Shown one piece after another: positions 1 to 64,000 of a stretch of DNA of 64,000 bases. The stretch's first letter is position 1. Each line of letters starts with the position of its first letter. Below the pieces are notes generated by a model. It did no database searches and was not told where the DNA came from. It saw nothing but the letters and a program-made list of their open reading frames with translations. The translations under genes and the position numbers were made by a program. Origin of the DNA: a phage. The stretch is from the NCBI GenBank assembly GCA_004257845.1, contig GCA_004257845.1_4800.1; one strand, given 5' to 3'.

Positions 1-798
1 CGCGGCAGTCCGATAATCCCATCAAACGCTATTGCGATGGCCTACCGTCGTGAGATGAAAGGTCTTTGCTATGCGATGATTGATGACTATCAGGCAGGAA
101 TTTCAGAGTGGCTTGAAAAGAAGCAGGTGCAGAAGTTCTTTGCGCAAGACTCTGCTGATTCAACATTCCAAACTCTTATGAAACGTCTGCAGCTGAAATG
201 GGCAAAGGCGTTTGCTCGTGTTGGGTCGAAGATTGCCGCTGATTTTATCAAGTCGGTTGAAAAGGGCGCTACTTCTGCTACATTTGCAAGTCTTAAGTCC
301 GCAGGCATAGAAGCGCCAAAGGCCACATATAACAAATTCGTTGAGAACACTCTTAGAACAAGCGAGACGTTCAACACGACTCTAGTGACTAAGGTTGGCG
401 AGGATATTCACAACAGAGTGTACGAAGCAGTCATGCTTTCGCTGACTTCGCCCGACCCAGCCCAGCAAGGCACGTCAGGCATTCAGGCGGCGCTGCGAAA
501 CGTAAAACACTTCTCTGCAAAGAGAGTCGACTTAATCGCTAAAGACCAGACAAGCAAATTGTATTGCGTTCTAAGCGATGAAAGGATGCGACAGAATGGA
601 GTTGAAGAATTTGAATGGTCGCACTCAGGAGCAGGGAAGGAGCCGCGAATCTCTCATGAACATGTCGACGGAATGAGATTCAAACTTGATGACAAGCGTC
701 TATGGGAAGTGGGCGGAGAGTTGAAGTTCAAAAAGGGTGACATCGGCCCTCCTGGATGGGCGATACGCTGCAAGTGCAGAAAAATACCAATCATTTGA
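1..798 (+). CDS. head morphogenesis protein, Mu F / SPP1 gp7-like C-terminal domain (5' end outside window)
   Basis: Frame is open from position 1 (no stop before first ATG at 37), so the gene probably starts upstream; C-terminal motif ISHEHVDGMRF...PPGWAIRCKCR resembles the conserved H..DG...PP.H.NCRC signature of Mu F-like head morphogenesis domains. Confidence 0.6.
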   Translation, partial: RGSPIIPSNAIAMAYRREMKGLCYAMIDDYQAGISEWLEKKQVQKFFAQDSADSTFQTLMKRLQLKWAKAFARVGSKIAADFIKSVEKGATSATFASLKSAGIEAPKATYNKFVENTLRTSETFNTTLVTKVGEDIHNRVYEAVMLSLTSPDPAQQGTSGIQAALRNVKHFSAKRVDLIAKDQTSKLYCVLSDERMRQNGVEEFEWSHSGAGKEPRISHEHVDGMRFKLDDKRLWEVGGELKFKKGDIGPPGWAIRCKCRKIPII

Positions 799-805
799 GG
801 TCATT

Positions 806-1726
806 ATGACGATACCAATCAGCACGTTTCCTCTATCTGGACAAACGCCAGTATTACCTGCTGTATATGCGAACGGTTTGGCGATTGTTTCAGAATTTAC
901 ATCCGATAAAAATTTGATTGTTCCATTGAGTCCGCCATTGGCATCTGGATACAATTCAGTCGGACAATTCTTTATGATTGGCAATGATGGCGATTCGACC
1001 AGCAAGCCTAATCTGACATTGTCTGTACCTAAGATGGACATCACAGATGTTCAAACTGGCTTGACTGCATCAACAATCACCATTGCTTTTGGAGAAGCGG
1101 TGATTATAGGAATGGAGTCTGGAGGGTCCAAGAATGCTGTCGCCGTTAAGGTAGTCAAATCCAGCGACAACCAATACACGTTACCAGCTGCGACGGCTTC
1201 CGTTCTCGGCGGCGTCAAAATAGGAAGCGGAATAAGCGTCGCAGGTGACGGTACAATTAGCGTTACTCAATACTCATTGCCGATTGCGTCAGCATCTACT
1301 TTAGGCGGCGTAAAGGTCGGTACAACTCTATCAATTGATGGTTCCGGTGTGCTTAACGCAGCGGAAAGCACCGTCCAGAATGCCATGAACAGTGTTAGCA
1401 ATCCTCCAACCACTTTGGTTAATCTGGCAACCTTAAACCTTCCTGCAGGAAAGTGGCTTGTGACGGCAAGTCAGTTGACTGTCGCGACAGCAGGAATTCA
1501 AGCGAATACCGGAATTACAGCCAAATTGTCAACAAGCGATTCAGATATTACGGATGATGCATTTACGATGTCAGCTGGCATTCGGGCTGCAGGTCGTTTC
1601 GGCGGCAATATTCCAACAAAGATAATTACTCTTGCCGCGCCTGGCAACGTGTATCTAAACTATCAATGCACAGATGCGTTGACATCTACCGTTTACGGAC
1701 AGATCACCGCAATTAAGCTGAACTAA
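806..1726 (+). CDS. virion structural protein with internal tandem repeats (possible head fibre/decoration)
   Basis: ATG at 806 preceded by GAGG; internal repeat YTLPAATASVLGGVKIGSGISVAGDGTISV / YSLPIASASTLGGVKVGTTLSIDGSGVLN; position between head morphogenesis and capsid genes. Confidence 0.4.
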   Translation: MTIPISTFPLSGQTPVLPAVYANGLAIVSEFTSDKNLIVPLSPPLASGYNSVGQFFMIGNDGDSTSKPNLTLSVPKMDITDVQTGLTASTITIAFGEAVIIGMESGGSKNAVAVKVVKSSDNQYTLPAATASVLGGVKIGSGISVAGDGTISVTQYSLPIASASTLGGVKVGTTLSIDGSGVLNAAESTVQNAMNSVSNPPTTLVNLATLNLPAGKWLVTASQLTVATAGIQANTGITAKLSTSDSDITDDAFTMSAGIRAAGRFGGNIPTKIITLAAPGNVYLNYQCTDALTSTVYGQITAIKLN

Positions 1727-1736
1727 AGAGGAAGTT

Positions 1737-1874
1737 ATGCAAAAGATTATTCAGTCACGTTATGTTAAAGTGCGAAATATTAATTGCAACTCTTTGCTTT
1801 CTTGGAAATGGGCTGTTTACGACTCGATGTTAATTGGCGTTTTAGTTGCAGGAGTGCTATTTAATATTCACTGA
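1737..1874 (+). CDS. small hydrophobic protein (45 aa), hypothetical
   Basis: Not in ORF track (below 60 aa); ATG at 1737 preceded by AAAGAGGAAG; C-terminal hydrophobic segment SMLIGVLVAGVLF; stop TGA at 1872-1874. Confidence 0.3.
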   Translation: MQKIIQSRYVKVRNINCNSLLSWKWAVYDSMLIGVLVAGVLFNIH

Positions 1875-1904
1875 ATTCATCGGCAAAGGATTGCCGCGAG
1901 TTTT

Positions 1905-2190
1905 ATACGTATAATGACGTATCATACGTATCAAGTAAGTTATTGTTTTCAAAAGAATCTTACGGATGATACGGATGATACGCGTTGCCGCCGTACTATA
2001 TAGGAATTCAAATAAATTAATTTAAAATTATATATCTAATTTAATTTTATTTTTTTATAAACTCTTATATATGAAAAGTATCCGTATCATCCGTATCATC
2101 CGTAGCACACCAGTGATAGCGCGGCTTATACACCGATACGGATAAAAATACGCCTCATTTTATCCGTATCATCCGTATCACACTAATAAA
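1905..2190. repeat. iteron-like region 1: tandem 9-mers (ACGGATGAT) in direct and inverted orientation flanking an AT-rich core
   Basis: TACGGATGATACGGATGATACGCGT at 1961-1985; inverted copies GTATCCGTATCATCCGTATCATCCGTAG at 2078-2105 and TATCCGTATCATCCGTATCA at 2161-2180; AT-rich stretch about 2000-2070; box CGTATAATGACGTA at 1908-1921. Confidence 0.7.
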
Positions 2191-2237
2191 GGCGCGGCTA
2201 TATCGGTTGTTATACATATTCAAACCATAATTATTGT

Positions 2238-2266
2238 TTGCCTAAGTTTTTTTCATTAGATATAAT
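2238..2266 (+). promoter_or_regulatory. sigma70-like promoter (TTGCCT-17 nt-TATAAT) upstream of scaffold/capsid genes
   Basis: -35 TTGCCT 2238-2243, 17-nt spacer, -10 TATAAT 2261-2266, about 24 nt before start codon at 2290. Confidence 0.5.
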
Positions 2267-2289
2267 ACACAATACTTATTTGAGGGTGG

Positions 2290-3708
2290 ATGCGAATGCA
2301 AACGGCACGCGAAATTGACAAAAATGGATTCTTGACGATTATGGGTTGTCCAATTTCGTCATTTGGCATTTTTGATTATTCTGCTGGTCAAGTTGGTCTT
2401 GATGGTGATCCGAATCGCATCGTAAAAGTCTATCGCCCTGAGTCAGCGGTGAAAGACCCCGAAGCGATAGATTCATTCAAAAATATCCCTTTCATCGACA
2501 ATCACGAAATGCTTTCTGGATTTGAAGGTGATGAGGATAACACAGCACCCGAAGAGTATGGAGTTGATGGCGTTCTGACTGGCAATGTTTATTATGACAA
2601 GCCATGGATGCGCGGCGACCTTAAAGTGTTTAGCCGTCGTCTGAAGAAGGCCATTGATTCTGGAAAGGTTGACTTGTCTTTGGGCTATGACTGTGAATTC
2701 ATCATACAGTCTGGAGAGTTTGACGGGCAGCCGTATGAAGTGGTGCAGACAACTCTTCGCGGCAACCACATTGCTCTCGTGGACGTTGGTCGAGTACCAG
2801 GTGCACGGGTGCTGGATGGTCGTTGCTTTGACCATCTTTGTTTGACGACTGTAACACCATCCAACGAGGATTTAGACATGCCAAAACCGTTAAAAGGTAA
2901 AGCGCGTGATAATGCTGTTGAACAGCTGAAATCACTGATCCCTGCGCTCGAACAATTTCTGAATGAAGAGAGCACTGAAGCTGCTCATCAGGACGAAGTT
3001 GAAGTGAAAGCAGAAGAGAAGGACTCAACCGAAAATCGTGAAGAAGTAATGGTTGATCCAGAAGTCAAGGCAGAAGCAGAAGAAACCCCAGAAGGTGAAG
3101 AGAAGTTTGAAGTTGAAACTGAATCTAACGCTGGCGGCGAACTTCCGCAATTGATCAGCCAAATCGAAGCACTTATTGCAAAACTGAAAGGTGGCGCGGT
3201 AGGTGATGAAGAAGAAGTTGAAGCCGAAGTCAAAGACGAAGAAGTTGAAGTCAAGGCTGAAGATGTATCACCTTGCGACAAAGCTGAAGATGTGGTTAGC
3301 GGCCTGCAAAACAGCAACGTAAAGGGGGCTTCGGTCGAAAAAGATGACAAACCGACAAAAGCGGCGAAAGCGTCGCCAGGTCCAGCAAAAGGGGAACACT
3401 CAATGGCATCTGATTCAGCAGTTGCTGCTTTCTACGCTGATTCTGCTCGTAAGAATAGCCTCTACCAGCGCCTGTCTAAAGTTGTTGGTGCCTTTGATCA
3501 TGCAACTATGGACTCCAAGTCCGTAGCGAAATATGGCGCTAAAAAGTTAGGCTTGAAGTGCGTTGATGGCGCTGAGTTTGACGTGGTGGATAACTATCTG
3601 CGCGGCGTTGAACACGGTCAAAAACAGCGTGTAGTCGCAAAACAAAAGGCCGCTGCGGATTCTGCAGCAACTGACGAAGCATTTGAAGCTTGGTTGAAAG
3701 GGGAATAA
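2290..3708 (+). CDS. prohead scaffold / prohead protease-like protein
   Basis: Immediately upstream of capsid gene; long acidic low-complexity central region (EEVEVKAEEKD..., EEVEAEVKDEEVEVKAED) typical of scaffolding proteins; RBS GAGGGTGG before ATG. Confidence 0.45.
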   Translation: MRMQTAREIDKNGFLTIMGCPISSFGIFDYSAGQVGLDGDPNRIVKVYRPESAVKDPEAIDSFKNIPFIDNHEMLSGFEGDEDNTAPEEYGVDGVLTGNVYYDKPWMRGDLKVFSRRLKKAIDSGKVDLSLGYDCEFIIQSGEFDGQPYEVVQTTLRGNHIALVDVGRVPGARVLDGRCFDHLCLTTVTPSNEDLDMPKPLKGKARDNAVEQLKSLIPALEQFLNEESTEAAHQDEVEVKAEEKDSTENREEVMVDPEVKAEAEETPEGEEKFEVETESNAGGELPQLISQIEALIAKLKGGAVGDEEEVEAEVKDEEVEVKAEDVSPCDKAEDVVSGLQNSNVKGASVEKDDKPTKAAKASPGPAKGEHSMASDSAVAAFYADSARKNSLYQRLSKVVGAFDHATMDSKSVAKYGAKKLGLKCVDGAEFDVVDNYLRGVEHGQKQRVVAKQKAAADSAATDEAFEAWLKGE

Positions 3709-3710
3709 AC

Positions 3711-4328
3711 ATGACTTTCCAAACTAGTGTAGGCCGTCAATATACAACTGGCTTTCCTGGCGACATCGTTCGCGACGGCCCACAGCGTGGGAAGCCAGGT
3801 CGAATCGTTAGCGCCAACGAAGGTGCAAACGTAAACGCCATCAGCCGTGTGTTTGGTTTTAAAGCTGACGTATCTTTAATGGGCACTGGCCAAACCAAAA
3901 CCTTGGGCGCGCAGGACTTTGAAGTTGAACTGGGCGGCACCAATTACTATGGCATCCTTGGCAACAGCAAGCGTTACGCTCTGTATGGCAACTCTACTGG
4001 GCCTTTGGGTGCCAGCATGGTTCTGCCTCAATATAGCGAAGGCGAGTTTTACGATATGTGCACGGGCCTCGTAGTTGAAGTATTCAACCCTGGCACCAGT
4101 CCGCAGACGCTGAACTACGGCGACCTGCTCGCTTATGTACCTAAAGGCATTTCCAGCGGCAACAACCCGAACAACTTGCCTATCGGTGCAATTATCGCCT
4201 ATACTGGCTCACTGCCAACTGGCATGGCTGCCATTCCAGGCGGTATCGTGATTGACCCGACTGCTATTGCCCTTTCCGGCCCAAGCGTCCAGTCTTCCAC
4301 TTATACCATTGTACAATTGACTCGTTAA
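3711..4328 (+). CDS. capsid-associated structural protein (possible decoration protein)
   Basis: ATG at 3711 preceded by AAAGGGGA; Gly/Thr/Ser-rich; sits between scaffold-like and major capsid genes. Confidence 0.4.
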   Translation: MTFQTSVGRQYTTGFPGDIVRDGPQRGKPGRIVSANEGANVNAISRVFGFKADVSLMGTGQTKTLGAQDFEVELGGTNYYGILGNSKRYALYGNSTGPLGASMVLPQYSEGEFYDMCTGLVVEVFNPGTSPQTLNYGDLLAYVPKGISSGNNPNNLPIGAIIAYTGSLPTGMAAIPGGIVIDPTAIALSGPSVQSSTYTIVQLTR

Positions 4329-4342
4329 TAGGCAGGTGAATA

Positions 4343-5482
4343 ATGACTCGCATTAGCCAAACACACTCTCGCCTCCCAGCGAGCAAGGTGCGCCCTTTTG
4401 ATATGCAATCCGTTACCGACGCGGCTGTTTCCCAGCTTGCTCGTATCGGTATTGTGTTTGATTCCGCGATTGTGCGTGATCAGATTGAGCACTTAAACCG
4501 TGCAGGCGCTTTCCGCGTAGGTGATGCCGCGTTTACTGCGCCGCAGACCACTCCGTCAATCCCGACCCCGTTGCAGTTCCTGCAGCAGTGGTTGCCTGGC
4601 TTCGTCAAAATCATGACCGCCGCTCGTAAAATCGACGAGCTGGTTGGTATTGATACCGTTGGTCAGTGGGAAGATGCAGAAATCGTTCAGGGTATCGTTG
4701 AACCAGCTGGCACCGCAGTTGAATATGGTGATTTCACCTCTATTCCTCTGGCAAGCTGGAACGTAAACTTTGAACGTCGTTCTATCGTTCGTGGCGAAAT
4801 GGGCATGGCAGTTGGTATGCTGGAAGAAGGCCGCGCGTCTGCGATGCGTCTGAACTCCGCAGAAACCAAGCGCCAGCAGGCTGCTGTATCTCTGGAAATC
4901 ATGCGTAACGCAATCGGCTTCTATGGCTGGTACAACGGGAACAACCGTACATTCGGCTTCCTGAATGATCCAAATCTGCCAGCGGCGATGACTTCCAACA
5001 CCACTTCCGGCTGGGCTACTGCGACCTTCCAACAGGTGACTGCAGACATCCGTTTGATGGTTCGTCAAATTCGTGTGAACTCTCAGGACCAGATTGATCC
5101 AGAGAAGGTTGACATGACTCTGGCACTGCCGACCAACTCTATCGATTGGCTGTCCAACACCACTGACTTCGGTATTTCTGTACGTGACTGGATCACCCAG
5201 ACTTATCCGAAGATGAAGATCAAGTCTGCACCGGAACTCAACGGCGCACTTGGCAGCGACCCGACTTTCTTGAACGTGGCATACCTGTACGCTGATCACA
5301 TCGATTCCTCAATCGATGGTTCAAGCGATGATGGTTCCGTATTCAGTCAGCTGGTTCAGACCAAGTTCATGACTCTGGGCGTTGAAAAGCGTGCTAAGAG
5401 CTACGTCGAAGACTACGCAAACGCAACAGCAGGCGTTCTGCTCAAGCGTCCTTTCGCAGTCGTCCGTATGACTGGTATTTAA
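4343..5482 (+). CDS. major capsid protein (putative)
   Basis: 379-aa ORF following scaffold-like gene; RBS AGGTGAA before ATG; followed by GC-rich stem-loop; position and size typical of major capsid genes. Confidence 0.5.
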
Positions 5483-5509
5483 TTGCTGTGATTACACAGT
5501 AAAACACAT

Positions 5510-5535
5510 GGGGCGTGGTCGAAAGGCTTCGCCCC
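5510..5535 (+). terminator. GC-rich stem-loop after capsid gene (possible terminator/RNA-stabilising hairpin)
   Basis: GGGGCG(5510-5515)...loop...CGCCCC(5530-5535); no clear T-run downstream. Confidence 0.35.
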
Positions 5536-5597
5536 ATATCAATAGACCTCAAGGGCTGTAGGGGCTTATCTGAGGCTTATATAAATAGGACTACAAA

Positions 5598-6062
5598 ATG
5601 TCAAAATACATCGTTTCAACTATGTCTATGTCAGTAAACTACACCTTCTATACGGAAGTGAAAGAAAACCCGAATGCAAAAGCTGGTTCAGGCGCTCTTC
5701 CAAATATTCGCAAACAGATTCTAATCAAGGGCGGCGCTGGTCTTACTTCAGCAACTTCCGGCTTTGGTGAAATGGCAAAAGGCGCTGACGGTGCACCTTT
5801 GTGGACTCCTGAAGGAATCGTCACCGTTGTAAGCGATGCAGATTTTGAGCATCTGAAAGATCATCACGTATTTAAGCAGCATCTTGAAAAAGGTTTGGTG
5901 AAAGTCGTAAATCACGACATTGTTGGCAATCACAAAGCCGTCGCTAAAGAAGTTCGCGGCATGTCAGACGACCCGTTTGCGCCTATGACGCGCGAAACTG
6001 CTGACAAGCGCATCAAGGTGAAATTGAGCGGCGACCAAGAAGATGATTTATTCCGCGTTTAA
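5598..6062 (+). CDS. hypothetical virion protein
   Basis: ORF in same-strand morphogenesis array after capsid gene. Confidence 0.4.
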   Translation: MSKYIVSTMSMSVNYTFYTEVKENPNAKAGSGALPNIRKQILIKGGAGLTSATSGFGEMAKGADGAPLWTPEGIVTVVSDADFEHLKDHHVFKQHLEKGLVKVVNHDIVGNHKAVAKEVRGMSDDPFAPMTRETADKRIKVKLSGDQEDDLFRV

Positions 6063-6076
6063 ATAAGGTGAATGCC

Positions 6077-6532
6077 ATGTCATTAGATTACGAAAAGTTC
6101 AGAATTAAATTTCCACAGTTTGCTGATCAGGTTAAATTCCCTGACACAACACTTCAAGTATTCTATGACATGGCATGTGAATTTATTGAATCACAAGACA
6201 GTCCTTGTCGTGTTTTAAATGGCAGTAAATTGGAGCTGGCATTGGAATATATGACGGCTCATCTTTTATGCATAGCCGCAGACCAACAAGTGTCTGTGTC
6301 TTCTGGTGACGGAGTTGAACAAAGCGGCTTCGTGACTGGCGCAACAATTGGTGATATCACAGTGAACAAAGTCGCGCCGCCTGCAAGTGATGGTTGGGAA
6401 TACTGGCTTTCAAGCACTCCTTATGGCATGGCGCTGTGGGCGCTTCTTCAAGCACTGGCCGTTGGCGGCTTGTCATTCGGCGGTCTTCCAGAGCGTGAAG
6501 GATTCCGTAAAATTGGTGGGGTATTCTGGTGA
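6077..6532 (+). CDS. hypothetical head-tail joining region protein
   Basis: ATG at 6077 preceded by AAGGTGAA (track ORF begins at a GTG at 6068); stop overlaps next start. Confidence 0.4.
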   Translation: MSLDYEKFRIKFPQFADQVKFPDTTLQVFYDMACEFIESQDSPCRVLNGSKLELALEYMTAHLLCIAADQQVSVSSGDGVEQSGFVTGATIGDITVNKVAPPASDGWEYWLSSTPYGMALWALLQALAVGGLSFGGLPEREGFRKIGGVFW

Positions 6533-6915
6533 GGATTCCTGGCGTAAACTTATATCGAGTTGCGACAAAGGTTATCGGTCGCCAACCGATTCAATATTAC
6601 ATGTACAAGGGGCGCACCCTTGATAAGATGCGCAACTATGTCACTACATATGAAGAACCAATCACCTTACTTGCTTCGGTGCAGGCTGTACTTCGAAACC
6701 AATACGTTGAGCTTGGATTAGAGCTTCAAAAGAACTATGTCAAAATCTGGGTGGACAAAGACATTGTTGACCTTGACCGCGACGCTTCCGGCGACTATTT
6801 TGTGTTTGGTGGCAAAACGTACAAGATGGAAGATGAAACGACATGGTTTGACCAAGATGGTTGGACGTCTTGCCTTGCCGTGGAAGTAAAACAAAGCTTT
6901 CCAGTGTCTACTTGA
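6529..6915 (+). CDS. hypothetical head-tail joining region protein
   Basis: ORF with 4-nt start/stop overlap with neighbours. Confidence 0.4.
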   Translation: MRIPGVNLYRVATKVIGRQPIQYYMYKGRTLDKMRNYVTTYEEPITLLASVQAVLRNQYVELGLELQKNYVKIWVDKDIVDLDRDASGDYFVFGGKTYKMEDETTWFDQDGWTSCLAVEVKQSFPVST

Positions 6916-6916
6916 G

Positions 6917-7498
6917 GTGTATATGACAGATGTCGACCTGATTGACATGCTGGCAACGCGAATTGAAGAAGGTCTGGCGGCGTATAGTCGTGCAGACCTT
7001 TCTGCTGTTCCGGTCCAGAAAAAATACCAACCGACTCAACAGGGCATTCCGACTGGTGATCAGATTTGGTTTAACCTTTTATTCTCAGTTCCATTCGGTT
7101 GGTCGATGAGAAAGAATGAATTTGTCAATGATGAATCTCAATTCGTTAATGGCAAATTTAAAGATATTGAAGATCAGATATATGCAACACGTTTTCAAAT
7201 TAGCGGCTTATTTCCAGAAGTCCCTGGCAATCCAGAAAAGCCTACGGCTAATGACGTTTTGACTTATTTAGCAAGATTCATAACCCACAAGGCTAATTTG
7301 AGGGATTGGTTTAAAAGGCATCAAGCTTCAGTATATAGAGTCGACATGAACAACAATGAAAAGTTCTATGACGACATGTCTCAGTTCGAATCGTTTCCTT
7401 CTTTTGATTTGGTAATCCTTCACAGAAACGCAATTTCAATTGACACGCCTGCTGTTGCAAGAGCTGTTAATAATGATTTAGGCGATATTCCGGTGTGA
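6917..7498 (+). CDS. hypothetical neck/tail completion protein
   Basis: ORF in morphogenesis array; RBS-like GAGGTG before ATG. Confidence 0.4.
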   Translation: MYMTDVDLIDMLATRIEEGLAAYSRADLSAVPVQKKYQPTQQGIPTGDQIWFNLLFSVPFGWSMRKNEFVNDESQFVNGKFKDIEDQIYATRFQISGLFPEVPGNPEKPTANDVLTYLARFITHKANLRDWFKRHQASVYRVDMNNNEKFYDDMSQFESFPSFDLVILHRNAISIDTPAVARAVNNDLGDIPV

Positions 7499-7499
7499 T

Positions 7500-7985
7500 A
7501 TGACAAAATCAAAAATGATAGAAAAACAGATAAAGGCGCTTCAATCGATGAAGGGTCTTACTGTAGAGGCAGGATGGTTTGATTCTACCAGATACCCTTC
7601 AGAAACTGGTGGAGAAGGGATGTTGGTGTCAGAAGTCGCGCGACTTAATGAATTTGGTCACATAGCCGTTTTGAACTTTGGACAAGGTCCAGTCAGGGTA
7701 GAAGTGCCACCCAGACCATTCATGAGATATGCCTATGAATTATTCGTTAGTGAGCGCAGTGAAATAGAGAATAAAATTGCTAAAAAGATTTTTTCCGGTA
7801 AAATAGACGCTAGACAGGCATTAGGTCAGATTGGGCTTGCGATGGAAGCAAAGATTGTCGAATCAATTAAAAACGGACCTTGGCAAAGAAACGCCAGATA
7901 TACCGTGCGTGTGAAAGGATTCGACAAACCTTTAATTCACAGCAGCCTTATGTGGCAATCTGTCAACAGCCAAGTCATTAAATAA
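7500..7985 (+). CDS. hypothetical neck/tail completion protein
   Basis: ORF in morphogenesis array. Confidence 0.4.
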   Translation: MTKSKMIEKQIKALQSMKGLTVEAGWFDSTRYPSETGGEGMLVSEVARLNEFGHIAVLNFGQGPVRVEVPPRPFMRYAYELFVSERSEIENKIAKKIFSGKIDARQALGQIGLAMEAKIVESIKNGPWQRNARYTVRVKGFDKPLIHSSLMWQSVNSQVIK

Positions 7986-7997
7986 GAGGACACCGAC

Positions 7998-9536
7998 GTG
8001 ATCAGTCAATCTCGTTATATTAAAATTGTATCAGGGGTCGGAGCAGGCGCGGCTGTTGCAGTTCGCAAACTGTCGCTTCGCATCATGACTTCCAATACAG
8101 TTCTGCCGCCTGGCATTGTAGCAGAATTTTCAACTGCTGATGCCGTTGGATCATATTTCGGTTTTTCTTCCGAAGAATACAAGCGTGCAGCACTGTATTT
8201 CGGATTCATCAGCAAGCAAATCAACTCGCCTGATTCAATCAGCTTTTCTCGCGTTGTATCCACGGCGATTCCTGCAATGGTTATCGGCGACACTGAGCCT
8301 AAAACGCTTGCTACTTTCCAGGCATTCACTGGCGCTATCTTAAGCATCACTTATGACGGCACAGACTACCTGACTGACGCCATCAACCTTTCAGCGGCAA
8401 CAAGTCTTGCCAACGTAGCGGAACTTTTGGAAACGGCAATCAACACCAAGTTTGCAGCAGAAGGTGGCACGTCGGTGCCTGCACTTGCTGATGCAGAAGT
8501 GTATTGGAATGCCAACACCCAGCAGTTCACTTTGGAAGCCGCTCCGTCGACCGCTGGTGCTGGAAACCTTTCGATTAACGTCACAGGTCAACCGACAGAC
8601 CCATCTCAGGCGCTTGGTTGGACGACTACTGGCACCGTTACGGTTGCTGGACAGGGTGTAGCAAGTCCGGTAGAAGCCATCGCGGCATCTGTGGAGATTT
8701 CCAACAACTTTGGCTCATTCCTTTTCGCTGGAGCAGACCGAACGCTGGAAGAAATCACAGCCGTTGCAGCTTGGACTCACTCGCAGAACAACATGTACAT
8801 GTATCTGTTCTCGACTGCATTCGCCAACATCGGCTCATACTATACCGCGTTGAAAGGTTACTCAGGCGTTGGTATGATGATCCGTGCAACTAACCTCGCG
8901 AATGATTACATCGACCAGGCACCTGCTGAAATTCTTGCGGCGACAAACTATAACACTGTAAATGCAACTCAAAACTACATGTATTATCAGTTTGAAACGC
9001 GAAATGTAACCGTATCGACTGATTCACGCGCAGATACTGCTGATCAAAACCGTGCAAACTATATCGGTGCGACTCAGCAAGCTGGTCAAACTCTCGCGTT
9101 CTTCCAGCGTGGTGTTCTGATGGGCGGGTCTACCGCAGCAGTTGACATGAACACTTATGCCAACGAGATGTGGCTTAAATCTGCTATCACTTCTCAGCTG
9201 TTCAGCATGTTCTTGAATCTTGGTCGCGTGCCTGCAAACGAAGAAGGCAAAGCGACTGTCCAAGCCATGATTCAAGTTGCTGTTGACAATGCGAAGGTTA
9301 ACGGCACCATCTCTGTCGGTAAGGCGCTGACGGAAATTCAGAAACAGTACATCACGCAAACCTCCGGTGACAACACTGCTTGGCGGCAGGTTGAGACTAT
9401 CGGTTATTGGTTGACTGTCGATTTTGACACTGAAACCACTTCCGATAACCGCACCGAATACTATGCAACATACACGCTAATCTACTCTAAAGATGATGCT
9501 GTGCGTCGCGTTGAAGGTCGTGACGTTCTTATTTAA
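7998..9536 (+). CDS. tail sheath-like protein (putative)
   Basis: 512-aa ORF with GTG start preceded by AAGAGGA; directly upstream of a tube-like ~155-aa gene and separated from it by a GC hairpin, an arrangement typical of contractile tails; call by position and size only. Confidence 0.4.
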   Translation: MISQSRYIKIVSGVGAGAAVAVRKLSLRIMTSNTVLPPGIVAEFSTADAVGSYFGFSSEEYKRAALYFGFISKQINSPDSISFSRVVSTAIPAMVIGDTEPKTLATFQAFTGAILSITYDGTDYLTDAINLSAATSLANVAELLETAINTKFAAEGGTSVPALADAEVYWNANTQQFTLEAAPSTAGAGNLSINVTGQPTDPSQALGWTTTGTVTVAGQGVASPVEAIAASVEISNNFGSFLFAGADRTLEEITAVAAWTHSQNNMYMYLFSTAFANIGSYYTALKGYSGVGMMIRATNLANDYIDQAPAEILAATNYNTVNATQNYMYYQFETRNVTVSTDSRADTADQNRANYIGATQQAGQTLAFFQRGVLMGGSTAAVDMNTYANEMWLKSAITSQLFSMFLNLGRVPANEEGKATVQAMIQVAVDNAKVNGTISVGKALTEIQKQYITQTSGDNTAWRQVETIGYWLTVDFDTETTSDNRTEYYATYTLIYSKDDAVRRVEGRDVLI

Positions 9537-9542
9537 ATAATT

Positions 9543-9560
9543 GCCGCCGTAAATGGCGGC
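9543..9560 (+). terminator. stem-loop between sheath-like and tube-like genes
   Basis: GCCGCC (9543-9548) ... GGCGGC (9555-9560); no T-run. Confidence 0.3.
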
Positions 9561-9583
9561 CATCTCTCTGAGAGGAATCTGTA

Positions 9584-10051
9584 ATGATTAACGTTTCCGG
9601 TTTTGGCGCTTCGATTCGTTTGGTAGCATCAAACACTTTTCCGAATGGTGTGACTCTTTCTGATTTTGCAGATGATGCTGATCCGATTGACGCGCCGGAC
9701 CTGCAAATCTCTGAGGCTGCAATGGGCCTTAACGGTGACTTAGTAGTATGGAACCGTGCAAACCCGCTTGAAGTAGGTGTGAACATCATCCCTACTTCTG
9801 AAAGTGATGTCAACTTGGACGTTCTTGCAGCTGCAAACCGCGTAGGCAAGCGTAAGAACTCTGCAAAAGACGTGATCACACTTGTGCTGACTTATCCTTC
9901 TGGAATGGTTATCACGCTAAACAAAGGCACCTTGACAACTGGTTCAGTAATTCCTGGCATCCAGTCTCAAGGTCGTGTGAAAACACGCCAATATCGCTTC
10001 AAGTTTGAGAACGTAGTCAAAACTGGCGTGAGCAACCAAGAGATTTTATAA
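9584..10051 (+). CDS. tail tube-like protein
   Basis: 155 aa; strong RBS GAGAGGAA; paralogous to product of 11002-11499 (MINVSGFGASIRLVA... vs MVNISGFGTSIRIVA..., shared ITYP.G..., KTR/KTNRY motifs). Confidence 0.45.
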   Translation: MINVSGFGASIRLVASNTFPNGVTLSDFADDADPIDAPDLQISEAAMGLNGDLVVWNRANPLEVGVNIIPTSESDVNLDVLAAANRVGKRKNSAKDVITLVLTYPSGMVITLNKGTLTTGSVIPGIQSQGRVKTRQYRFKFENVVKTGVSNQEIL

Positions 10052-10380
10052 TGTATCAAATACCACTTGACAGCGTACCTAACCAGAATATCAGCTTTAA
10101 CGTTGACGGTGCATATTGGCAGTTGCACATTTTTGCTGCTATCGAGCACATGTGCGCCGACGTATACCGCAACGGTGAACTTTTGATTCAAGGGGTGCGC
10201 TGTTTTGGTGGTATCCCAATGGTGCCTTATAAGTATCTCATGATTGGGTACGGTAATTTCATTTTCGACAGCGTACCTGATTATGAAAGTTTTAACTCTG
10301 GCGGCTGTAATCTATATTACATGTCAGAATCTGAGTTGGCTGAATTCCAGGCAACTGCTGAAGCGGAGTTTGCAATTTGA
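10051..10380 (+). CDS. hypothetical tail protein
   Basis: ORF, start overlaps previous stop. Confidence 0.4.
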   Translation: MYQIPLDSVPNQNISFNVDGAYWQLHIFAAIEHMCADVYRNGELLIQGVRCFGGIPMVPYKYLMIGYGNFIFDSVPDYESFNSGGCNLYYMSESELAEFQATAEAEFAI

Positions 10381-10733
10381 CAACTCTAACAATTGAAGTT
10401 AACGAAAATAATGACCTTTTTCTGCCTGATGGAAGAAACTTAAATATTCTTTCAGGAGAAAAAGCGATGGTGCAAGTAATCAAGGCCGCGCACCAGATGC
10501 GACTTGGTGAAGACTTGTACGATATAGAAAACGGTGTCGATTATTTGGGGACCGTTTTCAAGTCGCCCGTTGACGAAGACGGTGCGCGAAAGTCGATTGC
10601 AGATGCTATTCTGAAGAAAGCAGACGTTGCCGGAATCGACTCATTGACTGTCACCATCCAAAACGGTATCCTTGGATTCACTGCAGAAGTGGTGACTATT
10701 TATGGCGAACGTATAAAGGTGAGTAATCAATAA
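10377..10733 (+). CDS. hypothetical tail protein
   Basis: ORF, 4-nt overlap with previous gene. Confidence 0.4.
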   Translation: MTTLTIEVNENNDLFLPDGRNLNILSGEKAMVQVIKAAHQMRLGEDLYDIENGVDYLGTVFKSPVDEDGARKSIADAILKKADVAGIDSLTVTIQNGILGFTAEVVTIYGERIKVSNQ

Positions 10734-10999
10734 TGGCACAAGTAATTCATTTTGCAAATGGCGTCATGAAATTTGGCGAAAAATTTGAAGACGCATCAGA
10801 GCTGTTTAATAAGAAGGTTGAGCCTGTTGCAGAAATCAAAGAGCAGGTCGAAGAAAAATCCGTTGAACAAAAACTAGATTTTGATTCCATGAGCGTTTCA
10901 GAATTGAAGTCTTATGCTAAAGAAAATGGCATTGACATCAAGGGTCTTTCTTATAAGGATGAAATTCTTGCTGCAGTTAAATCTGCATCTGCGGAGTAA
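10733..10999 (+). CDS. hypothetical protein
   Basis: ORF, overlapping start/stop. Confidence 0.4.
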   Translation: MAQVIHFANGVMKFGEKFEDASELFNKKVEPVAEIKEQVEEKSVEQKLDFDSMSVSELKSYAKENGIDIKGLSYKDEILAAVKSASAE

Positions 11000-11001
11000 A
11001 C

Positions 11002-11499
11002 ATGGTCAATATTAGTGGATTTGGCACAAGCATTAGAATTGTCGCTCTTCAATCTTTTCCTGTTGGGCTGAATATCAGTTCTTTGTCTGATGACCAGGAT
11101 TCGCTAATTATTGAGGAAGTTGAATCAGTAGGTTATCAACTTACTTACGACGGCGGCATTTGCATATACGACAAAGCCGCCGTCGTTCGCGTATCCATTG
11201 CGGTCATTCCAAACACTGAAGACGACATAAATCTTAAGCTTTTATTATCTGCCCGTAAAGGTGGATTCAAGTGGTTGCCAATTCAGGATGTGACATCGAT
11301 GCTCATTACATATCCTGACGGTGGAAGGGTGGCATTCTCTAACGGAACGATAATCAGCGGTCCGCTTGGTGACTCCATAGAGCAATCAGGCCGTCGCAAG
11401 ACAAACCGATACACATTTGTGTTTGCCAGCTACGGTGGCGCACAGAGCACGTCTCAAATTGCCAAGGGCGTGGTGCAGAGCATATTGGGGTCCATTTAA
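11002..11499 (+). CDS. tail tube-like protein, second paralog
   Basis: 165 aa; clear sequence similarity to product of 9584-10051. Confidence 0.45.
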   Translation: MVNISGFGTSIRIVALQSFPVGLNISSLSDDQDSLIIEEVESVGYQLTYDGGICIYDKAAVVRVSIAVIPNTEDDINLKLLLSARKGGFKWLPIQDVTSMLITYPDGGRVAFSNGTIISGPLGDSIEQSGRRKTNRYTFVFASYGGAQSTSQIAKGVVQSILGSI

Positions 11500-12032
11500 T
11501 GGCTATCGATTTACTGTCATATAGTCTATCAAACAGAAGCTTCACGATAAAGAGCTTCAACCTTGGAGAAGTATCCACGCTTGGATGGGCCATAGTCAAC
11601 GTCAAAATAAGACTCCAAGCGAAGATATTCAAAAACCAAAGGGAAGACGGCAGCTATATTGTCGATGGCAGAGTAAAGATGCCGCGAATACTCACTGTCA
11701 CCGTGATAGCTCAGACGAAAAGCGCATCAGATGCAATAGCTAAGATGTTGCAAAACAGGTCGACTATATACACAATTAATTCCCGTGGTCTAATATTCGA
11801 ACGTATGGTGCTGCAAAATAACAACTTCAGCCAGGACGCTGACAATATAACGTCTCAGCCCATACAATTGGTCTTCCATGAGATATTAACACAGCAGGAT
11901 GTGTCTATTCAAACAGCGCAGGCAGGCGACTCAACAGTAATAGAGCGCGGCATTGCATACATAAAAGAAACTTCTGCCAGCGTCACTGGCGTCGCTACAA
12001 AGGTGATGAATGGTATCAAGGGGATGTTCTGA
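11499..12032 (+). CDS. hypothetical tail protein
   Basis: ORF, start overlaps previous stop. Confidence 0.4.
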   Translation: MAIDLLSYSLSNRSFTIKSFNLGEVSTLGWAIVNVKIRLQAKIFKNQREDGSYIVDGRVKMPRILTVTVIAQTKSASDAIAKMLQNRSTIYTINSRGLIFERMVLQNNNFSQDADNITSQPIQLVFHEILTQQDVSIQTAQAGDSTVIERGIAYIKETSASVTGVATKVMNGIKGMF

Positions 12033-12592
12033 TGGACTTCGTTTCGATTCTGCTTTCTGGTCAATCTTTGACCATAACGAATGAGTCAACAGGTCTTCCT
12101 GTCTGGACAAGGCTTTCACCTGTTTCTGCAGAAATAACATCCCCAGCAGAAACAACTCAATTCCCTCTTGCTGGTACAGCCATGCAGGTTGTCGAAGTAT
12201 CAAGCACGTCATCAGTAAGCAATTTACAGGCGGCAAAGGTTGTAATGCCAGCCCATATGGCGTTAAACGTAATTTGCAATGACCAGTCTACAATTGAAAA
12301 TATCATAAATTCATTTGATGATGACGAAGTCACATTTTCAATAACTTCTCGAAGCATCATTGCCAGTAAAATGTCGATGTCCGACGTTGAAATAACCCAG
12401 TCAGAAGAAAACTTGAATGGAGTCTCAATAGTAATAACTTTCGAGCAAACGTCATTTAGCATTCAAGGAAGCTTCGACCCTAAACAATCTGCAGACGAAT
12501 CATCAAATGGTGTTGCCATTAAAGAACCAGTCAGTTTGACTACAACTGTGAGTTCGTTATATAATAAAATAAAATCAACAGTAGGAATATAA
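12032..12592 (+). CDS. hypothetical tail protein
   Basis: ORF, start overlaps previous stop. Confidence 0.4.
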   Translation: MDFVSILLSGQSLTITNESTGLPVWTRLSPVSAEITSPAETTQFPLAGTAMQVVEVSSTSSVSNLQAAKVVMPAHMALNVICNDQSTIENIINSFDDDEVTFSITSRSIIASKMSMSDVEITQSEENLNGVSIVITFEQTSFSIQGSFDPKQSADESSNGVAIKEPVSLTTTVSSLYNKIKSTVGI

Positions 12593-12593
12593 A

Positions 12594-13010
12594 ATGAAGA
12601 TCACCAACAAACAAACTGGTCGTACAGTAGAAATTAAAATCAGCAAAATGACTGCGATGGAAGGCTGGAATATTCAGCGTCGATTCGTAGAATTTGCAAT
12701 GTCGAAAGACCCTGCTTTTCGTTCAGAGTATACGATGGAAGTGTTGGGCTTTGCAAAAGTCGAGCTTGACGTGGGACAAGAAATCCCATTAAGCACTGGT
12801 GCACTAATTGACAACCATCTTGGTGACTGGGAAAACCTTAAAGAAGTATTTGAAGCAGTTCTCATGGAGAACGGTATAAACCCAGACACCCACGCCGAGC
12901 GTGAAGGCTACTGGGAACAAGCTGGCGGCGAAATGGCTGCAGCATTCATCGGCGAATCGATGCGATTAATCGCGCCATTCCTCAGCGGCGAGACTCCAAA
13001 CAAGGGGTAA
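12594..13010 (+). CDS. hypothetical protein (tail assembly chaperone position)
   Basis: ORF immediately upstream of tape measure gene. Confidence 0.35.
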   Translation: MKITNKQTGRTVEIKISKMTAMEGWNIQRRFVEFAMSKDPAFRSEYTMEVLGFAKVELDVGQEIPLSTGALIDNHLGDWENLKEVFEAVLMENGINPDTHAEREGYWEQAGGEMAAAFIGESMRLIAPFLSGETPNKG

Positions 13011-13013
13011 ACT

Positions 13014-15194
13014 GTGTCTGACTCATTAGAAAAATTTGTGCTTCAATATACGGTGGACTTGAAAGAGTCCATCAATCGTCTTGAGCAATTGCAAGATAAG
13101 GTTGATCAGACAAACAAAAAGGCAAAATCCGCTGGCAAAGATTTCTCTGGAGCATTCAAAGATGTTTTTGGCGAGCTAAAGCCGCTTACTGGTGAGCTAG
13201 GGTCAATTGACGGAATACTTGCGCGGCTGACATATCGTTTTGCCGCGCTCGTTCCTGTTGTCGCAGGATTGGCCGTCGTCGTCAAATCCATCGTTGATGT
13301 TCGAAAAGAATACGAAGCGCAAAGAAAGCTTGGTTTTGAAGCCGGACTCTCTCCAATGGGTGTCGAACAACTACAACGACAGTTGAATGAAAGTTCAGGT
13401 GGCATCCTTGGCGCACAGGGGTCGCGAGACTTAATCAGCAAAGCTTCTAATCTGGCATTCAATGCATACACCAACCCCGATGTGATGAACAAGGACAACT
13501 TGTTGTTGAACAAGATGGGGACAAGTCCTTTCAACAGTAACGGCGGCATCAAAGACACGAATCAGCTGCTTGATGAAATTGGAACAAAGCTGAGAAGTGT
13601 GAATGAGCAAACCGCTCGTGCTATTGGTGCCCTGGCAGGTTTTACCGCCGATGAAGTCCGCGCCCTTCGTGAGCGCAACCAGTCTGTGAAAGAAAGCACG
13701 CGCATAAGCGACGAAGAAACCGCGAAGCTGCAAAGACAGCAAGCTGCTCTTGAGACTATACGAAATAGTATGGGGCAAATTCAAGAAGATTGGCGGCGTA
13801 TTGAGTTGGTAATTGGTGAAAATGTCATGCCTGCATTCTCGACTCTTGTCAGCAAAACTGCTGATACAGTCGAAGGATTCCAGATGATGTTTCAGAGAAT
13901 GTCTGACGGATGGAGCGAATTTGTCGACAACTTCATCGCTGACTTGAAACATCCGTTCGACAAGCAGGCCGCTGTCAACGAACGTCACGAAAGAGCGGTT
14001 GACCGATGGATCACCCAAATGGCTGATGGCGATGTTAAACGCCAAAGGAATCAAGAACAGAACGCCGCTGAACAACGTTCTGCACAGGCTCTTTTTACTC
14101 GTGACATAAATCTTTTTTCAAGTGCTGTGTCAACCTTTGCTGGCGTGATTGATGAGCGTCAAGCTTGGGCGGCATGGGCAGGTGAAATCGGGCGCAGCGC
14201 AGGGCAATCCGCGATGCCTGGAACACCAGCATTGAATACTGGCGCGACCGTAGGGAATAATCTTGGGTCAGGGAATCCGACAGCATATGACTCAATATAT
14301 GAGGAAGCTTCAAAACGCTATGGCATACCTGTAGCAATGATGAAGGCTGTAACTGAAGTCGAATCTGGATTCAATCCAAATGCTGTGAGCGGAGCAGGCG
14401 CGACTGGTTTGATGCAAATCATGCCTTCTAACTTCAAGGGTCTTGGTATCACAGACGGCAACGACCCTAGACAAAACATTATGGGCGGCGCTCAACTGTT
14501 GAAAGAGTATTTAAACGCTGCCAACGGCGATTGGAATCTTGCGCTGACGATGTATCACGGTGGCTACGACCGCAGCGGCTGGGGCAAGAATACACGCGCT
14601 TATCCTGGAAAGGTCATGGCTGCTCTCGACCGACAATCCAATGGTGAGTATGCCACGGCAGCGCCGCAAGGTGCACCAGTTACTCCAGTACTTAGCGGTA
14701 GCGGAGCGGAAGCACCAAAGGGCCGTTATGCACCAGTACAAGGTCAATCGCGCCAAACGGTGCAATACAGGCAATTGCAAGAAGCCATTGCAGGATACCT
14801 GAACGTACCAGTTGAGCAGTTGATGCAGGGACAAGTCAACAAAGGTGATATTGACTTTGCTCAAACTTACCTTAAGCTCGGAACGCAAAGGGATTATATT
14901 AAAAATATGCAGCTGGCTTCAACTCCAGGTGTAAGACCGAACATTCAAGCCGAAGCGATGAAAAACGCTCGTCTTGCTGCATTCCAACTTGAAGCGTTCC
15001 AGAAATATGGCGGCGACCTTTCCGCGAATAGTCGACCTGGTGGGCGTGATATTACTATGGGTCAGAAAAACGTTGTCATCAACGTCAACGGCGCCCAAGA
15101 CCCACGCAGCACGGCATTCGAAACGAAACGGGTGCTTGAACAAGATGATATCAACGACATAAACAACCTTACTGCTACACCTTTGAAGTGGTGA
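13014..15194 (+). CDS. tail tape measure protein with lytic transglycosylase (SLT) domain
   Basis: 726 aa, GTG start after AAGGGG; coiled-coil-like N-terminal region; SLT motifs EVESGFNPNAVSGAGATGLMQIMP and MYHGGY (about nt 14300-14580). Confidence 0.7.
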   Translation: MSDSLEKFVLQYTVDLKESINRLEQLQDKVDQTNKKAKSAGKDFSGAFKDVFGELKPLTGELGSIDGILARLTYRFAALVPVVAGLAVVVKSIVDVRKEYEAQRKLGFEAGLSPMGVEQLQRQLNESSGGILGAQGSRDLISKASNLAFNAYTNPDVMNKDNLLLNKMGTSPFNSNGGIKDTNQLLDEIGTKLRSVNEQTARAIGALAGFTADEVRALRERNQSVKESTRISDEETAKLQRQQAALETIRNSMGQIQEDWRRIELVIGENVMPAFSTLVSKTADTVEGFQMMFQRMSDGWSEFVDNFIADLKHPFDKQAAVNERHERAVDRWITQMADGDVKRQRNQEQNAAEQRSAQALFTRDINLFSSAVSTFAGVIDERQAWAAWAGEIGRSAGQSAMPGTPALNTGATVGNNLGSGNPTAYDSIYEEASKRYGIPVAMMKAVTEVESGFNPNAVSGAGATGLMQIMPSNFKGLGITDGNDPRQNIMGGAQLLKEYLNAANGDWNLALTMYHGGYDRSGWGKNTRAYPGKVMAALDRQSNGEYATAAPQGAPVTPVLSGSGAEAPKGRYAPVQGQSRQTVQYRQLQEAIAGYLNVPVEQLMQGQVNKGDIDFAQTYLKLGTQRDYIKNMQLASTPGVRPNIQAEAMKNARLAAFQLEAFQKYGGDLSANSRPGGRDITMGQKNVVINVNGAQDPRSTAFETKRVLEQDDINDINNLTATPLKW

Positions 15195-15198
15195 TAAT

Positions 15199-16071
15199 TT
15201 GAAAAAGAGAATCCTTAAAGTCACCTTATCTATGCCGGATGGCACAAGCCAAGTGCTTGATGAAGGATTGATGCTCAGATGCCGAATCAAAAAGGCAGCA
15301 CTTTCCGTGCAGAATAAGGCCACAATCGAAGTTGCAGGATTGACAGGGTACTTGAGAGAGTACCTGCTTTCCAACTTCACGGCATTCAACAAACGTCTGC
15401 GTGATCAAGGCCAGTTGGCGGAGAACTATGTCAACGTGACTATTGAAGCTGGGTACAGAGAGGGGAACGTAATCAGCAGCAACTTGGTATACAAGGGACA
15501 GGTGACGACTGTCGAGATAACAGCGCCGCCGCCGAACATCGTCATACGCATCACTTGCTACACCAACCAGATAAACAGGACTAAGTTTATCACTCAAGCT
15601 GCACCGTCAAACCCAACCTTCAAAGAGTTTGTGGAGTGGTCAGCAAAGCAAATGGATATTGATACTGTTATATGCGATACGTCGATTAACAATCAACGCC
15701 TTGTGAACCCAGGCCGAACAACATATGTTGCAGCTGCCTTGCTGCTTGAGATTCAGAACTATCAAAGGAACTCTATTGCGGCATATATTGATGATGATAC
15801 GCTAATCGTCAAGGATAAAGACAAAATTCTGAATCCAGAACAGATAACGGTGATTGAGGAATTTGTCGGAATACCGATGTGGAACGAGTGGGGCGCTGAC
15901 TTCACTTGCATGTATAACGCGGATTTGAAGCTTGCCCAAGGTGTGAAATTCAAATCAGTCTTAAACCCAAGCTTGAACGACACCACATTCGTCATCATGC
16001 AACTTGAATATGATTTAGCAAGTCGTGATGACATATTTACGGTGACGGGCGGCGTTGCACCATCGGCCTAA
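15199..16071 (+). CDS. distal tail / baseplate hub protein (putative)
   Basis: ORF directly after tape measure gene (TTG start in track); call by position. Confidence 0.35.
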   Translation: MKKRILKVTLSMPDGTSQVLDEGLMLRCRIKKAALSVQNKATIEVAGLTGYLREYLLSNFTAFNKRLRDQGQLAENYVNVTIEAGYREGNVISSNLVYKGQVTTVEITAPPPNIVIRITCYTNQINRTKFITQAAPSNPTFKEFVEWSAKQMDIDTVICDTSINNQRLVNPGRTTYVAAALLLEIQNYQRNSIAAYIDDDTLIVKDKDKILNPEQITVIEEFVGIPMWNEWGADFTCMYNADLKLAQGVKFKSVLNPSLNDTTFVIMQLEYDLASRDDIFTVTGGVAPSA

Positions 16072-16073
16072 AT

Positions 16074-16595
16074 ATGAGAAAGAATAAAGTAATTGATCTG
16101 TTTGGAGTCACTTATGAAATACATCAATTCAGCGCAATAGATGCGTTTGAAATGGTTGATGCGATAAGCATATTAACTCCACTTGAATTATTAAGTGAAT
16201 GTCATGTTATCAAATATGACGGAACTAAAGTCAGGTTAAACTCTGAGAAGGCAATAAGTGAAGAAGTGAAAAGTGTGCCAAATCATTTGCCGCCCAACCT
16301 TGTATTGAAAGTTCTAATGGAAGCGGTAAAGAAGCACAATTTTGGATTCCTCAGCGATTGGAAAGGTACTAAGATTCCAAATAGATTCTTGGCTGACGTT
16401 CCGACCGTAGAGCCTAATTATCTTGAGCCGATGGTTGCAAGCCTAATAAACAATGGTCTTGCTTCGTTAAAAGAATTGGAAGAATATTATTCATTGCGTG
16501 ATGCATTCGCTATGTTTGATGGACTAATAGCAAAATCACTTAATGAAGCCTACTCAAACGAAGCTGCCATTAAAGAATCAAAGTCAAATCGCTAA
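16074..16595 (+). CDS. hypothetical tail/baseplate protein
   Basis: ORF in tail array. Confidence 0.4.
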   Translation: MRKNKVIDLFGVTYEIHQFSAIDAFEMVDAISILTPLELLSECHVIKYDGTKVRLNSEKAISEEVKSVPNHLPPNLVLKVLMEAVKKHNFGFLSDWKGTKIPNRFLADVPTVEPNYLEPMVASLINNGLASLKELEEYYSLRDAFAMFDGLIAKSLNEAYSNEAAIKESKSNR

Positions 16596-16599
16596 AATA

Positions 16600-16628
16600 T
16601 TGCTTATAGACTCCTTATAGATTATAAT
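16600..16628 (+). promoter_or_regulatory. sigma70-like promoter (TTGCTT-17 nt-TATAAT)
   Basis: -35 TTGCTT 16600-16605, -10 TATAAT 16623-16628, upstream of RBS AAGGAG and ATG at 16653. Confidence 0.4.
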
Positions 16629-16652
16629 TTGTTGATCAGATATAAGGAGTCT

Positions 16653-17381
16653 ATGATGGCAGAAAAGTTAACCCAACTTACAAGCCCCAACCAAACTGAC
16701 AAATCAAGTATGTTTGCCGCGCTGCAGGGAATGCTGGACCGTGGCAAGTATACCACTGACGGCATGATTCCTGCACAAGTAATATCTTATGACCGCAAAC
16801 AGAATTTAGCAGTCATAAAGCCTGTTATTCATTTCGTAAGTCTTGATGATAAACCAGTGGAGCGTCAACCTTTGGTGTCAATTCCTGTATTGGCAATCGG
16901 CGGCGGCGGCTTCGTAATCAACTTTCCTCTGAAAGAGGGTGATTTGGGCTGGATATTCGCTGGCGACCGCGAGTTGTCGACATTCCTTGAAGAATTGAAG
17001 CCGACCGCGCCTACCAATGGCCGTGCGAAAACTTTCGCTGATGGACTGTTCATACCGGATGTATTTCGAAAATACACCATAAGCGGAGAGGATGCAGGCT
17101 CAATGGTAATCCAGTCACTCAGCGGAGATGTCCGCATCGCATTAAGTGATGACTCGATAAACATAACTGCATCGGCTGGAGTAAATGTGAAAACACCAAT
17201 AACCACTATCGACCAACAATTGATAGTTAATGGAAAGGCAACGTTCAATGGTGGTATAGAAGGGAAAGAAGGAACGACGGCAACGCTTCCGACTGGCACA
17301 ACAATCGGCGGCACAAATGTATCCACTCACGGTCACATAGGTAACGGACCTGGAAACAGAACTGGGGATATGATAGAATGA
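16653..17381 (+). CDS. baseplate spike/needle-like protein (putative)
   Basis: ATG 16653 after AAGGAG; Gly-rich C-terminal region; position before baseplate-like genes. Confidence 0.35.
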   Translation: MMAEKLTQLTSPNQTDKSSMFAALQGMLDRGKYTTDGMIPAQVISYDRKQNLAVIKPVIHFVSLDDKPVERQPLVSIPVLAIGGGGFVINFPLKEGDLGWIFAGDRELSTFLEELKPTAPTNGRAKTFADGLFIPDVFRKYTISGEDAGSMVIQSLSGDVRIALSDDSINITASAGVNVKTPITTIDQQLIVNGKATFNGGIEGKEGTTATLPTGTTIGGTNVSTHGHIGNGPGNRTGDMIE

Positions 17382-18649
17382 GTGCACAATATTCTTACAT
17401 AGTAAGCACTGGTGTAATAACCATCGACACAGCCGATTTGCTGGCTGACGTTCAAAGTGAATGGATTGAGTCATTAGGGGTCGGGCTTGACGTTGATGCA
17501 TCGACACCGCAAGGCACCCTAATCGCGACAGAGACTTTGGCAAGAACTTCAGTCATGAAGAACAACGCCGAGCTGGGAAGTCTCATCAACCCTAATTATT
17601 CATATGGCGTATACCTTGATGCCATCGCGGCATTGCTTGGGATTGAGCGAACTAAAAACATCAGCACGATGCTAAAAGGAATTACCGCAGAAGGAACGCC
17701 GCTGTTGGAAATTCCTGCTGGAAGTTTGCTGACGGATTCAAACGGCACATACTGGTATGTTCTTGAAGACGTTCAAATCACTTCGACTGGCAAGACAAGC
17801 AACATGACTCTTGCATCAAAAGATTATGGCTCATTTACGGTTGCCCCTGATGAAGAGTTTACCGTGGTGCAAGGTTATGACGTCATCGGATGGTCAAGAA
17901 CGTATTCAACATCAGCAACGACGACCGTACCAGGTACGCAATACATGGGCGACGGAGCGTTAAAGGCCGCTCGCGTTAAGCGCCTTTACCAGCAGGGAAT
18001 TGCATCGCTTGGTGCTATTCGCGCTCGCGCCATGTCGGTCGACGGCGTGGAATCGGTGATGGTAGTGGAGAATGACACGGGATTGCCTGGAACGGTGCGC
18101 GGCATCACCTTTTCAACGCCTAACGGTGTCTGGGTGTGCGCAAGCGGAACGTTCGATAAGCAAGTTTTTGCTGAGACTATTTTCAAGGCAAAGATGGGCG
18201 GCCAGCCGTGGGACTTTGGTGCTGCCAACCAGGGTGATCCAGTCAACTCGCCTGATGGAATAGAAGTTGTCGACGAAGAATCGCAACTGTCTTATTTCGT
18301 AAAGTTCAACACTGCTGTCATATATGACTTGTATGTCGATATTACTGTTGTAAGAGGCACCGCAACCGCCGATGCCGAATCTATTATTGCCGCTGTGTTG
18401 AATTACGGTAATGGAAATTTTAACGGCGAGCAAGGATATGCAGTGGGCCAATCTCAATCTTCTTTTGAGATTGCTTCAGCAGTGTCTTGCGAGTATCCAG
18501 GCTTGTATATTAAAGATTGCAAAATTGCAGCAGTTAAAAGCGGACAGGCAGCGCCAAATTATCCATCCGATTACGGCAGCGAGTGGATTGCCAATCCTTG
18601 GGATAAGGCGAATACTATGCGCGGCTTCATCAACGTTAAATTTGTGTGA
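17378..18649 (+). CDS. baseplate wedge protein (J-like position), putative
   Basis: 423-aa ORF with 4-nt overlap to previous gene; call by position. Confidence 0.35.
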   Translation: MSAQYSYIVSTGVITIDTADLLADVQSEWIESLGVGLDVDASTPQGTLIATETLARTSVMKNNAELGSLINPNYSYGVYLDAIAALLGIERTKNISTMLKGITAEGTPLLEIPAGSLLTDSNGTYWYVLEDVQITSTGKTSNMTLASKDYGSFTVAPDEEFTVVQGYDVIGWSRTYSTSATTTVPGTQYMGDGALKAARVKRLYQQGIASLGAIRARAMSVDGVESVMVVENDTGLPGTVRGITFSTPNGVWVCASGTFDKQVFAETIFKAKMGGQPWDFGAANQGDPVNSPDGIEVVDEESQLSYFVKFNTAVIYDLYVDITVVRGTATADAESIIAAVLNYGNGNFNGEQGYAVGQSQSSFEIASAVSCEYPGLYIKDCKIAAVKSGQAAPNYPSDYGSEWIANPWDKANTMRGFINVKFV

Positions 18650-18655
18650 GGAACT

Positions 18656-21394
18656 ATGCAAAAGTTTGACACAAACCTGTTGCAAAACCTTAAGTGGATG
18701 CAGAACAATGCACCAAACATTACATCTTTGGTGCAAAAGAAAAGTGACTGGTATGAAAGATACCAAGATCAGTTTTGGACTGACTGGTACAATAACATTT
18801 TTAACATTGACACTTGTGATGCAATGGGCATTTATATTTGGTGCGACATTCTTTGCATACCAAGAGACTTTGTGGACTTAAGCAATTATGAGCACAACTG
18901 GGCGTTTGGACCGACGCGCGACAACTTTGAAGGTGCGGACAACATCGGCGGCAACTTCTTTGGTGCTGGCGGGAAGGTTGTAAAGAATATCGAAGAAGCG
19001 CGCATACTTCTTAAGCTTCGTTATCTGACGCTTACAAGTGATGGCCGCATCGAAAGTATCAACCGCATGCTTAAGTGGATTTTTAACCGTGGAGAGGCTT
19101 GGGATTACTCTTCATCACGCTACGCATATGTGACCGACAATACTCAAGGTGCGGTGTCTTCATCTGAATCAACAAATGGCTCATTCCTTCTGTACGACTG
19201 GCAAGGGTCAACTGAGATTCAGCATGATTATAAGCAGATACTTTTAAGCCATGGCAACAATGCCGGGCTGACCATCAGCGGAGTGTCAGGCACCGTGTCA
19301 CGGATGGCGCACCCAGATTGGTACTCATGGGGAAATGGTTCCGGCACAGGGCTTGTCGGCGGCGACACCAGACAGTATGGTGGGCCTGATTACTATGGGC
19401 AGTTGTGTGGTGATTACCCAGGCGAGGCCATAGAGAATTTTGCCAACGCAGTAAGGGTCATCAAGACGGCTTCAAGCGGTGAGCCTGTGTATTCTTTGGC
19501 CAATAATCCAAGTGCCAAATCAATTTCGCTTCCTTCGCAGGCTGGCGTCAACGTTTGCTATAGCTTCTACATAAAGGTGCTTTCTGAAAATGTCGCTTCT
19601 GTTTCTGTTACAGAGAATAGTGATGCATCGAGTAATGGAAAGCTGTTTGACCCCGTCACTGGACAGTTCAACTTAGACTCGTCCTTGAGTTATTTCATCA
19701 CAGGCAAGTTTGATGGGGTGAGAAGGGAATCAAGCCGTGGTGGCATAAAAGCAATCGGCGGCGATTGGTATCGAATCTGGATTGTAGAGCAGACGGCAAC
19801 CGATGCTTCTGGAGTAAGTACCAGCTTTTCAATAGAGTTGAAGGCAACTGCCGCTGGATCAACTCAAACTCGTGAATTGCCTGAAGGGTCTGACGCTCTT
19901 TTGTTTGGATACTCGATTTGCGTCTGCGACCCTGTTCAGAATCCAAATGGACCTGAGCCTTATTTTTATGGAACGCAAAACCCTCCTTCTGACGGAACAG
20001 CAATCCTGTCTGTAACGGCGGGAACGCTCAATAACATCTCCTGTGCAAACGGACCGCTGACGACAAGAAACGGTGTAGTTGGCGAGTCATTCATGCAACC
20101 TGGCTCATCACTTGCATACTCTGGCTCAATCGGCGGCTACCCGTACCCAGGGAACGCCACGCTGATTGCAGAGACTGATGGAATCAGACGCTCATGGAAC
20201 GTTAGCAGGCTGGATGGAGCACCGCCGCCGCCGACCGCCGACTATTACATGGAATACGTCATCGGACCTTATTTCGCCAACAACCTGTCTGACAACTTTA
20301 AGACGCTAGTTGGCGACAGGAATGAAGGATTCTTGCCAGCAAATGCCGGAATACGCTGGCAGCTTTACCAAGAAGTCGCAGACTTATCTGATATTGATTT
20401 GACTGTCAGCGACATAACGGACACGCGAGTAGGATTTGAAACGGAAGGTGTTGCGTGGATTAACACTGATGGCATCATCAGAGTTGGCGGCATTAACGAG
20501 TGGCCACTGAACAACTTCAACGGTGTGATACGCCAACTTGAATCTTTGAAAGGTGTTAACCAAGTCGTCGATGGCGCTTTTGTCAACGACTATTCAATCT
20601 CCAAGGCTTCTCGCGATGACTTTGGCCGTGAAATACCGCGCGCAGCCATCACAAACTATTGGCGATATACTCAGCCTAATGATGGAACTTCATTTGGCAA
20701 TATCATTGAGGATGGCGCAAACACTGTCACAGCGACGCCAATCAGCGGTGTGCCCAACCAGTTCCCATCATTCAAGCTTTCCGCTACAATAGGGACTGTG
20801 CCAGCATCCGGTTATGCACGCGCTGTACTTGCTACTAAATACACTGGCACCCTGACTGGCCCTTTGTCATTTATCGCAATAGTCAAAAACAACACGGTTA
20901 ACGGTCAAAAACTTTTTGTAACTGTACCGGATGGGATGGGTGGCTATATCCCTAAATTCTACAACATAGGCGCAGGTGATTTGCAACGTATCGAAATTGA
21001 CCTTGCCGCTGAGATTGTTGAAGGCGCTACCTGGGATGGATCAACAGGCGGCATCAGCATCGGTTTGATATCAGGGAAAGACTTGCCGACCGAAGTTGGT
21101 ACGACTCTTGAACTTGATATTTTAAGCTTGATGCTTGTGTCTGGTAATACGATGAATGCGCTTGCAATTTCAACAAGCGAAGATTTCGCAAAGAAAACTG
21201 CGACTTCTATATACATCAAAAACCCAGGATCACTTGCCACTGGAGTTCAATTGATTGCTTCTAATGGTGATGTTGTAGCAACAGTAAACTTTCCGAGAAG
21301 TGCTGCTGGTGGTTATGTTTCAAGCATGAACATAACTGACTTAACTGGTGATTGGGCATCAACCCTTTTATCAAAAATTAAATACATCGTGTAG
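18656..21394 (+). CDS. large baseplate/tail fibre-associated structural protein
   Basis: 912-aa ORF after GAGGAA RBS; Gly/Ser/Thr-rich; upstream of tail fibre gene. Confidence 0.45.
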   Translation: MQKFDTNLLQNLKWMQNNAPNITSLVQKKSDWYERYQDQFWTDWYNNIFNIDTCDAMGIYIWCDILCIPRDFVDLSNYEHNWAFGPTRDNFEGADNIGGNFFGAGGKVVKNIEEARILLKLRYLTLTSDGRIESINRMLKWIFNRGEAWDYSSSRYAYVTDNTQGAVSSSESTNGSFLLYDWQGSTEIQHDYKQILLSHGNNAGLTISGVSGTVSRMAHPDWYSWGNGSGTGLVGGDTRQYGGPDYYGQLCGDYPGEAIENFANAVRVIKTASSGEPVYSLANNPSAKSISLPSQAGVNVCYSFYIKVLSENVASVSVTENSDASSNGKLFDPVTGQFNLDSSLSYFITGKFDGVRRESSRGGIKAIGGDWYRIWIVEQTATDASGVSTSFSIELKATAAGSTQTRELPEGSDALLFGYSICVCDPVQNPNGPEPYFYGTQNPPSDGTAILSVTAGTLNNISCANGPLTTRNGVVGESFMQPGSSLAYSGSIGGYPYPGNATLIAETDGIRRSWNVSRLDGAPPPPTADYYMEYVIGPYFANNLSDNFKTLVGDRNEGFLPANAGIRWQLYQEVADLSDIDLTVSDITDTRVGFETEGVAWINTDGIIRVGGINEWPLNNFNGVIRQLESLKGVNQVVDGAFVNDYSISKASRDDFGREIPRAAITNYWRYTQPNDGTSFGNIIEDGANTVTATPISGVPNQFPSFKLSATIGTVPASGYARAVLATKYTGTLTGPLSFIAIVKNNTVNGQKLFVTVPDGMGGYIPKFYNIGAGDLQRIEIDLAAEIVEGATWDGSTGGISIGLISGKDLPTEVGTTLELDILSLMLVSGNTMNALAISTSEDFAKKTATSIYIKNPGSLATGVQLIASNGDVVATVNFPRSAAGGYVSSMNITDLTGDWASTLLSKIKYIV

Positions 21395-21404
21395 AGGAAC
21401 GGCA

Positions 21405-23192
21405 ATGCCAACACTTATTAACAGACCTTTCGCGCAAAGCGGTGATGTATCCGTGGTGCCGGATGCAAGTCCAAGCGGTTATGTGAACTTCCAGCGCGGC
21501 TACACCCCTGACTATGCACTTGCCCTGGAAGCCGGAAACGTCGCCGCGAAAGCGGTTGAACGTGAGTCGATGAACTGGTTGCTGAATCTGATCACCGACA
21601 ACCTTATGTTCATCCAGGACCACGGCGCTCAACAGTATTTCTCGTCTGACTTGAAGCCAGACGGATACCCGAAAAATGCCATCGTTGTCAGCAACTCTGG
21701 CACCCCTTCAGCGCCTGAATGGCGCATTTTCCAGAGTGCGGTAGACGGCAACACCAGCGCAGTCCCAGCTAACGGCGAAACGGAATCTTGGCAGGAATTG
21801 ACGCTGCCTAGCGAAGCGAGAAAATATATTCCTATGCCTGCTGGCGGCGATGCGCAAAACCCGTATTTTGTTCGCGGACTGATTTCAAACTTTGTGGACT
21901 TTGATAATATCACGACTTCCACAACTATTGTCATTCAATCTGATGCCGTTGCCGCTCTCTGCTCTAACATCCCGAACGCGGTTGGTGCGACGAAGGTTGC
22001 AGGCCGTCTCCAGGTTTGCGCTTGGCAGGTTAATGCGCAGACTTTCGCCCTGCAACAATACACGTCAATGAACGGATATGTTTTCACCCGCTCTTATACT
22101 TCTGGTGCTTGGAGTGCCTGGATTCAAAATGCTACTGTTCAAGACGTGCAAATTGGAACGCCGAATCTTGCATCAGGTAAAGGCGCACAAGATATAATCC
22201 TTACCGTTCCAGCAGGTTATTCATGGCCTCCGTCAGCAGGTAGTCGCCTGACCATCGTTAATGATGTCACGACCACCGGACCTGTCACCGTGACCATTGG
22301 TGCAAACAAAGTTGCAGTCCTTGGATTCGACGGCGGCGAGCTGCCAGCAGGGTCCATCGTCGGTCTTCTTCCTTTTACTATTATTTATGACGGCACCGTT
22401 TGGCGTCTTCTTCAAGCGTTCGGCGCGGCGCAAATCGGTGTCGATGCTAGTGAGCCGCAACAGTTTGTTACAAAGCGCCAACTCGATGCTTTGGCCGCGA
22501 AGTTGATCACTATGGGTGATGTGTTCGAAGTCGGTGAGACTCGATTCTTGACTAATGGCACCAACCCAAATACTAAACTGGGCGCTTACGGTCAGGTATG
22601 GACCAGGTTGCCTGATAACATGGTCATCAGGACGTCTGGCACGGCAAGAAACGGTCTTGACACTGGAGGTGCAGACTCTGTTACTCTTACCGCCGCCATG
22701 CTTCCTCTGCACAATCACAGCGTGAACATAACTACGCGACAGAGTGGTCCATGGTCCAATACCACTGGAGACGCAGGCAACCATAACCACACAGGCGATA
22801 CCAGTCAAAACGGTGCTCACGTGCACGGAATGGATTCAGCAGGCAACCACCACCATGACAGTAGCTGGGGTGAATCAAATACGACTGATGCGCGGTATGG
22901 CGTGTATGATGGGACGCACAACAACTTCGGAAGTCGAAAGGGTGGCGACTGGGACAACTATAAATACAACACCTCAACTAACGGCAACCACGTTCACAAT
23001 ATTCAATCTTCTGGGTCACACACTCATGGGTTGAATATAAATTACGCTGGCAATCACAGCCATGGATATACCCTCCCAGCTCACACTCACGATGTGGTCG
23101 GTAACACTGGCGATGCAGGGCAGGCCGTCCCAACGGCTGTTTCAACTCTGCCGCGATATGTCGTCTTGAACGGCTGGTACAGAAGCGCATAA
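21405..23192 (+). CDS. tail fibre protein with histidine-rich HxH repeats
   Basis: ATG at 21405 after GAGGAACGG; C-terminal repeats NHNHTGD, AHVHG, NHHHD, HVHNIQSSGSHTHG, NHSHGYTLPAHTHD resembling metal-coordinating HxH motifs of tail fibre tips. Confidence 0.55.
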   Translation: MPTLINRPFAQSGDVSVVPDASPSGYVNFQRGYTPDYALALEAGNVAAKAVERESMNWLLNLITDNLMFIQDHGAQQYFSSDLKPDGYPKNAIVVSNSGTPSAPEWRIFQSAVDGNTSAVPANGETESWQELTLPSEARKYIPMPAGGDAQNPYFVRGLISNFVDFDNITTSTTIVIQSDAVAALCSNIPNAVGATKVAGRLQVCAWQVNAQTFALQQYTSMNGYVFTRSYTSGAWSAWIQNATVQDVQIGTPNLASGKGAQDIILTVPAGYSWPPSAGSRLTIVNDVTTTGPVTVTIGANKVAVLGFDGGELPAGSIVGLLPFTIIYDGTVWRLLQAFGAAQIGVDASEPQQFVTKRQLDALAAKLITMGDVFEVGETRFLTNGTNPNTKLGAYGQVWTRLPDNMVIRTSGTARNGLDTGGADSVTLTAAMLPLHNHSVNITTRQSGPWSNTTGDAGNHNHTGDTSQNGAHVHGMDSAGNHHHDSSWGESNTTDARYGVYDGTHNNFGSRKGGDWDNYKYNTSTNGNHVHNIQSSGSHTHGLNINYAGNHSHGYTLPAHTHDVVGNTGDAGQAVPTAVSTLPRYVVLNGWYRSA

Positions 23193-23200
23193 GGTGATTT

Positions 23201-23845
23201 ATGATTAATGCAAACGTAATATCTAAAGGGACCGGATGCAGCATGGATGTTGCTGAAAAATGGGTCGACCCCTTCAAGCAGGCTTGTGAGCACTACGGAA
23301 TCAAAAGCAAGAATGCCATCGCGGCGCTGCTTGCAAACGTAGGAGTGGAAACAGGCAGCCTGAAGACCTTTGTGGAAAACCTGAATTATTCCGCTCAAGG
23401 TCTTGCTAATACGTGGCCTAGCCGTTACAGCGCCAGCGGTCGTTTCGGTGGCGCACCAAACTCCTTGGCATTGTCGATTGCCCGTAAACCAATGGAAATC
23501 GCCAATAATACATATGCAAACCGAATGGGAAATGGTTCGGTAGCATCTGGCGACGGTTGGAAGTACCGTGGCCGTGGTGCCATTCAGCTGACTGGAAAGG
23601 CTAACTATGCAGAGTATTCAAAGCAATCAGGGTATGACGCATTGAATAACCCTGACATTTTGACTGAGCCGAAATACATCGCTGACAGCGCGGCGTGGTT
23701 CTTCAAGAACAGCGGTTGCATTCCACTTGCCGATGCGGGTGCATTTGATTCGACCGTGAAGCGGATTAACGGGGCCGCGCCGAATACGGCTAACCATGGG
23801 GATTTGCGACGGAAGCGTTACAAGGATGCACTAGCAGTTATGTAA
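23201..23845 (+). CDS. endolysin, glycoside hydrolase family 19-like
   Basis: Motif WKYRGRGAIQLTGKANY matches the GH19 chitinase/lysozyme signature; RBS AAGGTGA; located at end of late operon. Confidence 0.75.
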   Translation: MINANVISKGTGCSMDVAEKWVDPFKQACEHYGIKSKNAIAALLANVGVETGSLKTFVENLNYSAQGLANTWPSRYSASGRFGGAPNSLALSIARKPMEIANNTYANRMGNGSVASGDGWKYRGRGAIQLTGKANYAEYSKQSGYDALNNPDILTEPKYIADSAAWFFKNSGCIPLADAGAFDSTVKRINGAAPNTANHGDLRRKRYKDALAVM

Positions 23846-23848
23846 GAA

Positions 23849-23868
23849 AAAGGCCCATATGGGCCTTT
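23849..23868. terminator. bidirectional intrinsic terminator between convergent genes
   Basis: Perfect palindrome AAAGGCCCATATGGGCCTTT with A/T runs on both sides, between endolysin stop (23845) and minus-strand gene end (23871). Confidence 0.6.
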
Positions 23869-23870
23869 GT

Positions 23871-24101
23871 TTATTTTACGGCTTCAACCTGGACGGGCGG
23901 CGCGGAACTTGTATCAATGTCTGGCAAGTCGAAGTAATACCCCGCCATGCCAATCACGCCAACAATCGCGGCCCGTGCCACCTTGTTGCTAATTGACTCC
24001 CCAATAAGCTTTACCAACAGGGACAAGATTTGAGACGTCAAAGCCTTTTTCAGCCTTTTGTTTTCTTCCAAATCTTTCTGCATAACTACCACCCATGTCA
24101 A
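23871..24101 (-). CDS. small protein with C-terminal hydrophobic segment, hypothetical
   Basis: ORF; segment AAIVGVIGMAGYYF. Confidence 0.35.
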   Translation of the reverse strand: MTWVVVMQKDLEENKRLKKALTSQILSLLVKLIGESISNKVARAAIVGVIGMAGYYFDLPDIDTSSAPPVQVEAVK

Positions 24102-24640
24102 CGCACATCCTGTGTCTTAACATTACCTGAAGCATCTCTTAAGGGCAGTGGATAGTAGGCCATTTGGTAGTCTGATACGCCTTCAACATGATAAAACACG
24201 ATTACGTCTTTGCTGTTGATGAGCATGTTAACGACATCTGATTTATCTTCTGGAGTGAGTATGAGTGCGCCGCCTGTCCTGCTGTCTACTGCAACAGGGT
24301 ATGTCTTGTCGACAAGGCCGCTGTCCAATGTATTATACCTGACAACGATTTCAGCGGCATCAACTTTTGCAATTGACATTCCGAACACAAACGAAACGAC
24401 TTGGCGACCGCGATCATTCATTACGCACATCTTTTCCTTATCAAACCTTTCCTTTATCACATCATATTTGTTCCAGCAAAATTCGAACGATTGGCCGTTG
24501 TTAAAATATCTCGTTAACACTTTGGCATTACTATTTGGCGGCGTAAACATACTTTCAGCCGCTGCACTTTTGGTGAAGAACAAGACTGTCAGCATAGCCA
24601 TGATGGTGATCAAAACAATCTTTAAAGTTTTCGATTTCAT
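24098..24640 (-). CDS. secreted/periplasmic protein, hypothetical
   Basis: N-terminal signal-peptide-like sequence MKSKTLKIVLITIMAMLTVLFFTKSAAAE. Confidence 0.45.
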   Translation of the reverse strand: MKSKTLKIVLITIMAMLTVLFFTKSAAAESMFTPPNSNAKVLTRYFNNGQSFEFCWNKYDVIKERFDKEKMCVMNDRGRQVVSFVFGMSIAKVDAAEIVVRYNTLDSGLVDKTYPVAVDSRTGGALILTPEDKSDVVNMLINSKDVIVFYHVEGVSDYQMAYYPLPLRDASGNVKTQDVR

Positions 24641-24723
24641 TATAATTCACCTTTTGATTACGAATATTAATAGTATAGGCCGAAGGTTTTGAAAGTAAAT
24701 AAGGCGAAAGGTAAATAAAAGAA

Positions 24724-24743
24724 AAGCCGGAGATTTCCGGCTT
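24724..24743 (-). terminator. intrinsic terminator downstream of ligase-like gene
   Basis: Stem AAGCCGGA / TCCGGCTT with 4-nt loop; T-rich tract follows on the minus strand. Confidence 0.5.
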
Positions 24744-24816
24744 TATGTATACACTGTATATTAAATTCTATAAAACGACGCGATAGATTATCCGCACCAA
24801 TTATTTATCTAGTGTC

Positions 24817-25779
24817 TTAAAAATACTCCATATCGGTAATATCACGGAAGCATTTATACAAAGCAGAGCGCGGCACGTCGACGATGCCAAAGTTAAAGAA
24901 TTTATACGTTAGGTATTTATCGCGATAGTTCTCGCGATTCTCCCAAAGCATTTTACGCTCTGCCATAGGCATTGAACCAGCGGAGACGCGGAAAGGAATC
25001 ATTTCACCTTTCTCATCCACATATTTTGGATTGACGACTACGAATGAGCCAAGGTATCCTTTCGCAACTAAACCTTCAGCCTCTTTTGAACGCTTGGTGC
25101 GACCCAATTCGTCAATGAATGCTTCGTTGTTGTTCTCCATCATCTCAACGAAGTCTATGATCAACCCTTCTTCATCGGTCCACGGCTTGTCCTTCCACAC
25201 ATCACGTGACTTCGGCGTCGCGCGGCCATGCTTATATTTGCCCGTCCAAGACTTGCCATACAAGCCTTCATATCCAAGCTGGTCTGCTTCGATTTGCATC
25301 GCCGCGTACTGTTCCATATTTTCGATGTTTCGATATTCGAGAGCGCGAAGGAATGGGCGTCGACCATGGTTGATGAGATGTTGATTAACTTCAGCAACTC
25401 TAGCTCGATAGTTTGCATAACGCTTTTCAAAAGGCAGATCAGGGTCGCTGAAGTCATCAAACACCCACCATGTAAAGTTAGTGATTGCATCAGTATTCAT
25501 GCATGCAGTATAGGCCTGTTGCATGACGTTCTTATCATTTGGATTGCCGTCGATTAGCTCTCCATCAAGTCCGTGAATTAGTTCACCCAAAAAGAGGAAC
25601 TCTTTTTTGATTTGAACGTTGCGCAACGGCATGCCGGAAGTGCCCATTGGCAAGTTGTCATACGCCATTGCACGTATGCCATCGACCTTGAATGACAGTC
25701 CGCAAGGCAGCGGCACGTCCTCGCCGCGCTCGATAATCTGCTTACGTTGGCAACCCTTCATTGGTTTTAATGCTGTCAT
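24817..25779 (-). CDS. ATP-dependent polynucleotide ligase (DNA or RNA ligase), nucleotidyltransferase superfamily
   Basis: Motif I KVDGIR (KxDGxR), motif III-like FLGELI, motif IV-like EEGLIID. Confidence 0.5.
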   Translation of the reverse strand: MTALKPMKGCQRKQIIERGEDVPLPCGLSFKVDGIRAMAYDNLPMGTSGMPLRNVQIKKEFLFLGELIHGLDGELIDGNPNDKNVMQQAYTACMNTDAITNFTWWVFDDFSDPDLPFEKRYANYRARVAEVNQHLINHGRRPFLRALEYRNIENMEQYAAMQIEADQLGYEGLYGKSWTGKYKHGRATPKSRDVWKDKPWTDEEGLIIDFVEMMENNNEAFIDELGRTKRSKEAEGLVAKGYLGSFVVVNPKYVDEKGEMIPFRVSAGSMPMAERKMLWENRENYRDKYLTYKFFNFGIVDVPRSALYKCFRDITDMEYF

Positions 25780-25781
25780 AA

Positions 25782-26405
25782 TTATTGTCCTGTAACTTCT
25801 CTGATCACACGGTCTTCAAGTTCCAGCTTCTTTACCATTTTGCAGGAGTGCTCATAAGCTGGATCAGTAGATTTGATGAACGTTCCGTTGTACATGACAC
25901 CTTTGCGGTCCTTGATGTCTTCGTAGGCCGCTTGCGCACAGTCGGATAAGCGAAGGCCATAATCATGAGCTACGCCGGAAAGGTAATCGACTGCGGCCAT
26001 GATGGTGACGTCAATATCCATGGTCTGATTCTTAGCAATAGCATCACCAAGCCGTCCAAGGGTCTTTGCCAGGCGAAGGATGAATGAATGAGGGTGAGCG
26101 CCTTTATCAGCACAACCGCCGCCATTAATGTTTTCGATTTCAGTACCGTTTTGCGCCGCCAGGATGGTCAACACAACAAGACAATCGCCAATGTCGTCCT
26201 TGATTGCAGCTTGCAAGTCACAGATGGCCTGCTCTGTATATCCAATTTCAGGGTCGAAGAACACAAGGTCATGGAGTTGATCAACGTGGTCGGTTAACTC
26301 CCCAAACTCGCTGATAAGCTTCGGGTATTGGTCCTTAAGGTCGCAACCTTGGATGATGTTACGGTCAGAAGCCCACTGGCGAATGTTTGCATAAATCTGT
26401 TTCAT
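25782..26405 (-). CDS. MazG-like nucleotide pyrophosphohydrolase
   Basis: EFGELTD ... DDIGDCLVVL arrangement resembling the ExxE ... ExxD metal-binding motifs of MazG/NTP-PPase domains. Confidence 0.45.
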   Translation of the reverse strand: MKQIYANIRQWASDRNIIQGCDLKDQYPKLISEFGELTDHVDQLHDLVFFDPEIGYTEQAICDLQAAIKDDIGDCLVVLTILAAQNGTEIENINGGGCADKGAHPHSFILRLAKTLGRLGDAIAKNQTMDIDVTIMAAVDYLSGVAHDYGLRLSDCAQAAYEDIKDRKGVMYNGTFIKSTDPAYEHSCKMVKKLELEDRVIREVTGQ

Positions 26406-26921
26406 TTATTTTTCCTTTGATGCATTGAATTGATCGATTTTTATTTTAGCCTGATTATAAGTATCAATCAAGCTATTAACTTTCTCTTTTAATCGATTTG
26501 TTTCTGCGGCGAACTGAACAAGAAATCTGACATCCTCTTCTGATAGTCCACAGTTTCCTTCTGGGATAGAGAGGCGTCCAGTGGTCGCAGAGTCGGGCAC
26601 ACTCCTGAGTAACTCACGGGAGCAGCTGAGTTGCTCGCGCAACTTGACATTCCCAGACTTGTAACGAGCAATAGTGTCATCAGCAACCAGTTGCGCTTCC
26701 TGGCGACCCTTCTCATATGCCGATGCCGATTCAACCTGTAAAGTTGCAATTTGCTCTTCGAGTGCATTTATCTTGTCCTTACGCTCATTAAGCGATGTCA
26801 GATATTGATTATCCTTGGCCAGTGATGCGTTGGTTTGCTGCAGGTCTTCAACGTATGATCCAGCGGCAAACGCGCCAACAAGGGCCAGAATCTTCAGGAG
26901 CGGTACAATTCTTTCTATCAT
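26406..26921 (-). CDS. membrane-anchored coiled-coil protein (i-spanin-like)
   Basis: N-terminal hydrophobic segment IVPLLKILALVGAFAAGSY followed by heptad-rich region; alternate-frame ORF inside it has a signal/lipobox-like LLLVTSLGMSSC. Confidence 0.3.
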   Translation of the reverse strand: MIERIVPLLKILALVGAFAAGSYVEDLQQTNASLAKDNQYLTSLNERKDKINALEEQIATLQVESASAYEKGRQEAQLVADDTIARYKSGNVKLREQLSCSRELLRSVPDSATTGRLSIPEGNCGLSEEDVRFLVQFAAETNRLKEKVNSLIDTYNQAKIKIDQFNASKEK

Positions 26922-26978
26922 GATGCACCAGATAAATAAAAGGCCGCCAAACGGCAGCCTTGTTGATTTGATTGTCGA

Positions 26979-27839
26979 TTAAAACTCTTCTGCGTCGGTC
27001 GGAGTTTCATTGACAGGACCAGCGGCACCGCTTGCTTCTTCCTGCTTGCTGCGGTCGATGTTAACGTTACCGCCAACTACGTCGTTGCGGAATGCCTTGG
27101 CGACTTCGTACAGACCTTTGTCCTGCACCAGACCTTCCAGCTCAAACTTCAGAACGGACCAGGTGTTGCCGTCTTTGGACTGGGATGCAGTACCCATGCG
27201 AACGATGTTCATAAAGGTCGGCGGCGTTTTCAAACCTTGCGGAGTTTGAACTTTCTTCTGCTGCAGCGCGGTCATCAGCATACGAGACGGCTTGATCATC
27301 GAAGAAGTCAAAGACAGCATGGCACTGCCAAATTCACCCGTTTCTTCGTTCAACAGAATCACGAAGTGGTTACGTGTATCTGCATAGTAAGGAGATTTCT
27401 TCTCGTGCACTTTGCCGTTTTCGTCCGGCACAAATACCTTACCGTTGATCTCAACAGCGCGGCCTGCCGCGACTTCTGCATCAACGTGCTCTTTGGTGAA
27501 TTCACCTTTAAAGCCTTTATCGTCGGACTCGCGACCGCCCCAAAGGATGAAGGTGCGTTTGAATGCGCAAGGGATGATCTGCACGCCTTTCTTGCCGTCA
27601 TACAACTCACCAGTAACGGTGTTGTAAAGCATGCCAGCTTTTGCACCAGGAACGTGTTTTGGATCATCTTCGTCGACCATAGGAGACATCTTCTGCAGGA
27701 CGACGATAAAAGGAATGGCATACGCATCGGCATCGGCACCTTCAAAACCAGCGCCAAAATCGGTCATGTCGACAAAATCAGCCATAGCGGACATCTGGGT
27801 GTTTTTCACTGCAACTTCGGTGGTTTCTTTCTTAGACAT
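26979..27839 (-). CDS. ssDNA-binding protein (T7 gp2.5-like), putative
   Basis: Acidic C-terminal tail ending ...TDAEEF (terminal aromatic), as in gp2.5-type SSBs; located in replication module. Confidence 0.4.
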   Translation of the reverse strand: MSKKETTEVAVKNTQMSAMADFVDMTDFGAGFEGADADAYAIPFIVVLQKMSPMVDEDDPKHVPGAKAGMLYNTVTGELYDGKKGVQIIPCAFKRTFILWGGRESDDKGFKGEFTKEHVDAEVAAGRAVEINGKVFVPDENGKVHEKKSPYYADTRNHFVILLNEETGEFGSAMLSLTSSMIKPSRMLMTALQQKKVQTPQGLKTPPTFMNIVRMGTASQSKDGNTWSVLKFELEGLVQDKGLYEVAKAFRNDVVGGNVNIDRSKQEEASGAAGPVNETPTDAEEF

Positions 27840-27898
27840 TTGATATTTTCCTATAGTATCAAGTTTCGTGGCAACCTGATTTCAAGATAAAGGTTAAA

Positions 27899-28456
27899 TT
27901 ACTTTTTGCTTTTAGGCAAGGTTATTTTAGCTTCTTTGTATTCAAAAACGCTAATATCTTCACTAACTGGATTGCCCGCTTCCAGCTGTTCTTTTACAAA
28001 CGACTTCAGTGTAGCAGAATGAACGCCTTGTTTCAACGTGGCTTCAACACCATCTTCACGCAGCGCGGCAACAATCTCTTGCGCCTGTTCGATTTCTTCG
28101 CGACCGAACTCAGCCGTGACGCTGGACTTGATCAAGCCGCCGTAACCGTTGTTGACAAGCCAATCGAAAACTTTTAATTCGTTTTCTTTCTTGATTGAAG
28201 CGTTCACCTTGGACTCGACCTTGATTTTGGTCTTGTCCTCAAGCTTGATTTCGGACACGCCAAGCTCATCCATAACGCCAGGAAGCAGAACAGTTTTGAT
28301 TTCACTGATTCGCTGCTTTTGCATATCAGCTTCATCTTCAAGCTCTGTCAAAGCTTCTTGGCGTTCTGCCAGTTCAGATACTAAGCGCGCAAGGCGCTCT
28401 TGAATGCTCTCAGGAGCGACCTGCGGCAAATCATCTTCCCAATTAATATTGCTCAT
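27899..28456 (-). CDS. acidic coiled-coil protein, hypothetical
   Basis: ORF; 4-nt overlap with downstream gene. Confidence 0.4.
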   Translation of the reverse strand: MSNINWEDDLPQVAPESIQERLARLVSELAERQEALTELEDEADMQKQRISEIKTVLLPGVMDELGVSEIKLEDKTKIKVESKVNASIKKENELKVFDWLVNNGYGGLIKSSVTAEFGREEIEQAQEIVAALREDGVEATLKQGVHSATLKSFVKEQLEAGNPVSEDISVFEYKEAKITLPKSKK

Positions 28457-28716
28457 ATTTTACCTTCTTGCATTAGCCCTTCAACACGGGTCATTTGATA
28501 ACGTTCAGGTTTCCAAGCCGCCAAAGCCTTCTCAGCGCCTTTCAAGGTTTTATATGCCTTGATGCCAGGCATAATAACGGTATTCACCCCAGCACCGTTG
28601 CCATAATCAAACTCTTTAACAACGCGGAACATCCCGTCAATTTCTTTGACCAAAAGACGTTTGAAAGCGATTGCACCAGTAGCTTCATTTTTGTAACGTT
28701 CAAGGATGCGTACCAT
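28453..28716 (-). CDS. hypothetical protein
   Basis: ORF; sigma70-like promoter just upstream. Confidence 0.4.
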   Translation of the reverse strand: MVRILERYKNEATGAIAFKRLLVKEIDGMFRVVKEFDYGNGAGVNTVIMPGIKAYKTLKGAEKALAAWKPERYQMTRVEGLMQEGKI

Positions 28717-28748
28717 TTTGTATTCCTCTGTTTCGTTTCGATGAAGTA

Positions 28749-28777
28749 ATTATGACTCATCTTCCGTGACAAGTCAA
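28749..28777 (-). promoter_or_regulatory. sigma70-like promoter on minus strand (TTGACT-17 nt-CATAAT)
   Basis: Minus-strand -35 TTGACT (plus coords 28772-28777), -10 CATAAT (28749-28754). Confidence 0.4.
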
Positions 28778-28790
28778 ATTATTTTTGATA

Positions 28791-30314
28791 TTAATTCATC
28801 TTTTTGCCGTCGAGGATGTGATCAGCAAGCATAGACTTCATACTTAATGAACGCTGAATTTCTTCATCGATGGTATCAACACCAATAAAATCAACATACA
28901 GCACACTTGATTTGGTGCCGATGCGGTGATTTCGGTCTTCGGATTGTTTGCGCAACTCGTTGTCATAGTTGCAAGAATAATAGATTGCCAAGTCGGCGGC
29001 GGTAAGCGTGATACCGATTCCTGCCGCTGCAGCGTGACAAACAAGCACTTGCGTCCCACCGTTCTCGACTGTGTTCTTCTGGAAGTCATCAATCAAGAAC
29101 TCACGCTGCTCTTTTGACGTCTCACCGTTATATACACCAGTGACCACGCCTTCAGACTCAAGCCAGTCCTTAATCTGGTTCATTTCTTCCTTAAAGATGG
29201 CCCAAACGATGAATTTGCGCTCTGGGTCGTCTTCCAGCACCCCTTCCACATAATCCTTAAAGGCCGTGAATCGTGGGTTGTCTTCCATGTAGACCATCTC
29301 ATCATACACCTTGACAAAGCCGGATGTAACCTGCTTCATCTTGGTGCGCGACGCGATCATCTCAAACTTGACGTTTTCTTCTTCGCCCTTGTATTCCATC
29401 AAATAGTTGTACTCATTCTTGAGTTCATCGTAGACATCGCGTTGTTTAGGCGACAGCTCGAAGTCGATAAACTTATACACCTTCTCTGGAAGGTCAGGCA
29501 AGTATTCCGCTTTTGTCGCACGAAAATAGTGCGGTTCCATCAGCCGGATAAGCTTGTCAAGGTTTTTGTACATCGGTCGGCCAAACTGGTCTTTGCGCGG
29601 CACTTGCGGAATCCCATAGCCATTGCCGCCGATTTTCTTGAGGATGGCTTGCATTTCTGGGTCGTGCGCTTCAAGTAGCACAGTGAATTCAGAGTTGAAG
29701 GCGCGGAAAGATTTGGTGCCGAGCAAGCCTGCTTCAAGGAAGTGATATTGCATGTAAATATCCGCAGGCGAGCGCGGCAACGGCGTGCCAGAAAGGATTC
29801 GACGGGCCTTTGCCAGCCGACCCAATTCCACGACCTTGATGGAGCGTTTTGCTGTGTTATTTTTGATGCGAGTCGATTCATCAATGATCATCAGGCAGCG
29901 GTATTTCTTCAAGACCGACTCGATGTGTTGATAACCTACTGGTGTGTTGACGGTATCGATGTTGAATGAGAAGATGCGCGCAGGCACTTCGCCTTCAGGG
30001 TAGTGATCAGCAAACATCTTCTCCCAAAGCGCCTTGCCCTTTTTAGTCTTCATCTTGTCGTTGCCGCGCCAGTAGTGCCCAATCCACTTGATGGAAAGGT
30101 GTTCTGGTGCTTCACGACGAATCCAGTTGGAGTGGACACCGTTTGGAGCGATGACGACCATGGCATCGAACGCGCCAGCAGTGAAGTGCTTTTCAAACTC
30201 TGCCAAAGCGGTCCAAGTTTTACCAAGACCCTGTTCCATGAAATAGGCAAAGTATTTTCTGCGGCCTGCTTTATCAAGCGCCAGAAGCTGGTGGCGCATC
30301 CCTTGTGTTTTCAT
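28791..30314 (-). CDS. SNF2-family DNA helicase
   Basis: Motif I GLGKT, motif II IIDESTRIKN, C-terminal helicase motifs HAAAAGIGITL. Confidence 0.75.
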   Translation of the reverse strand: MKTQGMRHQLLALDKAGRRKYFAYFMEQGLGKTWTALAEFEKHFTAGAFDAMVVIAPNGVHSNWIRREAPEHLSIKWIGHYWRGNDKMKTKKGKALWEKMFADHYPEGEVPARIFSFNIDTVNTPVGYQHIESVLKKYRCLMIIDESTRIKNNTAKRSIKVVELGRLAKARRILSGTPLPRSPADIYMQYHFLEAGLLGTKSFRAFNSEFTVLLEAHDPEMQAILKKIGGNGYGIPQVPRKDQFGRPMYKNLDKLIRLMEPHYFRATKAEYLPDLPEKVYKFIDFELSPKQRDVYDELKNEYNYLMEYKGEEENVKFEMIASRTKMKQVTSGFVKVYDEMVYMEDNPRFTAFKDYVEGVLEDDPERKFIVWAIFKEEMNQIKDWLESEGVVTGVYNGETSKEQREFLIDDFQKNTVENGGTQVLVCHAAAAGIGITLTAADLAIYYSCNYDNELRKQSEDRNHRIGTKSSVLYVDFIGVDTIDEEIQRSLSMKSMLADHILDGKKMN

Positions 30315-30733
30315 GACAATTCCTCTAAATACTTGATGATGTGATGGATGGACCCGCTCGCGGCGACCATAGCCAGAATCTCATGCTTAGTATATTCTTT
30401 TAATCGCAATGAAGGGTGAACTAAATAATAAGCCTTTTCAGAGTCCACCTTCAGCAACACGAATGACGAGAATTTCCAATCACTCCAAGAAGTCAAAAAG
30501 CTTTGTTGACCTTTCTCAAATGCGCTCTTGAAAGGAAGAGTGGTGGCCCTTGCAGGCCACGATTCAAAGAACTTCATTTCAAGCCAAAAGCCGCGCCCTT
30601 TCCGGTTGGTGCCGATTACGTCCGGCACACCATCACCCGTCATTGATTCGATTCTTTGAAGCTTCAAGATTGATTCTGAATGCTTCTTCAAAGGCACGAA
30701 TATGTATTTCTGTTCACGGTTATTTGTTGCCAT
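30311..30733 (-). CDS. VRR-NUC domain nuclease
   Basis: PD-(D/E)xK-like GVPDVIG...WLEMKF; 4-nt overlap with SNF2 helicase gene; start taken at internal Met just after polymerase stop. Confidence 0.5.
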   Translation of the reverse strand: MATNNREQKYIFVPLKKHSESILKLQRIESMTGDGVPDVIGTNRKGRGFWLEMKFFESWPARATTLPFKSAFEKGQQSFLTSWSDWKFSSFVLLKVDSEKAYYLVHPSLRLKEYTKHEILAMVAASGSIHHIIKYLEELS

Positions 30734-33617
30734 CTGGATACACCTGTTTGATAACGTCGACGATGAACATGTCAATGCCTTCAAGTTTGCGGCCTTTCAT
30801 CAGGAAGAATGCGCCGTTCCCGACGTTCTCTGCAATGTATTTCCCGTATTTCTGGAACTTCTCTGGACGAATCCTGAAGCGCATTGGCGAGTCGGTCGAA
30901 TCGTCCTTGCACATAAGGTCAATGAACTGAGTCTCAAGCTTGTTTCCATACTGGTCAAACTCTGCGTAGCGGCCATCAGCTTGAAGACCCTTTTTAAGTT
31001 TGCCGTGCTTTGTATAAATGCCGCGCTCAAGACGTTTACGGATGCGTGTCGCTTCGTTCTCGTCAGCCAGCACTTTCTTGGTCAACTTGCCGATCACTAT
31101 TGCACGCTCGTCATCGCCGACTTCCTTCATCTGGCGTATTGAAGCACCGGAAGTAACGCCAATCAGATAGGGGTCATTATATGCCCATCCGAACTTTGTG
31201 TGCATCTCTGTAAGGTCGCCGTATTTGACTTCAGCATTGGCCAATGCATCCTTTTGCTTTTGCGTTAAGGTTCCGGCTTCACGTGCTTCGATATACTTCA
31301 TCGCCTTCACCATGCCATATCCTTTTGCGTTCATGATGCCGCCGATTAGCTTTCCGTTAGCGATGGTCCAGTTCATTGAAGAGTGATCAGGGTCGATTGG
31401 CACATAATCCACGCCTTCCTTCGCAAGTTCACGTAATATCGCAATCGTCTGGTCTTCGTCCTTAGCAGCGCGTAAGCAAGCAGCGGCAAATTCCAACGGG
31501 TAGTGTCGCTTAAGCCACAAGGTCCAGTAGGTCACGACCGCGTATGATACGGAGTGTGACTTGTTAAAGCCCCATGACCCGAACGTCGCCATCGCTTGCC
31601 AAAGCTTTCTTGCATCCGCTTCCGGTACGCCGTTATTTATTGCTCCTGCAACGAAGTCTTCGCCAAGCTTGTTAAAGTATTCCTCACCCTTACGACCTGA
31701 CATCGCCTTACGTACAGCGGATGTTTTCGCCCAGTCAAATGAACCAATCTCTTTGACCACGGCCATGATTTGCTCTTGGTAAAGAAACACGCCGTAAGTC
31801 TCTTTTAAGTACGGCTCAAGCTGCGGCACGTCGTACTCAATCGGCGCACGTCCTGCCGCGCGTTCAATGTATTTCTGGGCCATACCGGACGACAACGGGC
31901 CAGGTCGGCCAAGTGCTGTCAGGTTATCGATTTTGTTAAAGTTATCAACGTGCACAAAGTTGGTTACTGAGCGTACAGCGTCGCCTTCAAACTGGAAGAT
32001 GCCTGACATCTTGTTTTCGTTAAGGATGTCAAGGACGCTTTGGTCATCAAGCTTGATTCCGTACAGCGTTTCAGCATCTATCACGCCAGTATCAGAAATG
32101 ATTCCGAGAGTACGAAGGCCCAGCGCATCAAGCTTCAAAAGGTTTAGGTATTCGCTGTCAGGCTTATCGATTTGCGCAATCCCTTCTGCAGTTACAGTAC
32201 AGTAATCAGAGATTGGGTCATTACACACAATGATTCCCGCTGCGTGAACACCTGTGTGAGACGGGTGAATCTCAAGGTCACCCATGCAACGCGCGGCGTC
32301 AGGATATTTCGCCACGAACTCTTGGCCCGTGGTCGTTGTTGCAAAGGTATCCTCCAGGCCGTGACCATAACGGGCGTCACCGGATGAGTATTCAAGCAGT
32401 GCGTTTTTAATGTTGGCTGTTTCGTGGTATCCAATGTTGAACTTCTTACCAACTTGAGCCATTACTGAGTTGGCCTTAAGCGTGTTGATGTTGCCAAGCT
32501 TTGCAACGTTCATTTCGCCGTATTTCTCTTTAAGATAATCAAACACCATATAGCGTTTGGTATCTTCAAAGTCGATGTCGATGTCAGGAAGGTCGGCGCG
32601 GCTTACGTCGATGAATCGGGCAAACAGTAGCTTATACGGGATTGGGTCCACTTCCGTGATGCCGAGGCAATAGCAAACAAGTGAACCAGCCGATGAGCCG
32701 CGAGCAGGACCGACGAGCATTTTTGTTTTTGCGAATCGTACAAGGTCTGCTACCACCAGAAAGTATGAGTCGAAATCTTTCAGCTGAATCTGGTGAATTT
32801 CTTCGTTGAAGCGGTCCTCGTATTCCTGAGTCCATTCTTTGATGTGACCTGCTTTGAGACGGTACTCCATGCCCTCACGCGCAAGCTTTACCATGTCACC
32901 AGCAAGGTGAATAATCGGTGCCTTACGCAATTTCAGGTCAAGTCCGACTATGCCGTTTGCTATGTCAACAGCATTGGCCGTTGCCTGATTGAGCTCATCT
33001 TCAGTCAAGATGCCTTTAAGCTGTTTTCGCAAGTCTTCCGCGTCAACGATGCAATGCGGCTTCACCGTGTCGCGCACTTCCCAAGCATAAGCAAAGTCAA
33101 CGTGCTCAGGTGAAGGCATGTGGTTGTATCCGGTTAAAACCAGCGGCCTTCCACCACTACGATGAGCCAACACCTGGCGCTTTGCCAAAAGGAACGACGA
33201 TGGGTTGACGTCTATATAGTCGTAGTCCTCTGGCCGCAGCAGTTCCACGGCACCGCCACAGAATTTAACGACGCCATCGAGCGCCCCGAACTCTGCACGG
33301 GTAAGACCACCACGCTGCGTTGCAAGTGTTGTAGCGTTGTAAAAAGATTTTAAGTCAAGGGCCAATATCCAAGCCTTCGGTTTGAATCCCTTTTTCGGGT
33401 CCGCATCAGGGTCGATGATTGGAATCTCCATTCCAAACATAGGATTAATATCATTTTTCTGGCATTCCTTTTCCCAGCGAACGTGACCCCATGTGTTGTT
33501 ATCAACTAATGCCGCGACTTCGCAGCCCAACTCTTTGAGCCGTGCTATAATTTCAGGATGCCGTCCATAAACTTCTTTGAACGTGTAACCGCTGCGAACT
33601 CTCAATTGTGGAAACAT
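30720..33617 (-). CDS. dnaE: DNA polymerase III alpha subunit-like (DnaE-type) replicative polymerase
   Basis: Catalytic palm motif LPDIDIDFED, FNKSHSVSYAVVTYWTLWLKRHYPLEF, GRPGP; N-terminal PHP-like region. Confidence 0.8.
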   Translation of the reverse strand: MFPQLRVRSGYTFKEVYGRHPEIIARLKELGCEVAALVDNNTWGHVRWEKECQKNDINPMFGMEIPIIDPDADPKKGFKPKAWILALDLKSFYNATTLATQRGGLTRAEFGALDGVVKFCGGAVELLRPEDYDYIDVNPSSFLLAKRQVLAHRSGGRPLVLTGYNHMPSPEHVDFAYAWEVRDTVKPHCIVDAEDLRKQLKGILTEDELNQATANAVDIANGIVGLDLKLRKAPIIHLAGDMVKLAREGMEYRLKAGHIKEWTQEYEDRFNEEIHQIQLKDFDSYFLVVADLVRFAKTKMLVGPARGSSAGSLVCYCLGITEVDPIPYKLLFARFIDVSRADLPDIDIDFEDTKRYMVFDYLKEKYGEMNVAKLGNINTLKANSVMAQVGKKFNIGYHETANIKNALLEYSSGDARYGHGLEDTFATTTTGQEFVAKYPDAARCMGDLEIHPSHTGVHAAGIIVCNDPISDYCTVTAEGIAQIDKPDSEYLNLLKLDALGLRTLGIISDTGVIDAETLYGIKLDDQSVLDILNENKMSGIFQFEGDAVRSVTNFVHVDNFNKIDNLTALGRPGPLSSGMAQKYIERAAGRAPIEYDVPQLEPYLKETYGVFLYQEQIMAVVKEIGSFDWAKTSAVRKAMSGRKGEEYFNKLGEDFVAGAINNGVPEADARKLWQAMATFGSWGFNKSHSVSYAVVTYWTLWLKRHYPLEFAAACLRAAKDEDQTIAILRELAKEGVDYVPIDPDHSSMNWTIANGKLIGGIMNAKGYGMVKAMKYIEAREAGTLTQKQKDALANAEVKYGDLTEMHTKFGWAYNDPYLIGVTSGASIRQMKEVGDDERAIVIGKLTKKVLADENEATRIRKRLERGIYTKHGKLKKGLQADGRYAEFDQYGNKLETQFIDLMCKDDSTDSPMRFRIRPEKFQKYGKYIAENVGNGAFFLMKGRKLEGIDMFIVDVIKQVYPDGNK

Positions 33618-34159
33618 TATTTACTCCAGATGTCATATACGCCAATTTGTTGGCAGACTTTGTGCAGTAATATTACGTCGTCTAATGCACGGTGTTTCTG
33701 TTCATATTTTCCGAAATATAATTCATACAGCTCTTGAAGCTTAACTCTTCGGCCAAAAATAGGCAAGGTTTGCTCAACTGTACAAATGTTTATTTCTGGA
33801 AAATTAACATCATCAAGCGTAAGTCCTTCGCGCTGTAGTGCATAATCAAGAATGTTTTTATCGAACGCATGGTTGTGCGCGATAGTTGCATCAGTCTTCT
33901 TGAAGATTTCTTTTAGCTGCGGGACGAAATTGATGAACGGTGGATTGCACTCAAGGTCTTCATTTGTTAATCCGGTAATCTTTGTGATAATTTCTTCAAT
34001 CACGATTTCAGGATTAATTATGAATTCAAACGTTTCAAGAATCTCTTTGCCGTCTGTCAACAGACCTGCAAATTCAATAGGGCGCGGCTGCATCCCAAGC
34101 GGCGCTTTCGGGTGCACGGTCAATCCGGTTGTTTCGAAGTCATAAGGGAGAAATAACAC
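33617..34159 (-). CDS. dnaQ: DnaQ-like 3'-5' exonuclease (DEDDh)
   Basis: Exo I YDFETTGL, Exo II IAHNHAFDKNIL, Exo III HRALDDV. Confidence 0.75.
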   Translation of the reverse strand: MLFLPYDFETTGLTVHPKAPLGMQPRPIEFAGLLTDGKEILETFEFIINPEIVIEEIITKITGLTNEDLECNPPFINFVPQLKEIFKKTDATIAHNHAFDKNILDYALQREGLTLDDVNFPEINICTVEQTLPIFGRRVKLQELYELYFGKYEQKHRALDDVILLHKVCQQIGVYDIWSK

Positions 34160-34213
34160 ATTAGCCTCCTACAAAAAGGCCGCCCATTAGGACGGCCACA
34201 GATTCACGATTCG

Positions 34214-34765
34214 TTATACAGTGTACGGAGTACCGTCTTGATTCAAGCGCACGATAAACTTCAAATCAACGCCGATGATTTCACGCGTATCAAAGATCAC
34301 ATAGTTGTAACGACGTTGACCAGCAATGTTCGGGTTGGTATGAGAGTCAGTTACAACTTCCTGTGCAACCTGAATGCCTTCTTCGCTAAAGAACTTACGC
34401 CATTCAGCAAGTTCAGCGGCAGTTACGTGCATACCAAGATGGCTAACCTGATTGTCATGCGCATCGATATATTCGATGTTTTCGTTAATCCAGTTGCAGC
34501 CCATTGTGTAGTCAAGGATTTCAAGCTCAAGAGGCTTACCAGCGCCGCCATCAGTACCGTTGCCAGCCTGATAGTTGAAGCGCAAGTCAGCTTCATTGGT
34601 GCAATCGTCGCGACGACCTTTAAAGTCATCAGCTTCAAATACGCGACCAGTAGCAACAACATGATCATGGAACCATTCTGTCAGGCCGATTTTAGCCAAG
34701 AAATCCTGTGCGCGCTGAGCATCTGGAATTGACAGGGCGATTTGTTCAATTTTAAAATGTGGCAT
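34214..34765 (-). CDS. hypothetical protein (possibly VOC/glyoxalase-like)
   Basis: ORF; weak resemblance only. Confidence 0.3.
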   Translation of the reverse strand: MPHFKIEQIALSIPDAQRAQDFLAKIGLTEWFHDHVVATGRVFEADDFKGRRDDCTNEADLRFNYQAGNGTDGGAGKPLELEILDYTMGCNWINENIEYIDAHDNQVSHLGMHVTAAELAEWRKFFSEEGIQVAQEVVTDSHTNPNIAGQRRYNYVIFDTREIIGVDLKFIVRLNQDGTPYTV

Positions 34766-34861
34766 TTTGTTTCCTTAATTAAATATTATTGATTAATTAC
34801 TGTGTTGTCTTCGTCCTGTTTCTTTTCAGGAGCGGGTGTGACAACTTCAAATGTTCGTGAT

Positions 34862-35545
34862 TTATTTACCAAATGGAATATCAGTACCAGACATAAAGCG
34901 CCATGCGCCAGTAATTAAGATATGGCGAATGAAGTCAGCAATTACTTGCGGCTCAGTCTCCAATCCATTCATCAATGCCTTTTTCTGGTATTCAGCAGCG
35001 TATTCAGGAGTCCAGCCGCGAGTCGCGCAAACGGCATCTTCAATCTGTTTAGACATGCCAGTGCCGCGCAACTTGTTAGGACTAATAGAGAATACCGTGA
35101 TGCCGTACTTAGGCGTAAGTTCGTGAGCCATCTGCTTGCTGATCATAAGCGCAGCAGCCTTGGATGCATTATAACACAAGCTGGACGTCATAGGAATATG
35201 CGCAGCGTTGGAAACGATGTTGATCACAAAGCCTTTGTTGTCGATAAGACTTTTCAGCGCAGCCTGAGTCGTGTTAACGAAAGAGAATGCGTTGGTGTGC
35301 ATAACGCGGTTAAACTCTTCATAGTTTACATCTTCAAACCAATTGTTAGAGTTGACACCAGCACAGTTGATCAAGCCTTCAACATCATATGGGCTTAAAA
35401 TTTCTTTCATCTGTTTAGCATCGCGGACGTCATATCCGTATGCTGAATCGATGCCAAGCACGTTATGACCGTAAGCGCCAAGGGTGTCAAAAATAGATTT
35501 ACCAAGACCGGAATTGGAACCTGTTACAACAATTACTTTTTTCAT
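34862..35545 (-). CDS. short-chain dehydrogenase/reductase (SDR)
   Basis: TGSNSGLGKS (TGxxxGxG), NCAG, catalytic YNASK (YxxxK). Confidence 0.7.
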   Translation of the reverse strand: MKKVIVVTGSNSGLGKSIFDTLGAYGHNVLGIDSAYGYDVRDAKQMKEILSPYDVEGLINCAGVNSNNWFEDVNYEEFNRVMHTNAFSFVNTTQAALKSLIDNKGFVINIVSNAAHIPMTSSLCYNASKAAALMISKQMAHELTPKYGITVFSISPNKLRGTGMSKQIEDAVCATRGWTPEYAAEYQKKALMNGLETEPQVIADFIRHILITGAWRFMSGTDIPFGK

Positions 35546-35610
35546 TTATTTATCCTTTTTGGACTTCGTTTCGATGAGGTAAATATAACTCATCGAAACG
35601 CACAAGTAAA

Positions 35611-36483
35611 CTATTTATTGAAATTAATATTATGGGTGTTTACAAGACGTTCACACATGGCGCTATAAACACCATCGTCGTGTATTGAGTCTTCGTGCTT
35701 CAGGCCGCTGATTGCGAAGCGTGTAAGCTTGACAATCTTAAGCTCGAACAGATGCCACATGTGGTAGTCTTCCGGCGTTTTCAGCGTCACGCCATTAGGG
35801 AACAACACCTGCATAACCTGACCTACCATCACAGCGTTATCGCCATAAACGGCATTGCGCTCACGGAAGGTCGCGGCCATCGCATCAAGAATATCGGCGG
35901 CAGTTGCCGGAGATTGTTCAACTTCCACAGCCTTAGTCTCTTCTTGCCCTGTTGCGCTTGGATCAATTGCTAATTGTTGCACCACTTCACCTGCTTTGCA
36001 AAGATTAAATGTAAAAGCGATTTTATTTTGAGCAACGGAGTTATAATACAATGCTTCATCTTGCATCCGCGCGAGTACGTCTTGTCGGTCGTCGAATACA
36101 TTGATGATTCGATAATCGCCGTGCCGCAAAGCGTGCGATAGCCATGCAGATTTCATAATAGTTGATGGACGTTTGTCGCCATAGTCTCTCATCTTGATTG
36201 TAAATTCATCAAAAGGGAAAACATTGTCCAGACGTTCAAAAGTCACTTGTCTGTATTTTTCTGGCCTTGCAGTCCAATATTCAACCGCCTCACCGCGAAG
36301 AGATGCCGACTCTACTGCTGATGCAATGTGAGGATAGAACTGATCATAACCAATACCGCTGTGATAGTCATCATAGTCTGACAACGGACCTGCCACCTTG
36401 ATGCGGTCTAAGCGCCAACGGTCATCAAACAGCGTTCCGTCAAGGTCGAATACGTTTAAGATTTCGCTGTTTTTAATGCTCAT
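35611..36483 (-). CDS. HAD-superfamily phosphatase-like protein
   Basis: Motif I VFDLDGTLFD; later INVFDD. Confidence 0.5.
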   Translation of the reverse strand: MSIKNSEILNVFDLDGTLFDDRWRLDRIKVAGPLSDYDDYHSGIGYDQFYPHIASAVESASLRGEAVEYWTARPEKYRQVTFERLDNVFPFDEFTIKMRDYGDKRPSTIMKSAWLSHALRHGDYRIINVFDDRQDVLARMQDEALYYNSVAQNKIAFTFNLCKAGEVVQQLAIDPSATGQEETKAVEVEQSPATAADILDAMAATFRERNAVYGDNAVMVGQVMQVLFPNGVTLKTPEDYHMWHLFELKIVKLTRFAISGLKHEDSIHDDGVYSAMCERLVNTHNINFNK

Positions 36484-37283
36484 CCTTTTGATACTCCATC
36501 TTTAGCAACTGGATTGTTGGTGATTGGCATTGCACTCCAAAACTGGATGCGCAACTCTTCTTGCTGTGCCGTGGTATCCATCCAATCACGATACCAAGGG
36601 CAATGGGCTTTGCCATGACGAGGAAACGCGCACTTACCCATACCGATGCACTGAGGCTGTAGTAAAGGATTGGCCCACGGGTGCACCTTAAGGACTTCCG
36701 CAACCATTGCACGGAATACTTCTTGATACTCGCCTTGAGTACGCGTGCACAAGCGGTTAGAGGCCATTTGTTGCAGAGTGCGCAAGTTGAACTTTGCCAT
36801 GATATGCGTTTGCATATTAGAAGGCAACACGGCACGTGCATCTTGAATCTCTGCGCCAGCCGCGCGAAGTTCTTGGTATAGGGCGTCAATGGTTGCCATT
36901 GCATCATCCCATTTCTCTGCCAGTTCAGCAGCCTTCTCGTCATGACGAGTCCATCCCTTTGGATCATCCTCTGGGTAAGTAAATTTGGCAGGACGAATCG
37001 CATCAAATGCTGACGACTCCTGAGCGCGGCTTGTGCGTTCTTGATATGCACCTGTGCGTGTGCGCACCATCTGATGAGTCATATTCTTTGATACATCAGT
37101 GATGTCAAAGATATAGTCCACAAAGTCAAAAGGCGACTTGATTGTATCAAGCATGTAGCGCCAGTGCTCTTGCTTCTCTGATTCTGTCATCTCAGAGACT
37201 GGCTTACCAGTCATGCGCGTGTTCTTTGTTTCCAGCAAAAGGTCAAGTGCATCTTGGGTGTATCGAATTAATTCAACTTTCAT
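36480..37283 (-). CDS. thyX: flavin-dependent thymidylate synthase (ThyX)-like protein, RTR variant
   Basis: THQMVRTRTGAYQERTSR aligns with ThyX signature (Q..RHR..SY.E.S.R) but has Thr in place of His in RHR. Confidence 0.55.
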   Translation of the reverse strand: MKVELIRYTQDALDLLLETKNTRMTGKPVSEMTESEKQEHWRYMLDTIKSPFDFVDYIFDITDVSKNMTHQMVRTRTGAYQERTSRAQESSAFDAIRPAKFTYPEDDPKGWTRHDEKAAELAEKWDDAMATIDALYQELRAAGAEIQDARAVLPSNMQTHIMAKFNLRTLQQMASNRLCTRTQGEYQEVFRAMVAEVLKVHPWANPLLQPQCIGMGKCAFPRHGKAHCPWYRDWMDTTAQQEELRIQFWSAMPITNNPVAKDGVSKG

Positions 37284-37296
37284 TTTAATTATCCTA

Positions 37297-37743
37297 TTAA
37301 CGGTAATTCACTAGTTGCTGATCACCAGAGAAGGTGCAATGATAAACGAATTGTGCGTTATAAAGCAACTGAAAACTTTTCTTTGGTTCATTATTAGAAC
37401 TCATTGATGTAAAGATTTCTGCACCAGAACGGTTTTCACCAATCAGGTTAATAAAGCCGCCAGTTGAACGAGGCTGAACGAAAGTGAAACGCTGCATCCA
37501 CGGAGTCCGGTTGGCACCTTTTCCAGTGAATCCCTGAATCTGAATATTCAGACCTTCTTGCTCGTTCACACCGATGTAAGTGGTAATTGTTGCGCCAGTC
37601 GTCGCTGCGGTCTTGCCGTCCATCGCTTCGCAATCGTAAACAGCGATTGAATCGGAAGTACGGACAGCGGCTTCAGTCGCTTCCATATACATGGTTCCGA
37701 GAATAGCAGTCGCGGCAAGCGCGATTCCAGTGATGCGTTTCAT
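37297..37743 (-). CDS. secreted protein, hypothetical
   Basis: Signal-peptide-like N-terminus MKRITGIALAATAILGTMYMEA. Confidence 0.4.
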   Translation of the reverse strand: MKRITGIALAATAILGTMYMEATEAAVRTSDSIAVYDCEAMDGKTAATTGATITTYIGVNEQEGLNIQIQGFTGKGANRTPWMQRFTFVQPRSTGGFINLIGENRSGAEIFTSMSSNNEPKKSFQLLYNAQFVYHCTFSGDQQLVNYR

Positions 37744-37808
37744 TTTCGTTTCCTCTATGAGTTCTGCTTCAATGATTAAAGTATACGCCCATTGAAGCAG
37801 AAAGCAAA

Positions 37809-38804
37809 TTATTTATTAGCAATATAAGCAAATTTTTGATAGTTATTTGCTTTGATGAGTTTTTCAACTTCAGCAAGGTCATGAGCGACGTCATCAAGCA
37901 AAATGTTTCGCCAAGTAGCGAATCGACCGACACTAAATACGTTCAAATCCATAGTCAACTGGAGCAGTAAGGCGTGGCGCAAGTCTTTCGGAATGTCGAC
38001 AATTTTGCCATACTTCTGGTCAACCTTTTCAACTTCTTCCAAAGAGATGTCATTCCATGAAAGACCAAAAGCGGTAAGAACTTCATCCACTTCTGCACGC
38101 AGCTTCATGTCGCGATAACGGGTAATGCCGCCAGCGGCTTCAACTGCTGCCGCGCTGACGCTTACCAATGGAATTGTTTCAATGATCAGCGTGTCACCAG
38201 TGATTGATGCGCGGTAAGTCCTTACAGAATAGTCAGGGAAGTAAATTGTTTGATAAAGTTCACACTTGCGCTTAATCTTAAAACGATAAACGCGAATATT
38301 TGCCTTATCAAACGAGAAGTCGAGTTTTTGATCAATACCAGCAAGCTTCATCATGACTGGCAGCGGCGATGTGTTGATGATTGGCGTCTCGCTATAGCCG
38401 CAAAGCGTGTCGACCGGAGTATTAAAGAATATACGGTCACCCAGTTTATCGACAAGTTGATCATAAAAGTCATCCGGCGCTATGTAGCGCGTAGCAGTTT
38501 GAAGCTTCATGATTGAGCGGCTGCCAAACTGGTTGGTGACTTTCATAGAGTACATGTTGGCAAGGTTAATCGGGCAGTGGTCGTGATAGTAGTTGCCGCG
38601 AAAATACACAGCCTTATCGACTGTCACGGCCTTAAAGGGGATTCCGGTAATACGGCTTACTTCTTCGCCGCGAAATCGTAGCAGCGCCTTGTGCTGCGCG
38701 ACGCGTTCGCCTGCTTCGTACACAATAGAGTTCGGAAAGTGACAAGCCGTGATAAGTCCTGCCAGTCCGCCGCCGATAATCATTACAGGTTGTTTCATGT
38801 TCAT
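37809..38804 (-). CDS. FAD/NAD(P)-binding Rossmann-fold oxidoreductase-like protein
   Basis: N-terminal VMIIGGGLAGLITA (GxGxxG) followed by IVYEAG. Confidence 0.5.
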   Translation of the reverse strand: MNMKQPVMIIGGGLAGLITACHFPNSIVYEAGERVAQHKALLRFRGEEVSRITGIPFKAVTVDKAVYFRGNYYHDHCPINLANMYSMKVTNQFGSRSIMKLQTATRYIAPDDFYDQLVDKLGDRIFFNTPVDTLCGYSETPIINTSPLPVMMKLAGIDQKLDFSFDKANIRVYRFKIKRKCELYQTIYFPDYSVRTYRASITGDTLIIETIPLVSVSAAAVEAAGGITRYRDMKLRAEVDEVLTAFGLSWNDISLEEVEKVDQKYGKIVDIPKDLRHALLLQLTMDLNVFSVGRFATWRNILLDDVAHDLAEVEKLIKANNYQKFAYIANK

Positions 38805-38888
38805 TTGTCCTTTGTGGGTGATATGATAAGTATAATAGCTAAATTATCTTACAGCAACAAGTCATTTTATTTAGTACAGACGAAAAAA

Positions 38889-38909
38889 GACCCACAACTG
38901 GTGTGGGTC
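38889..38909 (-). terminator. intrinsic terminator downstream of Lys/Ala/Glu-rich protein gene
   Basis: Stem GACCCACA / TGTGGGTC followed on the minus strand by TCTTTTTTC. Confidence 0.65.
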
Positions 38910-38937
38910 AATTACCGCTACATAACCGTCCTAGAGG

Positions 38938-39786
38938 TTATTCTGCTTGATCGTCGTGCTCTTCGGCATCTGCTTCGGATTCAACATCGATGAACTCGAT
39001 GTGGCCCATCTCTTCCAGTTTGCTCAGGTAAGAGCGAACTGAAGCGCCAAACAGCTGATCTTTAACTTTTTCACCCAGCTCGTCGATAGACTGCGGCTGA
39101 CCGATTTCACCTTCTTTGATCGCAGCCAGTACGCGACCACGGGTGGAATGTTCTTGCGGCTGGCTCAGGCCGTTTCCGGTGTAAACAAAGTGAGTTGCTT
39201 TAGCGCGACGCTGACCATTAGCTTTCTTGGCGGCTTTACGCTCTGCAATCGCTTTGCGACGCTCTTCAGCTTCTTTCTTACGCTGTTCTTTCTGTTGTTC
39301 TGCAGCTTCTTTCGCCGCAATCTTAGCAGCTTCACGCTCTGCCTTGCGTTTCGCTTTCGCTTCTTCTTTAGCCTTTTCTTTTTCGGCTTTCGCTTCTGCA
39401 CGGGCCTGATCACGTTCAGCCTTTTTCGCCGCAGCTTGTTCAGCTTTCAGGCGCTTGGCTTCTTCTTTCGCCTTTGCCTTTTCAATTTCTTTAGCGGCTT
39501 TAGCGGCTTCACGCTCTGCCTTCTTAGCAGCAGCCTTTTCAGCACGCTCTGCAGCCTTCTTAGCGGCTTCTTCAGCACGCTTCTGAGCCTTCTCGTCAGC
39601 AGCCTGCTTGCGTTTCAGCGCAGCTTCTTCACGCTTGGCTTGTTTTTCCTGCTCACGCTTCTGGCGTTTTTCTTCGGCTTCTTTCTTTTTAGCCAGGCGT
39701 TTTTCTTCAGCCACGCGACGACGTTCTGCTGCAGCTGCTTGTTTTTCTTCTTTAGATAATACTTTGATTGCTTCGGCCATATTCAC
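38938..39786 (-). CDS. Lys/Ala/Glu-rich low-complexity protein with C-terminal globular domain (histone H1-like composition)
   Basis: About 190 aa of KAE-rich repeats (KKAAERAEKAAAKKAEREAAKAAKE...) then non-repetitive C-terminus; strong terminator downstream. Confidence 0.5.
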   Translation of the reverse strand: MNMAEAIKVLSKEEKQAAAAERRRVAEEKRLAKKKEAEEKRQKREQEKQAKREEAALKRKQAADEKAQKRAEEAAKKAAERAEKAAAKKAEREAAKAAKEIEKAKAKEEAKRLKAEQAAAKKAERDQARAEAKAEKEKAKEEAKAKRKAEREAAKIAAKEAAEQQKEQRKKEAEERRKAIAERKAAKKANGQRRAKATHFVYTGNGLSQPQEHSTRGRVLAAIKEGEIGQPQSIDELGEKVKDQLFGASVRSYLSKLEEMGHIEFIDVESEADAEEHDDQAE

Positions 39787-39939
39787 AGTCCTTAAATAAA
39801 TTAGTTTATTTTATATTCCCCGTTTGGGATAACTTAATTGTGCCTTAAGTCGCCGCCAGTAGCAACTAAAAACTATGGCGGAAATGCCACTTTAATTAAA
39901 CTGATTTTCAGTTTTATTTTTCGTAAATTTACGTCAACA

Positions 39940-41124
39940 TTAACGCGCTTTCAAATCACGGTACACGGTCAGATTCTTCTTAGCACGGGTGATAGCTGTG
40001 TACATCATCTTGGAGTACGGAACGCCGCGCAAGATTTCTTCCAGCACGCACACATTGTCCCACTCGCTGCCTTGCGATTTGTGCACCGTGATGACATAGC
40101 CATAATCCATCCCGCCAACAGCGCGTTGGGCCTCTTTGCGCACTTCCTGATCAGTAGAGAAGGAAAGAGGATTAATCTTAACCTTTATATCTTTGCCATC
40201 GGTAAGCGAGCGCAAATTGACATACATGATTTCATTGGACTCGTCTTCGTCCCTTTCAAAGTCCGGCACTGGTTCATAGCTAATAACAATCCCTTGCTCG
40301 CCATTACAGAATCCTGGCCCGTGCTGGTTGAAGGTGCAAATAACTTTCTCGCCGATTCCTGGCATTGGCGTTATACGTCCGCTCACTTGCCGTAATAATG
40401 AATTCCATTTATCTTTGGTGCTATTATAGGAGCAAATAATTTGATCATCTTCGCCCATGAATTTCTTCAATGCAGTAACGCGCGGCGATTCTGCCAGAAC
40501 TTTTACATCGTCGTATTCACGCGGAGGAAGGCGGTTGCCTTGGCGCACGAAGAAGGAGGCGCGGATGATGTTGGACTCTTTCCCTTGGCGCATGATTTCT
40601 GTTAACAGTACGTCAACGGCTTCTTCGGTAAAGTAGGCGGCGGCTTTTACCGGAGGGACTTGTCCAATGTCGCCTAATGCCAGGACAGGGATGCGGTGAT
40701 CAAGAAGGCGCTCTGTGTCCCACTCGCCAACCATTGACGCTTCATCAAGAACAACAAGGAGCGGCTTTTCGTCCAGCTTTGACTTTCTCGAGAATATTGG
40801 CTCATTGTCGTCATTTACGCCGCGCACGTTATAGATGAACTGGTGAAGGGTCTTAGCTCCACGACAGCCTTTTTGCTTTAATCGGCTTGCAGCCTTTCCG
40901 GTAGGCGCAATATAGATAGCGCCGTACTCACCGACACAGCGGCGCACAATCTCGCGAGCAATAGAGGTTTTACCAGTCCCTGCATAGCCAGCGATGAAAA
41001 ACACGCGCTTCGTCGTTTTACCGTCCTGCAATCGCTTGTACCATGCAACGGCCTTCTCGATGGCATCGATTTGTTGCGCGTTAAACTGAATCACTGGCTC
41101 ATCATTAAATTCTGGAATGTTCAT
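39940..41124 (-). CDS. SF1 DNA helicase, RecD/Dda-like
   Basis: Walker A GYAGTGKTS, VVLDEASMV, C-terminal TVHKSQGSEWD. Confidence 0.75.
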   Translation of the reverse strand: MNIPEFNDEPVIQFNAQQIDAIEKAVAWYKRLQDGKTTKRVFFIAGYAGTGKTSIAREIVRRCVGEYGAIYIAPTGKAASRLKQKGCRGAKTLHQFIYNVRGVNDDNEPIFSRKSKLDEKPLLVVLDEASMVGEWDTERLLDHRIPVLALGDIGQVPPVKAAAYFTEEAVDVLLTEIMRQGKESNIIRASFFVRQGNRLPPREYDDVKVLAESPRVTALKKFMGEDDQIICSYNSTKDKWNSLLRQVSGRITPMPGIGEKVICTFNQHGPGFCNGEQGIVISYEPVPDFERDEDESNEIMYVNLRSLTDGKDIKVKINPLSFSTDQEVRKEAQRAVGGMDYGYVITVHKSQGSEWDNVCVLEEILRGVPYSKMMYTAITRAKKNLTVYRDLKAR

Positions 41125-41450
41125 TATAACTCCACTACGCTTTCAAGGTCCAGATATACTGGAATAAAATGGCAATCTTCTTTTCGTTCAAACATCTCAC
41201 CATCAACATGGCTGAAGAAAACAGTCGTGTTTGGTATCTTCCATCCTTTCTCGTCGCGCACTAAGTACGCCATGGATTCAACAGGGATGTACAGAGATAC
41301 CGGATTTGCGGCAAAAATAAATTTGATTCTGTCTGGTTGACCCAGGAATCGCATGATTGTTAGGCTTGAATTCAATCTTGTATTAAGGAAGGACTCAACG
41401 ATTCCGACGTGTGTTGCACGTTCGCGTTGCTTCGTCTCTTTTTCGTTCAT
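41124..41450 (-). CDS. hypothetical protein
   Basis: ORF; start overlaps helicase; minus-strand promoter upstream. Confidence 0.4.
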   Translation of the reverse strand: MNEKETKQRERATHVGIVESFLNTRLNSSLTIMRFLGQPDRIKFIFAANPVSLYIPVESMAYLVRDEKGWKIPNTTVFFSHVDGEMFERKEDCHFIPVYLDLESVVEL

Positions 41451-41488
41451 TTCAGGCGACCTTTGTTAGTGCGGAAATATTTTCTGAT

Positions 41489-41517
41489 AGTATAATTGCA
41501 GATATAGTATAAAGCAA
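41489..41517 (-). promoter_or_regulatory. sigma70-like promoter on minus strand (TTGCTT-17 nt-TATACT)
   Basis: Minus-strand -35 TTGCTT (plus 41512-41517), -10 TATACT (plus 41489-41494); divergent from + strand promoter. Confidence 0.4.
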
Positions 41518-41553
41518 AGTAAATCGAAATTGTGAACTAAATGGTAAATATTG

Positions 41554-41581
41554 TTGACTTTGTATCACTCAATATTATACT
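41554..41581 (+). promoter_or_regulatory. sigma70-like early promoter (TTGACT-16 nt-TATACT)
   Basis: -35 TTGACT 41554-41559, -10 TATACT 41576-41581, upstream of RBS GAAGGAAAG and ATG at 41611. Confidence 0.5.
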
Positions 41582-41610
41582 GCAGGTATTGATCACCGAA
41601 GGAAAGAAAG

Positions 41611-42693
41611 ATGGCTAGTTTAAGAGAAGAAGCAAAAATAATTGAAGAGTTTTTAACAGAACTCCAAAGAGGCATCCCAGAAGATGAGCGCGTCATGACG
41701 GTGTTTGCTCCTGAAGCAACGGTGCAGACCGACGAGCGCGGCAAGAAGATCAACAGCAGCTTCTGGCCTAAGCCTTGGAAGTTGGGCAAGCCGCTCATGC
41801 AGCACCAAAACGGCTATGCATGCATCAGTTCAATGCGTAAGTCTCCCAACCCAAAGACGGGTGAGATGCGATACTGGCGTACAGAGTCGGCCTTTGGTCA
41901 CGGCATGGCGATGATGGTCGACGACATCGGTCACGGTAAAGGTTCCAAAGGCGATTTAGATTTGGAATTCTTTTTTGAGCGACTGAAGCCGACTGTCATC
42001 GTCGAGACTTCACCGAACAACCACCAGCTTTGGTACTTCTTTAAAGAACCGATTGACCATCTTATTCAGTTCAAAGCGTTCCTTGGGTCTTTCGTTAACA
42101 TGGTACTCAAGAAGGGCGGCGACAACACGATTAAAGACGTAACGCGCGTGGGTCGTGTTCCTGGGTGCATCAACAACAAGCGTGTGACTCACGACGGCCC
42201 CTATAAATATGTCGATGAGAACGGCGACCCGTTCCGCTGCCGACTTGTCCATGCAGACTACTCATTGCGCTACACCATCGAAGACATTTGTCAGGCATTT
42301 GGCTTTCACGTCGTCATGCCACAAAATCGTGAGATTCAAATTGACGTCGATGAATACAAGTATGATGCTGTTTGGTATAAAATAGCCCAGCAGATTCTAT
42401 CGCGCAACAAGATGGGTGAAGGGTCTGATGGCGACGTCATCGAGAATATGTCAGGCAAGTGCCGCATAATCTGTCCTTGGGGTGAAGAACACACCAACGG
42501 CGACCCGTATGGCGCTTACTTTCGCGGCCCTATCCCTGGTGCAGAACATGAGTTTGTGTTCGGTTGCGCCCACGACTGTCACCGGAAAGGGGAAGGCAAG
42601 AAAGGTTGGACTGCTTTTGTTGAAGCAATCGTCATGCCTTATATTGAGAATCAACTTGACATGATAAATCGTCGTGCAGGTGGCATAAAATAG
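41611..42693 (+). CDS. AEP-type primase-polymerase-like protein with C-terminal zinc-binding motif
   Basis: MMVDDIGHG (acidic motif), ETSPNNHQLWYFF (SxH-like), C-terminal Cys/His cluster CPWGEEH...GCAHDCH. Confidence 0.45.
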   Translation: MASLREEAKIIEEFLTELQRGIPEDERVMTVFAPEATVQTDERGKKINSSFWPKPWKLGKPLMQHQNGYACISSMRKSPNPKTGEMRYWRTESAFGHGMAMMVDDIGHGKGSKGDLDLEFFFERLKPTVIVETSPNNHQLWYFFKEPIDHLIQFKAFLGSFVNMVLKKGGDNTIKDVTRVGRVPGCINNKRVTHDGPYKYVDENGDPFRCRLVHADYSLRYTIEDICQAFGFHVVMPQNREIQIDVDEYKYDAVWYKIAQQILSRNKMGEGSDGDVIENMSGKCRIICPWGEEHTNGDPYGAYFRGPIPGAEHEFVFGCAHDCHRKGEGKKGWTAFVEAIVMPYIENQLDMINRRAGGIK

Positions 42694-42751
42694 TTTGCTT
42701 TTATTTTCATAGCAACTATAATCATTTTATGAACTGAAGCAGAGGTGATTT

Positions 42752-42898
42752 ATGCAAAGCGAAGAATTGAAAATCGAGGTTGAATGTCTGTTAAAGTCGT
42801 TAGAACCTAAACCAGCAGAGCTTCCGACCCTTCAAGGAGTCATGGCTCACCATCAAGCGGCTGCGGCCAAACACTACTCTGAATTTGTTAAGGAATAA
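42752..42898 (+). CDS. small protein (48 aa), hypothetical
   Basis: Not in ORF track; ATG 42752 preceded by AGAGGTGA; stop at 42896-42898 adjacent to next gene start. Confidence 0.35.
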   Translation: MQSEELKIEVECLLKSLEPKPAELPTLQGVMAHHQAAAAKHYSEFVKE

Positions 42899-42900
42899 AG

Positions 42901-43191
42901 ATGAACGAACCAAAAATGATGACCGTTGAAGAAGCGCAAAAGCTTCGTGTTGAAAACGAGCTTAAGCTTGTCAACCAGATTCTTCCTTTGTTTGCAGGCT
43001 ACGCAGTGGAGGAAGTTGTTGGGGCAATCCTTAACGTATCCACGCATGTCGCTATGAATCTTCAGGCCGAGCGATTCAACACACTGCTGACTATTAAAGA
43101 CCTTACCGTCAGCGCAACGTTCACTGTTGAGCCAGTCAATTTTGACGAAGCTTCAGCCGCGATTCAACAGCAAAGAGATCAAGAGGTGTAG
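42901..43191 (+). CDS. hypothetical protein
   Basis: ORF in early array. Confidence 0.4.
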   Translation: MNEPKMMTVEEAQKLRVENELKLVNQILPLFAGYAVEEVVGAILNVSTHVAMNLQAERFNTLLTIKDLTVSATFTVEPVNFDEASAAIQQQRDQEV

Positions 43192-43192
43192 C

Positions 43193-43456
43193 ATGGGTGC
43201 TTTCCGTAACGAGTTCATCTGGAACGTTACCAGCAATCTCTCGACTTGTCCTAACTGTGCGAGCGATGTTATCAAGGTGCGGCAGCATCGCAACGCGGAG
43301 AAGGGTGCATGGGAAGATGGCGACCTTGTAGAGTGCCAGTGCTGCTCTCATGAAGGTGTTGTTGAGCTTCAAGCTGGTGAAGGTTGCCCACCAGCAGAGC
43401 GCACAGCACGCGTTGAATGGGATGCAACAGACTCCATTGGTGATCCTCAACAGTAA
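43193..43456 (+). CDS. four-cysteine zinc-ribbon protein, hypothetical
   Basis: ATG 43193 after AGAGGTG; CPNC...CQCC. Confidence 0.4.
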   Translation: MGAFRNEFIWNVTSNLSTCPNCASDVIKVRQHRNAEKGAWEDGDLVECQCCSHEGVVELQAGEGCPPAERTARVEWDATDSIGDPQQ

Positions 43457-43474
43457 ATTTAGGTATAGATACTT

Positions 43475-43579
43475 ATGAAAGCCGTAAAGAAATACACATT
43501 AATCATTTCCCTTGTCATCATCCTGGGGCTATTATATGTATTGGATATGGCATATTATTTGGCAGGGGTGAGTGGATGA
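43475..43579 (+). CDS. small hydrophobic peptide (34 aa), hypothetical
   Basis: Not in ORF track; MKAVKKYTLIISLVIILGLLYVLDMAYYLAGVSG; stop overlaps next ATG (ATGA). Confidence 0.3.
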   Translation: MKAVKKYTLIISLVIILGLLYVLDMAYYLAGVSG

Positions 43580-43866
43580 ATATTGTAATTCTTTATGGTG
43601 AAAATATCAGCGATGACGACATCGAAGTTGCCGTTGATGTTTACGGTATCGATGAGGTGAAACGTGTTGAAGAAATTAGTGGCGCAAATCTCAATGAGAT
43701 TGTCAAAGAGGCTGGCTGTCCTTCGGAAGAGATTCTGGTGGTTACTAACGATGACCTGTCTTCTATGGATCATTTGCGCCGCATCTTCACCGATTGCCAA
43801 TACCTTCATGCTGTTCAATCAGTAAACAAATTGAGAAAGGCATACGCCAACCAATTTCCTTGCTGA
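43576..43866 (+). CDS. hypothetical protein
   Basis: ORF in early array. Confidence 0.4.
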   Translation: MNIVILYGENISDDDIEVAVDVYGIDEVKRVEEISGANLNEIVKEAGCPSEEILVVTNDDLSSMDHLRRIFTDCQYLHAVQSVNKLRKAYANQFPC

Positions 43867-44002
43867 TAGTTCACCAGTTATATTGCTTTAAATTGAGTTT
43901 TACTATATTAATATACAACGCCAGATTTCTGGCGTTTATTTACCGCACCCTGAAAGGATATATCCATGCAACAATATAACAAAGCCGTATCAGGAGGATT
44001 AA

Positions 44003-45673
44003 ATGTCAATTAATAATGACAATCTTCCAGAGGATACAGGTGATGAATTTGGTGCAATCTTTGACGAAATTCAAGATGCAGGTGTTTCGGAAGAAATGCA
44101 GGCAGCAGAGCAGCAAGGCACCAGAGCTAAAATCAGCCTTCAACACAAAGCTGTTGAAAAAGATTCAGAGCGCATGGAATGCTACGGTGAAGAAGACTTG
44201 GTTGAAAGAGCACGCTTGCTCGCCTCACTTCAGGTAATCAAGTTCCCTCACTACAAGCCTACCAAAGATGACTTCGTTCTACAGGCAGACCGGACGAGTG
44301 ACATGAACCGTTATGCGGTTTTCGACGCGTTGTTTGATAAGGGAAGTGGCATTGTTCCATTCCCTCACAAAGATACTTTTCGTGGGCGCTTAGTCGACCA
44401 TCGCGGCGAAACATTCACTGACCGTACCTTGGAAGTCACAGAGATAGTCGCTGCTGTCGACGCAGCAGGGTTGTCCAACCCAAACTCACGTCAGGTCGCT
44501 CAATCCTATAAGGAATGGGCCATGCGTTATCAGCGTGACGACCTGATGGACTTCTTCTACAAGAAGCTGCCTGAATGGGACGGTACTGCGCGCATCGAGA
44601 AATACCTTATCGAGCTATTCCGACCGTTCGATACAGAGTTAAACCGACAAATCGGTGTGTATTTTTGGCTATCGCTCTACAACCGCCTGACCAACCCTGG
44701 CTGTCAAGCGCCAATCTCCATCGCGCTAATCGGCGGCCAGAACGCAGGGAAGAGTTATTTTAGCAAGCTGCTTTGCGAAGCTATTATGAACGACCGCCAC
44801 GCAACACCGATTCCGTTGAACTTAGCCGCGCAAAACTTCAACCCGTTCTTGCGAGCTATTACGGGTCGCTCAATTATCGCGAACGTTGGCGAGATGACAG
44901 GCTTTAAAAAGGCCGACATCGAAAACATGAAAGCATTCCTGACTAAGACGGAAGATGACCTGGACTTCAAATTTGAAGATACGCAGGTTAAACCACGCCA
45001 GTGGATTGCCATCATGGACGGCAACGAATACGCAGGCATGCAGCGTGACGATACGGGCAACCGTCGTGTTTACCCTATCTTTGTTGGCCAACTTGCTGAC
45101 AAGGACGGGCAACCGAACTGGTCTAAAGACTTCCAAGCTGACCTTTCCACTTTGAAAGAAGATGTTTGGCAGCTTATGGCTGAGTGCGCTGCGTGGATGG
45201 AGAAGCACGGCGAAGCAGGCTATAACGCGTTTGTTGGTGAAACATCTCGCATGCTTACTGAGTTCAGTAAAAACGAAATGGAACGTGCACGCGGCGTTAT
45301 CCGTGATGAGATGGTCGACAACGACCTTGTTGAAGTCGTCATCACCGCGCCTTATGACCGACATCACAGCGGACGCTGGCACATCACAAGTGGTGCTATT
45401 GCTATGGGATTCAGAGCGAAGTGCGGCAAGTCGCCTTTCTCTCGTACCCTTGCGCCGCACATGTCGAAGCTTGGCTTTGAGCCTGCGACCTATCGCAACC
45501 AGCGCGGCTACTTTACGCCGCTGATTAAGAATGAAGCAGGGGAATACATTTCTGATCTGATGACCATCTTAGCGTATCTTATCCGCGATGAGTCTGACCC
45601 TGAAGATATTGAATTCTTGAAGAAGGTTATTGAGCGTAAACGTTCTTTGGGAAGAGATAAGGATGAATTCTGA
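44003..45673 (+). CDS. P-loop NTPase, primase-associated/D5-like helicase family (putative)
   Basis: Walker A LIGGQNAGKSYFSKLL; Walker B-like IAIMDGNE; RBS AGGAGG. Confidence 0.5.
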   Translation: MSINNDNLPEDTGDEFGAIFDEIQDAGVSEEMQAAEQQGTRAKISLQHKAVEKDSERMECYGEEDLVERARLLASLQVIKFPHYKPTKDDFVLQADRTSDMNRYAVFDALFDKGSGIVPFPHKDTFRGRLVDHRGETFTDRTLEVTEIVAAVDAAGLSNPNSRQVAQSYKEWAMRYQRDDLMDFFYKKLPEWDGTARIEKYLIELFRPFDTELNRQIGVYFWLSLYNRLTNPGCQAPISIALIGGQNAGKSYFSKLLCEAIMNDRHATPIPLNLAAQNFNPFLRAITGRSIIANVGEMTGFKKADIENMKAFLTKTEDDLDFKFEDTQVKPRQWIAIMDGNEYAGMQRDDTGNRRVYPIFVGQLADKDGQPNWSKDFQADLSTLKEDVWQLMAECAAWMEKHGEAGYNAFVGETSRMLTEFSKNEMERARGVIRDEMVDNDLVEVVITAPYDRHHSGRWHITSGAIAMGFRAKCGKSPFSRTLAPHMSKLGFEPATYRNQRGYFTPLIKNEAGEYISDLMTILAYLIRDESDPEDIEFLKKVIERKRSLGRDKDEF

Positions 45674-46320
45674 TGAATAAAGCAATCAACATCGCTAAAT
45701 TCTTTCAACATCTTGGTGAACTGAACAAAGAGAGTGATGTTCACGGCGAAGAAATGAACCGGATGATTTCAACAGTGTTGCGCGGCTTTGGTTATGATAA
45801 GGACTCAATCACTTGCAAGCGCACAAAGCTTGTCGATGAGTCTTATCTTTACTACGTAGAGCTGCGCATTGGTAAAGATGTAATGATCATTGACCCTAAA
45901 CTGGAAGGGGCACACTGTTTTGGCGCTCATCCTCGTGCGAGTGAATTCAAGGGTCGCGGTCGCAACCGAATCCAGAAGCTTGATGACGCAGGCGACTTGA
46001 ACATCGCAATGTTCCTTAAAGAGTTCCTTGCGCTACCGAAGGTTGCATCATCCACGGGCCGTGATGACCCTTGCAAGATTGGATTCCGAACTAAAGATTT
46101 GCGCAATGCGCTACGCAAGAAGGGATTTGTGCCTTCTTATGACAATGTCGCCGCGCTGATGGCTTCAATGGAGGAAGCTGAAGCGATGGACAAGGTACGC
46201 GGCTATTTCCTGAATACAGGCTTCACCATGTATGAATGGCACACGAAGGGATTGACTGTCGCCGACTTCATCTATTCATTAGAGCAGAAGTATGTACGCA
46301 ATATGCAGGCCACAGGATAA
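45673..46320 (+). CDS. hypothetical protein
   Basis: ORF; ATGA overlap with previous gene. Confidence 0.4.
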   Translation: MNKAINIAKFFQHLGELNKESDVHGEEMNRMISTVLRGFGYDKDSITCKRTKLVDESYLYYVELRIGKDVMIIDPKLEGAHCFGAHPRASEFKGRGRNRIQKLDDAGDLNIAMFLKEFLALPKVASSTGRDDPCKIGFRTKDLRNALRKKGFVPSYDNVAALMASMEEAEAMDKVRGYFLNTGFTMYEWHTKGLTVADFIYSLEQKYVRNMQATG

Positions 46321-46359
46321 TCATCATCAAAATATTTGCTTTTCTGACGAGGTGATATT

Positions 46360-46584
46360 ATGATTAATTTAGACAGGATTGAGTTAGCACTTAGTACCTT
46401 AATCAAATATTACCAGTTTGCTTTTAAGGCTAGTTTGTTTGGCTTGTTCAATCCTCATCAAGCAGCAAAGGCGCGAAGCAATGCCAACCGCCTGCGCTGC
46501 ACTGGTATAGTCATCCATGACCGGATATTGACAGAGGGTAGATTCAGCCATGAATACACAGTGGAGAATAACAAATCAACGTAG
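46360..46584 (+). CDS. hypothetical protein
   Basis: ORF preceded by GAGGTGA. Confidence 0.35.
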   Translation: MINLDRIELALSTLIKYYQFAFKASLFGLFNPHQAAKARSNANRLRCTGIVIHDRILTEGRFSHEYTVENNKST

Positions 46585-46759
46585 GGCTTTACAAGTCCTC
46601 ATCCACTACCTGTCACGCCTTTATCCAACGGCGCACGAGCAGAATCCAGCAACTGGTCATCTGTTTAAGCGCCGTAACCTTTCGCTAAAAACATTCGCTT
46701 TAATCCAATATGACCGCTACCTGGACGGGCGCTACTGCGGCCCGAAGGATTCTCTATGA
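46550..46759 (+). CDS. hypothetical protein
   Basis: ORF preceded by GAGGGTAG; overlaps previous ORF by 35 nt. Confidence 0.3.
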   Translation: MNTQWRITNQRRALQVLIHYLSRLYPTAHEQNPATGHLFKRRNLSLKTFALIQYDRYLDGRYCGPKDSL

Positions 46760-47034
46760 TTACTACATACAAAGTATTCTTTGTCAAATGCACATCATCT
46801 ATTGATGACCAATTTACTGCTGGCAAGAATTATCCCGTGATTTCTGAGTCAAAGCTAGATATAATCTTGAACGATCATGAAATCTATGAGCCGATGCCAG
46901 CGACTGCGTTTGATGTTATCGGTCACGTTCGGATTAAGACGAATGTTGAGACGATGCACGATCCGTTGTTCAAGAAGCAAATCAAGAATGCCATGCAAGA
47001 CTTTTGCGCGGCTATGTTTAAATATTATAAGTGA
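46756..47034 (+). CDS. hypothetical protein
   Basis: ORF with 4-nt overlap. Confidence 0.4.
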   Translation: MITTYKVFFVKCTSSIDDQFTAGKNYPVISESKLDIILNDHEIYEPMPATAFDVIGHVRIKTNVETMHDPLFKKQIKNAMQDFCAAMFKYYK

Positions 47035-47041
47035 GTTGAAG

Positions 47042-47263
47042 ATGAGCAAGAAAACCCTTAAGGCTGGCGACCGTATCCGTTGGATGTCAGGACAGAATAT
47101 GCGCGCAGGCACCATCCTTGAGCTGGACCAATACCTTACTGATTCACGCGGTCGCAATCATTACCGTGTAAGAATCGATACGGTAAAAGAAGATGACAAG
47201 TCACTGGTTGGTGAAGTCGTCATCGTAACTCCACGTCAAATCAAGGCGGCTTGTGAAGCATGA
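47042..47263 (+). CDS. hypothetical protein
   Basis: ATG 47042 (internal Met of track ORF 46877-47263) preceded by GAAGATGAG. Confidence 0.35.
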   Translation: MSKKTLKAGDRIRWMSGQNMRAGTILELDQYLTDSRGRNHYRVRIDTVKEDDKSLVGEVVIVTPRQIKAACEA

Positions 47264-47415
47264 ATAAATATCAATTTAGCGATAATAAAATCAGTAAGGC
47301 AGACGCAATCAAGCAGCTTCGCCGCGTACTTGAAGCCAGCGGCCATACGAAAGAGCGCGCACGCGTCCTGGCCAAAGAGCATTATAAACGTTTCGTGTCA
47401 CAAATCAGAGGTTAA
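47260..47415 (+). CDS. small protein (51 aa), hypothetical
   Basis: Not in ORF track; ATGA overlap with previous stop; stop at 47413-47415 just before next ATG. Confidence 0.3.
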   Translation: MNKYQFSDNKISKADAIKQLRRVLEASGHTKERARVLAKEHYKRFVSQIRG

Positions 47416-47417
47416 TT

Positions 47418-47909
47418 ATGATCATCCATCGCCCTTTAATGTTAAACAAAGAAGAAGCTAAAGAAATTTTACACGCATTGAGACGTGCAGAAGCAGATGT
47501 TAACCTTCGCGTAAAGGTAAGAGACTTCATTATGAAGCAGTTCGAAAGTTATGATGTTGACTATGCCATCGATGAATTACTGAAGCGAAACGTCAAGGGT
47601 GCAACAAGACCTATTCACCATCAATCACGTTGCGTAAGAGTTCCTATTAAAACTTATGTTGATAAAAAGCCGCGCCTTAAGCCAATTGACATATTTGACA
47701 TAAAGAACGGCGACTCAATCATAAGCAAGGACGCGGAAGAGGGTGCAATTCCTGTCAATGGCCGAGTGATTTACGTGTCGCATGACGCTGATCAGACTTT
47801 AATTCAATGGGTAAGGTTTGATAACACCGGCGGCGGCAAATATCGCTACTATGGCGACGAGCGATTCACCACTAAATTCTATAAGGTACTCGACCATGGC
47901 TCATGTTAA
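47418..47909 (+). CDS. hypothetical protein
   Basis: ORF in early array. Confidence 0.4.
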   Translation: MIIHRPLMLNKEEAKEILHALRRAEADVNLRVKVRDFIMKQFESYDVDYAIDELLKRNVKGATRPIHHQSRCVRVPIKTYVDKKPRLKPIDIFDIKNGDSIISKDAEEGAIPVNGRVIYVSHDADQTLIQWVRFDNTGGGKYRYYGDERFTTKFYKVLDHGSC

Positions 47910-48243
47910 AGACGAAGTGTTGTTTGGCGCAGAGATTAAGAAACGTGTCAGAGAAATGGCAGGAGAAGAAAGAATGAAGTCGCTGCGAAAAGGTTTTGAT
48001 CACATCAATGGCGTATCCGGCACGAAGGAGATGGGCGTGTTGGTAAAAGACATTCGCATTGGCGATGTCATGGTCATCGACCGACAAGCGCGCGTCGTTA
48101 TCCAGGTACAGCCGAACGATGATGAAGGTTGTGTCCTATTGAAGTTGAAGAAGCTTTCATCAAGCCCAGCGAAGGCCGTCATCAAGAAGGTATGGCCCGA
48201 AGGATTACGCAAACTCATTCGTCGACCAGTGGAGAATGTATAA
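47896..48243 (+). CDS. hypothetical protein
   Basis: ATG 47896 (internal Met of track ORF) overlapping previous stop. Confidence 0.35.
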   Translation: MAHVKDEVLFGAEIKKRVREMAGEERMKSLRKGFDHINGVSGTKEMGVLVKDIRIGDVMVIDRQARVVIQVQPNDDEGCVLLKLKKLSSSPAKAVIKKVWPEGLRKLIRRPVENV

Positions 48244-48479
48244 TGGAAGATTATATCAATGCTATGTATATGGCATTCTATGTCGTGCAACTTCCGAATG
48301 GCGCGGTATTCTATGGCGAGTATACCTTTGACGTTCAATATGACGTTTCAGAGCGTACAGTGTTAACAAGGGAGTTGATTGCTGACCTTAAGGACGACAT
48401 CAAACGCGTCGCGCGGCAGCAGTTCAATTTGGATGACACCGTCATCGTTCGAATTACTGGAATAACAGAGGTGCAGTGA
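48243..48479 (+). CDS. hypothetical protein
   Basis: ATG 48243 (internal Met of track ORF 48129-48479). Confidence 0.35.
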   Translation: MEDYINAMYMAFYVVQLPNGAVFYGEYTFDVQYDVSERTVLTRELIADLKDDIKRVARQQFNLDDTVIVRITGITEVQ

Positions 48480-48808
48480 TGACCCGTGATCAGATACTTG
48501 CCGCGTATGAGCGTAGGAAGGTGAACGAAATCTGGAAAAGACACAACGCCTTTGCCGAGTCCTATTACTTCTTAAAGAGGTGCATAAAAGAGAATGTGAG
48601 GATGGGCGATACCGTTTTGACATTTAACATTTTGTCTTATGGTAATAAGCTTAATGCAATATATGCTTGTCGACTAGCCAACATGAAGTTCGATAGAGGA
48701 GGTGACGGAGAGTTGACCATCTATCGATTCTCTCACCGGACGGGTGATACAAAGATAACAAGGACACGTGACCAGATAGAGATTGACCTACTCCACTATG
48801 TAAAATGA
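48476..48808 (+). CDS. hypothetical protein
   Basis: ORF with 4-nt overlap. Confidence 0.4.
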   Translation: MMTRDQILAAYERRKVNEIWKRHNAFAESYYFLKRCIKENVRMGDTVLTFNILSYGNKLNAIYACRLANMKFDRGGDGELTIYRFSHRTGDTKITRTRDQIEIDLLHYVK

Positions 48809-48826
48809 ATATCAAAAAGGTGATTT

Positions 48827-49021
48827 ATGAGTGTTAAACTAGACATACAGAAAACTCTTGATAAGGCCGCTGCAATAAAGAACTTCATGGATTGTTACGC
48901 CAGTTGCACGCTTTATGGAAGCGTTCCAAACGGCGACGTAAGACCGGAAAGTATGCTTGAGTGGCTTGTTGAGCATCGCTACATAATCGACATAGTTGAT
49001 GAATACATAAAGCAGAAATGA
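48827..49021 (+). CDS. hypothetical protein
   Basis: ORF preceded by AAAAAGGTGA element. Confidence 0.4.
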   Translation: MSVKLDIQKTLDKAAAIKNFMDCYASCTLYGSVPNGDVRPESMLEWLVEHRYIIDIVDEYIKQK

Positions 49022-49106
49022 ATATCAAAAAGGTGAGCTAAATGCTTGCCTTTTCTTTTATCAATATTTATACTCTTTTCATCAATACGAACAAGTGAGG
49101 TGAATT

Positions 49107-49424
49107 ATGATTTACTTAGGCATCGACAAGGAACAGGACGAGCGGTTAGGAAGCGTGTTAAACGTAGACTTGAACACAGCTGTACACACCAAGCCTTGGC
49201 CAGAGGGCCACCCCGACGTAGTTGTACCCGTTGCACCTTGGACGCGTTACGTGGCCATTGACGATAACGGCCTTGTTCATTGTTACTCAGAAAAGCCGAC
49301 ATACTTCGAAAAGTATCACCAATGGCTCATGACTGGATGGGCAAAGGTGCGCTGTTGCGGCGAAGTCGGTCTGGATGGCTGGAGCTTCGAGGCTAGTGAA
49401 TCGTGTGTCGAGGTGCAATTATGA
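49107..49424 (+). CDS. hypothetical protein
   Basis: ORF preceded by AGTGAGGTGA. Confidence 0.4.
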   Translation: MIYLGIDKEQDERLGSVLNVDLNTAVHTKPWPEGHPDVVVPVAPWTRYVAIDDNGLVHCYSEKPTYFEKYHQWLMTGWAKVRCCGEVGLDGWSFEASESCVEVQL

Positions 49425-49639
49425 ATGCCGCGCTGGGTAAGTTGTCTTTTAATAAGCGCAATGAGTTGCGTATGGTGTCGGCTTTTCAGCGCACCCTTAA
49501 TGCCATGTCAAGCATTGCAATGACAATTCTTCGTGCCGATTGTCCTGAAGAAGAACGTGAGTGCTTGTACGCAAGACACAAACAACTAAACAAAGCTGCA
49601 TTCAAGTTGCAGCAATATGCTATGGAGTATGCGAAATGA
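49421..49639 (+). CDS. hypothetical protein
   Basis: ATG 49421 overlapping previous stop (ATGA). Confidence 0.35.
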   Translation: MNAALGKLSFNKRNELRMVSAFQRTLNAMSSIAMTILRADCPEEERECLYARHKQLNKAAFKLQQYAMEYAK

Positions 49640-50019
49640 GAATGAAGCGTTGCCCTTACTGCCACGATGTGATGCACCTTCCACACGAAGAGTTTGTGCA
49701 GCACATGACTGACTGTGATAAGAATCCTAATAGCGAAAGCCAACTTGAAGAAAGAATGTTCTTGGTGTCATTCAAAGCTTCTGCTTATGAAGTGCAACGT
49801 TCTTACGGCGCACCAAGTACGATTTACTGTCCAACAACATTGAGAAGCGACATCGACTCAATTCAGCTTGCGGCCTGGATTAACGTTAAGGAAGGAATCA
49901 CGCCGCACTTTATTGCGCGCATCCAATCTCAGATTCTACAAATCAAGCGCGAATACAACCGTGACATCACTGAAGTGAAGGTGTTGTCTATCACGCCGAT
50001 GAATAAGGAGTTGCCGTGA
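49636..50019 (+). CDS. putative zinc-binding protein, hypothetical
   Basis: ATG 49636; N-terminal CPYCHDVMHLPHEEFVQHMTDC. Confidence 0.4.
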   Translation: MRMKRCPYCHDVMHLPHEEFVQHMTDCDKNPNSESQLEERMFLVSFKASAYEVQRSYGAPSTIYCPTTLRSDIDSIQLAAWINVKEGITPHFIARIQSQILQIKREYNRDITEVKVLSITPMNKELP

Positions 50020-50276
50020 ACAAGGGTCCGATGACCAAGTTGGCCGTTGGCGCGCGGAAGCTTCGACAAGCCGTTAATGGGTCGCGGCCCGTGGCGTTAA
50101 CACTAGACGATGCAAAGGCACTGGTAGAGCTACTCGACGAGCACAACCGACGCAAGAATCTGGAGAACACATTACGCTGGCGCGTTACTCCGAAAGGGCG
50201 GGAGAGCGAAAAGAAAGCTTACTTGCGACGCAAACTAAGGTCGGTCGGCCTTCACGAAGAGGCGAAGAAGATTTGA
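50016..50276 (+). CDS. basic small protein, hypothetical
   Basis: ORF with 4-nt overlap. Confidence 0.4.
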   Translation: MNKGPMTKLAVGARKLRQAVNGSRPVALTLDDAKALVELLDEHNRRKNLENTLRWRVTPKGRESEKKAYLRRKLRSVGLHEEAKKI

Positions 50277-50348
50277 TTCAAAAAGGTGAGCTAAATGCTT
50301 GCCTTTTTATTTACCTGTATTATACTTAGTTCATCAAGCAAAGGAGAA

Positions 50349-50657
50349 ATGATTATGAGTTACGACGAAAGGTTTGGCAGAAGCGGATTATTTCATGACG
50401 CTGTACACAAAGACAGCAAAGATGTTGTCTGCGCATTCAAGGTTGATTCTTACGGTACGCTGAAACCTTTTAAGGTCGGCGAAACATACAAGCTGTTTCA
50501 CGGATGGTTAACGCGTCGCAACAACTTGCCTGACATGGAAGTCTGGTGGATAGAATACAATGGTCAGGCTCATCGGTGCAAGGTTGTAGAGGTGCGCGGC
50601 GTGACCTACTACCAATCTGTTATCAGCGGCTTTGTTTTTAAAGAGGGTGAGTTATGA
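50349..50657 (+). CDS. hypothetical protein
   Basis: ATG 50349 preceded by AAGGAG. Confidence 0.4.
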   Translation: MIMSYDERFGRSGLFHDAVHKDSKDVVCAFKVDSYGTLKPFKVGETYKLFHGWLTRRNNLPDMEVWWIEYNGQAHRCKVVEVRGVTYYQSVISGFVFKEGEL

Positions 50658-50959
50658 GCACCAAAGCGATGAAGATTAAGTTGTTGAAGGTGATGCAGGC
50701 CGCTGTAGAGTGCGGCGCTATTCAGGAGTTCAAAGAGACTCAAGAAGGCGGTGAGCCAGTATTCTTCTTTAAGAATAAGAAAGGTGCGGCAGTTGCGTTG
50801 ATGCTCTTGAAGAACAGCGACACGACCTTTATTCTTTGCGCAGGCGGTTATGACCTTGTTGCCGATGACGCTTACATCACCTGCGCGACGGGCCTTAATC
50901 CTATGTTAACGTTCGAGCGTCGCGGTATTCGTGTTGCGACATTTGGAGGCTGTTTATGA
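50654..50959 (+). CDS. hypothetical protein (N-terminal module shared with 51469 product)
   Basis: KLLKVMQAAVECGAIQEFKE resembles QLEAVLEMAVKAGAIKSWRRE of the 51469-51972 product. Confidence 0.4.
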   Translation: MSTKAMKIKLLKVMQAAVECGAIQEFKETQEGGEPVFFFKNKKGAAVALMLLKNSDTTFILCAGGYDLVADDAYITCATGLNPMLTFERRGIRVATFGGCL

Positions 50960-51252
50960 AACTAAGTTTAGCACAAGTCCAAACATTATACCGTATGGAA
51001 GACGGGACGCGATATATGTTGCGTGGCGATTGCAAGAAGGCTCATGAGAAGCGCCCATCGCTGTTTCATGACGTCAATGCACCATCAATCCCTGTTTTGT
51101 TTCGCCTTGGGCTTGTTGATTGGGCGGTTCAAGGAGAAAAAGACCCAAGGCTATATTCATTTGTGGTGATGACAAAGAAGGGTCGCGAGGCATTACAAGG
51201 AATTAAAGAGAATATGAGAGGAGGAAAATACTATTATGACATCCAACCTTAA
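50956..51252 (+). CDS. hypothetical protein
   Basis: ORF with 4-nt overlap. Confidence 0.4.
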   Translation: MKLSLAQVQTLYRMEDGTRYMLRGDCKKAHEKRPSLFHDVNAPSIPVLFRLGLVDWAVQGEKDPRLYSFVVMTKKGREALQGIKENMRGGKYYYDIQP

Positions 51253-51472
51253 AGCCCGTTTGTTATTCATCAAGCCACATATGCCTTATAAGATTAGTAA
51301 ACGCACCTGGCTCAACATCTACAACCGCAGCGGCGACCGTTGCTTGTACAAGGCGAAGCGACGCAAGAAGGTATATTTAAAAGCGGTGATGTCGCAGCCA
51401 GTCGATGCATTCATCATCGGAGAAAATGAATTGTCAGTAGGACATCAAATCGAACTCGGAGCAAAGAAATGA
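51236..51472 (+). CDS. hypothetical protein
   Basis: ORF in early array. Confidence 0.35.
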   Translation: MTSNLKARLLFIKPHMPYKISKRTWLNIYNRSGDRCLYKAKRRKKVYLKAVMSQPVDAFIIGENELSVGHQIELGAKK

Positions 51473-51972
51473 AAATCGAACAACTCGAAGCAGTATTGGA
51501 AATGGCTGTTAAAGCAGGCGCAATCAAAAGCTGGCGTCGCGAGAAGTCGGATGACGCCGCGCACTTTTGCCGCAACTTCTATATTGTCGGCAACCTTAAC
51601 GACCACTACACCATCGAGTGGTATACTAATATGATGACGCTTAAGTCGCGCACCATGGAGCTTTGGTGCAATGACATTTGCTTATCCAACACTCATCCAT
51701 CCTACGACGTTGCATTGGCATTCTATCACGGAAGTCATCAACCAGTAGCCCACATTGGTGAGAAGCACGAATACCTGAAGGCGGGACCAGAAGATCCAAT
51801 GGAAGGTTGGATTGAATGGTCTGGCGGCAAGAATCCGGTGCCTGGTAAAAAGGTCATGTTGATGTGGAGGAATGGCGCAAAGTCATCATACGCTTTCAAT
51901 TCAAAAGGATACATATGGACTCACGACGGAAGCACCCATGACATCATCGCTTATCGCGTCGTGGAGGAATAA
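51469..51972 (+). CDS. hypothetical protein with shared C-terminal module
   Basis: C-terminal WIEWSGGKNPVPGKKV...IIAYRVVEE similar to C-terminus of 53118-53537 product. Confidence 0.4.
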   Translation: MKIEQLEAVLEMAVKAGAIKSWRREKSDDAAHFCRNFYIVGNLNDHYTIEWYTNMMTLKSRTMELWCNDICLSNTHPSYDVALAFYHGSHQPVAHIGEKHEYLKAGPEDPMEGWIEWSGGKNPVPGKKVMLMWRNGAKSSYAFNSKGYIWTHDGSTHDIIAYRVVEE

Positions 51973-52313
51973 TGGAAGAGCAAGAAGGCCGTGAGCTAAC
52001 GTTCGACGAGCAGATGCAAGAGCTTCAGCGCACATCGCCGCTGCGCGGTAAGGTTGTTGACATCGAGGCGAGAGAATCCAATCTCACCCAGTGGCGGCTC
52101 AAGTGCACCAGCGCAAGCAAGGATATGTTAAGCTTCAAAGTCGGTCAGACCTATTTGCTTTATGAGGCAAAAGGACTTATTATTGATGGAAGGCAAATTG
52201 TCTTCACGGTCGTCAGCGGAATGCGTTGGTTTGTGAAGCGTGATGTCGAGGGCCGTGACATGTTTGTCGCAGGCTTTCCAGCAACAAGATTCCAATTGGA
52301 GAAGGTTGAATGA
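51972..52313 (+). CDS. hypothetical protein
   Basis: ORF, overlapping start/stop. Confidence 0.4.
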   Translation: MEEQEGRELTFDEQMQELQRTSPLRGKVVDIEARESNLTQWRLKCTSASKDMLSFKVGQTYLLYEAKGLIIDGRQIVFTVVSGMRWFVKRDVEGRDMFVAGFPATRFQLEKVE

Positions 52314-52633
52314 AGTCTCTTCAACTGCACGCGCAATCGCTTGCATCTAAGTTCGGATTCATGGATGGTGACATCGTGTCACTTTTCTGTGAAGAAAATA
52401 ATATTGAATCAGAATTAAAGGACAAAGACTCCCACGACGTTTTAATCAAATTAGTAAGGAAGCACCTTTTGCCGCTGGTAAGTCACGTTGAGGTGTTTGA
52501 AATATCAACGATGCACAACCCGATACGTTGTGAAGATGAATTCATTGATGATATGCGTCAAAGCGATGTGCAAGTTGAAGTTGGCATCAAAGAAGTATTA
52601 CAGTGCATTAAAGAAACGGAGAAATTTGAATGA
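52310..52633 (+). CDS. hypothetical protein
   Basis: ORF with 4-nt overlap. Confidence 0.4.
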   Translation: MKSLQLHAQSLASKFGFMDGDIVSLFCEENNIESELKDKDSHDVLIKLVRKHLLPLVSHVEVFEISTMHNPIRCEDEFIDDMRQSDVQVEVGIKEVLQCIKETEKFE

Positions 52634-53121
52634 CTAACAAAACGCAGCGCATCAATTTTGAAGGTAAAGAATACGAAATAGACGCTCGTGCAAGATTTGT
52701 TGCGCGCGATTCTAACGGAACCATCTGGGCGTATGAGGGGAAACCTGCATGGAACGATTGGCGCGGCCAGTGGGGATACGAAGTCGGCGATTCGCTTTGG
52801 TGCAAGCAAATTGGTGATGGAAAGATGTTTGAAGAGAACAGACCCGCATCACGCGATTCATTGAAGGAAGTGGCAGAAATCAAAATCCAGGACCCAACGC
52901 CGTCGACCGATAATCAATACGCAGTCGGGCAACGTGACATCGAGCAACTCGACGAGGGCGGCTATTATACGCGCCACATCTATGCTATGACTCAAGAAGG
53001 ACTTTACAGCAAGTCGGACATTGCCGCTGAACTGGCCCATCGTGACTTGCAAATTGACCTGCTCAAGATAGAAGTGCAAAACTTACGCAACACCCTTTTA
53101 AATACCTGGAGCTTAAAATGA
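52630..53121 (+). CDS. hypothetical protein
   Basis: ORF with 4-nt overlap. Confidence 0.4.
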   Translation: MTNKTQRINFEGKEYEIDARARFVARDSNGTIWAYEGKPAWNDWRGQWGYEVGDSLWCKQIGDGKMFEENRPASRDSLKEVAEIKIQDPTPSTDNQYAVGQRDIEQLDEGGYYTRHIYAMTQEGLYSKSDIAAELAHRDLQIDLLKIEVQNLRNTLLNTWSLK

Positions 53122-53537
53122 TACAGCGTTACGATGTTGATTATTGCACGCAGCACGCTTGCACTTGTGAAGTTGTAAAGGATGATGAAGGCGGCTATGT
53201 TGAATATGAGGACTATGAATCACTACTCAAGCTTAATGAGTCGCTAACAAAAGAGATTGAGCAATACCGCGAGCGCATCAAAGTCGCTGAAGATATTATC
53301 AAGCTTTTTAGCGAGGCTGTTGAGAAATACAAGGAGCGCAACGTACCGATTAAGGAGGAAGCGTGGACCGTGTGGTTTGGTGGCGTGAATCCGGTGCCTG
53401 GGAAGATGGTTGAGTTTGAATTACTCAACGGTTATAAATCAAAAGGTGCTGTTCCTTCGGATAGTTTGACATGGGATAAAGTCACAAGCCCGACTGGTGC
53501 AAAGATTGTTGCTTATCGGGTCGTTAAGGAGGGGTGA
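53118..53537 (+). CDS. hypothetical protein with shared C-terminal module
   Basis: C-terminal WTVWFGGVNPVPGKMV...IVAYRVVKEG similar to 51469 product. Confidence 0.4.
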   Translation: MIQRYDVDYCTQHACTCEVVKDDEGGYVEYEDYESLLKLNESLTKEIEQYRERIKVAEDIIKLFSEAVEKYKERNVPIKEEAWTVWFGGVNPVPGKMVEFELLNGYKSKGAVPSDSLTWDKVTSPTGAKIVAYRVVKEG

Positions 53538-53986
53538 TGGGTAAACGGCTTATCGCCGCTGGTTGGGCCATACCGAAGTGGGGCCATCGTGCGCATTACT
53601 TTGACGAAGGAGAAGTGCAAAGCCTTTGTGGTCGCGCAACATACTTCGGTGATGAGCGCGTCAGCGGCGATTACATCGACTCGCTTTTAGGCAAAGGTGA
53701 TTGCAAGAAATGTCAGGATATATTAAGAGATATTCTTACGCAAAGAGGATTGCTTGAGCTTGATGAATCGGAGGAAGTAATTGAACTTAAGCTTGAAGCG
53801 AATTACCTTATTTATACGTTCAAGAACTATTACGCAACTAATATGCGCTCAAAAATGAGCGAGGAAGTAATAGAAAAGGTGTTCACCTACAATCCGCTAA
53901 GGATGAATAAAACTAAATTGAAGAAGTTTAATATAATGTTAAGGAAAGAATTTAAAAGGCTTGGAGTGAAGAATTTTATATTTTAA
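53534..53986 (+). CDS. hypothetical protein
   Basis: Last ORF of early array, followed by strong terminator. Confidence 0.4.
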   Translation: MMGKRLIAAGWAIPKWGHRAHYFDEGEVQSLCGRATYFGDERVSGDYIDSLLGKGDCKKCQDILRDILTQRGLLELDESEEVIELKLEANYLIYTFKNYYATNMRSKMSEEVIEKVFTYNPLRMNKTKLKKFNIMLRKEFKRLGVKNFIF

Positions 53987-54003
53987 TAGTGATTAATGTT
54001 AAG

Positions 54004-54027
54004 AGGGCCGATTGGCCCTTTTTGTTT
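54004..54027 (+). terminator. rho-independent terminator ending the + strand early gene array
   Basis: Stem AGGGCC / GGCCCT with 4-nt loop followed by TTTTTGTTT. Confidence 0.65.
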
Positions 54028-54312
54028 GCCTGTGGAATGTGAGGCTTTATTATCGGATAAAGCGATTGATTTGTGTAAATCTATTAGAGGGTCGTGGGTA
54101 GTAAGGATTGTGACGTGAATTTTGTGTCTTGAATATGTGTGCGAATTTGGAAGAATATTGTACTGTGGTGCTGTGGGATTGGAGAGGGAATCACTAGGAA
54201 TTGGAGCGTGTACCGTGGTGTGTGGTCCTGTAGGCTGCGCCGTATATGGGATTGTCGCTTGAAACTAAAAAGGAGATATAGTTAGCTGGCTAACCTTACG
54301 CATAGAATTTAA

Positions 54313-54604
54313 GCGTATAATGACGTAAGATTTGGACCTATCCGTAGTTCACTCCACACACTTCTATGGTGCGCCGCGACTGGGTTCAGTGGTACATCTT
54401 ACGGATGATACGGATGATACGCGTCGCCGCTATACTTTATACAACTTTGAAAAAACAATTAACTCCATTTTGAATTAATTTAAATTAATTTTTTTCTACA
54501 TCCTCATACTTATACTAAACTTATATTTATACGTATTATCCGTAAGATATAAGTAAAAACAAAGACTTGCGGCAATACGGATGATACGTCATGATACGCT
54601 TCGA
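54313..54604. repeat. iteron-like region 2 (diverged paralog of region 1)
   Basis: GCGTATAATGACGTA at 54313-54327; TACGGATGATACGGATGATACGCGT at 54400-54424; AT-rich stretch about 54430-54530; inverted TATTATCCGTAAGAT at 54533-54547; ACGGATGATACGTCATGATACGC at 54578-54600. Confidence 0.7.
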
Positions 54605-54710
54605 CCAGCCAGCAGCGGCTAAGTCATTGATTTGCATAACAAGCGGCGAAAGGGATGGATTTCTTTTATACGTATCAAACAGTACACCACGCACCACGGT
54701 CCGCAATCCT

Positions 54711-56283
54711 ATTTGCACTATGATTTGTGTACGTTTATAGCCATAATGAACATCAATCTGCACTTGAATATAATGTCCATCCATTGTATAATTCACACTA
54801 TTAATTTGCACTATGGGATTTTGCACTATGAGTCAAGATTATGTAGCGATGCCTGAAGACTTTGAAGACCCGCGATTCGCAGAGCACAATCAGGCTTTAT
54901 TCGATGAGTTCATTGACCTTGTTATTCAGGGCCATGACATGCGCGCAGCTTTTGCACTAGTATTTGGAATGGAAGTTGCAACGGATAACTACACTGGCCA
55001 GCGAATCCTTTGCGCACAACGCAATCCGTACTACAAAATGCGCTTCAAAAAGCGTATGGAAGAGATGCCACTCAAGGATTTGTGGAGCGTAAAAGGTGCA
55101 ATTCACAATTTGGTCAAGCTTGTGCGTGATCCAGAAGTCGCGGCGTCAGCCAAGCTTAATGCTATTCGTGAACTGAATATCATCTACGGCATCACGATGA
55201 TTGATGAAAACGGCAATAGTAAAATGGGCCGTTCCATGGACGATTTCTACAAGGATTTTGGAGAGGCAGCCAAAGAAGGTGAGCAATTCTCCCGCCACTA
55301 GCCAATTTGCACTATAAAACGGCCCTAGAACACATTTTCTCCACTTCTAGGGCCATCGGTAATACGACGGGGAAGGTTACAACCGTAAACGCGTTAGAAA
55401 GTGTATTATTATAAGTCATCTTTTAGTCACTTTACGTAACAATTTACGACCTTCAACCGTCCAATCGAACGACTCCACCAGCAGATTTGCACTATAACCT
55501 AAGACGATGCGCCCTTTCTCGTTATCGACCCGCCAACAAGTCTCGAATAGCATTCGATTTGCACTATTAACTATTGCCGCAACTCGCGTAGGATAAGCGC
55601 AATTTGCACTATGGTCGTAAAGGGATAAGGTGCGACCACTTCCGATGGACAACGTAGCGATGAGAATGAGTGTATTCATAAGCCACCAATTTGCACTATG
55701 AAAAGCGACCCCGAAGGGCCGCCATTCGATTAGATAATCTGGAAGGTGTAGGACTTGTTGCCGAACTCGAAGTTTAAGCGTCCAGCTTCCTTAAGCTTCA
55801 TGCGGAAGCGAATGTGCTTGCTATCCGGTAAGCCCAGCGCGGCGAACGCTACGCGGACCGATTTGAACTCGCCTACACCCTCGACCATGACACCGTTACG
55901 GGTAAGACGCTTTTGCGCCACTTCCTTATTATCCCAACTTTTTGCAATACCTTCGCTATTCGAACGGCGATGGGATGGAGTTCCATTTTGCACTACGCAA
56001 TTTGCACTATCGTTTAAACCGCTCTTAACGAAGGCTTCATACTCTTCGTCGGTCATCGCGTCGAGTTCTTCCTGGGTCGGCTCGGACTTTTTAACGACCG
56101 CACGCGCCTTATGCGTTTTTACATCGTTGGGCACTTCCTCGCGCGACTTCGCGTCTGGGATGGGCGACTCGTTGGACGGCTCATCGAGCGCGTTTAAGGA
56201 CTCGATTAACGCTATTACGCGAGTCTCGGCGGTCCGGCGGTCCGCAAATTTTTTGATCGGCTTCGAACCGGAATTTGCATTAT
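54711..56283 (+). repeat. dispersed same-orientation array of 12-bp motif AATTTGCACTAT (at least 11 copies including variants)
   Basis: Copies at about 54711, 54803, 54819, 55304, 55485, 55557, 55601, 55688, 55985, 55999, 56272, all on the + strand; several lie antisense within minus-strand ORFs. Confidence 0.75.
54813..55301 (+). CDS. hypothetical protein
   Basis: ORF; start could be ATG 54813 or 54828 (no clear SD for either); followed by hairpin 55321-55354 (10-bp stem GGCCCTAGAA / TTCTAGGGCC). Confidence 0.4.
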   Translation: MGFCTMSQDYVAMPEDFEDPRFAEHNQALFDEFIDLVIQGHDMRAAFALVFGMEVATDNYTGQRILCAQRNPYYKMRFKKRMEEMPLKDLWSVKGAIHNLVKLVRDPEVAASAKLNAIRELNIIYGITMIDENGNSKMGRSMDDFYKDFGEAAKEGEQFSRH

Positions 56284-56356
56284 AAAATGCAACGAGGTCG
56301 GCGGTCTTAGTTGCGATAACGTCGCCGCTAGTCGAGAAACGATTTAAGCTAACCAT
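55730..56356 (-). CDS. hypothetical protein (CpG-rich island)
   Basis: 208-aa ORF with distinct codon usage; contains antisense motif copies encoding SANCVVQNG. Confidence 0.4.
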   Translation of the reverse strand: MVSLNRFSTSGDVIATKTADLVAFYNANSGSKPIKKFADRRTAETRVIALIESLNALDEPSNESPIPDAKSREEVPNDVKTHKARAVVKKSEPTQEELDAMTDEEYEAFVKSGLNDSANCVVQNGTPSHRRSNSEGIAKSWDNKEVAQKRLTRNGVMVEGVGEFKSVRVAFAALGLPDSKHIRFRMKLKEAGRLNFEFGNKSYTFQII

Positions 56357-56436
56357 AATGAACTCCTATTTGTTAGGGCGCTAGGCGCGAAAGAATTTTA
56401 TTAAAGCGCCGCGCACGACGCTCTAAAAATCCTCTC

Positions 56437-56721
56437 TTACGCTTCGACGAGGGAGAAGGTCTCAAATTCTTCTTCGCCCATAACGAGTAAGATGTTACCG
56501 ATTTCGACCGCTTCGAAGAAGTATCCGTTAACGTTTACTTCGAAGGCTTCGCGGTCCGATTCCGGTAACGCCGCGTAAAGTTTAAAAGCCTCGGCGACCG
56601 TAACCCCACCCGCCTCGATAGTTTGGTCTACGTTCGCGGCGTAGACTTCGGATAAAATTTGTTTTACGCCGTAGTTCTCGACGATAGCGTTACGGATAGA
56701 AGAAACGTTAAGAATAGCCAT
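56437..56721 (-). CDS. hypothetical small protein, paralog A
   Basis: 94 aa; similar to product of 57355-57645 (SIRNAIVE/AIRSARVE, VYxxNVDxTIE, NGxxxxxxEIG). Confidence 0.45.
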   Translation of the reverse strand: MAILNVSSIRNAIVENYGVKQILSEVYAANVDQTIEAGGVTVAEAFKLYAALPESDREAFEVNVNGYFFEAVEIGNILLVMGEEEFETFSLVEA

Positions 56722-56945
56722 TTTAAACTCCTAGTTGGGAGAGGCGTTAACGACCTATTCGTTAACTCATCCCGTCCCGATATGAGTACATTATAATATA
56801 GTGTAGAAAAAAGTAAAGCACTTTTTCGATAAAGATGAGATAAATTATTTTATCTTTTTTCTTTACTTCTTCGTACACTCGCGTATACTTGTTTATATCG
56901 AGACGGGCGATGACCCTTTCTTTTACTACCATCGGGAGTTTTATT

Positions 56946-57248
56946 ATGGCTACTTTAATTTCTTCTCTTCTTACTTACGACGAAGACCGCTTAACCGTCG
57001 CTTCTCTTCTTAAAGCCGTTAACGCAGAATTAGACGGGACCGCTATTAAGGTCCGCGCGTTCGCCTTCGTCGGCCTTTCCTTCGACGATATGAAGTACGT
57101 CGAACGTAGCGCCATCCGCTTCGCGAAGACCGACGACGAAGCCGTTACCCTTATCGAAACCGTAACGCCGCGCGGCGAAGCGCTAATTATCGTCGAGTAT
57201 CTCGATATAGAAGGCTATAAAGCTTATAAACATTTTATCGCAAAATAA
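56946..57248 (+). CDS. hypothetical small protein
   Basis: ATG 56946 preceded by GGGAG; CpG-rich codon usage. Confidence 0.4.
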   Translation: MATLISSLLTYDEDRLTVASLLKAVNAELDGTAIKVRAFAFVGLSFDDMKYVERSAIRFAKTDDEAVTLIETVTPRGEALIIVEYLDIEGYKAYKHFIAK

Positions 57249-57354
57249 CGAAAAGTGCTTTACTTCTTCGTACACTAAGACTATAATGTTTTATATCGAG
57301 AGGGGATGAGGTAGCGAATAGGTCGCTACCCGCCCGACCAACTAGGAGATTATT

Positions 57355-57645
57355 ATGATTACTTTAGCCGCTATCCGTTCCGCTCGCGTCGAGACTTCCG
57401 AAAACTCTAACGTATTTGGCGAAACCTTAGAGAGCGTTTATCTCTCTAACGTAGACGCAACTATCGAATCTATTTATGAGCCGATCAACTTCCTCGACCT
57501 TTACAAGTATCGCGATGAGGACATCGTATCTTGCCGCGTAACCATCAACGGCTTCGTCTATACGATTACCGAAATCGGCGGCGAATATCTCGCGGTCCCG
57601 CAACTCGGCGGCGAAGTAACTTTCTTTAAAATCGTAAGCCTGTAA
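57355..57645 (+). CDS. hypothetical small protein, paralog B
   Basis: 96 aa; similar to product of 56437-56721 but on the opposite strand; RBS AGGAGA. Confidence 0.45.
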   Translation: MITLAAIRSARVETSENSNVFGETLESVYLSNVDATIESIYEPINFLDLYKYRDEDIVSCRVTINGFVYTITEIGGEYLAVPQLGGEVTFFKIVSL

Positions 57646-57656
57646 GGAGAAGGAAG

Positions 57657-57866
57657 ATGACTAATATGAATAATTCTCTTAACGCGCGCGCCCATCGTAC
57701 CGCCGTAATCGATATGTTCCGCGAGCTTAAGGAATTATGCGATAATATGAACGCGATGTTATCCATCGGCGGCTGGGGATACGAAGAAGAGGTTAAATAC
57801 GCGGTTATGCGTCGCCGTCGCGATAACGTCCTTGGGCAAATTAAACGCGCCGGATTATTCCTTTAA
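57657..57866 (+). CDS. hypothetical small basic protein
   Basis: ORF preceded by GGAGAAGGAAG. Confidence 0.4.
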   Translation: MTNMNNSLNARAHRTAVIDMFRELKELCDNMNAMLSIGGWGYEEEVKYAVMRRRRDNVLGQIKRAGLFL

Positions 57867-57892
57867 TTATAATTACCAACAGTTACTAATAG

Positions 57893-57914
57893 GCCGCGCT
57901 TAGTCGCGGCTTTT
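57893..57914 (+). terminator. rho-independent terminator
   Basis: GCCGCG (57893-57898), loop CTTAGT, CGCGGC (57905-57910), then TTTTCTT. Confidence 0.6.
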
Positions 57915-58036
57915 CTTCGCCCCTATCTCGATGCGCTTCTCCGCGAAAACTCCTTTATCCTTCCCTTCGTCGTCGCATAATCTTCGTCGAGATGCTCCTT
58001 AGTTCGTATAACGGGTATTACGTTAAATGGAGAACA

Positions 58037-58110
58037 TCGCGTAAGTCCTTGTTTTATATAGACACCTATATCGGACCGTTAGGGCGGGTCGCGTAAGTCG
58101 TTGTTTTATA
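58037..58110 (+). repeat. 22-bp direct repeat pair TCGCGTAAGTC(C/G)TTGTTTTATA
   Basis: Copies at 58037-58058 and 58089-58110, one mismatch, in a non-coding CpG-rich stretch. Confidence 0.6.
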
Positions 58111-58386
58111 AAGGCGCAAAACTTTCCCTTCGTTCCGAACTAAAACGAGGAATATGCCGACCCTTCGTCCGAAAATAGTACGCATGCGAAATTACATGCA
58201 TCTCGAATAATTCCCACCGATATTATCCTACAAGCAATCATTCTCTTTCGAATCATTATGCTTCATATTATTATGCGTCGAATCATTCGCTTTCGAATTG
58301 TAACGCTGGAAACTGTAACGGCGATTGATTATTGCGTTCGTGTGGTTTTTAGGGCATGGGTCTTTTGGTGCGTTTTGGTACTTGAT

Positions 58387-58500
58387 GAAATTTGCAGTAC
58401 ACTAATCAAAATACGACACATTTGGTCCACTAACTTTTCAAAGAAAAAGTCCTGGACAGTACCGTACTATTTTGTACCCACAGGAAATTTGCAGTACACT
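58387..58500 (+). repeat. two exact 17-bp copies GAAATTTGCAGTACACT
   Basis: 58387-58403 and 58484-58500; share AATTTGCA core with the upstream motif array. Confidence 0.6.
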
Positions 58501-58571
58501 CCTGCGCGCCAGGCAAAATAAAGGGCCGCACTAAGCGACCCACGATTCACGGTTAAGGCAACATCCACCCA

Positions 58572-59018
58572 CTATTCACTCTTATGGGCATCACCAAAGC
58601 CATCCGCAATCTGGCTGATCAACGACTCAATGGACACAGTCTTACCAATTGATCGAGCGGTTATGGCGAGCATATTATCAATCAAACCGTGATTAACACA
58701 ACACTCTGGAGATTTAGAGTCATCTTCAGAACAACCAAAAAGCTGGTCGCGCAGACTTTCAAGAGAACGCTCAATATTTTCCAACTTCTCTTCTAAATCG
58801 GATTGGCGACGTAAAACCCATGTCAAGTCACGGTTGCCAACTTCCAATCCATCAGAATAGCAAGGTGGAGCGTCAATTTTGATACTGGAGCCAAAAGCGG
58901 TGCCGCTGCCTTTAGTATATGTGTGGCTCATAGAATCATTTTTATTTGACATATCATTACCTTTAATATTTGGGTGATTAACAATAACTATAATAAAGCC
59001 GCATAGCGCGGCATTCAA
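58572..59018 (-). CDS. hypothetical protein
   Basis: ORF; true start may be an internal Met. Confidence 0.35.
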   Translation of the reverse strand: MNAALCGFIIVIVNHPNIKGNDMSNKNDSMSHTYTKGSGTAFGSSIKIDAPPCYSDGLEVGNRDLTWVLRRQSDLEEKLENIERSLESLRDQLFGCSEDDSKSPECCVNHGLIDNMLAITARSIGKTVSIESLISQIADGFGDAHKSE

Positions 59019-59027
59019 ATCGATTTA

Positions 59028-59276
59028 TTAATTGTGACGATTGGATTCATCAATCGATACCAATTGTGCAGGGTCGCCGGATACCGTTGCGCCGATGATT
59101 CCCATCTGAGAGAAAAATTCTGAATAAACTTCTTTCCAGTACTTGCGCGCAGCTTTCTGGGCCTGCCCTTTGCGCTTGTAACTTTTTCCTTGAAAGATGA
59201 AGCGGTCTTTTGGAGCGTGATACTCCACCACACCTTCCAGCCATTGTAAGAATGCTACTGATTCATTTTGATTCAT
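59028..59276 (-). CDS. hypothetical protein
   Basis: ORF. Confidence 0.35.
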   Translation of the reverse strand: MNQNESVAFLQWLEGVVEYHAPKDRFIFQGKSYKRKGQAQKAARKYWKEVYSEFFSQMGIIGATVSGDPAQLVSIDESNRHN

Positions 59277-59283
59277 ATAATCC

Positions 59284-59679
59284 TCAATATTTTAATAAGA
59301 AAGCACCCAACCAGCTTTCCTCAATCTCGCGGCCAGTGGCCAAACGGTCGGTCTTGGCTATGGGTCTGGATTCGCCGCAGGGCAATCCGTCCTGTAGATG
59401 TGTACTATTGCCAATTCTCACCATGACCTTTCCATCAGGGTCGATATAAGCGCGACAACCCATAATTTCGAGTCGTTGTAGACACTGGCGAATCATTTTC
59501 AGCTTCTCACCTGACCGGATAGAGCGCGGTCGCGACCGCTGACCGTTCTTATTCACTGTACGCTTGAAAACCGGAATATCATTGGTGCGTTGCGGCTTGG
59601 GTCGGTAATAAGCCTCTTCGCCAGGAGTTGCACCTGGTGTCAGTTCGCGCTTGAGCGCCTTTTCAATATCAATGATCAT
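59284..59679 (-). CDS. hypothetical basic protein
   Basis: ORF. Confidence 0.4.
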   Translation of the reverse strand: MIIDIEKALKRELTPGATPGEEAYYRPKPQRTNDIPVFKRTVNKNGQRSRPRSIRSGEKLKMIRQCLQRLEIMGCRAYIDPDGKVMVRIGNSTHLQDGLPCGESRPIAKTDRLATGREIEESWLGAFLLKY

Positions 59680-59773
59680 AATTTATGCCGCAGCAGCATG
59701 GATGATTGCGTAAACAATTCCAAACAGGGCGACAACACAAACAGTGCCCCAAAATGCAAAGCGCCGTGCCTCT

Positions 59774-59980
59774 TTATCCATTGTCCACCGCCCCAATATC
59801 AGTTAAGAACTCGTGCAACGCACCTTTCTTATTGAGCTTTTGCATCGTTTTGATATCATCAAGTGATATACTTTGATCGCTTTGCTGTTTATCGATGCAA
59901 ACGAGACTGCCTTTGGCCTTGATGGTCATGCCTTTGGCTTCGATACTTTTTACAAAATCGGACAACACTTTAATTTCCAT
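59774..59980 (-). CDS. hypothetical protein
   Basis: ORF; overlaps upstream gene end. Confidence 0.35.
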   Translation of the reverse strand: MEIKVLSDFVKSIEAKGMTIKAKGSLVCIDKQQSDQSISLDDIKTMQKLNKKGALHEFLTDIGAVDNG

Positions 59981-60272
59981 TAGAGCCTTCTCCGCTGTTA
60001 ATGTTGTCCAGAATCAAGGTTGGAATTTCATCTTGAGTCCTGACTTTGTAATGCGAAGGCATTTTGCTTTCTAACAATGCCTGTTCAGCTTCTCCCTTTG
60101 TTTCAAAGAGCGGGATGCACCAATCAACTGCATTGCCGTGTTCATCACCCTTGACGGCCTTCAAAAAGACAAGACGCTTGTCCGCAGGGTCGATGCCGCA
60201 AATTAAGTATTTTGGAAGAGCCTTTGCTTTCTGAGCTTTATCAATATCTTCAAATTTCATAAAACACCTCAC
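59970..60272 (-). CDS. hypothetical protein
   Basis: ORF immediately downstream (minus strand) of fibre gene. Confidence 0.4.
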   Translation of the reverse strand: MRCFMKFEDIDKAQKAKALPKYLICGIDPADKRLVFLKAVKGDEHGNAVDWCIPLFETKGEAEQALLESKMPSHYKVRTQDEIPTLILDNINSGEGSNGN

Positions 60273-60314
60273 TTGTTAACGTATAATGAGTATAACTTAA
60301 TAGCGCATAAAGTA

Positions 60315-60334
60315 AAGGCGCTTTTCAGCGCCTT
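60315..60334 (-). terminator. stem-loop downstream of fibre gene (possible terminator)
   Basis: AAGGCGC / GCGCCTT stem with 6-nt loop, 8 nt beyond stop at 60342. Confidence 0.45.
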
Positions 60335-60341
60335 GAGTGAA

Positions 60342-62690
60342 TTATTTCGCTGCTTTCAGCGCGGCTATCTCTGCCTTGAGTTCATCAATCTGATCCATCA
60401 ATGCGAGAATAGCCTCGTGGTGCAATGCCGCTGCAACACCTGGAGTGTTTACTGACTTTACGTCGTCCAGAATTGAACCATCGCGCAGGGTGACTGGTGA
60501 AGACTTCGTTTCTGATACTGCTTCAGGAAAATCTTTCTCTACGTCCTGCGCGATGAATCCGTATCCTATTGAGCCATTGGTTTCCAGAACCCATGTGACT
60601 CCTTTGATGTTTCTCATCTTGGATAGTGGATTACTGATACGCTCAATGTTGCTTTTAATTCTTTCGTCAGATGTGTTTCGCCATTCTTGGCATCTTGCTA
60701 TACCATCAGCACCAAATAAATAAGATGCGCTGCTTCCAGTGCCACTTAAAATGTTAAGTTGCGCGCGGTCCAATGCTGTCGTGCCACTTCTGACCCCTCC
60801 GAGCATCCAAGTTCCATCGTACCAGTCGCCGCCAACAGAGTTAATATAGCCTCCTTCTGGTACATTCGCGTAGTTGATCATCCTGATGGCATTTCTTTCT
60901 GAAGCCGCTACCCCAACTGAGTTTAACGGTTGTGCAACGACATCCTTGGGTCTGACGTATGCATCAATATGTAATGCGCCATCAGGTCTTAGTGTGCCAA
61001 TTTGAGTCTCTGCGCCTGGAAAGTACAAAGTCCCAGCTTGGTTGAATGACCATTCTTGCACCCCATTAGATATCACAGCACCTTGTTCAGACGTTAATCC
61101 ATCAATCTTACCGTATGCTTGCAAGAATGCTTGATACGCAATGTTGGTGCCAATTTTATATTCAGATTTTACACTGCCGCCTCTGACAAACGTTCCGGTT
61201 GCAGGTTTTACTGCGTCACCATTAATAACGCTCCAAGTCGTATTCGCAGCAACGAACCCACCAGATGCACGGATTACCCAGACGCCGACAAAACTTGCGG
61301 GAAGCACTTCGTTGTTGGCACCACCATAAATGTTGTTGTATTTGTTGGCGTCAAAAACAGCTTCGCCATAGGACGTTGCACCTGTGGAAATAGCCCTTGT
61401 CTGATACCTTGTTTGTGGGTTTGCAGGACTAAACACCCCAGATGCCCCAGACATTGCTGTCGCGCCCGATCCACCTGTATCAGTTCCGTGAAAGGTGACT
61501 GTACCTATAATGTTTGGCAATCCAGGCTTGGTGATTCTTCCGTCAGTATTACTAAGCCCTTTGTCTCCGCGCGCGAACAAGCCTGCAACAGAACCAGTCT
61601 GCACGCCATTTCTGTCAGGTACACGGAATGTGGTTGATCCATCACCAAGGGAGTATTTGCCTCGTTGAGAATAATCAGCAAGCCAGTCTGCATCGGCGAT
61701 AGGTGACAGCATTTGCGCATACGCCCAAAGCTCAGGCCAGTCAGCACGGTTGAGTAATTGACCATCAGCAACAACTTCATACGGCTGAATATAGGCGCGA
61801 CTATCTCGTAAGTGAAAGTCACCAACGCCATAGTTCATTACGCCGTTCATGCTTGGGCCAACGGTGCCAGTATTTACTAAGTTCTCAACCCAACACTTCG
61901 TCGCGGCATCATAATCATTAACAGGGTCGCCAGCCAGTGGTGTTGGGCCTTGTGGACGAATATTCAACCATGCTTGCGCATTGTCTGCTGATCCGGTGCC
62001 GCCCATGGAAGTTGGAACGATGCTTTGATCAGCAACAGGGCCAAATCCAAAGGCATCTTTCATTCCCTGAATAGTCGTTTGTCCTGTGCCGCCGTTGGAT
62101 ACTGGGATGACAGTTCCAGCATTATATAATTGCGCCCATGGGCTCCAAACTCCATCTACCGCGTTATAAGTCCTTTGGTGTGTAATGTTTTCGTAGTACG
62201 TTGAGTATCTTTGAACGCAACTTTCTATTGATGGTCCAGTTTTTAGGACTTCAAGGACTCCTGCTTGCGCCACTGGGTAATTAAGAGCAAGTTGAGCACT
62301 AGCATTAAAGTCTTGGAAATACTGCCCAAACCAAGAGCCTGTCAGCAAGTTCAGATTTATCCCAGAAGGAAGCACTCCGTAATTCCTTACAGTTCCTGTC
62401 AATGTTGCGGCAGTAGTTCGAATGGAAAGCATGTCACCAGCAGCCCATGCACGCGCTGCAGTCCCTTCCTGTGCACGCTGAACGGTCAGGACATCACCAA
62501 CGACGGCTGTTACTGTGATGATTTCGAATTGGAGGCCTGTTGCAGCGTCTACGATTGTCGCCACTACACGCTCGTTTGCAGCCAAGGTCGGAAAGCCCGA
62601 CCCTGAGCGGATTGTGATTGTGGTGTCTGAAGTCGTCGTTGGCTGAGCGAGCGCGACCTCAAAGTTGTTTTTGAATATTAGCCTTGGCAT
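60342..62690 (-). CDS. tail fibre/tailspike protein with C-terminal intramolecular chaperone (peptidase S74-like) domain
   Basis: C-terminal SDERIKSNIERISNPLSKMRNIKGVTWVLETNGSIGYGFIAQDVEKDFPEAV...coiled coil matches the auto-cleaving chaperone domain of phage fibres/endosialidases; Gly/Thr/Ser-rich body. Confidence 0.65.
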   Translation of the reverse strand: MPRLIFKNNFEVALAQPTTTSDTTITIRSGSGFPTLAANERVVATIVDAATGLQFEIITVTAVVGDVLTVQRAQEGTAARAWAAGDMLSIRTTAATLTGTVRNYGVLPSGINLNLLTGSWFGQYFQDFNASAQLALNYPVAQAGVLEVLKTGPSIESCVQRYSTYYENITHQRTYNAVDGVWSPWAQLYNAGTVIPVSNGGTGQTTIQGMKDAFGFGPVADQSIVPTSMGGTGSADNAQAWLNIRPQGPTPLAGDPVNDYDAATKCWVENLVNTGTVGPSMNGVMNYGVGDFHLRDSRAYIQPYEVVADGQLLNRADWPELWAYAQMLSPIADADWLADYSQRGKYSLGDGSTTFRVPDRNGVQTGSVAGLFARGDKGLSNTDGRITKPGLPNIIGTVTFHGTDTGGSGATAMSGASGVFSPANPQTRYQTRAISTGATSYGEAVFDANKYNNIYGGANNEVLPASFVGVWVIRASGGFVAANTTWSVINGDAVKPATGTFVRGGSVKSEYKIGTNIAYQAFLQAYGKIDGLTSEQGAVISNGVQEWSFNQAGTLYFPGAETQIGTLRPDGALHIDAYVRPKDVVAQPLNSVGVAASERNAIRMINYANVPEGGYINSVGGDWYDGTWMLGGVRSGTTALDRAQLNILSGTGSSASYLFGADGIARCQEWRNTSDERIKSNIERISNPLSKMRNIKGVTWVLETNGSIGYGFIAQDVEKDFPEAVSETKSSPVTLRDGSILDDVKSVNTPGVAAALHHEAILALMDQIDELKAEIAALKAAK

Positions 62691-62728
62691 TTTACGGTCC
62701 TCGTTTTGTCGACAACCGTATTATAACC

Positions 62729-63070
62729 TTAATTTCTTTTGAGAGGAATATGACGGTTGTTGTCATTATTTGGTTTAATAATGAGCATAAAAACGATTAG
62801 AAAGATGATGGCTGATATACTTAATTCAATCAGCGCGGCTTGAGATATAGATTGATCTTCATGATACTGCTTTTGCATTTCTGCTTTCTTCTGAGCGCAA
62901 ACTTCAGGCGATATATAATCACCTTTTGAGTTGCCATAATAAATTTCGCCGTTTTCAGAAATCAGCCTGCCGCAAATATCCGTTTCAGCCTTTGCACTTG
63001 ACATCATAATAACGGTGCCGATGATAGCGGCGATAGTCCAGATTAGCAGTTGTGATAAAGTGTTGTTCAT
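62729..63070 (-). CDS. membrane protein with signal peptide and C-terminal transmembrane segment
   Basis: Start at internal Met (MNNTLSQLLIWTIAAIIGTVIMMSSAKA) preceded by AGAGG; C-terminal ISAIIFLIVFMLII. Confidence 0.4.
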   Translation of the reverse strand: MNNTLSQLLIWTIAAIIGTVIMMSSAKAETDICGRLISENGEIYYGNSKGDYISPEVCAQKKAEMQKQYHEDQSISQAALIELSISAIIFLIVFMLIIKPNNDNNRHIPLKRN

Positions 63071-63266
63071 GATAACCTCTTTAAATTCCCTTCCCATTTC
63101 GGGAAGGGCGATGATTATTTTACGCGAAAGAATAGGCGCGTGCCACACAGCGAGTCCCAACGGCCTTCGCCATCCCATACCGACACAACGCCAGCGGTGA
63201 TGACACCAGCAGAATTGGCGGCATTGGCCCAGGCAAGACGTTTCAACTTCCAACTGCACCAACGAT

Positions 63267-63518
63267 TCACAGTTCGTCTCCAGATTGCAAAATAAGACCT
63301 GTATAGAGGATTGCCAGAGCTAAAGGCGCACCGCTTCCAGCCTCTCTATTCTCTTTAATTTGAAGCGTGTCCTTAAGGAATTGCAATTGAACGTTAAATT
63401 CATTTTCAATCCCAAGCACCACGGCCAATTCTTTTACAGAATCTGCATATGCCTTATCTAGCACTTCTTTTGGTACTTTTAAAGTTAATTCACTTGCCAT
63501 TTTCTTTCCACTCCACAA
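63267..63518 (-). CDS. hypothetical protein
   Basis: ORF. Confidence 0.35.
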   Translation of the reverse strand: MWSGKKMASELTLKVPKEVLDKAYADSVKELAVVLGIENEFNVQLQFLKDTLQIKENREAGSGAPLALAILYTGLILQSGDEL

Positions 63519-63711
63519 ATGTGCTGCCGATTGTTTCTCTGTTTAGCAGGTATCTGCCGCGCATTCCATGAAGGCTAAACTCAACCGTCGATGGATTAGA
63601 TTTTGAAAGCCACATCGCTTGACCGTCGAATGGACCGCCTACGCATGTATATTTCGCTTTTGGCTCACTCCTTTTGGGACGTTTTGCCCGCTCTTTGATT
63701 GATAGTCTCAT
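63490..63711 (-). CDS. hypothetical protein
   Basis: ORF overlapping neighbours. Confidence 0.3.
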   Translation of the reverse strand: MRLSIKERAKRPKRSEPKAKYTCVGGPFDGQAMWLSKSNPSTVEFSLHGMRGRYLLNRETIGSTFVEWKENGK

Positions 63712-63926
63712 CAGTCTTCACCTTGAGATTCCAGACAAGTAAGGACAAGCCACGTCATCGGAAGAATCAAAACCAGAGAAATGAGGGACCAGATAGACCA
63801 GCACAAGATGACAGACTTGAATGTGTGAACGTCGCCAAACGCAGCAGTAAAACAGAATCCCATAACAAATGCAATAGCGGTGGAATGGTTGTCTATGGCT
63901 TTGATGGCACGGTCGATGAGTTTCAT
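63711..63926 (-). CDS. small two-transmembrane protein (holin-like topology)
   Basis: 71 aa with two hydrophobic segments AIAFVMGFCFTAAF and ILCWSIWSLISLVLILPMTWLVL and a charged C-terminus. Confidence 0.35.
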   Translation of the reverse strand: MKLIDRAIKAIDNHSTAIAFVMGFCFTAAFGDVHTFKSVILCWSIWSLISLVLILPMTWLVLTCLESQGED

Positions 63927-64000
63927 ATTACCTCCGGTTTTGAGTTAATATGATTATAACGCAGAGTCTCAGAAAGGCAAACTTTTTGTGAATTTTAATC

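Follow-up and report, generated by a model that had tools for sequence, protein, structure and literature searches.

Among the closest described systems is the T-shaped fibre of Wifcevirus phages (Gp114 of ManiWeber/Bas99), which has a conserved N-terminus and variable RBDs and is second to a conserved fibre of the tail locus (PMC11990801). Orthologues of the fibre studied here, gp24 of ECML-117 and gp27 of vB_Eco4M-7, were detected by mass spectrometry (MS) in CsCl-purified preparations of these two O157:H7 Wifcevirus phages (PMC7048862). Outside the genus, EP335 gp13 is the lateral tail fibre of a Kuravirus/Gordonclarkvirinae podovirus. It bound O157 and O26 cells, and LC-ESI-MS of the recombinant protein placed a cleavage at Ser621|Asp622 (PMC8217332). 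In the T5-like siphovirus DT57C, the fibre LtfA is required to infect O-antigen-producing hosts (PMC10713586).

The window, the whole stretch of 64,000 nucleotides analysed here, is DNA of a Wifcevirus-like E. coli myovirus. An earlier note on this DNA placed a second fibre gene for a 782-aa protein on the opposite strand, and the ORF is found exactly there (60342..62690, minus strand). It has an ATG start and encodes an 82.9 kDa precursor that contains the protein strings quoted in that note (...NTSDERIKSNIERISNPLSKMRNIKGVTWVLETNGSIGYGFIAQDVEKDFPEAV...). The product, fibre 2, matches phrog_6921 'tail fiber protein' over aa 23-782 (E=3.5e-235) and all its PHROG matches are fibres. The syntenic gene is labelled 'tail fiber protein' in ECML-117, FEC19, WFC, WFH, Bas98-101 and Mansfield. 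With a probability of roughly 0.85, we read the gene as encoding the T-shaped second fibre of Humolli et al. 2025, the variable tail fibre through which this E. coli myovirus of Wifcevirus type binds its receptor, with recombination inside the gene driving host range. The fibre type, the odd gene position and the swapping of modules are already published (Humolli et al. 2025, PMC11990801), and the gene is an ordinary new allele. Only its RBD1 insert allele looks new.

Like the T-shaped fibre, fibre 2 lies at the same locus and has the order anchor-RBD1-RBD2-IMC, where IMC is the intramolecular chaperone. The Bas99 fibre is only 54% identical to it overall and 16% identical in RBD2. The Bas phages depend on the O16 O-antigen, while the window allele has an RBD2 of the ECML-117/EP335 type and an RBD1 insert with no counterpart in the homologues and phages compared. 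ECML-117 gp24 is 82-83% identical to fibre 2. From aa 521 onwards the identity rises to 97-99%, but upstream the two differ: aa 401-520 are only 56% identical and the DNA is unalignable over aa ~361-460. For vB_Eco4M-7 gp27 the overall identity is 78%. EP335 gp13 is 86% identical in RBD2 and 83% in the IMC, with the cleavage serine aligned. However, its anchor and knob are not shared (12-15% identity), its RBD1 scaffold is only 56% identical, and it is predicted to belong to a branched fibre network with gp12 on a podovirus tail. Residues 539-825 of LtfA (PDB 8hqz chain d) align to aa 233-515 of fibre 2 (domain E=1.2e-109). LtfA differs in its length of 1076 aa and in having another N-terminus, anchored in the LtfC ring; the matched region is unresolved in the structure (PMC10713586).

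Modules of the fibre-2 protein

Fibre 2 is built, in order, of an N-terminal anchor, a pyocin-type knob, RBD1 with a hypervariable insert, RBD2 and an S74 chaperone. The corresponding features of the window, with the evidence for each in brackets, are:

60342..62690, minus strand: fibre-2 coding sequence (ORF; phrog_6921; syntenic annotations)
62391..62690, minus strand: N-terminal anchor domain, aa 1-100 (conservation in 17 Wifcevirus fibres; match to 8jov_1)
62106..62390, minus strand: knob domain, aa ~101-195, variable module 1 (profile and Foldseek matches to R2-type pyocin fibre)
61131..61994, minus strand: RBD1, aa 233-520, a conserved scaffold around the insert (invariant columns; LtfA match)
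61311..61568, minus strand: hypervariable insert of RBD1, aa ~375-460, variable module 2 (DNA unalignable to the closest relative, L021)
60675..61130, minus strand: RBD2, aa 521-672, variable module 3, which travels with the IMC (identity to ECML-117, EP335 gp13 and a podovirus fibre)
60666..60671, minus strand: predicted autocleavage site Ser674|Asp675 (TSDERIK; alignment with EP335 gp13)
60345..60668, minus strand: intramolecular chaperone fragment, aa 675-782, 108 aa, 11.7 kDa, with a long terminal helix (PF13884, profiles, AF2)

The anchor is 91-100% identical among the 17 Wifcevirus fibres. Over aa 4-97 it matches the N-terminal part of PDB 8jov_1, which accounts for 18 chains of its entry and is, by a 100% tblastn match, the tail fibre of the Ralstonia podovirus GP4. 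Fibres or spikes of other phages, among them phages of Klebsiella, Yersinia and Burkholderia, begin with the same module. The knob is only 44-85% identical among relatives. In a family profile search aa 104-190 matched the R2-type pyocin fibre (6ct8_A, E=3.7e-7; 6cl6_A, E=1.1e-6), and Foldseek placed the AF2 model of the knob (pLDDT 82-90) on 6ct8/6cl6 at probability 1.0. By both sequence profile and fold, it is a knob of the R-type pyocin kind (PA0620-type fibres). At NCBI, homologues carry the name 'pyocin knob domain-containing S74 family peptidase'.

In the family alignment the invariant columns of RBD1 cluster densely over aa 251-394 and 448-511. The Pfam family Collar (PF07484) matches it below threshold (E=0.033) and recurs in 36 of the 47 family members, at best with E=9e-4. 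Published HHpred and SSF88874 assignments to a gp12-type RBD1 fold exist for homologues. Aligning our family alignment with T4 gp12 by hhalign was negative (probability 0.2), and with T5 pb1 the sole match was a low-complexity Ala/Ser shaft repeat in insertion columns. Only the IMC and the knob were modelled with confidence in the AF2 models (aa 491-782 and aa 100-520), RBD1 and RBD2 reaching a pLDDT of 25-50 (31-35 over aa ~560-640); these are monomer models, and interdigitated trimers call for multimer prediction. Foldseek with the monomers returned only the MyRF ICA domain for the IMC and the R2 pyocin fibre for the knob. The fold labels 'gp12-like' for RBD1 and 'T5-like' for RBD2 were not reproduced by these models and alignments.

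The S74 auto-chaperone claimed for the C-terminal end is present. Residues 674-725 score 48 bits with Pfam PF13884 (Peptidase_S74; curated cutoff 22; E=1.5e-12), a domain recognised in all 47 family members scanned. The catalytic motif S-D-x-x-x-K is found as S674-D675-E-R-I-K679. These three residues (S674, D675 and K679) are invariant in the 47 homologues, in a region that is otherwise 11-99% identical. The same dyad, C-terminal position and trimerising helix are found in the S74 domains of endosialidase K1F, the GA-1 neck appendage, S16 gp37 and eukaryotic MYRF; in the window protein the domain would template a fibre tip as opposed to a triple beta-helix spike. Profile matches of the IMC were 6f45_A (S16 gp37), 7dc3_A (MyRF), the C-terminus of 8jov_1 and 3gud_A. 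The IMC model has a pLDDT of 79-94, with 88-94 in the helix at aa ~749-781, and Foldseek matched it to the ICA domain of MyRF (7dc3) at TM 0.61-0.63. The terminal helix had been taken for a coiled coil that follows the S74 segment. It is instead part of the chaperone domain, as the 6f45_A and 7dc3_A matches extend to aa 780.

The locus and its neighbours

The gene lies far from the tail module and on the opposite strand, as the earlier note had stated. On a 68,842-bp contig that encodes the identical protein, it starts ~14 kb from the sheath gene and is separated from fibre 1 by ~27.5 kb one way round and 37 kb the other. TerL is 1.4 kb away and transcribed divergently. The fibre-2 gene is the last of a leftward six-gene block divergent from TerL, and it keeps this place and the same neighbours in each of the 17 relatives examined and on the contig with the identical protein. 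The features around it, and the other fibre gene, are:

21348..23192, plus strand: fibre 1, the conserved fibre of the tail module (phrog_5717/4277)
63980-63953, minus strand: sigma-70-like site, 10/12 matches (motif scan)
62729..63926, minus strand: five small co-oriented upstream genes of 71, 73, 77, 51 and 113 aa, in one leftward block with the fibre (gene calls)
62691..62728, minus strand: 38-nt intergenic leader with a GAGGA ribosome-binding site and TATAAT, a putative promoter (sequence)
60315..60334, minus strand: intrinsic-terminator-like hairpin, 8 nt past the stop codon (scan; RNA fold)

The five small genes are kept in all relatives. Of the ten small genes nearby, considered as candidates for a chaperone or adaptor of the fibre, none has a known PHROG function. 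The leader lies within a 121-nt alignment of 10 phages with a mean identity of 99%. The hairpin (-13.6 kcal/mol, z=-3.3) is followed by a U-rich tract, and WFC has a terminator annotated at the same place; the leftward block would end there. A late-promoter signal shared by the fibre and structural genes was considered and rejected. Its candidate, GGTTATAATA, is conserved upstream of the fibre across the genus and is not enriched (3 in the window versus 2.6 expected).

Fibre 1 bears out the wording 'second fibre' for the gene under study. It is of the Pbunavirus type, its N-terminus matching the tail fibre gp47 of PDB 9b45 (9b45_2) with E=8e-32. Paralogy of the two fibres was rejected, as no similarity between them is detectable.

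Processing, attachment and exchange

By analogy with homologues, three fibre-2 chains would fold together with the trimeric chaperone as template. Each chain would then cut itself between Ser674 and Asp675, which align with the mapped Ser621|Asp622 of EP335 gp13, to yield the 11.7-kDa fragment and a 71.2-kDa mature fibre. Virion proteomics of the two orthologues gave different pictures. In CsCl-purified ECML-117, 18 of the 20 detectable tryptic peptides of the mature part were seen and none of the seven from the IMC (P=4e-5). The CsCl-purified vB_Eco4M-7 preparation contained six IMC peptides of gp27 with 500 of its 2011 PSMs, or 4.6 PSMs per residue in the IMC versus 2.25 in the mature part. 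So either release of the chaperone is not universal in the genus or the vB_Eco4M-7 sample held unprocessed fibre. In some members, such as vB_Eco4M-7, the virion may retain the S74 chaperone. That the module is kept in the mature virion, uncleaved or cleaved and still bound, would account for the abundance of these peptides. We hold it to be unlikely given the ECML-117 result, from an IMC 98-99% identical to that of the window, the cleavage of recombinant EP335 gp13 (PMC8217332) and the invariance of the catalytic dyad in 47 homologues. In addition, gp27 had the highest protein score of its preparation, above capsid and sheath, which suggests that free or unprocessed fibre banded with the phage. 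A fibre that degrades O-antigen or capsule in addition to binding it is far less probable still. S74 chaperones were first described in endosialidase tailspikes, and the record of a relative, SP13, labels the gene 'endo-N-acetylneuraminidase', in all likelihood a label borrowed from the S74 domain name. The Pfam scan of all 47 members turned up no beta-helix and no sialidase, lyase or other hydrolase domain, the PDB matches include none, and every PHROG match is a fibre; nothing here supports the word 'spike' in the earlier note. With PF13884 matched and orthologues present in CsCl-purified phage preparations, its proposal of an S74-bearing virion protein is not refuted. As to how that protein is attached, fibre 2 might hang on fibre 1 or on the enlarged 912-aa wedge protein as LtfB does on LtfA in DT57C. 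In T5-like phages and Gordonclarkvirinae, homologues with RBD1-RBD2-IMC are joined to the tail by a proximal fibre (PMC11990801, PMC8217332), the relation of the two Wifcevirus fibres is stated to be unclear (PMC11990801), and similarity of the 912-aa baseplate protein to its ~500-aa Pbunavirus counterpart is confined to the N-terminal ~185 aa. However, fibre 2 has an anchor of its own, with a homologue in the GP4 fibre of a solved tail structure, and fibre 1 has neither detectable similarity to it nor a complementary module. We consider a branched arrangement improbable. As a receptor-binding fibre of the T-shaped type, fibre 2 would dock on the tail through its anchor and bind O-antigen, as homologues suggest.

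The earlier note had seen in the separate location and orientation of the gene the mark of an exchangeable host-range cassette, that is, a self-contained and relocatable unit. Its view of the gene as a variable host-range component stands. The fibre-2 gene is by far the most divergent of its region, and the conserved leader and terminator could serve as bounds of such a unit. However, comparison of the locus across relatives did not reveal cassette swapping: the position and neighbours do not change in any of the 17 relatives, identity stays at 86-100% over the first 100 codons and, in DNA, over the flanks on either side, and it is the inner modules that are replaced. Nucleotide comparison places breakpoints within the gene near aa 100, 200, 375, 460 and 520-540, and the sub-segments shared with the window vary from relative to relative. 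Moreover, other phage groups carry the same modules inside their structural module, which speaks against location and orientation as the cause of exchange. Exchange of the gene as a whole is thus very unlikely. As judged from the alignments, exchange instead involves three or more modules smaller than the gene, each with its own breakpoints, namely the knob, the ~85-codon RBD1 insert and RBD2 with the IMC. The DNA of the RBD1 insert cannot be aligned even to L021, which is 97-100% identical on both sides of it. As protein, the insert reaches at most 49% identity among 178 homologues and 40% in the phage collection. For RBD2 the identity is 97% to P0002-P0006 and ECML-117, 95% to an SU10-like podovirus fibre (P0095) and 86% to EP335 gp13 (P0112), but only 11-22% to most Wifcevirus fibres; the nucleotide identity of RBD2 to the podovirus contig is 85-98%. 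Modules of fibre 2 recur in the SU10-like podovirus, in a lambdoid tail-tip locus and in T5-like phages. A foreign origin by base composition was rejected, the GC content of sub-regions (0.435-0.537, against 0.43-0.44 in the flanks and a window mean of 0.46) having no clear step at the breakpoints.

Receptor and host range

Host range in these phages would evolve through homologous recombination inside the fibre-2 gene. Crossovers would fall in the conserved anchor, the RBD1 scaffold, the linker at aa 461-520 and the 3' flank, so that the knob, the RBD1 insert and RBD2 with the IMC would be swapped independently, from donors that include podoviruses and siphoviruses. The receptor predicted from sequence is most likely the O157-type O-antigen, and possibly also O26, because RBD2 is so close to those of ECML-117, a phage isolated on O157:H7, and EP335 gp13. 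The prediction is tentative since the RBD1 insert of the window is unlike that of any O157 phage compared. It is possible, though doubtful, that fibre 2 is a three-site adhesin, its knob, RBD1 insert and RBD2 being exchangeable independently of one another, and that the insert brings a novel receptor or combination of receptors. Should the insert function as a second binding site, the phage would have one or more receptors that neither parent allele predicts. The allele would then be a natural test of alternative versus cooperative action of the two RBDs.

Conceptually nothing here is new: the two-fibre architecture of Wifcevirus, fibres with dual RBDs, S74 chaperones and the exchange of RBDs across morphotypes are all published. 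The fibre-2 gene would determine the E. coli serotypes to which the phage can adsorb, and Wifcevirus phages are candidates for the biocontrol of O157. A nucleotide-level map of crossover sites and swappable modules could guide the engineering of such fibres, and the match in RBD2 yields a testable prediction of the receptor (O157/O26).

Fibre 2 as a second, chaperone-bearing fibre

The fibre 2 gene (60342..62690, minus strand) begins with ATG and encodes 782 aa; the coordinates, strand, length and sequence strings reported for it in the earlier note are all exact in the window. Residues 674-725 match Peptidase_S74 (Pfam PF13884, "chaperone of endosialidase") at 48 bits (curated cutoff, 22), bearing out the proposed C-terminal auto-chaperone segment, and PHROG 6921 ("tail fiber protein") covers the protein end to end (E=3.5e-235). 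Both matches are far beyond chance. The coiled coil said to follow the chaperone exists as a helix but lies inside the domain. Existing GenBank records call the product of this gene a tail fibre and give it a Peptidase_S74 domain. Humolli et al. 2025 (PMC11990801) described two fibres in Wifcevirus: a conserved one in the tail locus, and a second, "T-shaped" one in which a Gp12-like RBD1 and a T5-like RBD2 precede an intramolecular chaperone (IMC). The N-terminus of the T-shaped fibre is conserved and its RBDs are horizontally scattered. Given these precedents, the finding is a correct rediscovery, and only the fibre 2 allele is specific to the window.

The window DNA is 86-95% identical to Escherichia phages ECML-117, vB_Eco4M-7, FEC19, WFC, WFH, Mansfield and Bas98-101, all in or near the genus Wifcevirus. 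Its plus-strand structural module codes for a maturation protease, major head protein, baseplate hub and wedge, and endolysin, and includes:

7998-9536, plus strand: sheath
13014-15194, plus strand: lytic tail protein
18656-21394, plus strand: 912-aa baseplate protein
21348-23192, plus strand: fibre 1, the tail-module fibre

At its N-terminus, fibre 1 shows homology to gp47, the tail fibre of PDB 9b45 (E=8e-32), and the first ~185 aa of the 912-aa baseplate protein match wedge/triplex proteins of 9b45, 8env and 8eon. Because of these homologies we consider fibre 1 the ancestral Pbunavirus-type fibre. Comparing fibre 1 with fibre 2 detected no similarity, so the label "second fibre" is correct. 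The Pbunavirus wedge/triplex counterparts (9b45_v, 8env_K) are ~500 aa long, and the baseplate protein has ~700 aa beyond its matched part that could be a docking platform for fibre 2. The listed fibre 1 start, a GTG at 21348, gives a 47-nt overlap with the end of the 912-aa gene (21348-21394). Matches to PHROG and PDB begin at about residue 17-20, and translation probably starts downstream of this GTG.

The fibre 2 locus

A Logan contig of 68,842 bp (SRR7944809) codes for an identical fibre 2 protein and adds ~4.8 kb absent from the window, with TerL and portal. Fibre 2 closes a leftward block of six genes on one strand (71, 73, 77, 51, 113 and 782 aa), which is divergent from TerL; 1.4 kb separates the TerL and fibre 2 starts. 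The sheath gene, at a distance of about 14 kb, and fibre 1, at about 27.5 kb, are on the opposite strand. Around fibre 2 are found:

60334-60315, minus strand: hairpin, then a U-rich tract, 8 nt past the fibre 2 stop codon (-13.6 kcal/mol, z=-3.3)
upstream of fibre 2, minus strand: 38-nt leader with GAGGA and TATAAT, within a 121-nt stretch 99% conserved in ten phages
62729-63070, minus strand: 113-aa gene directly upstream, kept in nearly all relatives
~54700-58400: counterpart of the Mansfield terminal repeat, by alignment to MK903282 1-3673

The WFC record has a terminator annotated at the same spot as the hairpin, and the gene arrangement is the same in all 17 relatives inspected. The 113-aa protein has no match in PHROG. 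By eye, hydrophobic residues cluster towards each of its ends (LLIWTIAAIIGTVIMM... and AIIFLIVFMLII); its sequence suggests a membrane protein co-transcribed with fibre 2. In Mansfield, PhageTerm predicted a 3.7-kb direct terminal repeat that includes TerS, the small terminase, and stops ~1.8 kb short of the fibre block. Between TerS and TerL there are therefore both the end of the repeat and the entire leftward block. The terminal-repeat region is present twice in the WFC, WFH and Ro157lw records (71-72 kb).

Modules and their exchange

An alignment of 47 diverged homologues, PDB profile searches and two AlphaFold models gave five modules:

aa 1-100: anchor, matching the N-terminus of PDB 8jov chain 1 (18 chains in the entry)
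aa ~101-195: knob, with profile matches at E of about 1e-6 to 4e-7 to 6ct8 and 6cl6, fibres of R2-type pyocins
aa 233-520: RBD1, a hypervariable insert between two blocks (aa 251-394 and 448-511) rich in invariant residues
aa 521-672: RBD2
aa 673-782: IMC, with Ser674, Asp675 and Lys679 invariant in 47/47 sequences

The 8jov chain is the tail fibre of Ralstonia podovirus GP4 (100% tblastn identity), and the anchor module also forms the N-terminal end of fibres and spikes in Klebsiella, Yersinia, Burkholderia and other phages. The knob matches the pyocin fibres in fold as well (probability 1.0, segment pLDDT 82-90). RBD1 aligns with residues 539-825 of DT57C LtfA (domain E=1.2e-109), an O-antigen-dependent lateral fibre of a T5-like phage whose RBD1-matching part is not resolved in its structure. 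The published "gp12-like" and "T5-like" labels found no independent confirmation: hhalign of the family alignment was negative against T4 gp12 and T5 pb1. A sub-threshold but recurrent Collar match (PF07484, 36/47 members) is the sole support here for a gp12 relationship. The AlphaFold monomer models are unreliable across both RBDs. The modelled IMC fold resembles the MyRF ICA domain (TM 0.61-0.63), and the profile of the 47-sequence family matches S16 gp37, MyRF and the GA-1 appendage.

Among the 17 relatives, identity to fibre 2 is 91-100% in the anchor, 51-84% in the knob, about 80-85% in the RBD1 scaffold (AV128 excepted) and 36-57% over aa 401-520 (AV128 18%). RBD2 is 97% identical in ECML-117, about 60% in FEC19, Ro157lw and EC150, and 4-16% in the remainder. 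Flanking DNA is 86-98% identical immediately 3' of the stop and 94-98% upward from the start codon, with no alignable DNA for the 3' half of the gene in most relatives. The closest relative contig is 97-100% identical except in two places: identity is patchy over aa 81-360, and aa ~375-460 are replaced by sequence that does not align. FEC19 is 98-100% identical to aa 540 and 70% thereafter, and Bas100 is replaced from aa ~500 up to the last codons. The AV128 fibre, at the same locus (L015 2844-4841), has only 665 aa, with 91% identity in the anchor and 4-19% from aa 233; at least one Wifcevirus has therefore swapped RBD1 too.

Related modules occur elsewhere. RBD2 and IMC are 85-98% identical in nucleotides to an SU10-like podovirus contig, which encodes an RBD1-RBD2-IMC unit as a 719-aa fibre within its structural module (L023 6001-8160). 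A lambdoid tail-tip locus (L024 6001-7761, ~61-kb contig) has an RBD1-RBD2-IMC unit lacking anchor and knob in a 586-aa protein adjoining a 702-aa side-tail-fibre-like gene, and related units are also found in T5-like phages. From this pattern of identities, breakpoints and occurrences, the gene contains at least three independently exchanged modules, with anchor and locus fixed and crossovers falling in its conserved segments. The earlier idea of an exchangeable host-range cassette thus holds for exchange. Separate location and orientation as its cause or evidence we reject, since locus and anchor are constant and the breakpoints lie inside the gene. Genomes of Citrobacter amalonaticus and C. 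farmeri commonly encode S74-bearing, RBD1-like fibres ~480-500 aa long (P0139-P0151, on contigs of up to 5 Mb). These presumably belong to prophages or tailocins, and they extend the donor pool past lytic coliphages.

Probable chaperone release and candidate receptor

The domain content of fibre 2, its intact catalytic dyad, its conserved anchor and the boundaries of its transcription unit are directly observed; cleavage is expected from homologues. The podovirus tail fibre EP335 gp13 shares 86% identity with fibre 2 over RBD2 and 83% over the IMC. It forms SDS-resistant oligomers, binds O157 and O26 cells and is cut between Ser621 and Asp622, which removes 11.8 kDa (PMC8217332). Its Ser621 aligns with Ser674, with 108 residues after the serine in both, and fibre 2 would self-cleave after Ser674 into 71.2 and 11.7 kDa products.

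Virion proteomics, proposed earlier as a check, is published for orthologues (PMC7048862). The ECML-117 fibre is 97-99% identical to fibre 2 from aa 521 on, and a CsCl-purified preparation of this phage yielded 18/20 detectable mature tryptic fibre peptides and 0/7 detectable IMC peptides (hypergeometric P=4e-5), as predicted by IMC cleavage and release. CsCl-purified vB_Eco4M-7 gave the opposite, with six IMC peptides making up 500 of 2011 spectra, per residue twice as many as the mature fibre. As this fibre scored above capsid and sheath in its preparation, co-banded unprocessed fibre is a plausible source. With the two samples in disagreement, Wifcevirus may not always shed the chaperone. 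Overall, the earlier observation is confirmed and its interpretation supported in part.

All four BASEL Wifcevirus isolates need O-antigen (PMC11990801), and the fibre 2 RBD2 is of the ECML-117/EP335 type. By analogy, our best guess for the receptor of this putative binding domain is O157, possibly also O26. The nearest published fibre is 82-83% identical to fibre 2 and the nearest unannotated ones 83-86%. Among 178 homologues nothing exceeds 49% identity to the RBD1 insert, and in the phage collection nothing exceeds 40%; on these comparisons the insert is provisionally unique. The practical value is modest: a receptor prediction and a breakpoint map for fibre engineering.
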